Shown: positions 1 through 64,000, counted from the first letter of the stretch. The stretch is 64,000 bases of DNA from an uncultured delta proteobacterium (GCA_963704165.1 CAVPHD010000002.1:1-64000); one strand, 5' to 3'. Notes: generated by a model from the sequence alone, not told the origin. Numbers and translations: made by a program.

Positions 1-1
1 G

Positions 2-289
2 AAGGCGGCGCTGGTCCACCTCACGAAGCAACTCGCCCCCGAACTCGGACCAGGCGTGCGCGTCAACGCCATCTGCCCAGGGTTGATCAAGACCGACTTC
101 GCCAAGATCTTGTGGGAAGGTGACCGTGGCAGCGAGGTTGCCGCTGCCTACCCGCTCGGACGGCTCGGCGAAGTCGAGGACATCGCCGCCGCCGCGCTGT
201 GGTTGGCCGCCGATTCCGGCTCGTGGATCACCGGTCAGGCAATCGTGCTCGACGGTGGTGGTCTCGTGCAGTTCAGGACCATCGCCTGA
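2..289 (+). CDS. SDR family oxidoreductase, C-terminal part (5' end outside window)
   Basis: Frame 2 reads KAALVHLTKQLAPELGPGVRVNAICPGLIKT...PLGRLGEVEDIAAAALWLA...WITGQAIVLDGG, a classic SDR C-terminus. Confidence 0.85.
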   Translation, partial: KAALVHLTKQLAPELGPGVRVNAICPGLIKTDFAKILWEGDRGSEVAAAYPLGRLGEVEDIAAAALWLAADSGSWITGQAIVLDGGGLVQFRTIA

Positions 290-357
290 AGTCGGCCCGG
301 CAAGTAGGGTCGACCGCGCGATCGTTGAGACGCGAGCGTCGGCACGAGGGGAGAGCG

Positions 358-1134
358 GTGGAGATCACAGACTTCGCGATGAGCTATTTCAGTCTCACGG
401 GCAAGAACGCGATCGTGACCGGCGGCAACACCGGACTCGGTCAGGCGTTCTCCCTGGCGCTCGCGAAGGGTGGCGCCAACGTGTTCGTGCCGAGCATCGT
501 CGACGACGACGGTTCGACCGGGAAGTTGGTCGAAGTGGCAGGCGGTCGCTACGAGTTCATGCAGGCCGACATCACCGAGTCGGGAATTCCGAAGCTGATC
601 GTCGACACGTGCGTCGAGCGACTCGGCTCGATCGACATCCTCGTCAACAGCGCCGGGGTGTGCCCACTCGCCGACGTGCTCGATTTCGATCGGACCCCAT
701 GGGACGCAACGGTCGCCGTGAACCTCACGGCGGCATTCGAGATGAGCCATGAAGCTGCCAAACGGATGATCCCGCAACGGAGCGGCAAGATCATCAACAT
801 CTGTTCCATGTTCAGCTTCCTGGGCGGTCGCTGGTCGCCCGCCTATGCAGCCACGAAACACGGCATCGCCGGGCTCACCAAGGCCTACTGCGACGAAGTG
901 GCGATCCACAACATCCAGGTGAACGGCATCGCCCCCGGCTACTACGCGACGCCGATCACCGCTGCTACCAGGGCTGACCCCGATGCCAACCGACGCGTGC
1001 TGGAGCACATCCCCGCCGAGCGGTGGGGCGAACCGGCCGACCTGATGGGTGCCGTCGTGTTTCTCGCCAGCCGGGCCTCCGACTACGTCAACGGCCATGT
1101 GCTCGCCGTCGACGGCGGCTACCTCGTCCGCTAG
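358..1134 (+). CDS. ygcW: SDR oxidoreductase, YgcW/KduD-like
   Basis: GTG at 358 after a GAGGGGAG SD; TGGNTGLG and YAATK motifs; C-terminus YVNGHVLAVDGGYLVR; closely resembles E. coli YgcW as recalled. Confidence 0.85.
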   Translation: MEITDFAMSYFSLTGKNAIVTGGNTGLGQAFSLALAKGGANVFVPSIVDDDGSTGKLVEVAGGRYEFMQADITESGIPKLIVDTCVERLGSIDILVNSAGVCPLADVLDFDRTPWDATVAVNLTAAFEMSHEAAKRMIPQRSGKIINICSMFSFLGGRWSPAYAATKHGIAGLTKAYCDEVAIHNIQVNGIAPGYYATPITAATRADPDANRRVLEHIPAERWGEPADLMGAVVFLASRASDYVNGHVLAVDGGYLVR

Positions 1135-1150
1135 AAATGGCACGAACGGC

Positions 1151-2587
1151 ATGAACGGGCCCTACCTGATCGGTGTCGACTGCGGCACCCAGAGCGCCAA
1201 GGTCGTGATCTGCGACGCCGCAGGAAACGCCGTGTCCACAGGCCGTCAAACTTTGCAACCGATGAGTCGTCCCCGGCACGGGGTCGCCGTGCACCCCGAT
1301 GACGATCTGTGGGAGTCGATCGCAGCGGCCAGCCGGCAGGCGATGGCCGGCTTCACGGGCGACCCGACCGAGATCGTCGGTATCGGCTTGTGCACGATCC
1401 GGTGCTGCAAGACGTTTCTGAGGGCCGACGGTTCGCTGGTCGAACCGGTCATCAGCTGGATGGACGACCGGGCCTACCAGCCGTATCTGCCCGCCGATCC
1501 GGGCGTGGCCTACGCCACCACCTCGTCGGGGTATCTCGGACATCGCTTCACCGGCGAGCTCAAGGACACCGCCGCCAACAACGTCATCCTCCAGTTCCCG
1601 ATCGATACCGACACCTGGCAGTGGAGCGCCGACCCGATGCTGTACGAGCGTTTCGGTGTGACACGCGAGCTGATGGTCGAGCTCGTGCTGCCTGGCGATG
1701 TGATCGGGTACGTCACCGCGACCGCTGCTGCCACCACCGGGCTGCCCGCCGACATCCCCGTGGTCGCGACCGCCAACGACAAGGCGGTCGAGATGCTCAG
1801 CGTCGGTTCGCTCGGCGACACGACCGCCGTGGTGTCGCTCGGCACGTACATCGCGGCGATGGTGCACGGCACGATCAACCACAAAGAGCCCGAGCAGTTC
1901 TGGACGAACTTCGCCTGTGTTCCTTACCGCTACCTGTACGAAAGCAACGGAGTGCGGCGCGGAATGTGGACGCTCACCTGGCTTCTCGACCTGCTCGGCC
2001 CAGAACTCGCTGACCGTGCGACGAATTCGGGTCTGACACGCGAAGAGCACATCGAGCGCGAGGCGCTCGGCGTGCCGGCGGGAAGTGACGGGCTGATGAC
2101 GGTGCTCGACTGGCTGGCTCCCACCGACAAACCGTTCCGCAAAGGGGTCATGCTCGGCTTCGACGCCCGCCACACCCGCGGCCATCTGTACCGGTCGATC
2201 CTCGAAGCGATCGCCCTCACGATGAAGCATCACGTCGATGCGATGGGTGCCGAGCTCGGCACCGAGCTCGACGAGATCGTCGTGTCGGGTGGCGGCTCGG
2301 CGAGCCCGCTGTTCATGCAGATCCTCGCCGATGTGTTCGGCATTCCGGCATCGCGAACGATCGACGGCGGGGGCGCCAGCCTTGGCGCCGCGATCTGTGC
2401 AGCAGCAGCGACGGCCGTTCATCCCGATATCGAATCGGCCGCCCTCGCGATGACGAAGGGCCGCCAGTCGTTCGCTCCCGACCCAGCCAACGCAGCGGTG
2501 TACGACGCCCTCAACGACACCGTCTACCAGCACATTCGCGAAGCGACCGACCTGGTCCTCGAACGCTCCTACCCGCTCTTCACCTGA
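1151..2587 (+). CDS. ygcE: FGGY-family sugar kinase, YgcE-like
   Basis: YLIGVDCGTQSAK, HPDDDLW, SLGTY, GLMTVLDWL, SGGGS motifs; ATG at 1151. Confidence 0.85.
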   Translation: MNGPYLIGVDCGTQSAKVVICDAAGNAVSTGRQTLQPMSRPRHGVAVHPDDDLWESIAAASRQAMAGFTGDPTEIVGIGLCTIRCCKTFLRADGSLVEPVISWMDDRAYQPYLPADPGVAYATTSSGYLGHRFTGELKDTAANNVILQFPIDTDTWQWSADPMLYERFGVTRELMVELVLPGDVIGYVTATAAATTGLPADIPVVATANDKAVEMLSVGSLGDTTAVVSLGTYIAAMVHGTINHKEPEQFWTNFACVPYRYLYESNGVRRGMWTLTWLLDLLGPELADRATNSGLTREEHIEREALGVPAGSDGLMTVLDWLAPTDKPFRKGVMLGFDARHTRGHLYRSILEAIALTMKHHVDAMGAELGTELDEIVVSGGGSASPLFMQILADVFGIPASRTIDGGGASLGAAICAAAATAVHPDIESAALAMTKGRQSFAPDPANAAVYDALNDTVYQHIREATDLVLERSYPLFT

Positions 2588-2608
2588 CCCCATCACAAGG
2601 ATTCCGCC

Positions 2609-4056
2609 ATGAACCTCACCCGCACTTCGATCGTCGAGCACCTTCAGCAGATCCTCGGCACCGATCAGGTCGTCACCGATCCGACCCTCCTGCAACAACG
2701 CAGCATCGACAACTTCCGCAAGCTGGAGAACATCTTCGGCGTGTACACGATGCCGACACCTGCCGCGATCGCGATGGTGCACAGCACCGAGCAAGCGGCA
2801 GCCGTCCTGGCGTTCGCCGACGAGCACTTCGTCAACGTCGTGGCACGCACCGGCGGCACCGCCACCGAGGGCGGGCTCGAGACCGTGGTGGAGAACTCGA
2901 TCGTGCTCGATGGTTCGGCGATGAACGAGATCATCAGCATCGACGCCTACAACATGCAGGCCACTGCCCAGTGCGGTGTGCCGCTCCAGTCACTGGAGGA
3001 TCGCGCCCGCCAGTTGGGCCTCACGACCGGACATTCACCCCAGTCGAAGCCGGTCGCCCAGATGGGCGGTCTGGTGGCGACCCGCAGCATCGGTCAGTTC
3101 TCGACTCTGTACGGGGGCATCGAAGACATGGTCGTCGGGCTCGAGGCGGTGTTTCCCGGCGGACACGTTTCGCGGATCAAGAACGTCCCGCGCCGGGCGG
3201 CCGGACCGGACATCCGCCACATCGTGATCGGAAACGAGGGCGCCCTGTGTTTCATCACCGAGGTCACGGTCAAGCTGTTCCCGTACATGCCCGAGAACAA
3301 CCGGTTCCTCGGGTGGACGCTCAAGAGCATGCGGACCGGATTCGAGGTACTGCGCGAGGTGATGGTGGCCGGCTTCAAGCCGTCCGTGGCCCGGCTCTAC
3401 GACCCGGAAGACGGCCAGCTCCACTTCTCGCACTTCGCCGCCGAGGATGACTGCATCCTGTTGTTCCTCGCCGAAGGGGCGGCCGGCATCACCGCCGCAA
3501 CGGCTGATGCGATCGAGCAGATCGTCGCCGGCCACCCTGGCTGCGAACCTGTCGACAGCGGGGTGATCGAAACATGGTTCGCCGACCTGGTGTGGGGGCC
3601 CGAGAAGATCACGGCCGAAGACGAGCGGATTCGCACGACCCGCAACGTCAACCGCACCACCGAGGTCTCGGCTGACTGGAGCTCGGTCAACGACATCTAC
3701 GAGGCCGTGCTGCCCCGATCCGCGCCGAGATCCCAGGGATCACGCTGCTCGGCGGGCATTCCAGCCACAGCTACATCAACGGCACCAACATGTACTTCAA
3801 CTACTTCTACGACCTGCTCGATTGCGCGCCAGAGGACGAAGCAACGTCGCTGTCGCTGAAGATCGTCGAGATCATCGTCGAGGAGACGTTGCGGTTCGGT
3901 GGCTCGATCGTGCATCACCACGGCATCGGTAAGGCTCGCGCCAGGTGGGTCGAACAGGAATACGGCTCGTCGTACCCGATGCTGGCAACGCTCAAGCGCA
4001 GCTTCGACCCCAACGGCGTGATGAACACGGGCACCATCATCCCGGAGGGGGTCTGA
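2609..4056 (+). CDS. ygcU: FAD-binding oxidoreductase (VAO/alkyl-DHAP-synthase-like), YgcU-like; one frameshift near 3715
   Basis: GHSPQSKPVAQMGGLVATRSIGQFSTLYG and PRRAAGPDIRH; continues in another frame as LLGGHSSHSY...HHHGIGK...FDPNGVMNTG (ORFs 2609-3859 and 3790-4056). Confidence 0.85.
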
Positions 4057-4124
4057 CCCCCTCCGGGATCTACGCCGCTTGGCTGATCGAACTCCACCCC
4101 GGAGGGGGTCTGACCCCCTCCGGG
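4039..4124. repeat. Two identical 27-bp palindromes CCCGGAGGGGGTCTGACCCCCTCCGGG (REP-like), at 4041-4067 and 4098-4124
   Basis: Read directly; each has 11-bp inverted arms around TCTGA; the first contains the ygcU stop codon. Confidence 0.9.
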
Positions 4125-4161
4125 CGTTGCCCCATGGGCGTCGACGCGACAGTATGAGCGA

Positions 4162-6483
4162 GTGAGTAGCTCCGATCCTCCGTTGCCGACGGGCACCGTG
4201 ACGTTCCTGCTCACCGATATCGAAGGGTCGACTCAAGCGTGGCAGGCGTCGCCCAAGAGCATGACAGCGCTCGTGTCGCGGCACTACGAGATACTCGAGT
4301 CGGGGATCGCCGCCCACCACGGTCAACGCCCGGAGGAACAGGGTGAGGGCGACAGCGTGGTCGCCGTGTTCACCGATGTCCATGACGCCGTCGCGGCGGC
4401 GCTCGAGACGCAGCTCGCCCTGCGCCGCGAGCTGCCCAACCTGCCGGTGCGGATGGCGTTGCATCGTGGTGAAGCGATGCTGCGCAACGAGAACAACTAC
4501 GTCGGTCTCACGATCATTCGATGCGCTCGCATCCGAGCATGCGGTTTCGGAGGGCAGATCCTGTTGTCCGAGGCGGTCACGACCGCCGTCCAGGAGGGTT
4601 TGCCCGAAGCAGTCGAGGTGCTCGATCTGGGCGCCTACGGTCTGCGCGGACTCGACGGGCGCCAGCGGATCTGGCAACTCATCCACCCTGACCTGCCGAG
4701 CGACTTCCCGCCCCTCAAAGCCGGCACGTCGGCAGCGGGCAATCTGCCGAATGCGATCAGTTCGTTCGTCGGCCGCCGATCCGAACTGACGGCCATCAGT
4801 CATTCGGTGGCGGCCCACCGACTCGTCACGATCACCAGTCCACCGGGGTACGGAAAGAGCCGATTGGCGAACGCGGCTGCCGACGCAACGGCCAACTCGA
4901 TGCCGGGCGGCGTGTGGTGGGCAGCTCTCGGCGATGAGACCGACGATGACACCGACGACGTCGCGGCGTCGCTGTTGCGAGCCTGCTCGCTCACCCGCGT
5001 CGCCGGCGAGGATCCGGTCGAGACGCTGATCGCCCATTTCAACTCGGTCGCCGATGCGTTGCTGGTGATCGATGCCGCCGAGCAGGCGCCTGCCGCTGCC
5101 GCACAGATCATCGATCGCGTTCTGACTCGGTGCCCCAACGTGCGTGCCCTGGCGACCGGGCGCCGTCCGCTCGGTATCCCCGGCGAGATCGTGCATGCTC
5201 TTGCGCCCTTGACCGTGCCCCCAGTCGGGTTCGAGGGCGACCTCGCAGACCTCGCCGGTTTCGACGCCGCCCGGCTGTTCATCGAGCGAGCCGGCAACGT
5301 CGACCGAGACCAAACGCTGACCGATCGAGACGTCGCTGACATCGCACGAATCTGCAGGGAACTCGACGGCGTCCCGCTCGGGCTGGAACTCGCTGCTGCC
5401 CGCAGCGGCTCGATATCGCTGACAGAACTCGCCGACAGCCTCGGCCAGCTCGCTGCCACCCCGAAACACTCGACGTCGGCCGGGATGATCGACACCTTGG
5501 CGTCGTCGATCGCCTGGAGCTATCAGTTTCTGACAGAACACCAGCAGCGAGCTTTGCGGTACCTGTCCGTCTTCCGCGGTAGCTTCGAAATCGACGCAGC
5601 GACCGCGATCGTCACGGGCGGCGACCTCGACGAGCGGGCGGCGGCGACGGCACTGAACGCACTGATCGATCAACACCTCCTGGTCGCAGCCGACGACGGC
5701 CGCCTCACCCTGCCGCCGGCGATCCGAGGCTTTGCCCACGAGCGACTGCTCGGCTCGCACGACGCTGCCAGCGCCGTGGCGCGTCACGGGGCATGGTTCG
5801 CCGACCTGGCCGAACGCTTCGGTGCTGCTGGCCTGGCAGTGTCCGAGTCGCTGCTGATTCCCGACCTGGCCGATCTGCTCGGTGCGCTGGACGCCTCGAT
5901 GGTGTCCGATGACCCCACGACCGCCTATCGGATCCTGACCGGGCTCGGGGCGCGGTTGCATCTGCTCGATCGGCCGGAAGCTGTCGACGCCGCCGTGCGG
6001 TGGATCGCCGGCCGGTCCCCGAGTGATGGGGAGGAACGCTGGGCGGCAGCGGTCGCCCGACTCAGCTATGCGCAATCGACCGTTCACGGTTCGCCACTCG
6101 CCGGCTACGACGACGAAGCCCAGGCGATCGCCGAACTGGTTGGCGACCAGATGTCCCCGTTGTACATCGAATACGGCCGTGCAGCTCGCGCCGCCCTGGC
6201 CGGAGAGCTCGAGCCGGCGCAAGCACTGGCGGCTGCTGCCCGGCGAGCATCTGTCGCCGAGGTGGTCGTGGCCATCGAGCAACAACTGGCGGCTGCATAC
6301 TCGCGGGCCGAGGATCGGGAGCACTTCGAGGCGATCGACGCCGCCCTGACGTCGATGCTCGGCGGCGGTTCGTATCAGGGCCCCGTTCCGGTCGACGTTG
6401 GTGTCGCGCGTGGTCGGAGACAGACGGATCTGTCTCCGGCGACATGGCGCAAGGGACATGACCCGGCGATGATGACGACATGA
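4162..6483 (+). CDS. Class III adenylate/guanylate cyclase domain fused to an NB-ARC/STAND ATPase and helical repeats
   Basis: PTGTVTFLLTDIEGST, GEGDS, RMALHRG, GGQILLS; GNLP..SSFVGR, P-loop SPPGYGKSRL, ICRELDGVPLGLELAAAR. Confidence 0.85.
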   Translation: MSSSDPPLPTGTVTFLLTDIEGSTQAWQASPKSMTALVSRHYEILESGIAAHHGQRPEEQGEGDSVVAVFTDVHDAVAAALETQLALRRELPNLPVRMALHRGEAMLRNENNYVGLTIIRCARIRACGFGGQILLSEAVTTAVQEGLPEAVEVLDLGAYGLRGLDGRQRIWQLIHPDLPSDFPPLKAGTSAAGNLPNAISSFVGRRSELTAISHSVAAHRLVTITSPPGYGKSRLANAAADATANSMPGGVWWAALGDETDDDTDDVAASLLRACSLTRVAGEDPVETLIAHFNSVADALLVIDAAEQAPAAAAQIIDRVLTRCPNVRALATGRRPLGIPGEIVHALAPLTVPPVGFEGDLADLAGFDAARLFIERAGNVDRDQTLTDRDVADIARICRELDGVPLGLELAAARSGSISLTELADSLGQLAATPKHSTSAGMIDTLASSIAWSYQFLTEHQQRALRYLSVFRGSFEIDAATAIVTGGDLDERAAATALNALIDQHLLVAADDGRLTLPPAIRGFAHERLLGSHDAASAVARHGAWFADLAERFGAAGLAVSESLLIPDLADLLGALDASMVSDDPTTAYRILTGLGARLHLLDRPEAVDAAVRWIAGRSPSDGEERWAAAVARLSYAQSTVHGSPLAGYDDEAQAIAELVGDQMSPLYIEYGRAARAALAGELEPAQALAAAARRASVAEVVVAIEQQLAAAYSRAEDREHFEAIDAALTSMLGGGSYQGPVPVDVGVARGRRQTDLSPATWRKGHDPAMMTT

Positions 6484-7139
6484 GCGATCGACCTGACGGC
6501 TCTCCCGGCCAGACTTGGCTCGTGCTGTATCAGCCGGGGCATGCGCCGCGCACGGTCGCTCTTCACTCGGAGCTCACCATCGGTCGCGACGTCGGGAATC
6601 CCGAAGTCGATGGCCACGTCACCACGCTCGGCGACCCTGCGGTTTCGCGACTGCACGCGGTGTTTCTCCCAAAGCCGCTCGGATGGTGCGTTCAGGCGAC
6701 CAACGCCACGAACGGGCTGTTCGTGAACGGCTCCCGGCTCGCTTCGGGAGCCGTGCACCTGCTGTCGTCCGGGGACGAGGTCCGGCTGGGCGAACGAACG
6801 ACGGTGTTGTTTCATACGCTCGGCGTTGCACCAGACGATCGATCGAAGACCGAGACCGCTCGACCCATACCTGAGCTGACGCCAGGGGAGCGGCGCGTGT
6901 TGCTGTGCCTGTGTTCACCGGTGCTCGACGGCGACGCTTTCACGCCGCCGGCAACCGTCGACGCGATCGCTGGGCAGCTGTTCGTTACAGAGAGCGCCGT
7001 CAAACAACAGCTCGGTCGGCTGTATCTGAAGTTCGGCATTCTCGAAGGTGCCGAACGACGCGTACGGTTGGCCAACGAAGCGTTGTTGTGCGGCTCCGTT
7101 CGTCGCGCCGACCTGCAAACATTCCGGGCGACGCCATGA
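6480..7139 (+). CDS. FHA domain plus C-terminal LuxR-like HTH protein
   Basis: FHA motifs TIGR, DPAVSRLHA, ATNGLFVNG; C-terminal ELTPGERRVL...IAGQLFVTESAVKQQLGRLY; ATGA overlap with upstream stop. Confidence 0.85.
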   Translation: MSDRPDGSPGQTWLVLYQPGHAPRTVALHSELTIGRDVGNPEVDGHVTTLGDPAVSRLHAVFLPKPLGWCVQATNATNGLFVNGSRLASGAVHLLSSGDEVRLGERTTVLFHTLGVAPDDRSKTETARPIPELTPGERRVLLCLCSPVLDGDAFTPPATVDAIAGQLFVTESAVKQQLGRLYLKFGILEGAERRVRLANEALLCGSVRRADLQTFRATP

Positions 7140-10100
7140 GTGCCTCGATCGGCGACGCTGACGGTTCGATCCGAACCGAGCCGGCCGCCGTACCCGAGCT
7201 GGTCGCCGGGCGTTTTCAGATCGGTGAGCTGATCGCCACCGGCGGTGAGGCGCAGGTCTACGTCGCCCACGATCTTGAGCTCGATCTCAGCGTGGTCATC
7301 AAGACCCGCCAGGTCGTCGACAGCGATGATCTCAACCGGCTGCGACGAGAAGCCGGAATGCTGATGCGGATCGTGCCCCACCGCGGAATCCCGATGGTGC
7401 GCAGCGATCTCGTCGACGGCGACCGCTACTACATGATCAGCGATTTTGTCGCCGGCAACGATCTGCACTCGGTCGTCGCCGCCCAGAGTGGGGCTGGGCT
7501 GCCGTTGGCGTCGGTGCTCGACTTGATCGATCAGGTCGCCCAAACGCTCGATCATCTGCACGGACACCAACCGCCGATCGTGCACGGCGACGTCAAGTCG
7601 GAAAACTTGATCCTCACGTCCGACAGTCGACTGGTTCTCGTGGACTTCGGTGCCGCGATGCGTGTCGGCGACGACCGCGAACGCCTGGGCACCCCAGGTT
7701 TCTCGGCCCCTGAAGTACTCGCCGGCGAGGCGCTCACGCCCGCCGCCGACGTCTATTCGCTCGCTGCGTTGACGGTGTTCCTCGTGACCGGTCTCGTACC
7801 CAAGCTCGGCATCGGTTGGCCGACCGCCTTGGCCGACGCCGGGATCGTGCGCTTGGAGAGAGTGTTGCGCCGCGGCCTCGACCTGGGACCCGCTCGGGCG
7901 CCCCTGGCGGGCGAGTGAGTTCGCCGCCCGCCTGCGCGAGGCAGCCGAGATGGACGTGCCGACCGGAACGGTCACGTTGGTGCTCGTCGAAGTGTCCGGT
8001 TCAGATACCGGCTCATCGCCGACCGCCCTGTTGAACATGCTCGAGGCTGCAGGCGGCCGCAACGTGCAGGCGGTGTCGCTTCCGTCGGACTGCTCGCTGG
8101 TGGTGTTTCCCGCGCCGGCGATGCCGCTGCCGCAGCGCTCGAAGCGATCGCCGACGGTCAGCCTCCGATCGCCGTCCACGCCGGCGACCTCGGTGGGTGG
8201 CACGGCGCGACTCTGCAACAGCTGGCGGATGAGGCGGTCGCATTGCGAACGGGTGCCGCACCCGCAACGGTGGTGTGCTCGCCACCAGTGCGGATGCTGC
8301 TCGGAGCCGACGACACGATGGCGTTCGTTCCCGTAGCGAACGGTATGCGGATCGAGCGCGCCACCGATACCCGCCACTCGACGAACCGGTCCGGTTCGAT
8401 CGATTTCACGCAGCGCGGTGCACGCCATGCCGAGAGCTGGGTCGCTGCTCGCCGGGCGCGGCCGATCGTCGGCCGCAACACCGAGCTGCAGCGGTCGTTG
8501 ACAGCGGTCGCTCAAGGTCGGTCGGCGGGCGCCGCGCCGCTGGTCGTGGTGGTCGCCGAGGCAGGCATGGGCAAAACCCGACTCTTGGCCGAGGTCGCTG
8601 CCGGATCGACAACCGAAGGTGAGCGACTGCTGGTCGGCCGTTGCACGGAATCAGGTGGGGCGTTCGAACCGTTCCTCGATGCCCTCGGCGACGATCTGTT
8701 CCCATTCGAATCCGGACAGCTCGAGCGCGATGAGGAGGGTTGGATCGACCGTCGCCGCTTCTTCGGCCGGATCGCTGATTCGCTGGCCACCCTCGGGGGA
8801 CCGGTCACCCTGGTGATCGACGACATGCAGTGGATCGATGGCTCGTCGATGGCGCTGCTGAGCCAACTGTTCGACGACATGGCAGGAACGTTGGCCGTCG
8901 TCGTCGGAAGCCGGCCGAGCATCGACCGTCACATCTATGACGAACTCACCATGCGCCCCGACGCAACGGTGGTCCAGCTCGGTCCGCTCGGGCCGGCCGA
9001 CATCACCGATATGGCCGAGGCAGCCGGTCTCGCGTTGAGCGTCGAAACGGTGGCAGAGCTGCACTCGCTGACCGGTGGCAGCCCATTCTTCGGGGTCCAG
9101 TTGCTCAGCCATCTTCGGAACGTGCCGGGGCACACACTCGAAGGTGGCGACCTCCCGGTCGGCGTTCGGGAGTGGATCATGCAACGGGTCGCCGGACTCG
9201 GTGAGGCCGCACAGGCCATGTTGGCGCCGGCAGCGGTGATGGGTCGCAGTTTCGAGGTCGTCAGGTTGGCGGACGTACTCGACGTCAGCCCGCTCGAAGC
9301 GTTGACCCAGATCGATGCTGCGGCTTCGGCCGGTCTGCTGGTCGACGGTGAACATCCAGGCGAGTTCCGATTCGTTCATGCAATTGTTCGCACCACCCTC
9401 GAGGAGAGCTTGTCGACCTCTTCGGCGGGCCCTCCTGCACGCCGCTGTCGCGCGAACGCCTCGAGGAGGCCGGCGACGATCACGAGCAACTCGAAGAGGC
9501 GATGCACCACTGGTTCGCCGCCGAACGGCTCGGGGATCCGTTGCATGCCGGCGAGGTTGCCGTCGAGGTGGCGACGCGCACGACCGAGCGCCTCGCCCAC
9601 GAACGTGCCGTCAGCATCCTCGACCGCGCTCTGGAGGTGCTGGCACTGGCGCCGGCAACGTCGGCCCGCGACCGTGTCGAGGCCCGACTGAGGGTCGCCC
9701 ACGGACGGGCCGACTTCGTCGCTTCCCGCAACGACGATGCCATCGCTCAGCTGTACCGGGCTGCCGACCTGGCCGAGACCGGCGATGATCCGGCCGCGCT
9801 TGCCCAGGCGGCACTGGTGGCCTCGCTGAATCGGCGACACGGTCTCGACGATCCCGATCTGCTGCGACTTCTGGAGCGCGCCAGCGATCGTTGCCCGCCA
9901 GAACCCGCTGTGCTGCCTGCGATGCTGCATATTCGCCGGGCACGCTTGCTGCCGGCCACGGTTCGCCATGAGCAGCGATGTGCGATGGCGCGGCTCGGGC
10001 TGGTTGATCTCGACCGCATGGAACCGGTCGACCGGGCCACGGTGGAAACCGAAGTGGCGCGTGGCCTGCTGGGGCCCCGACGATGCCGAAGGCGCGGGGG

Positions 10101-10935
10101 TCGCGTGACGACTCGACAAATCGACGAAGCCACCGCTCAGCTGCAGGCTGGCGGGTCGTCGCGGTGGACTGGGGTGCTGGTCGAGGCCCTGAATCACCGG
10201 TGCGCAGCACGTGTTCCAACTCGGACAATTGATCGACGCCCTCACCGACGCCGACCGGGCGGCGGAGCTGGCTGACGCTGCCGGCACGACGTTCTTGCTG
10301 ACCCGAGTGATGATGGGCCAGGCGATGATCAACTCGACGCTCGGCAACCACGATCTCGCCGAGCGGCTGTGCAACGACGCCGTGGCGCTCTCCGACCGCC
10401 ACAACCTGATGCTGGTGCAGATGGCGATCGGCTACGGCATCGGTCGCGATCGTGGTCAGCAAGCTGAGCTGGCGCGACTCGAACAGCAGTTCGGCGAGTT
10501 CGTCGACCCAGAACCCGTTGTTGGTGGCAGCGTTTGCCCTGGTCCAGCGCCAAGGCCGGGCAACTCCGATGATGCCACTCGGCTGCTGGGTGTTTTGCAG
10601 GAGGCTGCGCCCTGGCCACGCAACTGGTTGTGGCTCGGTACCACCGTGGCGGCGCTCGAAGCAGCGGTGCTGACCGGCGATACCGACATGAGTCGGCGGT
10701 TCGCAGCGGTCCTGACGCCCTACTCGGGGCAGTGGGCGCTGGCCGGAGCCGAACTTGCGTGCTGGGGCCCCGTGGATCGGGTGCTCGGGCTCACTAGCAC
10801 GGCCGCCGGTCGACGCGACGAAGCGCGAGTGCTGTTGACGTCGGCGTTGGACGTCGCAACTTCGCAAGGCGCCAGCCCGTGGGTGACGCCAGGTCTAGCG
10901 ACGGGCTCGCTCTCCTCGAGGCCAGATCGAGCTGA
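7136..10935 (+). CDS. Ser/Thr kinase - degenerate cyclase-like - AAA/STAND ATPase - helical repeat protein; several frameshifts
   Basis: Kinase IATGGEAQVY, VVIK, HGDVKSEN, DFG, GTPGFSAPE; then PTGTVTLV; IVGRNTEL, AEAGMGKTRLL, LVIDDMQW, TGGSPFF, FRFVHAIVR; C-terminal LTPYSGQW...GPVDRVLG. Spread over ORFs 6905-7918, 7950-8336, 8243-9691, 9502-10275 and 10211-11110; end inferred at TGA 10933-10935. Confidence 0.7.
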
Positions 10936-11005
10936 CCCCGAGGTCTGTCCCCGGTGTGGCCGCCGGGCGATGGCGGAACCGGGCTGGGCCGCCGATGCTG
11001 GGGAT

Positions 11006-11884
11006 ATGACACCACGATGTGTTGACGACGAGTGGCTCGATGCGATCGACGTGAGCGAACAGCACTGCATCGACTTCGATGTCGTTCGCGACATGGTGTC
11101 GGCATGGTGATCGTGCGGGCCGGGCGCGGCACCCGTCAAGATGGGCGCTGGATCGAACACACCCGCTCGGCTCACATGGCGGGGGCGATCGTCGGTTTCG
11201 TACTGGCATGTCTACCCGTCCCACATCGATGCCCATCGCCAAGCCGAGCTGTGGATGGCGGCGATTCGCAGCACCCCGGCGGCCCTCACAGGCGGTCACT
11301 GGGCCGACATCTCGACGACGGATGGGTTCGATCCGTTCAAGGCTCGGACGCTACGTCGCGGCATTTCTGCGTCGGATGGACGAGCTGCTCGGTGGGTCCG
11401 TCGGCGTGTTCACACGTGACGAGTTCTGGCGTCGCAACGTTCGGCTCGACATCACGGATCGACCCCGGTGGATCTGCGCCGTCGAGCGCGCCGATCCAGT
11501 ACGACGAAGTCGAAGCTGCCGATGTGTTCACGAGTGCGCCGCGTGCGGCCGATCCGTGGAGGACCGGGGGAGCATAGCGTGCACTCCGACCCGTTCGTGG
11601 AGTACGCGAATCGTCCCCGCCGACAGCTGCACCTGGTCTGCGCCGACCGGCCGAGTCGGTCAGCCATTGGCATCGCGTTGGATCCGAACTCCTGATGTGG
11701 CCGCATTGCAGGAGCGCCTCAATCGGCTCGGGGCCGATCTGTTCGTCGACGGGGTATTCGGACCGGCGACCGACCGCGCCGTGCGGACCTGCCAATTGTT
11801 GCGCCGCAGGGATCGCATGTCGCCGCTCGGCAACGAATGGCTGGACGGGGACGTGCCCTCACCGAGACGAAGCTGGCGAGTTGA
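11006..11884 (+). CDS. GH25-lysozyme-like domain plus peptidoglycan-binding domain; frameshifted
   Basis: Stitched frames: AIDVSEQHCIDFDVV / GVGMVIVRAGRGTRQDGRW...AGAIVG / SYWHVYP...AHRQAELW...WADIS / GVFTRDEFWRRNV...RPRWIC; then DVAALQERLNRLGADLFVDGVFGPATDRAVR (PG-binding type 1). Confidence 0.6.
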
Positions 11885-11975
11885 TGAACGCAGCTGGTTC
11901 GATCGATCGCCGCCCGCGACGATCACACGATCCCGGCCCCGGGTCGCGCCGAGTATCGTCGGGGCAAGGCAGGAG

Positions 11976-12860
11976 GTGGATTGTTCGGGTGATCAACGAA
12001 ATCAAAGGGATCCAAGTTGGGATCGACCAGATCAAGGGTTATCTGTACCCGACCGAGGCGGAGCAAGCCGCCGCCTATGAGTTGCTGGTGGAACTAAACA
12101 CGGGCCGCAGGCGTGCAGACGACGGCGGCGGGGAGCACGGTCCACGACACCCTGTCGAGCATCCACCAGATGTTCGACCTGACCCGTGGCATCTTCCGCG
12201 AACACGGTGCCGATGCCTCGAAAGGCAGCGGTGGCAACCTCAGCCTTGCGGTGATTGCCGTTCGGGTGTTGAACGAGGTCTTCCCGGCCGGTGCCGCGGA
12301 GATGGACACCCGATCCTGTGTGAGTACGAGGCTCGCCGGGAGCAGGAGGCTCCCTTCGTCAGCGAGGGCGAATCGGGGGGCAACGGTGGCCGGAGGCATC
12401 GAAGTGCCGCGCCGAGTTGGCGGAGATCCCGCGGTACGATCCGGTCGTACATCGACACCCTCAGCCGAATCGCGGGTGCCTTCGGCGGTCGCCGACGCCG
12501 TGTTGCATGCGCCCCAGTTCTGAGATCTTCTCGCAGCGTCCGGTGCCCTGCGGCCTTGCGGGGCGGCGACGCGATGCCGGGGCCCAGCGTCGCAGCCTGT
12601 TGCCCCCGTTTGGCGTCCGTCCGGCGTACCGGCGCAAGATGGTGCGCTGGCTGGACCTGGTCGAGTTGGCCACCACCTTCGCCGCCGGCCTTCGAGCCCA
12701 CCGCTCGCTTCTTCCTGCTGTCTACGGCAAGCCCGATGCCTCGGCTCGAAGCCGGCCGAGTCGTTCGAAGCCAAGCAGGAGGCTTTCGTCGACTGCATCG
12801 ATCTCGTCGCTCGTTCGCAGCGTCGTCGTCGATACGCGCGCTTCGAACGGCGCGATTTCT
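11976..12860 (+). CDS. Conserved hypothetical protein, frameshifted and apparently truncated at ~12.8 kb
   Basis: AGGAGG SD at 11971; coding-like segments LYPTEAEQAAAYELLVELNT, TLSSIHQMFDLTRGIFREHG, LAVIAVRVLNEVF, IRSYIDTLSRIAG, RKMVRWLDLVELATT across three frames. Confidence 0.5.
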
Positions 12861-12888
12861 TGACACTCCGAGACCACCCGACTAGAGT
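12860..12888 (+). promoter_or_regulatory. Sigma70-type promoter upstream of guaB
   Basis: TTGACA (12860-12865), 17-nt spacer, TAGAGT (12883-12888), 24 nt before the guaB ATG. Confidence 0.75.
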
Positions 12889-12912
12889 CCGCGACCAACT
12901 CCAGCCAGGGAG

Positions 12913-14406
12913 ATGGCGTTGCACGAGCCCACCGCCTCCGGGCGCGCAGTCATCCGGGACGGTCTCACCTTCGACGACGTCCTTCTTGTGCCGGGTCCCT
13001 CCTCGGTCCATCCCACCGACGTAGATCTCTCGGCGCAGCTCACACCCGGCATCCGGATGAAGATGCCGCTCGTTGCGTCGCCGATGGACACGGTGACGGA
13101 GCACCGCACCGCGATCTGCATGGCGCAAGAGGGTGGCATCGGCTTCGTGCACAAGAACCTCTCGATCGAGGCGCAGGCCGCCGAGGTCGCCAAGGTCAAG
13201 CGCTTCGAGTCCGGAATGATCGTCGATCCGATCACCCTCGGACCGGATCAGCCGATCCAGGACGCGCTCGACATCATGCGCGAGCACCGTATCTCGGGTC
13301 TGCCGGTCGTGCGTGGCGAGAAGCTGGTCGGGATCGTGACGAATCGCGATCTGCGCTTCGTGCGCAAGCTCGATGTTCCCGTCTCGACGGTGATGACGGC
13401 CGAGGATCTGATCACGGTACGTCTCGGCGTTTCGATGGAGAAGGCCAAGGAGCTGCTCCACGAGAACCGCATCGAGAAGCTGCTCGTCGTCGATGACAGC
13501 GGAAATCTGCGCGGGCTGATCACGATCAAGGACATCGAGAAGCAGCAGCTCTATCCGAACTCCAACAAGGATGGTCTCGGCCGACTTCGAGTCGGTGCAG
13601 CGGTCGGCGTGACCAAGGATGCGCTCGAGCGAGCCGATGCGCTGCTGCGAGCCGGAGCGGACCTGCTGCTCGTCGACAGCTCGCATGGGCACGCCGAGGC
13701 GGTGTTGAACGCGGTTTCGGAGCTGCACGCGACCTTCCCGGACGTCGAGATCGTCGGAGGCAACGTCGCGACGGCGGAAGGCGCCGAGGCGCTGATCAAA
13801 GCGCACGTTTCGGCCGTGCGTTGCGGCGTGGGCCCGGCATCGATCTGCACCACGCGCATCATCGCCGGCGTCGGCGTCCCGCAGCTCACTGCGATCATGG
13901 ATGCCTCGGAGGTCTGCCGCCGCCACGGAATCCCGCTGATCGCCGACGGCGGTGTGAAGTACTCCGGCGACATCGTGAAGGGCCTGGCGGGCGGGGCCGA
14001 CACGATCATGATCGGATCGCTCTTCGCCGGCACCGACGAGAGTCCGGGCGATCTCGTCTTGCACCAGGGTCGATCCTACAAGGTCTACCGTGCGATGGGA
14101 TCGCTCTCGGCGATGCGCGACGGCTACCGCGATCGCTACTTCCAGCAGGAAGTCCGGGCGCCCTCCAAGCTCGTGCCGGAGGGCGTCGAGGGTCGCGTGC
14201 CGCATCGAGGGCCGCTCTCGAACAGCCTGTACCAGCTGCTCGGTGGGGTGCGCTCGGGAATGGGTCTGATCGGCGCACCGGATCTCGCGTCGCTTCGCTC
14301 GCGTGCGGAGTTCGTGCGGATCAGCGCCGCGGGCCTGCGCGAGTCGCATCCGCACGACGTGATCATCACCGAAGAGCCGCCGAACTACTGGCTCGAGAGC
14401 AAGTGA
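12913..14406 (+). CDS. guaB: IMP dehydrogenase with CBS pair
   Basis: [30 protein letters not shown] (catalytic Cys), ADGG, YRAMGS, VPEGVEG. Confidence 0.98.
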
Positions 14407-15968
14407 GCCCCGAGACGCACTCGGAGACCGTGGTCATCGTGGACTACGGCTCGCAGTTCACGCAGCTGATCGCACGCCGGATTCGCGAGCTCCACGTCTA
14501 CTGCGAGATCGTTCCACCGTGGGTCGAGATGGACCGCGTGCGCGCTCTGGCGCCGAAGGCGGTCATTCTCTCGGGCGGCCCTGCGAGCGTCTTCGCTGAC
14601 GACGCACCGAAGCTGAACACGGCACTGCTCGAGCTTGGCGTTCCGGTGCTTGGCATCTGCTACGGCTTGCAGCTGCTGATGCTCGCACTCGGAGGGCGCG
14701 TCGAGCCCGCGGCCCAGCACGAGGCCGGCCGCGAGTATGGCCGCGCAGCGCTCGATCGTTCGGATCTCGTCGATCCGCTGCTCGACGGCGTGCCGCGCTC
14801 GAGCACGGTCTGGATGAGCCACGGCGATCTGATCGCGAAGCTCGCACCCGGCTTCGAGGTGATCGGGACCTCCGCGAGCTGTCCGTTCGCGGCGGTGCGA
14901 TGTCGCGAGCGCGATCTCTGGGGAATCCAGTTCCACCCCGAGGTCGTGCACACCGAGTTCGGAGCACGTCTGCTCGAGAACTTCCTCCTGCGCGTCGCGG
15001 GCCTCCACGGTACGTGGACCATGGACGAGTTCATCGCTTCGCAGATCACGAGTCTGCGGCAGCGGATCGGCGATCGGCAGGTGGTCTGCGGCGTATCCGG
15101 GGGCGTCGACTCGACGGTGGTGGCGGTGTTGCTGCACCGGGCCATCGGCGATCGGCTGCACTGCATCTTCATCGACAACGGCCTGCTCCGCGCTGACGAG
15201 CGCGAGGAGGTCGAGCGGATCTTCGCCGAGGATCTCGAGATCCCGCTCGTCACGCTCCATGAGACCGAGAGATTCCTCCGCGTCCTGCGCGGGATCGAGG
15301 ATCCGGAGAAGAAGCGCGTCGCGATCGGCCACGCCTTCGTCGCCGCGTTCGAGCGTGCCGCGAGCTCGATCCCCGATGCCCACTTCCTCGCGCAGGGCAC
15401 GCTCTACCCCGACGTGATCGAATCCGTCTCGGTGTGGGGGCCGTCGGCGACGATCAAGACCCACCACAACGTCGGTGGGCTGCCCGAGCGGATGAAGCTC
15501 GAAGTCGTCGAGCCGCTGCGCGAGCTCTTCAAGGACGAGGTGCGCGAGGTCGGCGACCGTCTCGGTGTGCCGCGCGCTCTCTCGCGTCGTCATCCATTCC
15601 CGGGGCCGGGGCTGGCGATTCGGGTTCTGGGCGAAGTCACGCGCGAGCGCCTCGGCATGCTGCGCGCCGCGGACCGGATCGTCACCGACGAGATCAAGAG
15701 CGCGGGCTGGTACGACCAACTCTGGCAGGCGTTCGCGGTTTTCCTGCCGATCCGTTCGGTCGGCGTGATGGGTGACGGGCGCACCTACGACCACGCCATC
15801 GCCGTGCGCTGCGTCACGTCTCGCGATGCGATGACCGCAGACTGGGCGCACGTGCCACACGAGCTGCTCGCGCGGATCTCGAGCCGCATCACGAACGAGG
15901 TCTCGGGCATCAATCGCGTCGTCTACGACATCTCGAGCAAGCCCCCTGCTACAATCGAATGGGAGTGA
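14403..15968 (+). CDS. guaA: GMP synthase (glutamine-hydrolysing)
   Basis: [56 protein letters not shown] overlap with the guaB stop. Confidence 0.98.
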
Positions 15969-16008
15969 GGGGGGGCCGAGCCGTGGAGCACTCGAGCCGT
16001 GCGGTGAA

Positions 16009-19000
16009 ATGATCGCGAAGGACGGCTTCGCGCATCTCCACCTGCACACACAGTACTCGCTCCTCGACGGTGCGATCAAACTCGCGCCGCTCTTCGAGCA
16101 GGTGAGGGCGCTGGGGCAACGCTCGGTCGGCATGAGCGACCACGGCAATCTCTTCGGCGCAGCGGAGTTCCACGAGAAGGCGCGCGAGCAGGGCGTGAAG
16201 CCGATCATCGGCTGCGAGACCTACATCGCGACCGGCTCCCGCTTCGAGAAGGAAAAGCGCCCGCAGGACAAGTCGGGCTTCGATTCGATCAGCCACATGC
16301 TGCTGATCGCGCAGGACCGCACCGGCTACAAGAACCTGATCCACTTGGTTTCGCGCGGCTATCTCGAGGGCTTCTACTACAAACCGCGAATCGATCTCGA
16401 GCTTCTGCGCGCGCACAGCGAGGGGCTGATCGCGACCTCCGGGTGTCTGTCGTCGATGATCTGCCGTGCGATCGGTGCGGGTGAGACGCGCCGCGCCTGG
16501 GAGCTCGCCGAGGAGTTCTCGAAGATCTTTCCGGGCCGCTTCTACGTCGAGATCCAGCGCCACGGCATTCCGCTACAGGAGCAGGTGAATCCCGAGCTGC
16601 TCGACATCGCTCGCGAGCTGAAGCTTCCGCTGCTTGCGACCAACGACGCCCACTACCTTCATGCGCACGACCACGGCCCGCACGAAGCGCTGCTCTGCGT
16701 CGGGACCGGCACGACGCTCGACGATCCGAACCGCTTCCGCTTCGATGGTTCGGGCTTCTACGTGAAGTCGGCCGCGGAGATGGCCGAGGTCTTCCACGAC
16801 ATCCCGGAGGCGCTCTCGAACACCGTCGAGATCACGGAGCGCTGCACGCTCGAGATCGAGACGGGCGTCTACCAGATGCCGGAGTTCCAGGTGCCGTCGC
16901 ACACCACGCGCGAGGCGGTGCTCCGGGAACAGGCGTGGACGGGGCTGCGCTGGCGCCTCGGCCTCGACGCCGAGCAACCGCTCCCCGACACCCGGCGCGA
17001 CTACGGCGAACGGCTGCAGATGGAGCTCGACGTCATCTGCAAGATGGGGTTCGAGGGCTACTTCCTGATCGTCGCCGATTTCATCAACCACGCACGCAAG
17101 AACTCCGTTCCGGTCGGCCCGGGCCGGGGATCCTCCGCGGGTAGCCTCGTCACGTTCTCGCTCGGGATCACCGGTGTCGATCCGATCGAGTACGACATCC
17201 TGTTCGAGCGTTTCCTCAACCCCGAGCGGATCTCGATGCCCGACATCGACGTCGACTTCTGCATGCGTGGGCGCGATCTGGTGATCGACTACGTGCGACG
17301 CAAGTACGACGGCGCCACGATCGAAGAGAAGCGTGTCGCACAGATCATCACCTTCGGGAAGCTCCAAGCGCGCGCCGCGCTTCGGGACGTCGGACGGGTC
17401 CTCGGGATGGCGTTCAACGACGTCGATCGGATCGCGAAGCTCGTGCCCGAGATCCTCGGCATCAGCCTGTCGGAGGCGATCGCGCAGTCGCCGGACCTGA
17501 AATCGAAGATGACCGAGGACCCGCAGGTGCAGCGGCTGGTCGAGACGGCACTCGCGCTCGAGGGACTGACGCGCCACGCCTCGACCCACGCGGCGGGAGT
17601 CGTGATCGGCAATCAGCCGCTGATCGATCTGGTCCCGCTCTATCGCGACCCGAAGTCGGGCGAGGTCGTGACGCAATACGACATGAACATGGTCGAGAAA
17701 GTCGGATTGGTGAAGTTCGACTTCCTCGGGCTTCGCACGCTGACGATCATCGCGGACGCGGAGCGCCTGGTGCGCGCGAGCGGACTCGCGTCGTTCTCCG
17801 TCTCGAACGTTCCGATGGACGACCCGAGCACCTACGAGCTTCTCTCGCGTGGAGACACGGAAGGCGTCTTCCAGATGGAATCCGGCGGGATGACCGAGCT
17901 CGTGATGAAACTGAAGCCGAAGGTCTTCAGAGAGATCATCCCGTTGATCGCGCTCTATCGCACGGGCCCGCTCGAGTCGGGAGCGACCCAGGAGTACGTC
18001 GACCGGAAGCTCGGGCTCGCGAACGTCGAGTACTTCCTGCCCGCGTTCGAGGAGGTGACGTCGGAGACGCTCGGCGTGATCGTCTACCAGGACCAGGTAC
18101 TGCAGATCGCGAACCGCGTCTCCGGCTACTCGCTCGGCGAGGCCGACTTCCTGCGCCGGGCGATGGGGAAGAAGAAGCCCGAGGAGATGGAGAAGCAGCG
18201 CCAGCGTTTCGTCGACGGTGCGCTCGCGAACGGCGTCGAGCGACGCAAGGCCGAAGCCCTCTTCGAGATGATCGAGAAGTTCGCCGGCTACGCCTTTCCC
18301 AAGGCGCATTCGACGGCCTACGCGCTGATCACGTACCAGACCGCCTACCTGAAGGCGAACCATCCGAGGGAATTCCTCGCCGCACTGCTGACGATGGAGT
18401 CGGGGAATCACGACAAGCTCGGACCCTACATCCAGCATGCGCGCGATCGCGGCATCGAAGTGCTCGCGCCCGAGATGAACTCGTCGGAGCGCGACTTCGC
18501 GGTCGTTCCCGAGGGCATCCGCTTCGGCTTCGCCGGCGTGAAGAACGTCGGCGAGGGTGCGATCGAGGCGATTCTCGAGACGCGCGCCGAGAGTGGGCCC
18601 TTCGAGAGCCTGCACGACTTCGCCGCGCGGATCGACGCGAAACGCGTGAATCGGCGCGTGATCGAGAGCCTGATCCGCGCCGGGGCTTTCGATTTCACGA
18701 AGGCGACGCGCTCGTCGCTCTTCGCCGCCGTGCCCGGGGCGATCGAGCGTGCGCAGCGTGAGCAGCGGGATCGCGAACTCGGACAGGTGTCACTCTTCGG
18801 TGACGAGACGCCGAGCGCGACCCCGTCGCTCACCGTGCTCGAGGAGTGGCCGGAGTCCCAGCGACTCGCGGGCGAGAAGGATCTACTCGGCTTCTACGTC
18901 ACCGGGCATCCCCTTCGCGAGCACGCCCAGCCGCTCGAACTCTTCACGAGCTTCCGCCTCGATCAGGTTCCCGTCGATCCGGGCCGTCGGCGAGAGGTCT

Positions 19001-19491
19001 GGGTGGGCGGACTGCTCGCCGGGCTGCGCGTGCAGAACACGAAGAAGGGCGACCTGATGGCTCGCGCGAGACTCGAGGATCTCGGCGGCTCGATCGACGT
19101 CGTCTTCTTCCCCAAGACCTACGCGAAGTTCTCGGCGCTGCTCCAATCCGAGAGCCCGGTACTGATCAAGGGCAACGTCGCGGGTGAGCCGACCCGCCCG
19201 GAGCTTCACGCGGACGAGATCGTACGGCTCGAAGATGCGTGGACTCTACGCACGAGCCGACTCGCCGTGCGGGTCTCCGCTCACGCCGCCAGTGCGGAAC
19301 GGCTCGCGGGATTGCGTCGAGTGCTCGATCTCGTCCCCGGTCCGGTTCCCATGCACCTGGAGATGCGGCTGCCGAACGGGGCCGAGGCGATCTTCGATCT
19401 GCCGCGCCACAAAGTGCGCGTGAGTCAGGAGCTGGTCCACGACCTCGACGCCCTCTTCGGAACAGGAGCCGCGCGATGCCGCGTCGGCTGA
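16009..19491 (+). CDS. dnaE: DNA polymerase III alpha subunit
   Basis: PHP HLHLHTQYSLLDG, TNDAHY; GRGSSAGS, PDIDVDF, KFDFLGL, KFAGYAFPKAHS; OB fold at C-terminus. Confidence 0.98.
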   Translation: MIAKDGFAHLHLHTQYSLLDGAIKLAPLFEQVRALGQRSVGMSDHGNLFGAAEFHEKAREQGVKPIIGCETYIATGSRFEKEKRPQDKSGFDSISHMLLIAQDRTGYKNLIHLVSRGYLEGFYYKPRIDLELLRAHSEGLIATSGCLSSMICRAIGAGETRRAWELAEEFSKIFPGRFYVEIQRHGIPLQEQVNPELLDIARELKLPLLATNDAHYLHAHDHGPHEALLCVGTGTTLDDPNRFRFDGSGFYVKSAAEMAEVFHDIPEALSNTVEITERCTLEIETGVYQMPEFQVPSHTTREAVLREQAWTGLRWRLGLDAEQPLPDTRRDYGERLQMELDVICKMGFEGYFLIVADFINHARKNSVPVGPGRGSSAGSLVTFSLGITGVDPIEYDILFERFLNPERISMPDIDVDFCMRGRDLVIDYVRRKYDGATIEEKRVAQIITFGKLQARAALRDVGRVLGMAFNDVDRIAKLVPEILGISLSEAIAQSPDLKSKMTEDPQVQRLVETALALEGLTRHASTHAAGVVIGNQPLIDLVPLYRDPKSGEVVTQYDMNMVEKVGLVKFDFLGLRTLTIIADAERLVRASGLASFSVSNVPMDDPSTYELLSRGDTEGVFQMESGGMTELVMKLKPKVFREIIPLIALYRTGPLESGATQEYVDRKLGLANVEYFLPAFEEVTSETLGVIVYQDQVLQIANRVSGYSLGEADFLRRAMGKKKPEEMEKQRQRFVDGALANGVERRKAEALFEMIEKFAGYAFPKAHSTAYALITYQTAYLKANHPREFLAALLTMESGNHDKLGPYIQHARDRGIEVLAPEMNSSERDFAVVPEGIRFGFAGVKNVGEGAIEAILETRAESGPFESLHDFAARIDAKRVNRRVIESLIRAGAFDFTKATRSSLFAAVPGAIERAQREQRDRELGQVSLFGDETPSATPSLTVLEEWPESQRLAGEKDLLGFYVTGHPLREHAQPLELFTSFRLDQVPVDPGRRREVWVGGLLAGLRVQNTKKGDLMARARLEDLGGSIDVVFFPKTYAKFSALLQSESPVLIKGNVAGEPTRPELHADEIVRLEDAWTLRTSRLAVRVSAHAASAERLAGLRRVLDLVPGPVPMHLEMRLPNGAEAIFDLPRHKVRVSQELVHDLDALFGTGAARCRVG

Positions 19492-20687
19492 CCCTCTGCG
19501 TCGCCGCGCTCGGCGCCGCCGTCTTGCTTCAGATCCCGACTCCCGCGCTCGCGCTCGAGCCGATGACGGTCACGACGGAGGGAATCGTGGCGGCGAGCGG
19601 GCCGGCCGAGGCACCGCCACGGGACGCGGCCTTCCGCGCGGCGCTGGTCGCGGCGGTGTTCGAGGTCGCACGCATGCTCGTGCCACCGGAGCGCTTCGAG
19701 CAGGATGCGGAGCGATTGCACGCGCAGCTCGGGCCGCAAGCCCAGAGCTTCGTCCTCACGTACCGGGTAGACGGAGCGCTCTCGCGTCGGTCCTCGGCCC
19801 TCGATCCGGAGATCGAGGAGTGGGTGCTCCCGGTCACCGCGCGAATCGACGCCGTTCAGCTTCGCAGCTTCCTCGTTCGCAGTGGCTTCCTCCGGGAGGC
19901 CGGCGAGCGGCCCTCGCTCGTGATCCGGGTGCGCGCGGTGGGCGAACTCGCGGAGGCGACCCCGATCGGCGCGCTTTCGCAGCTCGGCCGGAATCTGCGG
20001 GCCAACCTCGAGCAACAGGAGTTCGTCCTGGTCGAGGCGGCCCTGCGTCCCGACGACGGAAGCGAGCCGAGAAGCGCCCTCGAGCTCGCGCGCGGGGTCG
20101 GTGCCGACGTTGGCGTCGAGCTCGAGGTCGATTGGCGGCCGAGTCCCCAATCCGACGGGGTCGTCGGAGGGGTCGCGGAGGTCCGAGCTCGAGCGCTCCG
20201 CTCCGTGGACGGCAACGAGCTCGCGATCGCCCGCTTCGAGGCGGCGGGGTACCACGCGGAGCGCGACGAGGCGATCGCGAGGGCGCTCGAGGCCCTCGAG
20301 CCGCAGCTCGCCGCGAACCTCGGCCTCCAGCTCCAGCGCAACTGGCAAGCCCATACGCCGGGTGAGCGGCCAGTCGAGATCGAGCTCGAAGCGGTCTCGG
20401 GCCTCGGCCAGGTCAACGCCGTGCAGCGAGCGCTGGTCGGGATGCTCGCCGCGCGGAGCGCCGAGATCCGATCGCTCCAACCGGGCGGAGCCACGCTGCG
20501 CGTCGTCTCGTCGCTCTCCGCGGGGGCTCTGCTCGAGCGACTCGCGAGCCTGCACTTCGAGGGCTTCGCCCTGCTGCCGGTCGAAGCGGGTGCGGGTCGG
20601 GCGCGACTCCGCCTCGAAGTCGCGCCCGGGGCTTCGGAGCGGCTCACTCCAGCACCGGGGAAAATTGACGCCCAAGACCGGAATTGA
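19476..20687 (+). CDS. Exported hypothetical protein
   Basis: ATG 19476 after AGGAG; signal-peptide-like [26 protein letters not shown]; 403-aa open frame between dnaE and the tRNA. Confidence 0.7.
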
Positions 20688-20707
20688 TACCAAGATCGCT
20701 GGTTTAG

Positions 20708-20782
<75 letters not shown>

Positions 20783-20816
20783 AGATGCGCGACTCTGCCC
20801 CACGGACGATCGATAC

Positions 20817-22755
20817 ATGAGCGGCGCTGAAGTGGAACTCGAGCTGCCGGATGGCACACGTATGAGCGTGCCCGGCGGGAGCACTGCGCTCGACGTCGCG
20901 CGCCGGATCGGCGCGGGACTCGCGAAAGCCGCGCTCGCCGGAGAGATCGGCGGTCGACTCATCGACCTGCGTGCGCCGCTTCCCGCGAGCGGTGGACGGA
21001 TCCGAATCATCACCGCCCGCGATCCCGAGGGCGCCGTCGTGATCCGCCACTCGGCCGAGCACGTGATGGCGGACGCGGTGAAGCGGCTCTGGCCGGCGAC
21101 ACAGATCGATGTCGGCCGGAGCGATCACTCCGAGAAGTTCCAGTACGACTTCGACATCCCGGCGCGCGTCACCCCCGACGATCTTCCGCGCATCGAGGCC
21201 GAGATGGGCCGCATCATCGCGGAGGACCCGGCATTCGAGCGCGTCGTCGTGTCGCGCGCGGAGGCGCGGCGGACGTTCGAGGCGCTCGGCGAAGAGCTGA
21301 AGCTCTCGCGCCTCGACGACATCCCGCCCGATCAGGACATCACGCTCTTCCGGCACGGGAGCTTCGTCGATCTCTGCCGGGGCCCGCACGTGCAGCGCGC
21401 GGGGCAGATCGGAGCGTGGAAGCTCACCGAACTCGCGGGCTCGTACTGGCGCGGCGACGAGCAGAACAAGATGCTGCAGCGCGTCTACGGCATCGCGTTC
21501 AAGGACGAGAAGGAGCTCGGCGCGTATCTGGCTCGAATCGAAGTCGCGCGCGAGCGCGACCATCGGCGTGTCGGTCGAGGAGCTCGAGCTCTTTCAGTTC
21601 CACGAGTGGGCGCAAGGCTCGCCCTTCTACCTGCCCAAAGGGCTGACGCTGTACAACGCGCTCGTCGACTACATGCGAGTGCTCTATCGCAAGTACGGCT
21701 ACGACGAGGTCATGTGCCCGCAGGTCTTCTCCGCCGAGCTCTACAAGGTCTCGGGACACTACGAGAATTTCCACGACGACTTCTTCCTGTTCGCGGGCTC
21801 GGAGGAGGGCGAGGAGCTCGGCATCAAGCCGATGAACTGCCCCGGACACTGTCTGGTGTTCCGCTCCCGAAAGCGCTCGTACCGCGAGCTGCCGCTGCGT
21901 CTCGCCGAGTTCTCCCGTTTGCACCGCAACGAGCGCACGGGCTCGCTGCACGGCATGCACCGCGTGCGCTCGATGGCGCAGGACGACGCGCACATCTTCT
22001 GCGCCTGGGAGGACATCGGCCGCGAGATCGACGCGTTCATGGCGATGACCGCGGAGGTCTGGCGCGATCTCGGCCTCGACGGCGCCGAGATCTTCGTCTC
22101 GACCCGTCCCGACAAGTACATCGGCCGTCCCGAGGACTGGGAGCGCGCCGAGAAGCTGCTGATCGAGGCGGTCGAGCGGGCGGGCTTCGAGTGCGGGATC
22201 AAGCCGCGCGAGGGCGCGTTCTACGCGCCGAAGATCGAGTGCCATTTCAAGGACGCGCTCGGCCGCGCGTGGCAGCTCTCGACGATTCAGGTCGACATGG
22301 CGATGCCCGGTCGCTTCGGGCTCCGCTTCATCGGCGCCGACGGCGCGGAGCACGAGCCCGCGATGCTGCACCGCGCGGTCCTCGGGTCGCTCGAGCGCTT
22401 CATCGCGATCTACGTCGAGCACACCGGCGGCGACTTTCCGGTCTTTCTGGCGCCGGTCCAGGCCGTCGTGCTCCCGGTCAGCGATCGGCAGACCGGCTAT
22501 GCGAACGACCTCGTCGAGCGGCTCGGCCAGTCCGGGGTGCGCGCGGCGGTCGATCTTCGAAACGAGACGCTGAATTATCGGGTCCGCGCGGCGGAGACCC
22601 AGAAGATCCCCTACGTACTCGTGGTCGGTGACCGCGAGCAGGAATCCGGCGGGGTGAGCGTGCGCCGCCGACACGTTTCGGGCCAGTCCGTTCTACCATT
22701 CGAGAGGTTTCAGATGAACATCCAGGAGGAGATCAGAACGCGTGGGATTTCGTAG
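20817..22755 (+). CDS. thrS: Threonyl-tRNA synthetase; one frameshift near 21575
   Basis: TGS domain, RHSAEH, DLCRGPH, YWRGD, RDHRRVG; then [35 protein letters not shown]. Confidence 0.95.
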
Positions 22756-23491
22756 ACGCCGTTGGCGAGATGTAGCGCCGGAGAAGGACAAGGTCCGTGT
22801 GAACCGGGCCATCCGGGTTCCGGAGGTGAGAGTGGTGAACGAGGAAGGCCAGCAGCTCGGGGTCATGCCGACCGACGCTGCCCGCGACATCGCGTCGCGC
22901 GTGGGGCTGGACCTCGTCGAGATCTCGCCGAATGGCACGCCGCCCGTGTGCAAGATCATGGATTACGGGCGCTACAAGTACGAGCTGAAGAAGAAGGCGG
23001 CGACCGCGAAGCGATCCCAGCACCAAAGCCAGTTGAAGGAGATCAAGCTCCGGCCACAGATCGACGAGCACGACCTGGCCTTCAAGCTCCGCGCGGCCGA
23101 GCGCTTCCTGATCGAGGGTGACAAGGTGAAGGCGACCGTGACGTTTCGCGGGCGTGAGATCACGCACCAGCAGGTCGGACGCGATCTGCTCGACCGGGTC
23201 GTGAAGCAGCTCGCCGACGTCGCGAAGGCGGAATCCGCTCCTCACATGGAAGGCCGGATGCTCTCGATGATCATTGCCCCCGACCGGGCCGCGATCAAGA
23301 AGATCCTCGCACGACGGCAGGCCGAGAAAGAGAAGGCAGCGCGCGCGGCCGCGGCCGCGGGACTGCCGGCTCCGGTCAGCGAGCCGGAGCCCGAGATGCC
23401 CGACGACCTGGACGATGATGACGACGACGACGAAGATGAAGACGACGCGGACGAGAACGAGCACGAGGACGAGGAGGCACACGATGCCTAA
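22742..23491 (+). CDS. infC: Translation initiation factor IF-3 with long acidic C-terminal extension (start codon uncertain)
   Basis: RVNRAIRVPEVRVV, LDLVEISP, PPVCKIMDYG, KEIKLRPQIDEHD, FRGRE; lies between thrS and rpmI. Confidence 0.95.
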   Translation: MGFRRRRWRDVAPEKDKVRVNRAIRVPEVRVVNEEGQQLGVMPTDAARDIASRVGLDLVEISPNGTPPVCKIMDYGRYKYELKKKAATAKRSQHQSQLKEIKLRPQIDEHDLAFKLRAAERFLIEGDKVKATVTFRGREITHQQVGRDLLDRVVKQLADVAKAESAPHMEGRMLSMIIAPDRAAIKKILARRQAEKEKAARAAAAAGLPAPVSEPEPEMPDDLDDDDDDDEDEDDADENEHEDEEAHDA

Positions 23492-23681
23492 GGTGAAGAC
23501 GCGGCGAGCCGCCGCGAAGCGATTCAAGAAGACGGCCAGCGGAAAGGTCACGCGGACCCAGGCGATGAAGCGTCACCGCTTGATCAATCGGACCAGCAAA
23601 CGGAAGCGCAATCTCACGGGCACGGTCGTCGCATCCGACGCCGACCAGGCGCGTCTCAAGCGCATGATTCCGTACGTCTAG
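23484..23681 (+). CDS. rpmI: 50S ribosomal protein L35
   Basis: MPKVKTRRAAAKRFKKTASGK; GAGGAGG SD; position in the operon. Confidence 0.95.
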   Translation: MPKVKTRRAAAKRFKKTASGKVTRTQAMKRHRLINRTSKRKRNLTGTVVASDADQARLKRMIPYV

Positions 23682-23696
23682 GAAGGGAGAACGAAA

Positions 23697-24047
23697 ATGC
23701 GAGTCAAGCGCGGAGTCACCAAGCGCCGTCGCCACAAGAAAATCCTGAAGCTCGCGAGCGGCTTTCGAGCCGCGCGCGGCAAGCTGATCCGACCGGCGCG
23801 CCTCGCGGTCGAGAAGAGCCTCGTCTACGCCTACCGGGACCGGAAACAGCGGAAGCGGCAGTTCCACCGCCTCTGGATCGCGCGCATCAACGCCGCGGCT
23901 CGCGAGCATGGGCTGACCTACAGCCGCTTCATCTCGGGGCTCAAGCGCGCGGGCGTCGAGATGGACCGAAAGGTCCTCGCCGATCTCGCCGTGGCCGAGC
24001 CGAAGGCGTTCTCGGAGCTCGTGACGCTCGCCAAGAACGCCGCCTGA
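23697..24047 (+). CDS. rplT: 50S ribosomal protein L20
   Basis: [41 protein letters not shown]. Confidence 0.97.
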
Positions 24048-24061
24048 GCGGGCCGACCCGG

Positions 24062-27474
<3,413 letters not shown>

Positions 27475-27502
27475 TCATGCAATCGGGGGAGGGCACAGGG
27501 AG

Positions 27503-27820
27503 ATGACCAAGGCCGACATCGTCGAGACCATTTACGAGCGCGTGGGCTTCTCGAAGAAGGAGTCCGCCGAGCTCGTCGAGACCGTCTTCGACGTGATCAA
27601 GGATGCGCTGGTGGGTGGGGAGAAGGTGAAGTTCTCCGGCTTCGGGAACTTCATCGTGCGCGAGAAGAACGCGCGCAAGGGCCGCAATCCCCAGACGGGT
27701 GAGGAGATCCAGCTCGAAGCCCGCCGGGTGCTGACGTTCAAGCCGAGCCTCGTGCTGAAGAACGCCCTGAACGAGGGTGGCGAGATCGAGACCGGCGGCG
27801 ACGAGGACGACGACGAATAG
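27503..27820 (+). CDS. ihfA: Integration host factor alpha subunit
   Basis: MTKADIVE, VKFSGFGNF, KGRNPQTGEEI, RRVLTFKPS; follows pheT. Confidence 0.93.
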   Translation: MTKADIVETIYERVGFSKKESAELVETVFDVIKDALVGGEKVKFSGFGNFIVREKNARKGRNPQTGEEIQLEARRVLTFKPSLVLKNALNEGGEIETGGDEDDDE

Positions 27821-27850
27821 CCCGCTAGACTGACCGACGGGGGTGTCGCG

Positions 27851-28216
27851 ATGATGGACGAGATCCAGGATCAGCTCGCAAGGATTCCCGACAAGACCTA
27901 CTTCCGGATCGGAGAGGTCTCGAAGCTCGTCGGGGTCGAGCCGTACGTGCTGCGCTTCTGGGAGACCGAGTTCAAGACGATGGTCCCGCCGAAGTCGCGC
28001 TCGAAGCAGCGCATGTACCGGCGCAAGGATCTCGAGACGATTCTCGTCGTGAAGCACCTGCTCTACGCCGAGCGCTTCACGATCGAAGGCGCGCGCAAGC
28101 GACTCCTCGAGCTTCAGCGCGGTCAGAAGTCGGCCAACGTCGAGCCGACGCCCGAAGGGGTCGCGCTCCTGCGCCAGCGCCTGCTCGAACTGCGAAAGCT
28201 CGTCGCCTCGGCCTGA
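27851..28216 (+). CDS. MerR-family regulator of the ihfA-associated type
   Basis: IPDKTYFRIGEVSKLVGVEPYVLRFWETEF, QRMYRRKD, FTIEGARK. Confidence 0.9.
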   Translation: MMDEIQDQLARIPDKTYFRIGEVSKLVGVEPYVLRFWETEFKTMVPPKSRSKQRMYRRKDLETILVVKHLLYAERFTIEGARKRLLELQRGQKSANVEPTPEGVALLRQRLLELRKLVASA

Positions 28217-28223
28217 CGAGCCG

Positions 28224-28388
28224 TCAGCGCGAGAGCAACGCCTGCCGGCGGCGCTGAAGCGCGGCCGCGATCGGATCGAGTGGTGCAGCCTCGGCGCGCG
28301 CCGTGCTCGCGCGAACGACCTTCACGGCCTTCTTCGCGGGTTTGCCCTTCGCGGGCTTCTTCTTCGACGCCTTCGCCTTCTTCGCCAC
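28224..28388 (-). CDS. Small Lys/Ala-rich basic protein, 54 aa (below the ORF-track cutoff)
   Basis: GGAGGG SD then GTG; MAKKAKASKKKPAKGKPAKKAVKVVRASTARAEAAPLDPIAAALQRRRQALLSR*; host-like codon usage. Confidence 0.7.
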   Translation of the reverse strand: MAKKAKASKKKPAKGKPAKKAVKVVRASTARAEAAPLDPIAAALQRRRQALLSR

Positions 28389-28478
28389 CGTACCCTCCAC
28401 CGAATTGGGCGTGGATCATAGGGCTCGATGCACGTGATCACCAACGAGCCGCTCGAGCGACTCGACGACGATCGGCGA

Positions 28479-29309
28479 TCAGCTGGGGCGGTAGACCTTG
28501 AGCGGTCGGTGGACGCGCATCCATTCGGGCTGGTCGGGCCACGCGCGGCCGGCGCTGATGCCGCCGTCGACGACGAAATGCTGTCCGGTGACGAAGCTCG
28601 AGGCGTCGCTGGCGAGCCAGAGCGCCATCTGCGCGATGTCCTCCGGCTCTCCCGCTCGCGGGATCGGCTGCGCGCGATCCAGGCCGGCGCGGCTCGCCTC
28701 GCGCGCGAGATCGACGTCCGGCCGACCGACGGTGTTCAGCGCGAGCGGCGTCGCGATGAATCCCGGACAGATGCAGTTCACGCGCACGCGTTGGGGCGCG
28801 AGCTCGAGCGCGACGGAGCGGGAGAGCGCGATCACCGCGGCCTTCGCGGCGGAGTAGGCGTGCGGCGAGTAGCCGGAGATCAGTGCGGCCACGCTCGCGG
28901 TATTGATCACGCTGCCCCCCTGCCGGGAGAGCAGCTTTGCCGTGTGCTTCATGCCGAGAAACACGCCACGCACGAGCACCGCGAAGGTCAGGTCGAACTC
29001 TTCGGCGGGCGTGTCCGAGATCGGGCCGAGCGCGCCGCCGAAGCCGGCATTGTTGAAGATGCAGTCGAGTCGGCCATAGGACCGCTCGGCGTGCGCGACG
29101 AGTGCGCGCACGTCGTCCTCGCGGCTCACCTCGGTGCGCTTCAAGAGCGCGCAGCCCCGGAGCTCGTCGGCAATCGCGCGACCGAGCTCTTCCTGTACAT
29201 CGCCGATCACCACGCGTGCGCCTTCCTCGACGAAGAGACGCACCGTGCGGGCGCCGATTCCACTCGCACCGCCCGTGATGATCACTACGCGTCCGTCGAG
29301 CGCACCCAC
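28479..29309 (-). CDS. SDR family oxidoreductase
   Basis: TGGASGIG, FNNAG, YSAAK, VTGQHFVVDGG. Confidence 0.93.
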   Translation of the reverse strand: MGALDGRVVIITGGASGIGARTVRLFVEEGARVVIGDVQEELGRAIADELRGCALLKRTEVSREDDVRALVAHAERSYGRLDCIFNNAGFGGALGPISDTPAEEFDLTFAVLVRGVFLGMKHTAKLLSRQGGSVINTASVAALISGYSPHAYSAAKAAVIALSRSVALELAPQRVRVNCICPGFIATPLALNTVGRPDVDLAREASRAGLDRAQPIPRAGEPEDIAQMALWLASDASSFVTGQHFVVDGGISAGRAWPDQPEWMRVHRPLKVYRPS

Positions 29310-29371
29310 CGGGCGATCCTACAACGCGCGGCGCTCGACTGGAACTCGGCGATCTGCGACGCTCGCGCCGA

Positions 29372-30349
29372 ATGGACGACGCACGGCCGGTCGGTTCGCG
29401 GAGCTCTCAGCGCTTCGATCCACCGGTGCGCGCGACGCGCTGGGTCGTTCTGGCTCGAAGATCCTGGCCCGAATTCGTGCGCGAGCTCGCGTCGCGCACG
29501 GAGCTCGACACCGCGTCACTGGAACGCGTGTTCCGGCACGGCGGCATCTGGCTCGACCGGCATCCGGTCGCGCCCGGCGCGCCTCCACACGAGGTCCGCG
29601 AAGGCGCACACGCGGCGGTGTACGCCTTTGCGTGGGAGCCGGAGCGCGTGATCCTGCCGGACGACTGTGTTCTGCTCGACCGTGGGGGTGTCGTGGCCGT
29701 GAACAAGCCCGCCTGGCTGCCGGTCCAGGGCACGCGCGCGAGCCAGATCCAGTCGCTCGAGCGCGTCCTCGCCGAGCGACTCGGCTGCACCGGGCTCCGC
29801 GTCGTGCACCGGCTCGACCGTCAGACGAGCGGCGTGCTTCTGCTCGCACGCGACGCGGCGCGCGCCGCGTACCTCGGCCGCGCACTCCAGGATCGGCGGG
29901 TCGCGAAGAGCTACCTCGCGTGGGTCTCTCCCGTGCCCGAGAACGAGGAGTGGAAGATCCACGGACCGCTCGGTCCGGCGAGAACGGGAACCCGCTACCG
30001 TTTCGAGCTTCGCACGAAGGCCGCGTCCGACGCACGCGAGAGCGAGACGCATTTCCGTGTCGTGAAGCGAAACGGCGGACGTGCCTTGGTCGAGTGCCGC
30101 CCGATCACCGGGCGAACCCACCAGCTCCGCGTGCACCTCGCCGCGTCGGGCTCGCCGATCGTCGGCGACGACCTGTACGGCCCCGAGTGGCGTGCGGGCG
30201 CGGACTCGAGCGCGGACCGAATCCAGCTGCACGCCGCATCGCTGCGTCTTCGGCTCGCGCCGAAGACGCCGGAGTTCGAGATCCGCGCACCGCTCCCCGC
30301 GGACTTCCTCGTGGTCGGGGCGCCCGGATTTGAACCGGGGACCTTCTGA
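29372..30349 (+). CDS. RluA-family pseudouridine synthase (start uncertain)
   Basis: VNKPAWL, HRLDRQTSG, TGRTHQLRVH, PIVGDDLYG, LHA. Confidence 0.92.
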   Translation: MDDARPVGSRSSQRFDPPVRATRWVVLARRSWPEFVRELASRTELDTASLERVFRHGGIWLDRHPVAPGAPPHEVREGAHAAVYAFAWEPERVILPDDCVLLDRGGVVAVNKPAWLPVQGTRASQIQSLERVLAERLGCTGLRVVHRLDRQTSGVLLLARDAARAAYLGRALQDRRVAKSYLAWVSPVPENEEWKIHGPLGPARTGTRYRFELRTKAASDARESETHFRVVKRNGGRALVECRPITGRTHQLRVHLAASGSPIVGDDLYGPEWRAGADSSADRIQLHAASLRLRLAPKTPEFEIRAPLPADFLVVGAPGFEPGTF

Positions 30350-30388
30350 ACCCCATTCAGACGCGCTACCAAACTGCGCTACGCCCCG
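30312..30388 (-). tRNA. tRNA-Pro(GGG)
   Basis: Reverse strand CGGGGCGTAGCGCAGTTTGGTAGCGCG-TCTGA-ATGGGGT-TCAGA-AGGTCCCCGGTTCAAATCCGGGCGCCCCGACCA; TATACT -10-like box at 30401-30406. Confidence 0.97.
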
Positions 30389-30446
30389 ACGAACGGCCGC
30401 AGTATAGCGGGGCTTCGTCCGAAGATAAGGCGGCGGGGAGGAGTGC

Positions 30447-31064
30447 TTGGGGGAGCTGCTGACGCGGGCGATCGACTGGGTCCTCGCCACGGTCCACGAA
30501 TGGGGGTATGCGGGGATCGTCGTGATGATGACGATCGAGTCGTCGTTCATCCCGTTCCCGAGCGAGATCGCGATGATCCCGGCGGGGTACCTCGCGGCCC
30601 AGGGCCGGATGGATCCAGTGCTCGCGACGCTCGCAGGTCTACTGGGAAGCGTGATCGGCGCGGTGGTGAACTACGTTCTGGCGCTGTACTTCGGCCGTCC
30701 GGTCGTGGAGCGGATCGCGGGCTGGTTCTTCGTCGGCCCCGACAAGATCGCCTCGGCCGACCGCTTCTTCGCCCGTCACGGCGAGATCACGACCTTCGTC
30801 GGTCGCCTGATTCCGGTGATCCGCCAGCTGATCTCGCTTCCCGCGGGATTTGCGCGCATGAACGCGGCGCGCTTCGTTCTGTACACCGGACTCGGCGCGG
30901 GGATCTGGAGCGCGGTGCTGGTGGCGGTCGGCTACTGGGTTGGCGCGAACGAGGAGCTCTGGCGGCCGATGCTTCAGAAGGTCACTCTGTGGCTCCTCGG
31001 GGGGATCGCCGTGCTCGTGATCGGGTACGTCCTGTACCAGCGCCAAAGAGAGGTGAGCGATTGA
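30447..31064 (+). CDS. DedA-family membrane protein
   Basis: IESSFIPFPSEIAMIPAG, GRLIPVIRQLISLPAG; hydrophobic helices. Confidence 0.92.
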   Translation: MGELLTRAIDWVLATVHEWGYAGIVVMMTIESSFIPFPSEIAMIPAGYLAAQGRMDPVLATLAGLLGSVIGAVVNYVLALYFGRPVVERIAGWFFVGPDKIASADRFFARHGEITTFVGRLIPVIRQLISLPAGFARMNAARFVLYTGLGAGIWSAVLVAVGYWVGANEELWRPMLQKVTLWLLGGIAVLVIGYVLYQRQREVSD

Positions 31065-31810
31065 GGTGGGTCGGGCTCGCGTGCGCGAGCCTGGCGGTGC
31101 TCGCGCTCGCGGCCTGCGGCACTCCCGCGGGGCCGAAGCAGGGGGCACCTGCGGGCGCGCGCAAGCACTCCGGCCGGCTCCCCTCGCAGGCGCCCGCCCG
31201 CGCCGCGGCACCGAACGCGGTCCACATCGTCGCGAAGGGTGAGAACCTCTACCGGATCTCGAAGCGCTACGGCACGAGCGTGGACGCCATCGTCTCGGTG
31301 AATGGGATCAAGGACGTGCACGGCATTCCGATCGGAACACGGCTCCTGGTCCCGACGGGATCGTCGGTTCCGGCGTCGCGCCGTCCCGTCGATGCCGGCA
31401 CCTACGCCGCGCGCGACCCGCGGGGCCGAAGCGCCGGGCCCGCGCGATTCACCTGGCCGGTGCACGGCATCGTGACCAGCGAGTTCGGCCTGCGACACGG
31501 GGCGCATCACGACGGGCTCGACATCAAGGCCCCCCTGGGCACGATCGTCCGGGCCGCCGAGTCGGGCCGCGTGATCCACGCGGATGCATCGCTCTCGGGC
31601 TACGGAAACATGGTCATCCTGAAGCACGCCGACCGTTTCTCGACCGTGTACGCGCACAACCGCAAGCTTCTGGTTCGGGTCGGGCAATTCGTGGAGAAGG
31701 GCGATGCGATCGCCGAGATCGGGAAGACGGGAAACGCCACGGTGCCGCACCTGCATTTCGAGATCCGGAGCGACGGTTCGCCGCGCGACCCGCTTGCGTA
31801 CCTGCGGTGA
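31061..31810 (+). CDS. LysM plus M23 peptidase lipoprotein (NlpD-like)
   Basis: Lipobox LAAC; LysM HIVAKGENLYRISKRYG; M23 HDGLD, YAH, PHLHFE. Confidence 0.9.
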   Translation: MRWVGLACASLAVLALAACGTPAGPKQGAPAGARKHSGRLPSQAPARAAAPNAVHIVAKGENLYRISKRYGTSVDAIVSVNGIKDVHGIPIGTRLLVPTGSSVPASRRPVDAGTYAARDPRGRSAGPARFTWPVHGIVTSEFGLRHGAHHDGLDIKAPLGTIVRAAESGRVIHADASLSGYGNMVILKHADRFSTVYAHNRKLLVRVGQFVEKGDAIAEIGKTGNATVPHLHFEIRSDGSPRDPLAYLR

Positions 31811-32340
31811 CGTCCCCGGATCCCAGGACGTGGATCGCGAGCCTGATCCGCGACATGCCCGACTTCCCGCGCCCCGGCATCGTCTTCAAGGACATCACCC
31901 CGCTGCTCCGGAATCCCGCCGGGCTGAAGCTCGCGTGTGAGCTTCTTGCCGCGCCCTACCAGGGACGAGGGGTGGATCAGGTGGTCGGGATCGAGTCGCG
32001 CGGGTTCATCTTCGCGGCGCCCGTCGCGCTCGCGCTCGGAGCGGGCTTCGCGCTGGCGCGGAAGCAGGGAAAGCTGCCCGGTCCGACGCTGCGCACGACC
32101 TACGCGCTCGAGTACGGCGACGCCGAGATCGAGGTCCAGCGCGACGCGATCGCTCCCGGGCAACGCGTGCTGCTGATCGACGACGTGATCGCCACGGGCG
32201 GCACGGCCGCCGCCACGGCCCGGCTCGTGCGTGAGCTCGGTGGTGTCGTCGTCGGAGCGTGTTTCCTGATCGAGCTCGGGTTTCTCGACGGCCGAAAGGC
32301 GCTCGAGGGGATTCCCGTAGAGGCACTCCTCCACTTCTGA
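31807..32340 (+). CDS. apt: Adenine phosphoribosyltransferase
   Basis: PDFPRPGIVFKDITPLL, ESRGF, RKQGKLP, YALEYG, IDDVIATGGT. Confidence 0.96.
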   Translation: MTSPDPRTWIASLIRDMPDFPRPGIVFKDITPLLRNPAGLKLACELLAAPYQGRGVDQVVGIESRGFIFAAPVALALGAGFALARKQGKLPGPTLRTTYALEYGDAEIEVQRDAIAPGQRVLLIDDVIATGGTAAATARLVRELGGVVVGACFLIELGFLDGRKALEGIPVEALLHF

Positions 32341-32441
32341 GCGGATGCGGCACGCTCGCGCGCGAAGTTGCGCGCCCACGCGTGCGCAGCGACCCGGCGG
32401 CCTACATCGGCGTACCCGATTCGCCGAAGTTGCGAGGAGGA

Positions 32442-34244
32442 ATGGTCACCGGCGCACGAGTCTTGCTCATCCATGACGCGCGTGACAGCGCGCGTGAGCT
32501 CTCCCGTGCGCTGCGCGATTCGGGGCTCGACGTGCAGGATTCGGCCTGGCCGGACGGGGCGGCGGCGAGCGCGCTCGAGATCGTTCCCGAGATCGTGCTT
32601 CTCTGCATCGAGCCCGGCGCGGGCGGCGGTGCCGCGCGCTGCGCGCGACTGCGCGCCGAACCGGCGCTCGACGGCGTGCCGCTCGTGGTCGTCGCGACGG
32701 CAGAGGAACAGGACGAGCTCGCGCGTTGTCTGGAGCTCGGTGCGAACGATGCGTTGATCGTGCCCGTGCATGGGCGGATCGCGGTCGCGCGCGTGCAAGC
32801 CTTGCTCGAGGCGCGCCAGTCGCGATTGGCGCAGGTCGAGCTCACGCGCATGATCGAGCGCGGCAAGCAGGCCTTCGGCCGGAGCGTCGAGGCGCTTCAG
32901 CGTTCCGCCGAGGCCGCGGCGGATTCCGAGCGCCGCAAGCTCTACCTCGAGACCCACGACGCCCTCACCGGACTCGCGAATCGCGGCTACTTCCGCGAGT
33001 CGGTTCGCCGCACGCTCGGCTACGCGCGGCGCTACGGACAGAAGCTCGCCGTCCTCTCGATCAACCTCGACCATTTCGAACGCGTGAACGAGAACCTGGG
33101 GCACGAGGTCGGCGACCGACTCCTCGAGTCGGTCGCGGAACGCGTGCGCGCGTGTGTGCGCGGCAGCGACATCGTGGCTCGGCTCGGCGCCGACGACTTC
33201 GCGGTCCTGCTGACGAGCTTGTCGAGTTGCGAGGGTGCCACGGTGGTCGCGCGGAAGATCCAGGAGAACATCGCGCGACCGCACGAAGGACCGATCGGCG
33301 AGATCTACGTCACTCCGAGCATCGGCGTCGCGATCTTCCCCGACGATGGGGACACCCCGGACGCCGTGCTGCGCAGCGCCGACGTCGCGCTGCACAGGGC
33401 GAAGGAACAGGGCCGCGGCCAGTTCCAGTTCTACTCCCCGGAGATGAAGGCGGGGTCGCTCGAAGGCATGCGGCTCGAGGTGCTGCTCCGCGATGCGCTC
33501 GATCGGCGCGAGTTCGTCCTCTACTACCAACCGCAGGTCGACGTCGCGAAGCGCGTCCTGATCGGTTGCGAGGCGCTGGTGCGCTGGATCCATCCCGAGC
33601 ACGGCATGATCTCGCCCGCCGATTTCATCCCGATCGCCGAGAACAACGGATTGATCGTGTCGATCGGCGAGTGGGTCATGCGAGAAGCCTGCGCGCAGAA
33701 GCTTCGCTGGGAACGGGCCGGTCTCGGCGGCTTTCCCGTGGCCGTGAACGTCTCGCGCCGGCAGTTCCGCGGCCTCGAGTTCGAAGGTCAGGTCGCTTCG
33801 GTACTGCGCGAAACCGGCCTCGCTCCTCACCACCTCGAAATCGAGATCACCGAGAACGCGCTCGTCGACGACGTGAAGCAGACGCTGGGCTCGCTTCGAT
33901 CGCTGCGCCGAATGGGCATCGGGCTCTCGATCGACGATTTCGGCACCGGTTACTCGAGCCTGTCGGCGCTCGGTCAGTTCCCCGCGAATCGCCTCAAGAT
34001 CGATCAGTCCTTCGTGCGCGACATCGCGCGCGAGTCGAGGCGCGCGGCGATCACGCGCGCGGTGCTCGCGGTGGCAAGTGAGCTCGGACTCGACGTCGTC
34101 GCCGAGGGCGTCGAGACGATCGAGGAGCGCGACTTCCTGGCCGAGCTCGGCTGTGTCCAGATGCAGGGCTACCTGTTCGGACGGCCGGTTCCCGCCGAGG
34201 AGTTCGCCTCGATCTGGGCGGATGGTGGAGAGCTCCCGGAGTGA
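32442..34244 (+). CDS. Receiver-like / degenerate GGDEF / EAL protein (probable c-di-GMP phosphodiesterase)
   Basis: GAGGAGG SD; HDALTGLANR, ARLGADDF, CEALVRW, EITE, DDFGTGYSSL, EGVE, QGY. Confidence 0.9.
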   Translation: MVTGARVLLIHDARDSARELSRALRDSGLDVQDSAWPDGAAASALEIVPEIVLLCIEPGAGGGAARCARLRAEPALDGVPLVVVATAEEQDELARCLELGANDALIVPVHGRIAVARVQALLEARQSRLAQVELTRMIERGKQAFGRSVEALQRSAEAAADSERRKLYLETHDALTGLANRGYFRESVRRTLGYARRYGQKLAVLSINLDHFERVNENLGHEVGDRLLESVAERVRACVRGSDIVARLGADDFAVLLTSLSSCEGATVVARKIQENIARPHEGPIGEIYVTPSIGVAIFPDDGDTPDAVLRSADVALHRAKEQGRGQFQFYSPEMKAGSLEGMRLEVLLRDALDRREFVLYYQPQVDVAKRVLIGCEALVRWIHPEHGMISPADFIPIAENNGLIVSIGEWVMREACAQKLRWERAGLGGFPVAVNVSRRQFRGLEFEGQVASVLRETGLAPHHLEIEITENALVDDVKQTLGSLRSLRRMGIGLSIDDFGTGYSSLSALGQFPANRLKIDQSFVRDIARESRRAAITRAVLAVASELGLDVVAEGVETIEERDFLAELGCVQMQGYLFGRPVPAEEFASIWADGGELPE

Positions 34245-34248
34245 TGGA

Positions 34249-35532
34249 TCAGTGCCCGGTCTCGCGGCGAAGCTCGTCGCGGTAGGCCGGCATGTCGATC
34301 ACGCAGCCCTCGGTCCGTGCACGCTCCGCCGCGAAGCCGAGCAGGTGACTCTCGAGCGCAACCCGGCCGCTCGCGCGCACGAGTTCGGGCGCATCGCGCA
34401 CGACGACCTCGCAGAAGTGGTCGAGCAGACCTTGATCGCCGCCCGAGTGCCCGAAGGCGGAGTCCTCGATGCGGATCTCCTCTCGCTCGAGCGAGCCGTG
34501 TCGCGAGACCTCGATCGCACCGGTCTGGAGCACGCCGCGCAGCTCACCGAGGCTGCCCGAGACGCGCACGGTTCGCCGCTCCTCCGACGCATTTCCGTGC
34601 ACGCCGAGCGTCGCCGTGAGGCCGTTCTCGAACTCGACGGCGACGACCTGGTGATCGACGACGTCGTTGTCGCAGCGGAAGACGCAGCGACCGTAGTCGC
34701 TCACCGCCAGAGCCGCCTCGCGCGCGGAGCGCGCGGGATCCGGGGACAGGTCGGTCCAGGGCCAGTGGCGCGCGAGTCGTTCGTCGGGCCCCAGATAGAA
34801 ACGTGCGGCGTCCCAGGGACAGGTGGCCTGGACGGGGCACGAAGCGCTGCAGCGCTCGGGTGCGTCCGGAGGCGCGAGCTCGCGTCGGTAGGTTCCGAGC
34901 GAGCCGAACGACGCGAGCCGGGTCGCGGGGGTCCCGGCGAGCCAGGCGAGCAGATCCAGATCGTGACAGCTCTTCGCGAGCAGAAACGGCGCGGCGAGTG
35001 CCCGGTTGCGGAACTTCCCGCGCACGTAGGAGTGCGCCATGTGCCAGTGGGCGACGTGCTCGCGCAGATCGATCATCGCGATCCGGCCGAGACGTCCGCT
35101 CGACACGATCTCGTGTACCTTCGCGTAGAACGCCGTGTAGCGGAGCACGTGGCCGATCTGCAGAATCCGCCCCGCGCGCTCGGCCGCCACCGTCACGCGC
35201 AGGCAGTCGGCGGCGTTCGGCGCGATCGGTTTCTCGAGGAGAAGGTGGTAGCCCGAAGCCAGGGTCGCGAGCGCGGGCTCGACGTGCTCGGTGTCGCCCG
35301 TCGCGATGATGGCGGCGTGAGCGTCCGGACGCGTCGGCAAGAGCTCGCGCCAGTCTGCGAACACGCGCTCGGGTGTGAGTGCGTGCTCCGTCGCCGTCGC
35401 GCGTCGTCGATCCTCGTGCGGCTCGGCGAGCGCGACGATCCGCATTCGCTCGGGGTGGCGGCGCGCGTAGGCACCGAAGACCGCGCGGCCGCGATTTCCC
35501 GCTCCGATCAGGATGACATCGATCCGGCTCAC
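34249..35532 (-). CDS. Gfo/Idh/MocA-family oxidoreductase
   Basis: IGAGNRG, LLEKPIA, GHVLRY, HSYVRG, KSCHDLD, HSGGD; GTG start at 35532. Confidence 0.9.
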   Translation of the reverse strand: MSRIDVILIGAGNRGRAVFGAYARRHPERMRIVALAEPHEDRRRATATEHALTPERVFADWRELLPTRPDAHAAIIATGDTEHVEPALATLASGYHLLLEKPIAPNAADCLRVTVAAERAGRILQIGHVLRYTAFYAKVHEIVSSGRLGRIAMIDLREHVAHWHMAHSYVRGKFRNRALAAPFLLAKSCHDLDLLAWLAGTPATRLASFGSLGTYRRELAPPDAPERCSASCPVQATCPWDAARFYLGPDERLARHWPWTDLSPDPARSAREAALAVSDYGRCVFRCDNDVVDHQVVAVEFENGLTATLGVHGNASEERRTVRVSGSLGELRGVLQTGAIEVSRHGSLEREEIRIEDSAFGHSGGDQGLLDHFCEVVVRDAPELVRASGRVALESHLLGFAAERARTEGCVIDMPAYRDELRRETGH

Positions 35533-36152
35533 GTGCGGACCGTCGAGGCGAGCACGAGCTGCGCGACGAAGTAGAGCGGCAATCCCCAGGCGCGATTTGC
35601 AAAGCCGCTCGAGACGAAGCGGTCGCGCGCCACGGCGAGATCCGAGACGTAGAACATGGCGGCACCAACCAGGATCCACGCGGAGGAGGGCGAGGCGCCC
35701 GCGGCCGCGACCAGCATGGCCGAGATCACGAGCAGATAGGCGCGGACCGAGATCGTCATGTCGGCCGGAACGTGGGGCCGGAGCCAGGGCACGACGATCG
35801 CGAGCGCGGCCGTCGCGACGCCAGCGCAGATCGCGGCCCGGCCCGTGGACTCGAAGCGCAGGGCGAACGCGATGAGATAGGCGACGTGTCCGAGTCCGAA
35901 CGCGGCGACGCCCGCTTGGAACACCCGCGGCCGGCCGCGCGGAATCAGCAGCACGTCCCCGCAGAGCGAGAGAACCAGACCCGCGAGCACCACCCGCCCG
36001 TAGCTCGAGTCGAGCGCGCCGAAGGAAACCGCGGCGGTGACGAAGCAGACGGCGGCCGCTGGCTTGGCGAGCCAGACTCCGAGACGCGAAGCGCGGTACT
36101 CTGCGACGAGCAGAGCCGTGACGAGGGCGGCCATCGCGAAACCGAAGAACAC
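35529..36152 (-). CDS. YhhN / lysoplasmalogenase-family membrane protein
   Basis: [41 protein letters not shown]. Confidence 0.88.
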
Positions 36153-36178
36153 CGCCGCACTCTAGCGCAGGAGCCCGC

Positions 36179-36847
36179 GTGATCGATCTGTACACCGCAG
36201 CGACGCCGAACGGCTGGAAGGTGTCGATCGCGCTCGAGGAGCTCGGCCTCCCGTACCAGGTGCATCCGATCCGGCTCGAGAAGCTCGAGCAGAAGGAGCC
36301 GTGGTTCCTGGCGCTGAATCCCAACGGCCGAATTCCAGCGATCGTCGATCGCGCGAACTCCGACTTCGCCGTCTTCGAGTCCGGCGCGATCCTGATGTAT
36401 CTGGCCGAGAAGGCCGGACGGCTTCTTCCCGACGAGCCGAAGGCCCGCTCGGTCGCGGTCCAGTGGCTGATGTTTCAGATGGGTGGCCTCGGGCCGATGC
36501 AGGGCCAGGCCAATGTCTTCTTTCGATACGCACCCGAGAAGATCCAGTACGCGATCGATCGCTATCAGAACGAGACCAGGCGGCTGTACACGGTACTCGA
36601 CGCGCGTCTGCGCGAGAACGAGTACCTCGCCGGTGAGTACTCCATCGCCGACATCGCCACCTGGCCGTGGGTCTCGATTCACGCCTGGGCGGGGATCGAG
36701 ATCTCCGACCTGCCGAGTCTCACGCGCTGGCTCGAAGTCGTCGGGAAACGCCCCGCCGTGCAGAAGGGGCGGGCCGTCCCGACCCCTCTGGATCCGGACG
36801 CCCGTGCCGAGGACGTGAAGAAGGCCGGCGCGAAGATGCTCGTCTGA
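36179..36847 (+). CDS. Glutathione S-transferase (YfcG/YghU, Nu-class-like)
   Basis: [40 protein letters not shown]. Confidence 0.92.
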
Positions 36848-36993
36848 GCCCGACGCCGCGCGTCGCGTGAACCTGCACCCGGCCTGCGCGGATCCTGCGC
36901 ATCGCTTGCCCCTTGGGCGGCCGCCGCTCAATTTGACGCCGCATCGCGTCGAGAAGGAGGTCAGCGCTCCCCTACGCGCACGGAGACTCCCTC

Positions 36994-37896
36994 ATGCCGC
37001 GACGCCTGCTCGCGCTCCTCGCGAGCATCGCGCTGCTTCCCGCGTGCGCGAACCACGTGCGCTACACGAGCGACGCCTTCCGGACGTCGGCGCGCGATGT
37101 CGTGAACTCCGAACTCGTCGTCGATGCGAACGGTCCGGTGCTCGCGACCCCCGAGGTCGAGCTCCTGCTTCTCGCGGACGAGACCGCGATCGTTCGCAAG
37201 CTCCGCACGCGCATCCGCCTCGAGGAGTACACGCCGTACAAGTCGGGCTACGAGTTCTGGGAGGTACCGGCGGGAACCGTCTGCCTGCCGGTCCTGCTCG
37301 TGCTGCGCGTCGTCGATCTGGTCGGCTTCGGCTTCCTGCCCGATGCCAGTCTCGATGGCTTCGCGAGCTTCACCTTCACCGCGATGAATCCGCTGCTCAA
37401 CCTGGAGTCCGAATCGCGCGTGCGTCGAAACGAGGTCTCGCGCGAGACGGAGGAGCTCGACCGCGAGGTGCATCGCGAGCTTCGTCCGGTCGTCGGAGGG
37501 CGGGCCGCGCTCTCGCTCGACGCGACCGCGTCGCAGATCCGGACGAGCGATGCGCGTGGACGCGTGCGCTTTGGTCTGCTCGAGCTCGTGCCCGACCAGC
37601 TGCCCGGCCGCCCCCGCGTCTTGCGCGTCTCGGTCGACGGGGACGGCGAGCGCAAACGCGAGACGATCGAGCTTCCGCTGTCCCACTCGCTCTCGTCCCG
37701 ACTCGTGCAGGCCCTGGAGATCCGCCGCCGAGCCAGGACTCCGGGCGCGACGCCGGAGTCGATCGGGCGGACACTCGCCGAGCTCGATGGCCTCGGCTTT
37801 TCGGCCAGTGCACTGGCGCTCGAGACGGAGCTTCGCACGCGGGAGCGCGCGAACTCGGCCTGGCTGCTGCGCCTGGATGCGGCGCTGCAACACTGA
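36994..37896 (+). CDS. Hypothetical lipoprotein
   Basis: MPRRLLALLASIALLPAC lipobox; GGAG SD; 300-aa open frame. Confidence 0.7.
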   Translation: MPRRLLALLASIALLPACANHVRYTSDAFRTSARDVVNSELVVDANGPVLATPEVELLLLADETAIVRKLRTRIRLEEYTPYKSGYEFWEVPAGTVCLPVLLVLRVVDLVGFGFLPDASLDGFASFTFTAMNPLLNLESESRVRRNEVSRETEELDREVHRELRPVVGGRAALSLDATASQIRTSDARGRVRFGLLELVPDQLPGRPRVLRVSVDGDGERKRETIELPLSHSLSSRLVQALEIRRRARTPGATPESIGRTLAELDGLGFSASALALETELRTRERANSAWLLRLDAALQH

Positions 37897-37976
37897 GGTG
37901 GCTCGGCCGTCCAGCGTGTATGATTCCCGGGTGATCGACGCGATCCGCACCCGCTTCGCGTTCGCGATCTAGCGCG

Positions 37977-38273
37977 ATGCCGAGCTTCTCGAGCTGCCGT
38001 GTCGTCGTCACCTGCGACGACGGCCGACCGGAACACGAAGACCTGACCGCCTCGGTGCGGATCGACGACGAGTTCCTCGTCGTGAACTACTGGGACGAGG
38101 ACGGACCGGTCGTCTACGTTGCGGAGCGACCGCGCGGGAACGTGTTCGAGCTCTCGTGCCGCAGCCGGCCGCGAAGCGCACGGCTCGAGATGTCCGATGC
38201 GGGCGATCGGTTGTCCGGATGGTGGCGAGAAGGCGACCTCGGCGGCACGCTCGTGGTAGAGATACGGCCATGA
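37977..38273 (+). CDS. Small hypothetical protein (beta-rich)
   Basis: 98-aa ORF with host codon usage; ATGA overlap with the next gene. Confidence 0.6.
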   Translation: MPSFSSCRVVVTCDDGRPEHEDLTASVRIDDEFLVVNYWDEDGPVVYVAERPRGNVFELSCRSRPRSARLEMSDAGDRLSGWWREGDLGGTLVVEIRP

Positions 38274-38971
38274 CTCCCGCGATTTTCGGCTGGCTCTGCT
38301 TCGCGCTCGCGGTGGCGGGCGCGGTGTTTCTGTTTCAGCGCATGCGTGCCAGCGAAGCGTCGCGTGAGGATCTTCGGGGCGAGCTCGAAACTTCGGGAAC
38401 CGAGCTCGATGCGGTTCGGAAGCGCCTCGAACAGGCGCGTGGCGAATTCCGGGCGCGCGGCGAAGAGATCGCCGAGCTGCGGAAGAAGCACGAGAAGCTG
38501 AAGAAGCGCGCCGGGGAATCGCTCGAGGAGGAGAGGGCGCTGCCCGCGCGGGTCCGCGCGCTCGAAGCGGAGCTCCTCGCCGAACGAAACGACGCCCGCG
38601 CGGCGCGCGACGAGATCGTCCGCCTCCATGCGGACGTAGAGCGGGCGAGTGCCGACCTGGCTCGCGAGCGTGCGCGTGCCGCCGAGCTCGTGCCCCCGAC
38701 GAAGAGCGACGAGCTCGACGGGCTGAAGGCTCGCGCGGCGGAGCAAGAGGCGAAGCTCACGCAGCAGCGGGCGGAGCTCGAGAACGCGCGACGCGACGTC
38801 TCGAAATTCAAAGGCCGCTGGGAGACGCTCGACAAGGCCTACGTCATCCTGCGCGGCGAGCTCGAGCTGAAGAAGGACGAAGTGCGCGCCCAGCGTGTGG
38901 AGCTCGAGCGACTTCGCACTCTCGAAGTCATCCTGACCGCGCCCGACGCGGAGGCGAAGCCGACCCGCTAG
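38270..38971 (+). CDS. Membrane-anchored coiled-coil protein
   Basis: N-terminal TM IFGWLCFALAVAGAVFLF followed by long E/R/A-rich heptads. Confidence 0.75.
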   Translation: MTPAIFGWLCFALAVAGAVFLFQRMRASEASREDLRGELETSGTELDAVRKRLEQARGEFRARGEEIAELRKKHEKLKKRAGESLEEERALPARVRALEAELLAERNDARAARDEIVRLHADVERASADLARERARAAELVPPTKSDELDGLKARAAEQEAKLTQQRAELENARRDVSKFKGRWETLDKAYVILRGELELKKDEVRAQRVELERLRTLEVILTAPDAEAKPTR

Positions 38972-40269
38972 CTCTTCTGCTCGATCCGTCGCTGCAAGCG
39001 CCGGAAGCCGATCGCGGAGAGCGCCGACATCACGGCCGCCATTCCCATGAGCAGGTGTCCGAATCCGGACCAGGCCGGGAGCGTGAGCTCCGTCCCCGGG
39101 ATCGAACGTGCCGACCAGCCGAGATACAGCGCCATTCCCATGAACGGCGCGAAGGCACCGCGAATTCCGGTCAGCGTGACGTGCACGCCCATGTACGAGC
39201 CCGCGCGCGCGCTTGGCGCGAAGTCGTTGTGGCCGATGTTCCAGGCGAGTCCGCCACCACTGCGCGCCGCTCCCATCACGACGCGCGCGAGCGCAATCGT
39301 TCCGAGCGACGGCAGCGCCGCGCCCACCCAGAGCAGGATCTGCGAGATCGCAAACGTCCACGAGTGCATGGCGCGGAACGCGGAGACGTGCACCCGGTCG
39401 AGATAGGCCGCCCAGAAGGGAATCGTCAGTACCGAGAGCGAGAACGGAATCACCATCGTGATGCCGATCGCGGTGGAGTAGCTGGCGCCCATCTCGCGAG
39501 ACACCAGATAGAGCAGCGGCGCCTCGATCATCATGTTCGAAATGCCGAGCACCATCTGCCAGGCGAGGAAGCGCAGATAGAGGCGATCGTCGCGCAGGAT
39601 CGAGAAGCCGCTCGGGATTCCGGCGGGGCTACTCGCGCTGAGTCGCTCCTGTGTCAGGTGCTCGTCTTCGCCCGTGAGCGGAACACGCGAGAAGGCAAAC
39701 GCGCCGGCGGCCGCCGCGAGCGATCCGGCCGCGTAGACGTAGCGGAAGTTCTCGGGACTCTGGTCCAGGACTTGGGATCCGAGCCAGGCCGTGCCGGCCG
39801 TGCAGAGCGTCGAGATCACGTGAAGCCGGGCGGTCACGCGCCCACGACCGACGCGCGGGTAATTCAACGTCCAGACGATGCTGCGCATCGTCACGATCCC
39901 GCCGAGCATCAGCCGCGCCGCGATGAGCGCGCTGACGAGCACTCCCGCTCCAACCTCTCCTTCGGGCACCAGCGCGACGAGCGCGACGCAGCCGGCGAAC
40001 GAAGCCATGAGCGCGGTCGTGAACGGAACCCTCCGCCGGCCGTGCGCCAGACGAGCCCAGAACGAACTCGAGAGATTCCCGAACATCGGTGCCGCGGTCA
40101 CGAGCGCGAGCACCGCGGGGTGAACGTGAAAGAGCTTGTCCGCGATCACGCCGATGAAGCCGCCCTCCATCAGGGCCGGGCCGACGGTGAAGCACGCGTC
40201 GGTCAAGCGCTCGCGGCGATAGCCGGAGAGCGCCAGCGCTCCCAGTTCCGGTCGCCGCAGTACGTTCAA
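38968..40269 (-). CDS. MFS transporter
   Basis: About 12 hydrophobic segments; NYPRVGRGRV, HNDFAP..AGSYMGVHVTLTGIRG. Confidence 0.8.
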   Translation of the reverse strand: MNVLRRPELGALALSGYRRERLTDACFTVGPALMEGGFIGVIADKLFHVHPAVLALVTAAPMFGNLSSSFWARLAHGRRRVPFTTALMASFAGCVALVALVPEGEVGAGVLVSALIAARLMLGGIVTMRSIVWTLNYPRVGRGRVTARLHVISTLCTAGTAWLGSQVLDQSPENFRYVYAAGSLAAAAGAFAFSRVPLTGEDEHLTQERLSASSPAGIPSGFSILRDDRLYLRFLAWQMVLGISNMMIEAPLLYLVSREMGASYSTAIGITMVIPFSLSVLTIPFWAAYLDRVHVSAFRAMHSWTFAISQILLWVGAALPSLGTIALARVVMGAARSGGGLAWNIGHNDFAPSARAGSYMGVHVTLTGIRGAFAPFMGMALYLGWSARSIPGTELTLPAWSGFGHLLMGMAAVMSALSAIGFRRLQRRIEQKS

Positions 40270-40272
40270 GGC

Positions 40273-43200
40273 TCAGGGCGCTTGCACGATCGGGGCAGAC
40301 GCCGGCTTCTCGCGGCGTAGCTTTCCGCGCACCCACTCCAGCGCGTCGTCGAGCGTGACGTAGAAGACGGGCACGACGAGCAGCGTGAGCAGCATCGAGG
40401 AGAACATCCCGGCTCCGGTCGCGACTGCCATCGGGCCGCGGGTTTCCGAGCCCGGACCGAATCCGATCGCCGCCGGAAGCACGCCGAAGATCATCGAGAT
40501 GGCCGTCATCAGTACCGGGCGCATGCGCACGGGAGCGGCGGCTCGCATCGCTTCGAGCTTGTCCATTCCCTCGCTGCGCAGCTCGTTCGCGTAGTCGACG
40601 AGCAGGATCGAGTTCTTGGTGACCAGACCCATCAAGAGGATGATCCCGATCACGCTGAAGAGATTGATCGTCATGCCCATCACCCACAAGCCGCCGAGCG
40701 CGCCGACCATTGCGAGCGGGAGCGCGAGCATCACGGTGAGCGGGTGAACGAGGCTCTCGAACTGCGCCGCGAGCACCATGTAGATGATCAGGATCGCGAG
40801 TCCGATCGCGAGTCCGAACTCCTGCAGGCTCTCGAGAAACGCCTCGGCACTGCCCCCGAATCGAAGGGTCGCGCCCTCGGGGAGAAGCTCGGTGCCGATC
40901 TGATTCACGATCGAGATGGCCGTGCCTGCGGGCAGCCCTTCGAGATTCGCCGACACGACCACGCTTCGCTGGCGCTGATCGCGGCTGATCGTCGACGGCG
41001 CGGCACCGGTCTCGACGCGGGCGATGTTGCGGAGCTCGACGACGCCGCCGTCCTTGGTCCGCACGAAGAGCTCGCCGATCGCTTCGGGATCGGAGCGGAA
41101 GGCCTCTTCGAGTCGCACGCGCACGTCGTACCGGTGCCCTCCCGACTTGAACTTCGCGATGTCGAGACCGCCGATTCCCGCCTGCACGATCTGCGAGAGC
41201 GTGCGTGCATCGACGCCGAGCGCTGCGCACTTCTCGCGGTCGGGAATGACGCGGACCTCGGGCAGGCCGACCTTCAGGGATTTCGAGACGTCGACGAAGC
41301 CCGGGTATTCGCGGAGCCTCGCCATGAACTGGCTGGAGAGCTTGTCGAGTTCCCCGATCTCGAGATTTCCGCGGATCGCGAACTCGAGCTCCCCGCGGCC
41401 GCCGCCGGTCATCATCGACGACATGTCGAAGACGCGTATGTCCACGCCGGGAATCGTGCTCAGCGACTCGCGCGCTTCCCGCATCAGCTGCATCGCGTCC
41501 CTCTTGCGCTCGCTCCTCGGGTGCAGGATCGCGACCATCACGCCATTGGTGACGTTCCCCGGTCCGTCCGGGCCCGACACGCCTACGCCCGCGAAGAGCC
41601 CGCGGATCTCGGGCTGCGCGAGCATCCACTGCTCGGCTTGCTTGACGCGCTCGAGCGTGCCCTCGAGCGACGTGCCTGGGGGTGTCTCCATCATCACGAA
41701 GAGCCGGCCCTCGTCGGAAGGCGGGAAGAATTCGGCGCCGAGACGCGAGCCGAGTGCGAGCGCGGCGATGAAGGAGGCGAGCGCGATGCCCAGGACCGCC
41801 GCGCGATGGACGAGCGCCCAGTTCAAGACGCGCTTGTAGGTCGTCTCGAGCCAGGTGAATGCGATCTCGAGGCGGTGGTAGAAGCCGCCGTGCGAGTGGA
41901 CGGCGGGTGGGGGCATCCGCGCCGCGAGCATCGGAATCAGCGTCAACGCGACGAAGAGCGAGAAGATGACCGACGCTGCGACGGTGAGCCCGAACTCCTT
42001 CAGGAACAAGCCGACGATTCCGCGCACGAAGGCGACGGGAAGGAACACGACCGCGATCGAAAGCGTCGCGGCGGTCGCGGCGAACGCGATCTGGCTGACG
42101 CCCTTCGAAGCGGCCTCGTAGGGGGATTCCCCGAGTTCGCGTCGTCTCTCGATGTTCTCGAGCACGATGATCGCGTCGTCGATCACGACGCCGACGGCCA
42201 GGGCGAGCGCGAGCAACGTCATCGTGTTGATCGTGAATCCGAGGATCCACATCGCGCCGAAGGCCGTGATCAGCGAGAGAGGGATCGACGTGCCGATCAC
42301 GAGCGTCGGCCGGACCCGGCGGAGGAAGACGAGAACCGTGAGCGTCGCGAGGAACGCACCGAAGACGAGCGCAAACTGCGTCTCGGCGACCGATTCGCGG
42401 ATCGCCACCGAGAAGTCGATCACCGAGTCGCGGTCCGGGAACGTCATGCCTTCGGGCAGGTAGGGACGGAGCTCGTCGACGCGATCGTGGGTGGCCGTCG
42501 CGATCTGCACCGTGTTCGCGCGAGACTGCTTCAGGATGCCGATTCCGGCGCCGGTGCCGCCGTTGAAGCGGGCGAGGAATCTCGGATCCTCGGCGCCGTC
42601 TTCGACCCGGGCCACGTCGCGGAGCCGGATGGTCGTTCCCGCGACGTTGGCGACCACGAGGCCCGCGAGCTCTTCCACCGTCTGGAACTCGGCTTCGGTC
42701 TTGAGAGAATACTCGAGCGTGTGGCCTTCGACGCGGCCACCGGGAACCTCGATGTGTTCCCGCTGCACGGCCTGGATGACGTCCATCATCGACAGACCGC
42801 GGGCGCGAAGCGCCTCGCCGTCGATCCAGATCCGGATCGCGCGTTCGCGCTTGCCGAAGAGCTCGGTCGAGGCGACGCCGTTGATCGTCTCGAGGTAGGG
42901 CTTCACCGTGAACTTCAGGTAGTCGGTGACCTCGACCTGCGAGCGATCGGAGTTGATCGGCAGCCAGACGATCGGCCGGCTCGACATGTTGAGCTTGTCG
43001 ACGATCGGCGGCTCGAGCTCGGCGGGAAGCTCGCGCCGCGCACGCGCGACCTTGTCGCGGACGTCCTGAGCGGCCTGGTCGATGTCGCGTTCGAGCTCGA
43101 ACTCGGCCGTGATCATCGTGACGCCGTGGAAGGTCGTCGACTTCAGAGATCTCAGGCCGCCGATCGTGTTCAGGTGCTCTTCGAGCACCTCCGTGACGTC

Positions 43201-43383
43201 TTCCTCCATGGTCTCGGGTCCGGCGCCCTCGAGCGAGGCGATCACGGTGACGACGGGGAATTCCATGTTCGGCATCTGGTCGACGCCGAGCTCGTAGTAT
43301 CCGAGCACGCCGAAGACGACCATCGACAGCGTCATCATCAGCGTCAGGACGGGACGGCGGATGGAGATGTCGGACAGGGTCAC
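40273..43383 (-). CDS. RND efflux permease (AcrB/MdtC-like)
   Basis: IRRPV, GVVIDDAIIVLENI, LAAQFES..HP, GLVTKNSILLVD, RMRPVLMT; 1036 aa. Confidence 0.96.
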   Translation of the reverse strand: MTLSDISIRRPVLTLMMTLSMVVFGVLGYYELGVDQMPNMEFPVVTVIASLEGAGPETMEEDVTEVLEEHLNTIGGLRSLKSTTFHGVTMITAEFELERDIDQAAQDVRDKVARARRELPAELEPPIVDKLNMSSRPIVWLPINSDRSQVEVTDYLKFTVKPYLETINGVASTELFGKRERAIRIWIDGEALRARGLSMMDVIQAVQREHIEVPGGRVEGHTLEYSLKTEAEFQTVEELAGLVVANVAGTTIRLRDVARVEDGAEDPRFLARFNGGTGAGIGILKQSRANTVQIATATHDRVDELRPYLPEGMTFPDRDSVIDFSVAIRESVAETQFALVFGAFLATLTVLVFLRRVRPTLVIGTSIPLSLITAFGAMWILGFTINTMTLLALALAVGVVIDDAIIVLENIERRRELGESPYEAASKGVSQIAFAATAATLSIAVVFLPVAFVRGIVGLFLKEFGLTVAASVIFSLFVALTLIPMLAARMPPPAVHSHGGFYHRLEIAFTWLETTYKRVLNWALVHRAAVLGIALASFIAALALGSRLGAEFFPPSDEGRLFVMMETPPGTSLEGTLERVKQAEQWMLAQPEIRGLFAGVGVSGPDGPGNVTNGVMVAILHPRSERKRDAMQLMREARESLSTIPGVDIRVFDMSSMMTGGGRGELEFAIRGNLEIGELDKLSSQFMARLREYPGFVDVSKSLKVGLPEVRVIPDREKCAALGVDARTLSQIVQAGIGGLDIAKFKSGGHRYDVRVRLEEAFRSDPEAIGELFVRTKDGGVVELRNIARVETGAAPSTISRDQRQRSVVVSANLEGLPAGTAISIVNQIGTELLPEGATLRFGGSAEAFLESLQEFGLAIGLAILIIYMVLAAQFESLVHPLTVMLALPLAMVGALGGLWVMGMTINLFSVIGIILLMGLVTKNSILLVDYANELRSEGMDKLEAMRAAAPVRMRPVLMTAISMIFGVLPAAIGFGPGSETRGPMAVATGAGMFSSMLLTLLVVPVFYVTLDDALEWVRGKLRREKPASAPIVQAP

Positions 43384-44522
43384 TGCGGGATCTCCTCCGG
43401 CGGAGCCGCCTCGGGCCGCGAGGATGCGACGGCAGGTGTGCCGTCGGGATTTCGAGCGGTGATGGCGGCGCCGTCGATCAAGGCGGAGTGCCCGCGGATC
43501 ACGACGGTGTCGCCCGCGGACAGCCCCGAGAGGACTTCGGCCTCGCCGGCCTTGATCCGACCGATCTGGAGCACGCGTCGCTCGACGCGGCTTCCCCCAT
43601 CGACGGTGCGAAACGCGATCGCGCCATCGGCGCGCTGCAGGACGGCCTCTTCGGGAATCAAGACGACGTTCTCGTGCCTCGCGATGCCGAGGTCGGCGCG
43701 CGCGAAGAGTCCCGGTCGCAGACGGTGGTCCGGGTTGGGCAGCACTCCCTTCACGCGCAGCGTGCGCGTCCGCTCATCGACGATCGGCGAGATCATCGAG
43801 ATCGTCGCGTGGAACTCCTCGTCGGGGTAGGGAGCGACCGTGACCGCGAGCGGCAGCCCGAGCGCGAGCCGGCTCGCGTCCGCTTCGGGAAGGGTGAACT
43901 CGACCTCGACCGGATCCAGCGCCACCAGCTCGAAGAGCTTCTGCCCGGGCTGCACGAACTCGCCGCGCGAGACGAAGCGGCGGCCGATCACGCCCGCGAA
44001 ACGTGTTCTCACGCGCGAGTCGGCCGTGGCGCGTTCCGCGGCGCCGAGATCCGCCTTCGCCGCGAGCAGGCGCGACCTCGAGGCCTCGAGATTCGTGCGC
44101 GCCTGATCCTGCTGCGCGCGCGAGGCGATGTCCTTCGCCGCGAGTTCCTGGATCCGCTTGTGCTGGCGTTCGGCCTCGGCAAGCGCCGACGAGGCCTCGG
44201 CCGCGCGCGCTCGTGCGCGGTCGAGATCGATCTTGCGCCGGTCCGGATCGATCTCCATCACGACCGTGTCGTCGGCGACCGTCATGCCCTCGTCGACGAG
44301 GATTCGCGTGATCTCCCCACCCACCTGCGCGGCGACGTCGGCGCGCTGCTTCGCGAGGAGTTGCCCGGTCGCCGCCACGTGCTCCTCCACGTCGCGCACC
44401 GAGACGGGCACGAGCACGACGGGATTCAGGGGCTTCTCCTCGACGGCCGTCTCGCGGCCGCACGCCGCTGCAAATCCCAGCAGCAGCAGACCCAGTCCGG
44501 CAGCCTGAACACACCGCATCAT
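43380..44522 (-). CDS. RND periplasmic adaptor (membrane fusion) lipoprotein
   Basis: Lipobox AAAC; VAAQVGGEI, VSRGEFVQPGQ, VDERTRTLRV, LRPGLFA, IPEEAV. Confidence 0.92.
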   Translation of the reverse strand: MMRCVQAAGLGLLLLGFAAACGRETAVEEKPLNPVVLVPVSVRDVEEHVAATGQLLAKQRADVAAQVGGEITRILVDEGMTVADDTVVMEIDPDRRKIDLDRARARAAEASSALAEAERQHKRIQELAAKDIASRAQQDQARTNLEASRSRLLAAKADLGAAERATADSRVRTRFAGVIGRRFVSRGEFVQPGQKLFELVALDPVEVEFTLPEADASRLALGLPLAVTVAPYPDEEFHATISMISPIVDERTRTLRVKGVLPNPDHRLRPGLFARADLGIARHENVVLIPEEAVLQRADGAIAFRTVDGGSRVERRVLQIGRIKAGEAEVLSGLSAGDTVVIRGHSALIDGAAITARNPDGTPAVASSRPEAAPPEEIPQ

Positions 44523-45125
44523 GATGTTCCGCACTCCTTGGCGAGCAGCCCGCGCTCGATCACGTCGAGCGCTTGTTCGACCAGATTCTTCGACCACGCG
44601 TATCCCGGGCGACTGATCCGCAGCGATACGATGCCGTGGAGGACCACCCAGGTGAGTTGGAAGGCCGTCTCGAGATCGCGCGTGCGCAGCGCTCCGGCTG
44701 CGGCGACCTCGGAGAGCGCGCCGAAGACCAGCTCGCGCGCGGCCTCGGCCGAGGGCAGGAGGTCGTCGGGCTCGAGTCGTGGCGCCACGAGCAGCGCGTA
44801 GTGGGTCGGGTTCTCGATTCCGAATTCGACGAAGGCACGCGCGAGCGCGCGCAAGTACTGCTTCGGGTTCTCGCGCCGGCGCACCCGCTTCAAGCGCGCG
44901 AGAAGCTCGGCAAAGCGCTCTTCGAGCAGCGCGTCGATCAGCCCGGTCTTGTCGCGGAAATGGTGGTAGATCGTCGGCGCCTTGAACCCGCATCGATCCG
45001 AGACGCGCCGGATCGAAAGCTGATCGGGGCCGCCTTCGATCAGGAGCGCCGTGGTCGCCTCGAGAATCGCGCGTCGGGAAGCCTCGCCGCGCTTGCGGTT
45101 CCTCGATTTCGGGGGGGTCGATCAT
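44519..45125 (-). CDS. TetR-family regulator; +1 frameshift in a G7 run at 45111-45117
   Basis: Removing one base gives MIDPPKSRNRKRGEASRRAILEATTALL...LSIRRVSDRCGFKAPTIYHHFRDKTGL, continuing into ORF 44519-44893 (WVVLHGI). Confidence 0.85.
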
Positions 45126-45137
45126 CGTCGCCAACCT

Positions 45138-45171
45138 CTGTAACGGTGTTACAGCTAACGGCGTTATAGCA
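45138..45171 (-). promoter_or_regulatory. Tandem palindromic operators overlapping an extended -10 for the TetR-RND operon
   Basis: CTGTAAC-GGT-GTTACAG (45138-45154) and TAAC-GGC-GTTA (45156-45166); the minus strand reads TGCTATAAC. Confidence 0.75.
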
Positions 45172-45231
45172 AATCCGAAGCGGCAAGTGCGAGCCCGGTC
45201 GGCGTTCGGGACCCGTGATAGGAAGGAGTCG

Positions 45232-46266
45232 ATGGCGCGAAAACGGGTCGTGGTGATCGCGGGAGAGGACGCGGCCCCGGAGGCCATGAACCCGAGCGTC
45301 GAGCTTCTCGCAGGACTCGGGATCGCGATCGACTGGCACCGGCCCGAACCCGGTGGCGAGCGCGAAGCCATCGACGCGTCCGATGCGACCTGGTTCGGCG
45401 CAACCAGCGGCGCGAGCGCCCGCGCGCTCTTCCATCTGCGCTGGGGAAGGCAAACCTACGCGAACGTTCGGCCGGTGCGGTACCTGCCGGGGGCCGGGAG
45501 TCCGCTCGCCCGTCCCGACGGGATCGACCTCGCGATCGTGCGCGAGAACCTCGAGGATCTGTACGTCGGCGTGGAAGGTGACCTCGACGAGCTTCGGTCC
45601 TTGGGCTGGCGGAGTCGAACGAGCGGCCGACCGATCGCCGAGCTCGCGCCGGGTCGATTCGCGCTGAAGGTGATCAGCCGGCGCGGGAGTGAACGAATCG
45701 CGCGCTTCGCGTTCGAGCTCGCGCGGCGACGGCGCGCGCGGGGGCATCCGGGCCGGGTCACCTGCGGCACCAAACACAACATGCTCGCGCAGACCGACGG
45801 CCTCTTTCGCGATACCGCGGCACGTGTCGCGAGCGAGTACCCGGACGTGGGGTTCGAGGTGCGCATCGTCGATGACCTGGCGCATCGCCTGGTCGCGCGC
45901 CCGCAGGAGCTCGATGTCGTGCTCCTGCCCAACCTCTACGGCGACATCCTCTCCGACGCCGCGGCTGCGCTGGTCGGCGGGCTCGGACTCGCGCCGAGCG
46001 GCTGCTACGGGGAGGACTACGCCTACTTCGAGCCCGCGCACGGCACGGCTCCCGACATCGCTGGCCGGAACGTCATCAACCCGACGGCGACCCTGCTCTC
46101 GGGTGCGCTGCTGCTCGAGTACCTCGGCTTCGCGGCCGAGGCGCGGCGGGTCGAACTCGCCGTGGCGGCGACCTATGCCGCGCGACGTGAACTCACGCCC
46201 GACCAGGGCGGAAGCTCGAGCACTTCGGACTTCTGTGCGGCTATCTCGCGGCGGTTGAGGGACTAG
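45232..46266 (+). CDS. Isocitrate/isopropylmalate dehydrogenase family protein
   Basis: YANVRP, VRENLEDLY, TKHNML, PNLYGDILSD, FEPAHGTAPDIAG, NPTATLLS. Confidence 0.9.
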   Translation: MARKRVVVIAGEDAAPEAMNPSVELLAGLGIAIDWHRPEPGGEREAIDASDATWFGATSGASARALFHLRWGRQTYANVRPVRYLPGAGSPLARPDGIDLAIVRENLEDLYVGVEGDLDELRSLGWRSRTSGRPIAELAPGRFALKVISRRGSERIARFAFELARRRRARGHPGRVTCGTKHNMLAQTDGLFRDTAARVASEYPDVGFEVRIVDDLAHRLVARPQELDVVLLPNLYGDILSDAAAALVGGLGLAPSGCYGEDYAYFEPAHGTAPDIAGRNVINPTATLLSGALLLEYLGFAAEARRVELAVAATYAARRELTPDQGGSSSTSDFCAAISRRLRD

Positions 46267-47615
46267 CGACCCTTGTTGAGCCGTCCGATGTCGATGTAGC
46301 GGCGGATCTTGCCCTTGCTGCTGAACGGCGATCCCTCGCTGTTCCAGAACTCGATCCGATTCCCGGTGCCGGTCTGCACGTTCACGATGATGTCCGAGAT
46401 GATCCGGTTGTCCTTCGGATCGGGCACGTCGTCCCATCCCGGGTACCAGACGCCGTCGGACGATTTCGGATCCTTGTTCTTCACGCCGTCCCAGTCGCTC
46501 GAGTAGCGGTGGTTGTGCCAGATGATCTTCCAGAGCTCCTTCTTCCGGTCGTACGCGAAGCTGTACAGCGGTTCGAAGGTCTCCTTGTCGACGTAGATGT
46601 CCTTGTGGTGGTACGGGTGATCCTCGTTGCGCGGATCGAAGCGGATGACCCAGGCGTTGCGGACCTCCCAGCGGTCGCTGGCGAACGAGAAGCCGTACGG
46701 GCCGAAGTTGTACGAATCGGTGTAGGGGTAGGCGAGCGTGCTTCGTGTTCATCGGCGCGATCACTGTCGCTTCGCCGAGGCATTCCCACTGGTACTGGGG
46801 CGGGATGCCGGCGAAGCTCCGCAGGTCGTCCATGGTGAAGTCGGTGCCCTGAACCGAGTCGGTCCGTTGCGCCGACGAGATCCGCCGCACGCGGCGCAAG
46901 TCGGGCACGTACACCCAGGTGTCGTCGTTCTTCGCCTGCTTGAGCGGGCCCGTCCGCGGTCCGGTAGCGGTAGGTCAGGAGCAGGATGCCGCGCGCGTCG
47001 AACGGCGCGTCGACCTCGATCCCGAAGACGGAATTGCGCTTCTCGTTCGGGAAGACGTCGCCGTCGTTCTCGTTCTGGTAGTTGCGCTCGACCCGGTTCA
47101 CGAGGCTGATCACCTTGGCCGTGCCTTCGTAGTAGAGCGGCAGCTGCTCGCCTCGGTCCCAGTACGTGTACGACCAGGTCGAGCGCGCGCCGTCGCCGTT
47201 CCAGGCCTTGACGAAGTTCCAGATGATCTTGACGCCTGCGTTCGGATCGCCCTTGCAGTCCAGCGGATTCGGATGCGAACGGCAACCCGGCTCCGAAGTT
47301 CAACAGCCCGCCGTCGTCACCGATCTTGGCCTGCCCCTTGTACTTCTCGCTCATCGCGACGTAGGCGTCCGCCGCGCCGTACTTGCGCATGGTCGGGCCG
47401 ATCTCGAGCTGCATGCCCTCGTAGAAGAAGAACTCGCGATTGGTCCAGAACTCGGGAGGCAGGAAATCCTTCAGCTTGTCGAGCTGATCGAACGAGATCG
47501 TGTCGCCTTCCTTGAAGGGTGTGACCGGCAGGACGTCCTGGGCCTGCTTCTCCTGCGCCGGAGCGGCGGCGGGCAGTGCCACGAGGATTGCCAGAGCGAG
47601 AACTCCAAGCCGCAT
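46263..47615 (-). CDS. DUF1329-like exported protein; several frameshifts
   Basis: GGAGG SD and signal peptide MRLGVLALAILVALPAAAPA; GLPF, AGVKIIWNF, PFDARGILLLTYRY, WVYVPDLRRVRRISSAQRTD, WEVRNAWV, HPYHHKDIYVDKET, YDRKKELWK. Confidence 0.75.
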
Positions 47616-47707
47616 CGAGGACCTCCAAGGTTTTGGCCCGCGGAGCGGGGCGTCCTGTCGCATCATAGACCCGCGCAGCACCCGGCGGATAGAGCAATTT
47701 CGAGCCG

Positions 47708-48718
47708 TTACGGCGCGGCAATCCAGTCGATTTCGGCGATGTAGAGGTCGACGGGGGTCCGGTAGACGAGCTCCGCCTCGCCGCGCCCGAGATCGACTCG
47801 GTGAAGCTCGCGCGGCAAGTCGAGATCGGAGCTCTGCGAATGATCGCGGACCAGGACGAGCGCCGCGTCGGGTCCCTGGCCCCGGGCATCCACGACCCGC
47901 TTGTCGGCGTCGGGTCGCCAGGTCGGTGTGCAGCCCGAGCCGGCCGGGTCGCAGCGCACGAGTCCCCGTCGCTGACGCGCATGGATTCCGCGTGCGCTCC
48001 AGAAGAGCGGCAGCGTACCTCCGGGCACGAGCGCCTCGCCCGGATCGCCGTCGCGCAGCGGCGTGAGGGGCCCGCTGAGATCGCTCGCGACGCGAAACAG
48101 ACGCGGCCACGAGACGGTCTGGCCCGCGATCGAGAGGGCGGTTTCCGAGTCCGCGCCGTCGGGATCGGGAATCGTCTGCAGGATCACGATGGATGCACCG
48201 TCGGGACTCCAACGCGGACGATCGAGTGGCTGGTTTCGCCCCGCGACGGGCCTCGATCTCGGCCCGTCGAGCGCGAGCACGAGCAAGTCGCTCTCGCCCT
48301 GATCGTCGACTTCGAGACCGAGGGCGATGCGTTCACCGCTCGGGTCGGGCTCGACGTCGAAGTAACGCGCGGGCTCCGCGATCCGCGTCGCGCGTCCCGA
48401 CGACACATCGACCCGAAGCAGTTCCGTGCGCGGCAATCCGTACGGCTCGTCGGCAGCGACCTCGCGGCTCACCAGAAGCTCGTGCGGAGAGAGCCAGCGC
48501 GCGAAACGCGGGCCTTCGATCGGAAGCGCCCGCGCGCCGTCCGCGTCGTGGACCACGATCGCGCGAGGGACCTCGGGATCCGCCGGCTCGAAGATCAGAA
48601 CCAACCGTCCGGGTCCGCGGAATCCCGCGTCGTAGCGTTCGGTCGGTGCGCGCGAAGGGCAGGCGAGTGCGAGTACGACGGCGAGGGAGGCGAGAAGCCT
48701 GCGGGCTCGATCGCGCAC
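47708..48718 (-). CDS. Hypothetical lipoprotein, TolB/beta-propeller-like
   Basis: LLASLAVVLALAC; RWLSP, PDPSGERIA, PRWSPDG repeats. Confidence 0.65.
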   Translation of the reverse strand: MRDRARRLLASLAVVLALACPSRAPTERYDAGFRGPGRLVLIFEPADPEVPRAIVVHDADGARALPIEGPRFARWLSPHELLVSREVAADEPYGLPRTELLRVDVSSGRATRIAEPARYFDVEPDPSGERIALGLEVDDQGESDLLVLALDGPRSRPVAGRNQPLDRPRWSPDGASIVILQTIPDPDGADSETALSIAGQTVSWPRLFRVASDLSGPLTPLRDGDPGEALVPGGTLPLFWSARGIHARQRRGLVRCDPAGSGCTPTWRPDADKRVVDARGQGPDAALVLVRDHSQSSDLDLPRELHRVDLGRGEAELVYRTPVDLYIAEIDWIAAP

Positions 48719-48755
48719 GCTCGCTCTCCTTCACGCGGGCGCGCAGTATACCCCC

Positions 48756-50322
48756 GTGCTGAACGCGAACCCGGGTCGGAACCTGCTTCAGGCCGCGGCC
48801 TTCTTCGCGCTGGTCTTCGCGCTCCACGCACGTGCCTTGCCCGGACCGTTCGTGTTCGACGATCAGACCGCGATCGTCGGGAACGAAAGCCTGCACAGGC
48901 TGTGGCCGCTCGGGCCCGTGCTCGCGCAGCCACCCGATCTCACCACGTCCGGCCGACCCGTCGTCGCGGCGAGCTTTGCGATCGACTACGCGCTCGCCGG
49001 CCTCGACCCGCGGGTGTTCCGCGCCACGAACTTCGCGATCCACGCGCTCTGCGCGATCCTGCTCGCGGCCGTCGTCCGCCGCACGTTGTCGGGGCCCCGA
49101 CTCGCCGATCGCTTCTCGTCGCATGCCCGCGAGATCGCGGCCGGCGCGGCGCTGCTCTTTCTCGTTCACCCGCTCGCGAGCGAGGTCGTCTGCTACGCGA
49201 GCGCGCGCACCGAATCCATCGTGGCGTTCTTCTACCTCTCGACGCTCTACGCGTCGATCCGCGCGCGTTCGTCGGCGCGCCCGTGGGTCTGGGTTGCGGT
49301 CGCCATCGCGAGTTCGACGCTGGGCATGGCGAGCAAGGAAGTGATGGTCAGCGCGCCGGTGGTGGTCGCGTTGCACGATGTCGTCTTTCTCGGAGACGTG
49401 GACGCGCGCGCGCGGCGAGTGCGGCTCGCGCTTTGGCTGGGACTCGCCGCGACCTGGGGCGTGCTCGCCTTCTTGATGATCGCACAGCCGCGGTCGGACT
49501 CGGCCGGCTTCGCGCTCTGGGTGACGCCGCTTCTCTACCTGGCGAATCAGTGCGACGTGCTGCTCTCGTACCTTCGATTGGTGGTCTGGCCGGATCCGCT
49601 GCGCTTCGACTACGGTCTGCCCCAGCCGTTGACGCTCGGCGACGTTCGCACGGGCGCGGCGTCGCTGACGGGGCTCTTTCTGCTTTCGCTCTACGCACTC
49701 CGGCGCTGGCCGGCCGCGGGATTCATCGGTGTCGCGTGCTTTGCGATCCTCTCGCCGTCGTCGAGCTTCATCCCGATCGCATCCGAGGTCGGAGCCGAAC
49801 GCCGGATGTACCTTCCGCTCGCCGCGCTCTCCGTCCTGCTCGTCTGCCTGCTCTGGCTCGGCGTCGCGCGCGCAGGACGGGTCGTGGCGATTCGTTTCAT
49901 CGTCGGGATCGCCGCGCTCGCGCTCTCGGCCGTGAGCGTGGCTCGTGCGGCGGACTACGCCAACGAGATCCGGCTCTGGCGGGCCGACGTCGTGATCGCG
50001 CCCGGAAACGCACGCGCTCGCTACAACCTGTCGGGTGCTCTGCGCCGCGCCGGCCTGGAAGACGAGGCGAAGCAGGAACGGGCAGCGGCGGTGCGCGGCG
50101 AGGTCGACTTCTACTCTCGCATCCTGCCCCTCCAGCCCGATCGCGGCGCGCGCGCTCGGGGACCTGGCGGCGATCCACGTGGTGGCGGGTGAGCTCGTGC
50201 GAGCGGAGGAGCTCTACGGCGAACTCCTCGAGCTCGATCCCTCGGACGAAACCGCGCTGCGAATGCGCGCCCGTCTGCGCGCGCACCTCGAATCACTCGG
50301 CATCGAAGCGCCGCCACACTGA
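48756..50322 (+). CDS. TMTC-like GT-C membrane glycosyltransferase with C-terminal TPR; frameshift near 50140
   Basis: FVFDDQTAI, GRP, HPLASEVVCYASARTE, SKE, AERRMYLP; TPR-like PGNARARYNL and ARALGDLAAIH...ELLELDP. Confidence 0.8.
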
Positions 50323-50351
50323 CTCGCGCCGGTCTGGACACGGCATGTAGG

Positions 50352-50816
50352 ATGAACGCCATGATGGACGCTGAATCCCGACTTCGAGCGGAGATCGACA
50401 TCCGCACCCTCGTCTCGCGCTACTCCGATGCTGTCGTGCGGCGCGATCGGGTGGCCTGGGTCGATACCTGGGCGGTGGGCGGCGTGTGGCGACTCCTCGG
50501 CATGGAAGCGAAGGGACGCGAGGCCATCGGCGCGCTCTGGGAGAGATTGATCTCGGTCTACGCCGAGATCGTGCAGATACCGAACTCGGCGATCCTCGAG
50601 ATCGACGGCACACGCGCGACGGGCCGCTGGTACATCAGCGAGTTCGGCAAGCTCGCGAACGGCTCGTCGATGATGACGATCGGCGTCTACCACGACGAGT
50701 ACACGCGCGCAGACGGTTCGTGGCTCTTCGCGAGCCGCCGCTTCGACGCACTGTACGGAAGTCCCGAGGATCTCGCGGGAACGTTCCTTCCATTTCCGAA
50801 GGAGTTCGACCGGTGA
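50352..50816 (+). CDS. SnoaL/NTF2-like protein
   Basis: IRTLVSRYSDAV, GREAI, IDGTRATGRWY, GVYHDEY, WLFASRRF. Confidence 0.88.
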   Translation: MNAMMDAESRLRAEIDIRTLVSRYSDAVVRRDRVAWVDTWAVGGVWRLLGMEAKGREAIGALWERLISVYAEIVQIPNSAILEIDGTRATGRWYISEFGKLANGSSMMTIGVYHDEYTRADGSWLFASRRFDALYGSPEDLAGTFLPFPKEFDR

Positions 50817-51148
50817 TCATCATCGCGGGTACGGTCGACGTCGATCCCGCACAGCGTGAGGCCGCGCTCGCGGCGGGGCGTCCGCATCTGCGGGCGACGC
50901 GCGCGCAGAAGGGCTGTCTGCACTACACCTGGGCCGCGGATGAGCTGGTCGCGGGTCGCATCTACGTGTATGAGCTCTGGGAGAGCGCGGCCGACCTGGA
51001 GCGGCACTTCGCCGGGCCGCATTACCTGGCCATGCGCAACACGATCGGCGCGCATGGGCTGCGCGGCGCGGACGTGCTGAAGTACGAAGTCGGCCGATCC
51101 GGCCCCGTCTACGACGCGCGGATGAAGCCGCGCGCCGACTTCTTCTAG
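50813..51148 (+). CDS. ABM-domain (putative quinol monooxygenase) protein
   Basis: IIIAGTVDVDP, TRAQKGCLHY, IYVYELWES, HFAGPH; GTGA overlap with upstream stop. Confidence 0.85.
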   Translation: MIIIAGTVDVDPAQREAALAAGRPHLRATRAQKGCLHYTWAADELVAGRIYVYELWESAADLERHFAGPHYLAMRNTIGAHGLRGADVLKYEVGRSGPVYDARMKPRADFF

Positions 51149-51699
51149 GGCGCGGGCGTCTTCGCGGGGCGCGCGAACTGCGCGAGCAGCTCGTCGACTA
51201 TCGGCCCGATCTTCGACTCGGTGCTGCGCCACTTGAAGGGCGAGAGGCTCGGGCGCGAGAGGTAGGTCGCCTCGCCGATCGTCTCGCCGCGGTAGCGCAC
51301 GCGCAGCTCCGCGTAGCCCAGAACGGGACGAATGTCCCAACGACGCCGGGCCGCGTACCAGAGCGTGTAGTCGCACCCGGCCTCGCTGGGCGCATCGACG
51401 ACACGCGCATCGATCCCGCTCCGCGCGACACCCCGTTCGACGACGGCCAGGAAGTCCTCGATGACGACGTCGGGATTTCGCTCGATGCAGAGCTGCTCGA
51501 TCGGGTACCCCCGCGAGGGCACCGGGCTCACCTCGACGGTCGTGCACGCCGCGGCGTTCGCGAGCGCACCGGCAAGGAGAATCGCGCGGAAACGCCTCGA
51601 CGAACCGGATCCCGCTCGATTGGGCAGTTCGCCACAGTTGCGACTCCGGGGCGCAGGAACGCGATTGAAATACGCGGTATCATGCGCGGCGTGGGGCAT
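51145..51699 (-). CDS. Small lipoprotein, Sbal_3080-family-like (start uncertain, probably downstream of 51699)
   Basis: RRFRAILLAGALANAAAC lipobox; CIERNPDVVIEDF, CDYTLWYAARRRWD, YAEL. Confidence 0.65.
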   Translation of the reverse strand: MPHAAHDTAYFNRVPAPRSRNCGELPNRAGSGSSRRFRAILLAGALANAAACTTVEVSPVPSRGYPIEQLCIERNPDVVIEDFLAVVERGVARSGIDARVVDAPSEAGCDYTLWYAARRRWDIRPVLGYAELRVRYRGETIGEATYLSRPSLSPFKWRSTESKIGPIVDELLAQFARPAKTPAP

Positions 51700-51750
51700 A
51701 TCGCTTGCATCGCGGAAACCGGGGTCCATTCGAAGGAGCGTAGCTGAGAC

Positions 51751-53325
51751 ATGGTCACGAAGGTCGCAAAGAAGGGATCGAAGAAGCTCGCGAAGAAGAG
51801 TTCGAAGAAGGTCGTGAAGACCACCGCGAAAAGCGCGGTGAAGAAGAGCACGCCCTCGAAGCGCCCCGAGCACTTCGACGTCCTGATCGTCGGCGCGGGC
51901 ATCTCCGGAGTCGGCGGCGCCTACCACCTGCAGGAGCAGTGCCCCGGCAAGAGCTTCGTCGTGCTCGATGCGCTCGAGAGCTTCGGCGGCACGTGGCTCA
52001 CGCATACCTACCCGGGCATCCGCTCCGACAGCGATCTCTATACCTTCGGCTACCGCTTCAAGCCGTGGACGACGGCACCCGTCGCGACCGCCGACGAAAT
52101 TTTGAAGTACATGGGCGAGGTGATCGAGGAGAACGACCTCGCCCGTCACATTCGCTACCGGCACAAGATCTCGACCGCGTCGTGGTCGAGCAAGGACAAG
52201 CTCTGGACCGTCGAGGCGACGCGCACCGATACGGGAGCGACCTGTCGCTTCACGACGAACTTCCTCTGGATGTGCCAGGGCTACTACCACCACGAGAAGG
52301 GCTACACCCCCGAGTGGAAGGACATGGACCTCTACCAGGGCACGCTGGTTCACGCGCAGACCTGGCCCGCGGACCTCGATTACAAGGACAAGAACGTGCT
52401 GGTGATCGGGTCCGGGGCGACCACGGCCACGCTCGTGCCCGCGATCGCAGGCGCGACGAATCACACGACCGTCCTGCAGCGTTCGCCGACGTACTTCTTC
52501 CCGGCGCCCAACACCAACGAGCTCGCCAACACGCTTCGCTTGCTCGAGATCGACGAGACCTGGATCCACGAGATCGTGCGACGCGGGATCCTGTACCTGC
52601 AGCAGGTGATGACGCGACGCTCCCGCGAAGAGGGCGAGGCGGTGAGGGAGGAGCTGCTCGCCGGCGTGCGCGCGTACCTCCCCGAAGAAGAGGTGAAGAA
52701 GCACTTCACGCCGAAGTACCGACCCTGGCAGCAGCGTCTCGCGTTCGTCCCCGACGGCGACCTCTTCAAGGGCATTCTCGCGGGCAAGGCGTCCGTCGTC
52801 ACCGACGAGATCGACCGCTTCACCGAGAAGGGTGTGCTGACGAAGTCCGGCCAGGAGATCGAGGCCGACATCATCGTCGCCGCGACCGGATTCAGCATCA
52901 GCGTGCTCGGCGACATCGCGTTCACCGTCGACGGAAAGCCGGTCGATTTCCACGACACGATCACCTACCGAGGCATGATGTTCACCGGCGGTGCCGAACA
53001 TGCTCTGGGTGTTCGGGTACTTCCGCGCCAGCTGGACGCTTCGGGTGGATCTCCTCTCCGATTTCGTGTGCCGGCTGCTTGAACCACATGAAGAAGAAGC
53101 GCGTGAAGCAGGTCATGGTCGAGCTGCGGCCCGAGGACAAGACCATGCCGCTGCCACAACTGGATCGACCCCAACGACTTCAACCCCGGCTACCTGATGC
53201 GCTCCATGCATCTGCTGCCCAGGCGCGGCGACAAGCCCGAGTGGCAGCACACGCAGGACTACTGGACGGAGAAGGTCACGATCCCCGCGATCGACCTCGA
53301 CGGCAAGGAGTTCAAGTACAGCTGA
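51751..53325 (+). CDS. Flavin-containing (Baeyer-Villiger/EthA-like) monooxygenase with Lys-rich N-terminal extension; frameshifts near 52.99-53.16 kb
   Basis: DVLIVGAGISG, GGTW..YPGIRSDSD, YQGTLVHAQTWP, IGSGATT, LQRSPTY, ATG; tail FGYFRASWTLRVDL, DFNPGYLMRS. Confidence 0.9.
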
Positions 53326-53361
53326 GCGTGACGCTCCGCTCTGTGGAGTCGGGGGAGATCG

Positions 53362-54243
53362 ATGCCGGCGCCGAGCTCTCCCGTAGCCGTCGTCACCGGG
53401 ACCAGCACCGGGATCGGCTTTGCAACGGCGCTGCACTTCGCGCGAAACGGGTACCGCGTGTACGCGGGAATGCGGAACCTCGAAAAGGCCGCAAAGCTCG
53501 TCGAGGCAGCTGAGTGCGATCGGCTCCCGCTCGAGGTGATCGAGCTCGACGTCAACTCCGGGCCGTCGGTCGAGCGCGCGTTCGCGCGCGCCGCAGGTGG
53601 CGGAGACGTCGACCTCTTGGTGAACAACGCCGGAATCGGCGGCGCCGCGCCGCTCGAGCTCGTTCCCGAAGCCGAGCACCGCCAGATCTTCGAGACGAAC
53701 TACTTCGGTGCGATCCGCTGCATCCAGGCCGTGCTGCCGGGAATGCGACAGCGCGGGCGCGGCGCGATCGCGAACGTCACGTCGGCGGTCGGGCGAATCG
53801 CGACACCGAACCAGATTCCCTACTCGGCATCGAAGTTCGCGCTCGAGTGCGCGGGCGAGGCGCTCGCGCACGAGGTCCGCCGCTTCGGCGTGCGCGTCGT
53901 GAACATCGAGCCGGGTGTGATCCTGACGAACATCTTCGAGAACTCCGCGGCGACGACGCGCTACGAGAAGTCCTCGCCGTACCAGCCGATCATGCGCCGC
54001 AACGGCAAGATCTACGCGGCCGGCTTCCGCGCCGGCGTGCAGCCGCAGGTCGTCGCCGAGACGATTCTCGAGGCCGTCACCACGGCCGACTATCGCCTGC
54101 GCTGGCCCGTCGGCGCCGACGCCGTCGGCTTCGCGAGCGGCCGCCCGCAGATCTCGGACGAGGCCTGGGTCGCGATGGGCGACGATCTCGGCGACGAAGA
54201 CTACAACCGCCGCTTCTTCGAGTACTTCGGGATCCGTCTCTGA
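53362..54243 (+). CDS. SDR family oxidoreductase (17beta-HSD-like)
   Basis: TGTSTGIG, NNAG, YSASKFALE, IEPG. Confidence 0.92.
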   Translation: MPAPSSPVAVVTGTSTGIGFATALHFARNGYRVYAGMRNLEKAAKLVEAAECDRLPLEVIELDVNSGPSVERAFARAAGGGDVDLLVNNAGIGGAAPLELVPEAEHRQIFETNYFGAIRCIQAVLPGMRQRGRGAIANVTSAVGRIATPNQIPYSASKFALECAGEALAHEVRRFGVRVVNIEPGVILTNIFENSAATTRYEKSSPYQPIMRRNGKIYAAGFRAGVQPQVVAETILEAVTTADYRLRWPVGADAVGFASGRPQISDEAWVAMGDDLGDEDYNRRFFEYFGIRL

Positions 54244-54590
54244 GGCGATTCGGGAGCGACGCCACGAAGTTCTCGGGAAAGACCGACATCGATCTGTGGA
54301 GTCGCATCGATAGCACCGAGCAGCTCACGGTCTCGTTGTCCCCGGGTTTCGGGCTGAACGAGACCTTCCCGCTCTTCGGGCGGACCTACGACGTCGCTTC
54401 GGGGAAGTCGGTATTCATCGGCGGCGTCGCATTCGACGACGGCTCGTACGTGACCATCCAAGGGACGGCGAGCTGGGACAAGAACACCGGCGCGGTGAAG
54501 AGCCTTTCGGGCATCTTCGTCCAGGACTCGGTGTTTCGGCTCGGCTGCTTCTCTTCAGGGAAAGTGAAGACTTCGGAGCGCCTCCAGTGA
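54244..54590 (+). pseudogene. Start-less coding fragment of a beta-rich protein
   Basis: Host-like codon usage, DATKFSGKTDIDLW...GGVAFDDGSYVTIQGTASWDKNTG...GCFSSGKVKTSERLQ*; no obvious start codon or SD after the SDR stop. Confidence 0.5.
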
Positions 54591-54678
54591 TGCCGAAACG
54601 CGAGATTGAGGCTGCGCCGATTGGGATCTTACGGCGCGCGTGAGCGGAGCCGAGGGCAAGCCGAACAAGCGCGCCGCG

Positions 54679-55590
54679 TCAGCCGCGCACTCCGAGGACC
54701 CGCCGCAGCTCCGGCGCCGCGCTCGAGGGTATCGCAAGGATCTCGCCACTCTCCGGCACAGTGTCTGTCACGGCGCGGATCCCATGCTTCCCGACGGCAC
54801 AGAATTCGTAGTCGAGCCGCCGCAACAGATCCAAAACCGTCTCGACGTTGCCGCCGTGCCGATCCCAGTGGCGCTTCCTGTACTCGAAGATGAGGATCGG
54901 CCGGTGCTGCTCCAGGATCGGCCGGAGCTGATCGATCACGATCGTCTCATGTCCCTCGACGTCGATCTTGATGAAATCGCATGTCGGCAGCGGCGCTTCC
55001 CGCACCAGCGTCAGGCCGGAAATCGCTTGCACCTCGATCTTCTCCGTGGTGCCTTCCGCAACGGGCTGGAGGCTCGAGATGCCGGTTCTCGAGGCGTCCG
55101 CCGGCACGGCATGGAAGGACACGGGGCCATCGTGGTCCGACAACGCGGCCTCGACCACGGTCACATGTCCCAGTCGGTTGAGCGCGACGTTTTCCCGAAG
55201 CCGCGCGGCCATCCGCGGATGCGGCTCGACCGCAATGACTCGACCGGATGGTCCCGTCGCCCACGCCATCACCAGCGTATGCGTGCCGATGTTGGCACCG
55301 ACATCGAGGCAGACCGCACCCGGCTTCACCATCCGCCGGATCGCGTCGACGACGAGCGGCTCGTGGCAGCCGTGGAACAGAAGGCGGTAGTCGACCGAGC
55401 GGGAGGTATCGATGTGGATGGAGCCTTGGCCATACGGTGCGACCAAGTGCCGCCCCTTGCCCGGCGCGCCCTTCGGGCACGCCCACGCCGCCACGGCCTT
55501 GCAGAGCTCGTGTACCAAGGGAACGCGTCGCCGCATCACCGGCCGGAGGAAGAGCGCGAGATTCAGAACCCGCTGGTCGCTCCAGAGCAT
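54679..55590 (-). CDS. FkbM-family SAM-dependent methyltransferase
   Basis: LDVGANIGTHT, VIAVEP, FIKIDVEGHE, RPILIFE. Confidence 0.92.
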   Translation of the reverse strand: MLWSDQRVLNLALFLRPVMRRRVPLVHELCKAVAAWACPKGAPGKGRHLVAPYGQGSIHIDTSRSVDYRLLFHGCHEPLVVDAIRRMVKPGAVCLDVGANIGTHTLVMAWATGPSGRVIAVEPHPRMAARLRENVALNRLGHVTVVEAALSDHDGPVSFHAVPADASRTGISSLQPVAEGTTEKIEVQAISGLTLVREAPLPTCDFIKIDVEGHETIVIDQLRPILEQHRPILIFEYRKRHWDRHGGNVETVLDLLRRLDYEFCAVGKHGIRAVTDTVPESGEILAIPSSAAPELRRVLGVRG

Positions 55591-55649
55591 GGGGCGTGGA
55601 TATCAAAATCGTCCCAGAGCAACAATTCCGAGCCGCACGGAACCGAGCG

Positions 55650-56750
55650 CTACGCCTCCAGGCTCCGCACGAACGTTTCGATCGGGCTGTGCTCGCTGGC
55701 GAGCCCGGCCGCTCGGCGTCTCGAAGCGTGCTCGTTCGCGAAGTCGCGGTAGAGCGCGATCACGCGCGGCACGGCCGCAGCCGCCCCAGCGCGATTTCCG
55801 GCGGTGATCAACGCCAGGCTCGAGATGAAGATCGGCGCGCCGAGCAGGGCGACGGCGGAGTTCTCCACCTCGTCGAGGTGGTTGGCGATGGCGGTCGCCT
55901 CGTGCGGTCGCGTCGAGATCAGGTAGCGCATGTGCCCGATTCCGTAGGCGAGCGAGCGCGACACGTCCTGGACGCCGAAGCGCGCGATCGTCTCGTCCGC
56001 CGCGTTCGTCGAGACGGCTCCGACATGGCGCAGCAGCGACTGCATCAGGCCGCAGAGCAGCAGATACCCGGACGCAGAGGCGCAAGGGTAGGTGCTCGCG
56101 TCGAAGACCGCCTTCAGCAACTCGCCGAGCGGAGCATGGTCGCGGCCGAGCCCGGTTCCGCCCGCGATGGCGCGCTTGCGGAAGACGTCCGCGAGCTGGG
56201 CCGCGTCGAACATCTGCGTGCACTGCCACATCTTGAGCTCCACCAGCTCCTGGTTGATGCGCCAGACCCACTTCGAAGGAATGTCGCCCAGGATCGTGGC
56301 CATGCCGGTGAGGTCGGTGTAGAGCTGCGCCAATGCCCGCTCGAAGTCGGGCGAGTGATCGAGCTTCTCGACGGCGTCCCAGGGGACCTGTCGCGACGGG
56401 ATCCAGTGGCGGGCCTTGGACTCCTCGTAGAGCTCGGGCGCATTTTCGGACCAGACCTCGCTCTTGCGATTGATGTCGTAGCCCAGGTGCGGAAGGCCCG
56501 GGGGCTGGACCGCACCGCGCGGTGCCATCGAGTAGTTGTGGCGGATCTTCTCGGGAATCTGATCCCACGAGTACCGGCCGACGTTCGTGTCGCCGAAGGT
56601 CAGCCCGCGCCGCGCGTGACTCGGCCGACAGTTCGCGTCCTCGCGGCCGGACGTCATCCAGTCGAGCGTCAGCTTGCCCTTCAGGATCTCGACCGAGCGC
56701 GCCAGGATCTCCGGGTTGTTGAAGAAGTCGTCTCTCGCGTAGTAGCCCAT
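55650..56750 (-). CDS. Ferritin-like paralog lacking the metal ligands (putative structural subunit)
   Basis: Colinear with 56770-57894 (RRGLT, APRGA, INRKSEVW, VPW, VFRKRA), but DEARH is replaced by DAAQL and DVSRS. Confidence 0.8.
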   Translation of the reverse strand: MGYYARDDFFNNPEILARSVEILKGKLTLDWMTSGREDANCRPSHARRGLTFGDTNVGRYSWDQIPEKIRHNYSMAPRGAVQPPGLPHLGYDINRKSEVWSENAPELYEESKARHWIPSRQVPWDAVEKLDHSPDFERALAQLYTDLTGMATILGDIPSKWVWRINQELVELKMWQCTQMFDAAQLADVFRKRAIAGGTGLGRDHAPLGELLKAVFDASTYPCASASGYLLLCGLMQSLLRHVGAVSTNAADETIARFGVQDVSRSLAYGIGHMRYLISTRPHEATAIANHLDEVENSAVALLGAPIFISSLALITAGNRAGAAAAVPRVIALYRDFANEHASRRRAAGLASEHSPIETFVRSLEA

Positions 56751-56769
56751 TTCGCTTCCTTTCCTCGGC

Positions 56770-57894
56770 TCAGGCCATGATTCCGGCGATCATCCGCTTC
56801 TGCAGCTCGAGCAACGGGCTGCGGGTGCGGCGCTCCGGCAGGCCGGCGCGCTCCGCACGGTGGAAGTACTCCTCGATCTGCTTGCCCTGGAAGGCGCCGA
56901 CCGTCTCGATGCCCTTGCGGATGCACTCCGGCGTGGTGCCCTTGCCGCCGAGCACGATCATCGACTCGAGCTGGTCGGGATTGAACAGACCCGAGAGGTG
57001 CCGCTCGGCCTCGTCGAGGAAGCCGTTGATCTGCGGGCGGACCTCCGGGCAGTTGTCCATCAGGTACTTCAGGTGCTGCAGCCCGTACGAGACGTGCCGT
57101 GCCTCGTCCTGCATCACGAGCTGGAACATCCGCTGCTCGACCGGGGTCGGCGAGATGTACTCGCTCGAGCGGAAGAGTGTCAGGATGAATCCCTCGCCGA
57201 GAACGTGCAGGAAGACGCTGCCCTCGCTGTAGCTGTCGGCCTCGAGGATGCCCTTGAGCGCGTGCTCGCCGCGCACGCTCGCGCGGAACAGACCCGCGCC
57301 CGCGAGCGCCCGCTTGCGGAACACTTCCGCGTGTCGCGCTTCGTCGATCGCCTGCGTGGCGATGAAGCCCTTCACGTCCTGGAAGTAGCTGTTCATGTGG
57401 TGGCTCCACTTCGCCGGCAGGTCGGTCGCGATCATCTCGACCTCGGAGAGCAGAGTGCAGAGCTGACAGAACGCGACCTCGATGTCCTCGGGGATCTCGT
57501 ACTTGTCCATGTCGCTCCAGGGAACGTCGGTCGTCGCGTTCCACTGCCGGCTCATGGCCTCTTCCCAGTAGCTCTGGACGCGGTACGCCCAGACGTCGGA
57601 CTTCTTGTTCAGCGACGGACCGAGGTCCGGCTGATCGGTGCCCTCGGCGAGGATCGCGCCGCGCGGAGCGACGCCGCGATTCTCGCGAACCACGCCGGGC
57701 GTGTTCTCGATCGAGTAGGGGCCGACCTCGCAGTCCTCGAGCGTGAGACCGCGCCGCGGGTCGGCGCGCCGGACCTTCACTTCTTCGCGCGCCCGGTCGA
57801 GCCAACCGAAGTCGAGGTTGCCCTTCTTGATGTCGCGAACGCGGAGATTGAAGTCGGAGTTGTACGAGAAATCATTCGTTCCGTAGTAGCTCAT
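56770..57894 (-). CDS. Ferritin-like carboxylate-diiron protein (putative catalytic subunit)
   Basis: E-x31-ExxH (SEVEM...IDEARH) and E-x29-ExxH (GEGF...QDEARH); QWNATTDVPW. Confidence 0.85.
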   Translation of the reverse strand: MSYYGTNDFSYNSDFNLRVRDIKKGNLDFGWLDRAREEVKVRRADPRRGLTLEDCEVGPYSIENTPGVVRENRGVAPRGAILAEGTDQPDLGPSLNKKSDVWAYRVQSYWEEAMSRQWNATTDVPWSDMDKYEIPEDIEVAFCQLCTLLSEVEMIATDLPAKWSHHMNSYFQDVKGFIATQAIDEARHAEVFRKRALAGAGLFRASVRGEHALKGILEADSYSEGSVFLHVLGEGFILTLFRSSEYISPTPVEQRMFQLVMQDEARHVSYGLQHLKYLMDNCPEVRPQINGFLDEAERHLSGLFNPDQLESMIVLGGKGTTPECIRKGIETVGAFQGKQIEEYFHRAERAGLPERRTRSPLLELQKRMIAGIMA

Positions 57895-57930
57895 GATCGT
57901 CCTCCCGTGCGGGCCTTGCAGGCCTGCTGG

Positions 57931-58371
57931 CTAAGCCCACTCGATCTTGAGATCGGCCGCCTGGTTCACGAATGCCTGGATCGTCGCCATGAAGCGATAG
58001 AACTTGTCGTGCCCCTCCGGATCGTCGTAGACGACCTTCATGCGGTCGCCGACGTGGGAGAGGCTGTTCAGCGTGTGGGACGGCGTCGGCAGTCCGCCGC
58101 CCTTCTGGATCACCTCGAACATCTCCTTCCAGAGCGCGAGCGGAGCGTCGAGCGTGAAGTCGAAGCCGGCGCCGCTGGCGCTCGAGACCTCGCGAACGTC
58201 GGAGCACTCGAAGACGTCGAACTTCAGCGAGTACAAGTGCGGGCTCGTGCCGCTCACCTTCACGCCCATCACCGTGTCACAGAAGCCGAGCTTCTCGAAC
58301 TCGCCCGGATTCGCCTTCATGCGACGCGCCAGCTCCTGGAAGAAGTCCACCGAAGGAAATTTGACCGCCAT
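57931..58371 (-). CDS. SCP2 sterol-carrier-like small protein
   Basis: 146 aa; MAVKFPSVDFFQELARRM, YSLKFDVFEC, FDFTLDAPLALWKEM pattern; AGGAG SD. Confidence 0.6.
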   Translation of the reverse strand: MAVKFPSVDFFQELARRMKANPGEFEKLGFCDTVMGVKVSGTSPHLYSLKFDVFECSDVREVSSASGAGFDFTLDAPLALWKEMFEVIQKGGGLPTPSHTLNSLSHVGDRMKVVYDDPEGHDKFYRFMATIQAFVNQAADLKIEWA

Positions 58372-58406
58372 TGCTTGCTCTCCTCGCTCCGTTTGGTCTT
58401 GATCGT

Positions 58407-59087
58407 CTACGACACGGTCGCGGGCCAGGCCTCGACGCCGAGGTAGCCCAGAAACGCGCGTGTCAGCTCTGCACCCAGCTTCTCGTCCGAGGCGGGAATC
58501 CCGTGGACCCCGCCGTCGCCGAAGAGAATCGCTTGCTCGAGAGTCGCGAGCACGAATCGAAGCCCGAACGCCACGGCCGTCGCCGGATCGGGGTGCCGGA
58601 TCCCCTCGGCCCGTGGCAGCAGAAGCACGCACAGGCGGTCGCTCACGTGAGCCGCCAGGCGTTCCTTGCGCTCGATCATCGACGGCTCGCGCCGCGTGTG
58701 CACCAGAAGTTCGCGCAGCACGCCGCCGCCCGCGCGATAGACCTGCACCAGGAAGTCGACCAGCTCACCGACGATCTCGTCGATGCCAGCGCCGTCCCAG
58801 CGATCGGGATCGAGCGTGACGTCCGTCGTCAGGTGCGCCTCCTCGACGAAGCGATCCTGAAGGCAGTGCAGCACACCCAGCTTGTCGTGGAAGCGCGAGT
58901 AGACCGCGCCGACCGAGAATCCCGCCCGGGCCGCGATGTCCGCGACCGTGACGTCGTCGAAGCCCTTGTTCGCGATCAACGCCTCGGCGCTGTCGAGCAG
59001 GCGTTCGAGCGTCTGTTGGCTGCGCGCCTGGCGCACGGGCTGAATCCAGTTGAAACGGGAGTTCGCGCGCGTATCGGCCAGGTACAT
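58407..59087 (-). CDS. TetR-family regulator
   Basis: RQARSQQTLERLLDSAEAL, TVADIAARAGFSVGAVYSRFHDK. Confidence 0.9.
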   Translation of the reverse strand: MYLADTRANSRFNWIQPVRQARSQQTLERLLDSAEALIANKGFDDVTVADIAARAGFSVGAVYSRFHDKLGVLHCLQDRFVEEAHLTTDVTLDPDRWDGAGIDEIVGELVDFLVQVYRAGGGVLRELLVHTRREPSMIERKERLAAHVSDRLCVLLLPRAEGIRHPDPATAVAFGLRFVLATLEQAILFGDGGVHGIPASDEKLGAELTRAFLGYLGVEAWPATVS

Positions 59088-59109
59088 ACGGGGGATTCCT
59101 GCAGAATTG

Positions 59110-59143
59110 CCAAAACGATAATCGGTATTCAGTTTTTGGTCAA
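59110..59143 (-). promoter_or_regulatory. Sigma70-type promoter with overlapping imperfect inverted repeat upstream of TetR
   Basis: Minus strand TTGACC-17 nt-TATCGT (59143-59115); CCAAAA...TTTTGG arms; AT-rich island in high-GC DNA. Confidence 0.7.
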
Positions 59144-59199
59144 ACGCGCTCGTCGCCCGCGGATCGCGCTCTTGGGTGAGCGCGCGACCGGAGGCGTCG

Positions 59200-59360
59200 A
59201 GAGGCACATCGGACGGTCGCTTCGCCTGCACCGAAGAACGGTACGGAACGCCGGTTGCCGGATCTCCGAGCCCTGGATCACCCAACGACTTCGAGAGGAG
59301 CCATGCGCTACGAGGAGTTCCCGCTAGCGCGGAGGTGTCCACGTAAGCGGGGCAACTCCA
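59200..59360 (+). mobile_element. Decayed IS3-family right end
   Basis: FACTEERY...GSPNDFERSH resembles the eroded OrfB end (F.YIE.WYN...SP..FE); terminal GTGTCCACGTAAGCGGGGCAACTCCA ends in CA like IS3 right IRs. Confidence 0.6.
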
Positions 59361-59376
59361 TTCAGACCCAAGCGGG

Positions 59377-59796
59377 TCAGTTGGGAACGAACTCGAGCTG
59401 ACGTCGGAACTCGAGATCCGTCAGTCCGTACTCTTCGAGGAGGCATTGCTCGATTCTCCGCTTGACCTCACGGGTGAACTCGGTTTCTCGCCTGTTCGAG
59501 TAGTCTCGCAGTGTGATCGAAATTGGATCGTCGGACACGGCAACGCCCACAGCGGCCTGATCCCCCTCTATCCGCACACCGTCCATTGGTAGGCTCTCCG
59601 GGTACTTTCCAAAGTCGCCGGCCTCCTTCCGCCGGAACCCAAGGTCCCGAGTCGCGTCGAGAACGCACGCATTGACTGCGTGCACGGTGATCGGGTGATC
59701 GCCGCGAATCCAGTAGATTCCCGTGTACGTTTGGTAGCAGGCAACGCTGAAGGCGGTCGCCGCAACCGTCAAGGCTCGTGATGCGAGCGGTGGCAT
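59377..59796 (-). CDS. Orphan putative lipoprotein, lower GC
   Basis: MPPLASRALTVAATAFSVAC lipobox-like; 139 aa; more A/T-ending codons than neighbours. Confidence 0.55.
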   Translation of the reverse strand: MPPLASRALTVAATAFSVACYQTYTGIYWIRGDHPITVHAVNACVLDATRDLGFRRKEAGDFGKYPESLPMDGVRIEGDQAAVGVAVSDDPISITLRDYSNRRETEFTREVKRRIEQCLLEEYGLTDLEFRRQLEFVPN

Positions 59797-59807
59797 CCTA
59801 GCCACTG

Positions 59808-59961
59808 ACACCCCGTGCCGAGAAGGAACAATCGCGATCCGGCCAGAACGTATGCCGGCCCGGCGGGAAGGCTTGTAGGGTTCGACTCGATCCAGGCCCA
59901 GTGTTCCAGACGATAGGAAGGATGAGAGCGATTCTACCCGCGGAGTTCCGGCAAGGGGTGT
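59808..59961. repeat. About 154-bp element bounded by imperfect inverted repeats (MITE or structured RNA)
   Basis: ACACCCCGTGCCG and CGGCAAGGGGTGT pair at 12/13 positions; inner GAAC/GTTC and AATCGC/GCGATT pairs. Confidence 0.45.
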
Positions 59962-60021
59962 TCTGCAGCCGCCCCCCTCGTCGGTGAAAGGAGGCGCCCC
60001 GGGAGCAAGCAACTCCACACG

Positions 60022-60249
60022 TCACTGTGTCAGGTCGAACGCAGCCGCGATGACCTGCTGCATTTCGTCGGACGATCCTGTCGCGACCTCTTGCGCGTGA
60101 ACACTCTGGTCGAGCGCAGTCGCCGCTTCGCAGCGCCCGCGGCAGGCCAGCGCACCTCCGAGGTCGGCCGCGCACTCGCGTCGCGCGCCGCGCAAGCTCG
60201 CGCGGCAGATGCCCACCGACGTGCGGCCTTCGTGCGCAAAACACTCCAT
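60022..60249 (-). pseudogene. Degenerate B-box-like Zn-finger fragment
   Basis: MECFAH...GICRASLRGARRECAADLGGALACRGRCE resembles CxxH..CxxC...CxxC proteins with two Cys lost. Confidence 0.4.
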
Positions 60250-60326
60250 GTCCGGCGGCTTCGGCCGCGGCGCGGCTTGAAACCTGCCTACACCGAATCT
60301 TGTCGCTGGATGTCTCTGTCGCGCAG

Positions 60327-60575
60327 CTAGCCCGGAGCGCGCTTGACGAAGCGCAAGAGCCAGATCAGCACGACCGCGCCGACGGTCGCCGTGATCAAGC
60401 GGCCGAGCAGTCCGCCCGCGTGGAGGCCGACCGCGCCGAACAGAAAGCCCCCGAGCAGCGCGCCGATCACGCCAACGATCAGGTCACCGACCAGGCCGAA
60501 GCCCCCGCCCTTCATGATCTGACCGGCCAGCCAGCCGGCCGCGAGTCCGATCAGGAGAAACCAGAGCAGCGACAT
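60327..60575 (-). CDS. GlsB/YeaQ/YmgE-family stress membrane protein
   Basis: LLIGLAAGWLAGQIMKGGGFGLVGDLIVGVIGALLGG...ATVGAVVL. Confidence 0.92.
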   Translation of the reverse strand: MSLLWFLLIGLAAGWLAGQIMKGGGFGLVGDLIVGVIGALLGGFLFGAVGLHAGGLLGRLITATVGAVVLIWLLRFVKRAPG

Positions 60576-60608
60576 GCGCTCTCCATTCCCTCCGCGCGCT
60601 CGCTAGCG

Positions 60609-60845
60609 CTAGTTCACGGTCTCGGAGGCTTTTTCCGCGGCCTTCTTCGCCGCTTCCTCGGCCTTCTTGGCCGCGTCCTGCGCGCCGGCCGAGACATCCT
60701 CGATGGCGTCTTGCACGCCCTCCGCGGGGCGTCGGTCGAGCGCATCGTTCACCGCGTCCGCGGCTTTGTCGGCGGCGCTCTGCTCCTGACACGCCGTGAA
60801 CGCGAGAACGGCCGATCCGAGCACCAGCATCTTTGCGATCTTCAT
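60609..60845 (-). CDS. Small Ala/Lys-rich lipoprotein
   Basis: GGAGGT SD; MKIAKMLVLGSAVLAFTAC lipobox; AAKKAEEAAKKAAEK. Confidence 0.8.
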   Translation of the reverse strand: MKIAKMLVLGSAVLAFTACQEQSAADKAADAVNDALDRRPAEGVQDAIEDVSAGAQDAAKKAEEAAKKAAEKASETVN

Positions 60846-61162
60846 GACTCTACCTCCGGCTCGACCGTAGCACGGGTGGTCGGATCTACACCGTGATCTG
60901 TCGCGGCGGTTTTCATTCGATCCATCGCCGGATGCCCGGCAGCGGGCGAGCGCACACTGCTCGTGAGCAGAACCGACCCCGAGAAGGCGAGCTCGCGGAC
61001 GGCGGCGGCAGGAAAGTGCTCGAGCGCCTGCGCGGCGGCGAGCGGTTGTGCGTTCGAGTCGACCCGGGGGCGGATCAAACCCGGGGCGGTTCACTGTTCC
61101 GGCCTGATCAGCCGCGGGGGCTCCGGGCGCGTACAATTCTGGTTCTGCCAAGCGAGGTCATC

Positions 61163-61990
61163 ATGGCGAAGATTTCCTGGGTGTCGTCGCTCTCACTTCT
61201 CGTTCTCGTATTGCCAACCGCCGCTGTCGCCGGGCCGGATCATGTCGATCTGTTCCAGTACGACGCAACAACTTCGACTGTGCTGCCGAACGGTCCGCGC
61301 GCGCGAATGACGCTTCTACCAAGGTCCGGACATTTCGTGCTCCATGCGCGCGGGCTGCCTCGCGGGATGGAGTTCACGCTGATTCAATACGTCAATCCGT
61401 GGCCCGAACGTGGCATGGAGTGCCTCGGATCCGCATCTGCAACGACTCGAGGAGACCTTCGCATTCGAGGCTGGTTCGGATCCGCGTCGAGGACGGACGC
61501 ACTGGACGAAACCGCTGCGTCAAACGAGCCCGCGCTGTGGCTCGTTCCGTCTTCCGACGTGGATTGTGAACTCGGGAGATCGGAGGCGTGTATCCAGGGG
61601 GAATGTACTCCCTGGCGCGCGTGGAATCCGGAATTGTCGCTGACGAGTTTCATCGGAGTCGATCCCGGACCGTCCGACCGTCTCACAGAACGGTCGTTTG
61701 GATTTTCACGGAGGCCGGCCGGAATCAATCTGGAACTTCTCCGGAGATACATCGATTTCCTGAAACCAGAGACCGACGACGACGGTGAGTGCCTGGCCGA
61801 TGTCGTCATCCACAGCAAGTGTATGGCGCTGGTGCAAGTGATGAACATCCAGGCAGCCATGTGTGCCACGCAGTGCAAAGTTGTCGCATCGGCGGGCACT
61901 GGCGGGGATGGATCGGCGTGCATCGGAAGCTGCGCACAACCGCAAGATCCGAATCTGGTCTGCGGAGATGCGCCGGATTGCCAGCCGTAG
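61163..61990 (+). CDS. Secreted Cys-rich orphan protein, lower GC
   Basis: GAGGT SD; signal peptide MAKISWVSSLSLLVLVLPTAAVA; 12 Cys, 8 of them in the last ~75 aa. Confidence 0.65.
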   Translation: MAKISWVSSLSLLVLVLPTAAVAGPDHVDLFQYDATTSTVLPNGPRARMTLLPRSGHFVLHARGLPRGMEFTLIQYVNPWPERGMECLGSASATTRGDLRIRGWFGSASRTDALDETAASNEPALWLVPSSDVDCELGRSEACIQGECTPWRAWNPELSLTSFIGVDPGPSDRLTERSFGFSRRPAGINLELLRRYIDFLKPETDDDGECLADVVIHSKCMALVQVMNIQAAMCATQCKVVASAGTGGDGSACIGSCAQPQDPNLVCGDAPDCQP

Positions 61991-61994
61991 CGTC

Positions 61995-62255
61995 GACCTC
62001 TCCCGGGATCGCAGCAGGTGTGATCGCAGGCACGACTGGTGTCGCGCGGCTCGCGAGTCAGAGCGAGCCGAGGATCGCGGCGATGATCTCGGGCTGCTCG
62101 ATCGCGGCGATCACGCCCATGCGACCTCGGCAGGACGGACACTCGAGCACGTCGCGTGCGAAGTCGCGCTGCATGAGCGCGGACCACGAGAGCCGGCGCG
62201 CCCGCTGCGGCGCGGGTACGGGCGAGTCGGCGGTGGGGACGAACGGTTCGGCATC
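61995..62255 (-). mobile_element. IS91/ISCR-like (Y2) transposase C-terminal remnant
   Basis: RLSWSALMQRDFARDVLECPSCRGRMGVIAAIEQPEIIAAILGSL*LASRATP matches the W..L..R.F..DVL.CP.CGG.M..IA.I terminus; internal stop at 62058-62060. Confidence 0.75.
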
Positions 62256-62398
62256 ACGCGCTCCACAGGCGTGCGAGGAGTTCCTCGATCGGATCGATGA
62301 GCGAGCTGACGTGCGCGCGGTCGCGTCGTTCGGGTTGTCTGCGCGGTCGCTCCACGTTCCGCGATCGCAACGTGTTTGGGCTGGGGCCCGTAGGTCGC

Positions 62399-63022
62399 TC
62401 AGAAGGTGGCGCCGCGCTTCTCGCACTCTTCGCGGAAGCCCGCGAGGTAGTCGGCGCGAGCCTTCGCGGTGGGCTGCGTAGTCTGCCACGCGACGACGTC
62501 GCGAATGTCGCGAAGCCCGATCGAGCCGAGCACGAACCGCAGATAGGGCAGCTGGAAGTCTCCGTAGTCACCCGGCGGTGTCGAGGAGCGGGTCAGCAGC
62601 AGCTGAACCGGCCGATTCCGCAACAGACCCACGTGCATCATCTTCTCGAAGTCGTACCCGAACGTGAGGATGGGCTGCACGATGATGTCGAGGTAGTGCT
62701 TGAGCGCCCACGGCACCGAGTAGTTCCACATCGGGCTCGACAGGACGATCTTGTCACTCGCATCGAAGCGCGTGATCTGCGCCTTGACTGCATCCCAGAC
62801 TTCGACCTGCGCCGCGTTCACCTCTTCCCGGAAGATCGGCGCGAACTTGGCGTGCGCCGCGTCGGTGGCGAAGCGCGGCAGGTCGGCATCGAAGACGTTC
62901 AGGGTCTCGATCGTGTCGTCGGGGTTCGCTTTCCGGTAGGTGTCGAGGAACCACGAGGCCAGCTGCGACGAGCTGGAGCGGTTGCCTCGGGGGCTGGCCT
63001 CGATGTGGAGGATCTTGCTCAT
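62399..63022 (-). CDS. azoR: FMN-dependent NADH-azoreductase (AzoR/AcpD family)
   Basis: KILHIEASPRGNRSSS, SPMWNYSVPWALKHYLD, TFGY, DFQLPYLRFVLGSIG. Confidence 0.85.
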   Translation of the reverse strand: MSKILHIEASPRGNRSSSSQLASWFLDTYRKANPDDTIETLNVFDADLPRFATDAAHAKFAPIFREEVNAAQVEVWDAVKAQITRFDASDKIVLSSPMWNYSVPWALKHYLDIIVQPILTFGYDFEKMMHVGLLRNRPVQLLLTRSSTPPGDYGDFQLPYLRFVLGSIGLRDIRDVVAWQTTQPTAKARADYLAGFREECEKRGATF

Positions 63023-63056
63023 CGCTGGATGTCCTTCGGGCTCGGGTGGTCGTCTC

Positions 63057-63878
63057 TCAGATGTTCGCGAGACAGAAGTCGTGCACCAGCTTCGAGAATG
63101 TCTCGGTCTCGAAGAGCATCAGCTGGTGTCCGGCCCCCGGGACGATCTCGATCTGCACCGGCCCCCCGATGCTCTTGGCCACCGCCTCGATCAGGGCGGG
63201 CGTCGCATGCGGGTCCTTCTCGCCCGACGCGTAGAGCACCGGCTTCCGGTTCTCGCTCGGGGGCTGCGGCGGGTCGTACTGGAACAACGAGGCCCAGGAA
63301 GCCAGGTCGTAGCTCCAGGTGTTGTAGGGGTCGAGCTTCTTCTGCTCTTGCGCGCCGGCATAGCCGTAGTCGACGTCGAAGTTGAAGAACGTGCCGATGT
63401 CGAGCCGCGCGCCGCGGCCGAGCTGCTCGAGCACCTTGGCGACATCCGGGCTTCGCCAAGCGGCCCCGGCTCCCGCAACCAGCGGGCTCCCCGGCACCGC
63501 GAGTGACCCCATGCAGATGGCACCGGTCACGGCGGGCGAGTCGATCGCAGAGATCGCCGCAGCGACGCCGAGGCTCGAGCCGAGCGTGAAGACCGGCAAG
63601 CCCGTCCGCGCCCTCACGTGCGCGGCCCAGTCGCGGCTCGCCTGCGCCCACGCGTCCATCGTCCAGGTTCCGCGGGGCCTGTTCGTGGTCGAGCGACCGT
63701 GGCCGGGCGCGTCGTAGCACCAGATATCGACGCCCTTGGCCGAGTGGTGCTCGCAGAACACATCGTAGATGCCGGCGTGGCCACCGAGTCCGTGCGAGAT
63801 GACGAGTGCGTACTTCGCGTCGGGTCCCTGGAATCGGAAGGCGTGGAGCTCGTTCAAGACGTGGGCTTCGGTCCGCAT
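63057..63878 (-). CDS. Alpha/beta hydrolase (lysophospholipase-like)
   Basis: HGLGGH, DAPGHGRS, GSSLG nucleophile elbow, GEKD, GAGH. Confidence 0.9.
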   Translation of the reverse strand: MRTEAHVLNELHAFRFQGPDAKYALVISHGLGGHAGIYDVFCEHHSAKGVDIWCYDAPGHGRSTTNRPRGTWTMDAWAQASRDWAAHVRARTGLPVFTLGSSLGVAAAISAIDSPAVTGAICMGSLAVPGSPLVAGAGAAWRSPDVAKVLEQLGRGARLDIGTFFNFDVDYGYAGAQEQKKLDPYNTWSYDLASWASLFQYDPPQPPSENRKPVLYASGEKDPHATPALIEAVAKSIGGPVQIEIVPGAGHQLMLFETETFSKLVHDFCLANI

Positions 63879-63880
63879 TT

Positions 63881-64000
63881 CTACCTCCCAGTCTTGGCTC
63901 GGAAGGCGACGTCCATCTCTTCCAGCGTCTCTGCACAGATCGGGTGCTGCTTGATCCGTGCGTTGTAGTCGGCCAGCTTCGAGGGCATCGGCTTGTCGAG
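63881..64000 (-). CDS. C-terminus of a gene running off the window (possibly GST-like)
   Basis: LDKPMPSKLADYNARIKQHPICAETLEEMDVAFRAKTGR*; stop lies 2 nt before the hydrolase ATG. Confidence 0.55.
   Translation of the reverse strand, partial: LDKPMPSKLADYNARIKQHPICAETLEEMDVAFRAKTGR

What the first reader, a model, noticed from the sequence alone, without database searches (positions are those of the whole stretch)
55650..59143. TetR-SCP2-diiron 'alpha/beta' operon: candidate uncharacterised heterodimeric lipid-acting diiron enzyme
Seen: four tightly spaced minus-strand genes (gaps 35, 36 and 19 bp) follow one TTGACC-17-TATCGT promoter. The two ~370-aa genes are full-length paralogs (MSYYGTNDF/MGYYARDDF, RRGLTLED/RRGLTFGD, APRGA/APRGA, NKKSDVW/NRKSEVW, VFRKRA). 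The first has a complete set of six diiron ligands (E-x31-ExxH, E-x29-ExxH). The second has lost all six (E>A, DEARH>DAAQL, E>C, DEARH>DVSRS) yet stays intact. Known: an active ferritin-like subunit plus a ligand-less homolog is the architecture of bacterial multicomponent monooxygenase alpha/beta subunits and of PaaA/PaaC. I do not recognise these proteins as either family, and an SCP2-like partner is not part of those systems. Inference: an independently evolved hetero-oligomeric oxygenase, desaturase or epoxidase acting on a hydrophobic (acyl-CoA, sterol or alkane-like) substrate.
Basis: partly seen in the sequence, partly recalled or inferred. Interest (0 to 1): 0.85.

Follow-up and report, generated by a model that had tools for sequence, protein, structure and literature searches.

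The report
Two-metal oxygenase with a metal-free twin
Three adjacent genes in uncultured bacteria encode a protein with a complete six-residue two-metal binding motif, an intact twin that has lost all six of those residues, and a small partner protein; together they likely form an unstudied oxygen-using enzyme for greasy molecules, and the metal-free twin likely arose twice within this one family.

Summary
Alpha (374 aa) carries six dimetal ligands; beta (366 aa, 34% identical) has none, yet is under purifying selection (median dN/dS 0.16; alpha 0.08). Small gene, alpha and beta are adjacent in 68 of 80 related loci, in two gene orders. No Pfam or NCBIfam family reaches its cut-off. The alpha model is R2-like: VlmB Z 23.8, R2lox 22.0, ADO 21.9, phenol hydroxylase and MMO chains about 21, PaaC 16.4. 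It is not R2lox, BMM or PaaA/C by the tests run.

A second ligand-less clade is sister to another six-ligand clade (AU p = 0.002 against one origin). A beta-less form (alpha', small', often a 2[4Fe-4S] ferredoxin) occurs in the same genome. The promoter carries a conserved operator-like palindrome.

This scan noted the same trio before on other DNA (four earlier notes); ten literature searches found no description.

The parts
59115..59143 (-). Sigma-70-type promoter match TTGACC-17-TATCGT
   Evidence: A TTGAC or near match and the -10 region recur at the same place in orthologous loci.
59113..59130 (.). 18-bp imperfect palindrome (consensus GAA-N4-AATT-N4-TTC) over the promoter spacer and -10 box; likely operator of the TetR (inferred)
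   Evidence: At most 2 mismatches in 14 of 14 upstream regions (window plus 13 TetR-bearing orthologues) against 1.8% of 3000 random 220-nt windows of the genome. The pattern was read from these same sequences.
58407..59087 (-). TetR-family regulator, 226 aa
   Evidence: PF00440 E 1.6e-12. An orthologue (>50% identity) is present in 14 of 80 loci, all in the nearest clade.
57931..58371 (-). Small partner protein, 146 aa, unnamed family, weak SCP2 resemblance
   Evidence: No Pfam SCP2 hit in 0 of 71 members. The top PDB profile hit is Thermus SCP2 2cx7, E 0.17 and 0.023. Median dN/dS 0.158. It sits beside alpha with or without beta.
56770..57894 (-). Alpha: R2-like ferritin-fold protein, 374 aa, six dimetal ligands E153, E185, H188, E234, E264, H267; Phe192 at the position of the R2 radical tyrosine
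   Evidence: 6 of 6 ligands in 77 of 77 aligned orthologues. Model pLDDT 81.7. Structural matches Z 20-24.
55650..56750 (-). Beta: full-length paralog, 366 aa, none of the six ligands
   Evidence: 71 aligned orthologues keep 0 (50), 1 (11) or 2 (10) of 6 ligands, at 344-379 aa. Median dN/dS 0.160. One clade, sister to alpha.

Best explanation
The operon likely encodes a multi-subunit, oxygen-activating dimetal-carboxylate monooxygenase of an unnamed R2-like family: alpha carries the six metal ligands, beta has lost them and likely serves as the structural half of an alpha-beta dimer, and the small protein likely delivers a water-insoluble substrate or bridges the subunits. Steps: (1) The TetR likely represses the promoter through the 18-bp palindrome until a ligand accumulates (palindrome shown; repression inferred). 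(2) Alpha would load two metals, Fe/Fe or Mn/Fe (ligands shown; metal unknown). (3) Alpha would pair with beta across the surface that an ancestral alpha2 homodimer used (inferred from descent by duplication and from where beta is conserved). (4) Electrons would come from a ferredoxin encoded elsewhere; the candidate is the 2[4Fe-4S] ferredoxin behind the beta-less paralogous operon of the same genome (linkage shown for that operon only). (5) The reduced centre would activate O2 and hydroxylate a long-chain or otherwise hydrophobic carbon substrate (inferred from R2lox, ADO and BMM neighbours in fold space).
For: Ligands: 6 of 6 in 77 of 77 alphas and 0-2 of 6 in 71 of 71 betas. Linkage: small, alpha and beta adjacent in 68 of 80 loci, 42 as small-alpha-beta and 26 as small-beta-alpha, at pairwise identities down to 46%, 36% and 35% (alpha, beta, small). 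Selection: beta median dN/dS 0.160, alpha 0.083, over 104 of 105 pairs. Pattern of loss: beta is as conserved as alpha in residues 1-125 (0.66 vs 0.67) and nearly so in the first ExxH helix (0.74 vs 0.86), but drops in the other three metal helices (0.56-0.58 vs 0.77-0.81), as expected of a scaffold. Fold: best matches are O2-activating dimetal proteins, VlmB Z 23.8 (rmsd 3.2, 258 aa), R2lox 22.0 (3.7, 253), ADO 21.9 (2.3, 209), a phenol hydroxylase chain 20.9 (3.4, 269) and an MMO hydroxylase chain 20.6 (4.2, 289). Descent: alpha plus beta form one clade (support 98-99) nested among six-ligand proteins. Beta-less operons: alpha' plus small' in 9 of 9 loci inspected that hold a third-type diiron gene; the C3-type ferredoxin lies directly behind small' in 12 of 12 genomes that have it. 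Precedent: PaaA catalytic, PaaC structural, PaaB bridging (PMC4498308, passages); haloarchaeal R2lox clusters with ferredoxin and sterol-carrier genes and is induced by hexadecane (PMC9314684, Discussion, citing Kumar 2020, which I did not read); R2lox reported as an alkane monooxygenase from crude lysates (PMC10867098, passages).
Against: The lipid inference leans on the SCP2 label, which is weak: 0 of 71 Pfam hits, not among the 6 PF02036 matches of the genome, profile-profile probability 1.5% against 6 genuine SCP2 proteins. The R2lox channel alanine (A171) corresponds by sequence offset to invariant Leu238 (a Phe there blocks ligand binding according to PMC4118035), so an R2lox-type channel cannot be assumed. 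No reductase or ferredoxin is conserved beside the triad: a 4Fe-4S motif occurs in only 4 of 80 loci and no other neighbour family recurs widely. The top structural match, VlmB, is titled an azoxy synthase, which is N-oxidation chemistry; the top five rows lie within 3 Z units at 12-18% identity. Five loci depart from the triad without a contig end to blame: 2 with beta displaced, 1 without beta within 6 kb, 2 without a detected small gene. Lipid-catabolic neighbours vary from locus to locus and were not tested against a genome background.
Confidence: 0.55

Rival explanations
1. Same alpha-beta-small architecture, different chemistry: desaturation, oxidative C-C cleavage of an acyl-CoA/ACP (as BioE or ADO), ring epoxidation of an aryl-CoA (as PaaABCE or BoxB), or N-oxidation (as VlmB or AurF).
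For: The six-ligand set does not tell these apart (PMC4118035, passages). VlmB ranks first and ADO third by structure. BioE cleaves C14-C18 acyl-CoA/ACP with a ferritin-like diiron centre (PMC12704756, abstract). The beta-less operon of this genome lies beside acyl-CoA ligase-like and thiolase-like genes, and the second triad beside an enoyl-CoA hydratase-like and a wax-ester-synthase-like gene (names read from sequence motifs, not scanned).
Against: Acyl-ACP desaturase (Z 15.6), PaaC (16.4), BoxB (14.3) and AurF (14.1) rank well below R2lox, ADO and the BMM chains. The genome has true paaA and paaC elsewhere. No biosynthetic cluster is conserved around the triad.
Confidence: 0.25
2. Beta is not a structural subunit but a separate pseudoenzyme: a ligand-binding sensor, metal-loading chaperone or dominant-negative regulator of an alpha homodimer.
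For: Close six-ligand relatives occur with the small gene and no beta, so the fold does not need beta. Beta evolves about twice as fast as alpha. Beta is displaced or missing in 3 of 80 loci. Binatia-type betas keep parts of the first ExxH and might still bind one metal.
Against: Tight linkage in both gene orders. Conservation is concentrated in the N-terminal arm and first ExxH helix shared with alpha, with 43 columns near-invariant in both. The same pairing recurs in a second clade.
Confidence: 0.12
3. Not an oxygenase: a radical-generating or oxidase/peroxide-handling dimetal protein, as class Ic R2 or an R2lox-type oxidase.
For: Glu as first ligand and Phe at the radical-tyrosine position are shared with the Mn/Fe proteins. 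The Trp118/Asp263/His188 set that matches the R2 electron-transfer triad (recalled) is invariant in alpha. 77 of 77 alphas match the R2lox model weakly.
Against: No R1-like gene recurs in the loci. Scores are far below cut-offs (26.6 vs 194 bits for R2lox; 13.6 vs 33.6 for PF00268). Trp118 and Asp263 are equally invariant in metal-free beta, so they look structural. Ferritins, Dps and Mn-catalase score only Z 10-12.
Confidence: 0.08

Closest known systems
[quoted passage not shown]
   Same: Fold Z 22.0, rmsd 3.7, 253 aligned, 15% identity; best Foldseek rows; all-Glu/His ligand set and Phe at the radical-Tyr position; haloarchaeal R2lox clusters with ferredoxin and sterol-carrier genes (PMC9314684), like the beta-less operon here.
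   Different: 26.6 bits against a cut-off of 194. The Tyr-Val cross-link positions read Arg242 (or Phe241) and Ala156, and the channel Ala reads Leu238, by sequence offset. A roughly 100-residue conserved N-terminal arm. A ligand-less paralog, which none of the R2lox passages read mentions.
VlmB azoxy synthase / 'protein 60' (PDB 6d9f, 8wvr)
   Same: Best structural match (Z 23.8, rmsd 3.2, 258 aligned) and best PDB sequence-profile hit (E 5e-4).
   Different: 18% identity; the profile hit covers only 34 residues around one ExxH; no conserved biosynthetic cluster here.
Phenylacetyl-CoA epoxidase PaaA/PaaC/PaaB/PaaE
   Same: Catalytic ferritin-like subunit, same-fold structural subunit and a small third subunit (PMC4498308).
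   Different: PF05138 does not match these genes although it finds true paaA and paaC in the same genome (297 and 259 bits). PaaA/PaaC are 17% identical (PMC4498308) against 34% here. No PaaE-type reductase recurs in the loci. PaaC Z 16.4.
Bacterial multicomponent monooxygenases (sMMO, phenol hydroxylase, toluene monooxygenases)
   Same: Chains of these hydroxylases match at Z 18.6-20.9, including over the N-terminal region; active alpha plus metal-free beta (recalled).
   Different: PF02332 does not match. Alpha is 374 aa against about 500. No conserved gamma, regulatory or reductase gene. Beta here descends from its own alpha lineage.
Aldehyde-deformylating oxygenase and BioE
   Same: Ferritin-like diiron enzymes acting on long acyl chains; ADO Z 21.9 and 20.4 over the core bundle; BioE from its abstract (PMC12704756).
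   Different: ADO is about 220 aa and lacks the N-terminal arm. BioE was not compared by sequence. No ligand-less partner is mentioned in what I read.

Membership tests
R2lox | Score above the NCBIfam R2lox cut-off | tested here: not met
   26.6 vs 194 bits; best member E 1.9e-8 among 77
R2lox | Four Glu plus two His ligands, no radical tyrosine | tested here: met
   EEHEEH and F192 in 78 of 78 alphas including the window's; F192 aligns with the R2lox Phe
R2lox | Tyr-Val ether cross-link residues (V72, Y175 in GkR2loxI) | tested here: not met
   A156 and R242/F241 invariant; positions taken by offset from the ligands, numbering recalled, no superposition
R2lox | Small residue (A171) opening the ligand channel | tested here: not met
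   L238 in 78 of 78, by offset; feature from PMC4118035
R2lox | Mn/Fe cofactor | not testable with these tools
   Metal identity cannot be read from the ligand set (PMC4118035)
Bacterial multicomponent monooxygenase | PF02332 Phenol_Hydrox match | tested here: not met
   No hit at E <= 0.1; the genome scan lists 5 other places, not these genes
Bacterial multicomponent monooxygenase | Ligand-complete alpha beside a ligand-less homologous beta | tested here: met
   Sequence and linkage; physical binding untested
Bacterial multicomponent monooxygenase | Gamma subunit, regulatory protein and FAD/[2Fe-2S] reductase in the operon (recalled) | tested here: not met
   No such conserved neighbour in 80 loci
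PaaABCE epoxidase | PF05138 PaaA_PaaC match | tested here: not met
   True paaA and paaC at G000:C9 score 297 and 259 bits; these genes are not listed
PaaABCE epoxidase | PaaB bridging subunit and PaaE reductase | tested here: not met
   The small protein has no Pfam or NCBIfam hit; no conserved reductase
BoxB | Curated-family match; monomer without structural subunit (PMC4498308) | tested here: not met
   No BoxB model among the NCBIfam hits of 77 members; Z 14.3
AurF-type N-oxygenase | PF11583 above cut-off | tested here: not met
   12.6 vs 29.6 bits; 16 of 77 members reach E <= 0.01, best 8e-4; the nearest Atlas cluster lists PF11583 on 50% of members
VlmB-type azoxy synthase | Full-length sequence homology and substrate pocket | tested here: inconclusive
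   Z 23.8 but 18% identity; profile hit over 34 residues only; pocket not compared
Class I ribonucleotide reductase R2 | PF00268 above cut-off; radical tyrosine; linked R1 gene | tested here: not met
   13.6 vs 33.6 bits; F192; no R1-like family among recurring neighbours
Acyl-ACP desaturase | Pfam family match | tested here: not met
   No hit for the window proteins or 77 members; Z 15.6
SCP2 (small protein) | PF02036 match | tested here: not met
   0 of 71 members at E <= 0.1; absent from the genome's 6 PF02036 matches
SCP2 (small protein) | SCP2 fold and hydrophobic tunnel | tested here: inconclusive
   For: the top PDB profile hit is SCP2 2cx7, E 0.023 over 31 columns; Atlas neighbours are named SCP2-domain (0.95) or carry PF02036 on 18% of members. 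Weak: hhalign probability 1.5%, E 0.035. The single-sequence model has pLDDT 57, too poor for a fold verdict.

The most novel reading that the evidence does not exclude
A third, independently evolved class of hetero-oligomeric dimetal oxygenase beside the BMMs and PaaABCE, with a carrier protein as a dedicated subunit. Within this one family the metal-free structural subunit arose at least twice by duplication, while beta-less forms and half-decayed intermediates (0-2 ligands left) survive, giving a living series for how MMO-type alpha/beta hydroxylases evolve. It would catalyse a new oxidation of a hydrophobic compound in widespread uncultured soil, sediment and marine bacteria.
Probability: 0.45. 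Interest if true: 0.82.

Novelty: new variant of a known kind. Interest (0 to 1): 0.64.

Why it matters
Dimetal-carboxylate oxygenases carry out hard oxidations, and this family has no curated model, no close solved structure and no description in the ten searches run; 1256 relatives were found at E <= 0.001. How catalytic/structural alpha-beta pairs arise is hard to study in PaaA/PaaC (17% identical). Here the pair is 34% identical, the beta-less form exists in the same genome, partly decayed betas survive, and the step seems to have happened twice. That makes the question directly testable with three or four small soluble proteins in a laboratory host. The substrate would also say what these uncultured Myxococcota and Binatia bacteria oxidise.

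Tried and rejected
Fold searches with the small-protein model (single sequence, pLDDT 57): Foldseek had no match at E <= 0.001 and VIA's best Z was 6.1 with no SCP2 among the 50 rows; the model is too poor for this to count either way. Single-sequence PDB search with alpha: nothing significant. Plasmid collection: one partial 38% hit. Phage collection: none. No cultured host was found among the 80 record titles, several of which carry taxon labels that look unreliable; in the phylum sample all 15 of 201 positive genomes lie in the window's own class. A second phylum sample gave 3 of 151 and was not informative. Sequencing runs: no run holds more than 0.15 of the words. Contigs of relatives in 4 RNA libraries from 4 studies cover all four genes, and one spans alpha, the small gene and the TetR 3' end, but contigs cannot show transcription. 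Correlated divergence of the three proteins (Spearman 0.86-0.92 over 64 triads) is expected from linkage alone and is not counted as evidence of binding. TetR as a family-wide member: rejected (14 of 80). The downstream FkbM methyltransferase as a member: not among the recurring neighbours. Pseudogene or relaxed selection for beta: rejected. Literature: ten searches found no description of this cassette; the library lacks most subscription papers, and no supplements were read.
Full report
OBSERVATION. The four minus-strand genes, gaps of 35, 36 and 19 bp, the promoter match and all quoted motifs are in the sequence as described. Alpha and beta are 34% identical over 316 residues, and their family profiles align end to end. 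Alpha has E153, E185, H188, E234, E264 and H267; beta has A, A, L, C, V and S at these columns. These assignments come from motifs and alignment, not from model coordinates. The promoter is more than a consensus match: orthologous upstream regions share a TTGAC or near match and an 18-bp imperfect palindrome across the spacer and -10 box. It is found with at most 2 mismatches in 14 of 14 regions, against 1.8% of random windows (the pattern was derived from the same regions). It is likely the TetR operator.

CONSERVATION. A scan of GTDB genomes found 227 stretches encoding a relative and returned the best 80 loci (a few genomes appear twice). Small gene, alpha and beta are adjacent in 68 of 80: 42 as small-alpha-beta and 26 as small-beta-alpha. 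Of the other 12, 7 are cut by a contig end, 2 have beta 2-3 kb away, 1 has no beta within 6 kb, and 2 have no detected small gene. Of 148 full-length diiron-like ORFs aligned (fragments and distant ferritin-like hits were left out), 77 keep all six ligands and 71 keep 0 (50), 1 (11) or 2 (10); none has 3-5. The partial retentions are mostly in Binatia-type betas. TetR is present in 14 of 80 loci, all in the nearest clade. No other neighbour recurs widely, and a 4Fe-4S motif occurs in 4 of 80 loci. Record titles are mostly uncultured Myxococcota and Binatia; in a phylum sample 15 of 201 genomes carry the small gene, all in the window's class. The own genome has a second triad at C6:56298-58970.

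SELECTION. Among the window and 14 close orthologues (104 of 105 pairs; one near-identical pair dropped), median dN/dS is 0.083 for alpha, 0.160 for beta and 0.158 for the small protein (dS is 0.4-1.5 in GC-rich DNA, so the values are rough). Beta is not decaying. Its conservation equals alpha's in residues 1-125 and stays high in the first ExxH helix, but falls in the other three metal helices; 43 columns are near-invariant in both proteins and 44 in alpha only. From recall, the N-terminal helix and first ExxH helix form the R2 dimer interface, which fits a scaffold role.

FAMILY. No Pfam or NCBIfam model reaches its cut-off for alpha, beta or the small protein of the window, and the member scans give only weak hits. 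The best are to R2lox (77 of 77 alphas; 19 of 72 betas). PaaA_PaaC and Phenol_Hydrox models find other genes in the same genome but not these. The alpha model (pLDDT 81.7) matches R2lox first by Foldseek (E 1e-3). By VIA the order is VlmB 23.8, R2lox 22.0, ADO 21.9, phenol hydroxylase chain 20.9, R2 20.8, MMO chains 20.6 and 20.0, PaaC 16.4, desaturase 15.6, BoxB 14.3 and AurF 14.1, at 8-18% identity. Alpha shares the all-Glu ligand set and the Phe at the radical-Tyr site with R2lox. It lacks the Tyr-Val cross-link residues and the channel Ala by sequence offset. It works like an R2-type O2-activating dimetal protein but is a member of none of these families.

SMALL PROTEIN. The SCP2 label is a lead only. 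For it: the top PDB profile hit is Thermus SCP2 (E 0.17, then 0.023), and Atlas neighbours are named SCP2-domain. Against or weak: no PF02036 hit and profile-profile probability 1.5%. Whatever its fold, it is alpha's most constant companion. The six weaker small-gene hits were fetched: five lie directly behind a six-ligand alpha' with no beta within about 6 kb, and one stands alone. Four further genomes each hold such a beta-less alpha'-small' pair besides their triad. In the own genome this operon (C3:196325-198271) ends in a 2[4Fe-4S] ferredoxin. That ferredoxin was found in 12 of 151 class genomes and lies directly behind small' in 12 of 12, with alpha' visible in 11; 8 of the 12 are one genus. 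This echoes the haloarchaeal R2lox-ferredoxin-sterol-carrier cluster induced by hexadecane (PMC9314684).

EVOLUTION. A tree of 98 non-redundant rows (FastTree) and a 44-row subset (IQ-TREE quick, LG+G4) agree. The window-type betas are one clade (99), sister to their alphas (joint support 98-99), nested among six-ligand proteins. A second ligand-poor clade (96-100) is sister to a different six-ligand clade (98-99). Holding all ligand-less rows together is rejected (delta lnL 87, p-AU 0.0017). Caveats: the groups were named after seeing the first tree, the simpler model rejects true clades more often, and the root is a TusA-fused clade of the same family. Thirteen metagenome loci of the second six-ligand clade show a ligand-poor paralog directly behind alpha in 6 complete pairs and 1 pair with a partial alpha; 4 loci are cut or fragmentary and 2 show no beta next to alpha. 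These locus betas were not placed in the tree. A small-gene homologue was seen in only 1 of the 13. So the active-plus-inactive pair likely arose at least twice from an alpha-only ancestor.

MECHANISM. Most likely (0.55): a TetR-controlled alpha-beta-small complex in which alpha binds two metals, takes electrons from a ferredoxin supplied in trans, activates O2 and hydroxylates a hydrophobic carbon substrate. Shown: ligands, ligand loss, linkage, selection, fold class, descent, and ferredoxin linkage in the beta-less operon. Inferred: binding, metal, reductant, substrate and reaction. Rivals: the same complex with other chemistry (0.25), beta as a separate pseudoenzyme (0.12), a non-oxygenase role (0.08).

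LITERATURE. Ten searches found no description of the cassette. Read: PMC9314684 (passages, Discussion section, one reference entry); PMC10867098 (abstract and passages); PMC4118035 (passages); PMC4498308 (passages); PMC12704756 (abstract and outline). Kumar 2020 is cited second-hand only. No supplements were read; genome-survey supplements could list these genes. Four earlier notes of this scan describe the same trio on other DNA; they are unchecked AI notes and are not counted as support.

VERDICT. A real, conserved and unnamed system. The architecture is known from PaaA/C/B and the BMMs, but it was reached independently and probably twice, so it is filed as a new variant of a known kind. Interest 0.64, held back by the unknown substrate, the untested complex and the soft SCP2 call.

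Noticed in passing
G000:C3:196325-198271 (L096): Beta-less sibling operon in the same genome: TetR-like gene, six-ligand alpha', small', and a 2[4Fe-4S] ferredoxin, beside acyl-CoA ligase-like and thiolase-like genes. It is the simplest form of the family to reconstitute.
   Followed up: yes
G000:C6:56298-58970 (L097): Second triad of the genome in the order small-beta-alpha, between an enoyl-CoA hydratase-like and a wax-ester-synthase-like gene (names from motifs).
   Followed up: partly
L102:2536-4992, L103, L104, L107, L108, L110, L111: A second clade with its own alpha plus ligand-poor beta pairs; some of its betas carry extra N-terminal domains (P0134, P0159, P0171, P0186, L110).
   Followed up: partly
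P0173, P0164: A sister clade of six-ligand members with an N-terminal TusA-like domain (PF01206; above cut-off in P0173, just below in P0164); context not examined.
   Followed up: partly
window:54679-55590 (-): FkbM-family methyltransferase 59 bp behind beta with no terminator-like site found between them; not among the recurring neighbours of the triad.
   Followed up: partly
G000:C11:228536-230274, C4:324082-325161, C1:211533-212501, C11:157101-158075, C3:441205-442422, C4:355565-356132: At least six more distant ferritin-like or diiron-motif loci in this 3.9-Mb genome, some in tandem, plus true paaA and paaC at C9:309131-310991.
   Followed up: no
L055:5026-5499 and L057:1563-1964: A 4Fe-4S ferredoxin-motif gene on the opposite strand just upstream of two Binatia triads.
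   Followed up: no
window:51751-53082 and 52900-53250 (+): A flavin monooxygenase-like gene whose frame seems to end early, with its apparent C-terminal part in another frame; possible frameshift or assembly error.
   Followed up: no
L095:5706-6107: A divergent small-gene homologue with no diiron gene within 6 kb.
   Followed up: no
L105:1415-5625: A second-clade alpha followed by two FAD-oxidoreductase-like genes and a PF02036 SCP2 gene instead of a beta.
   Followed up: no
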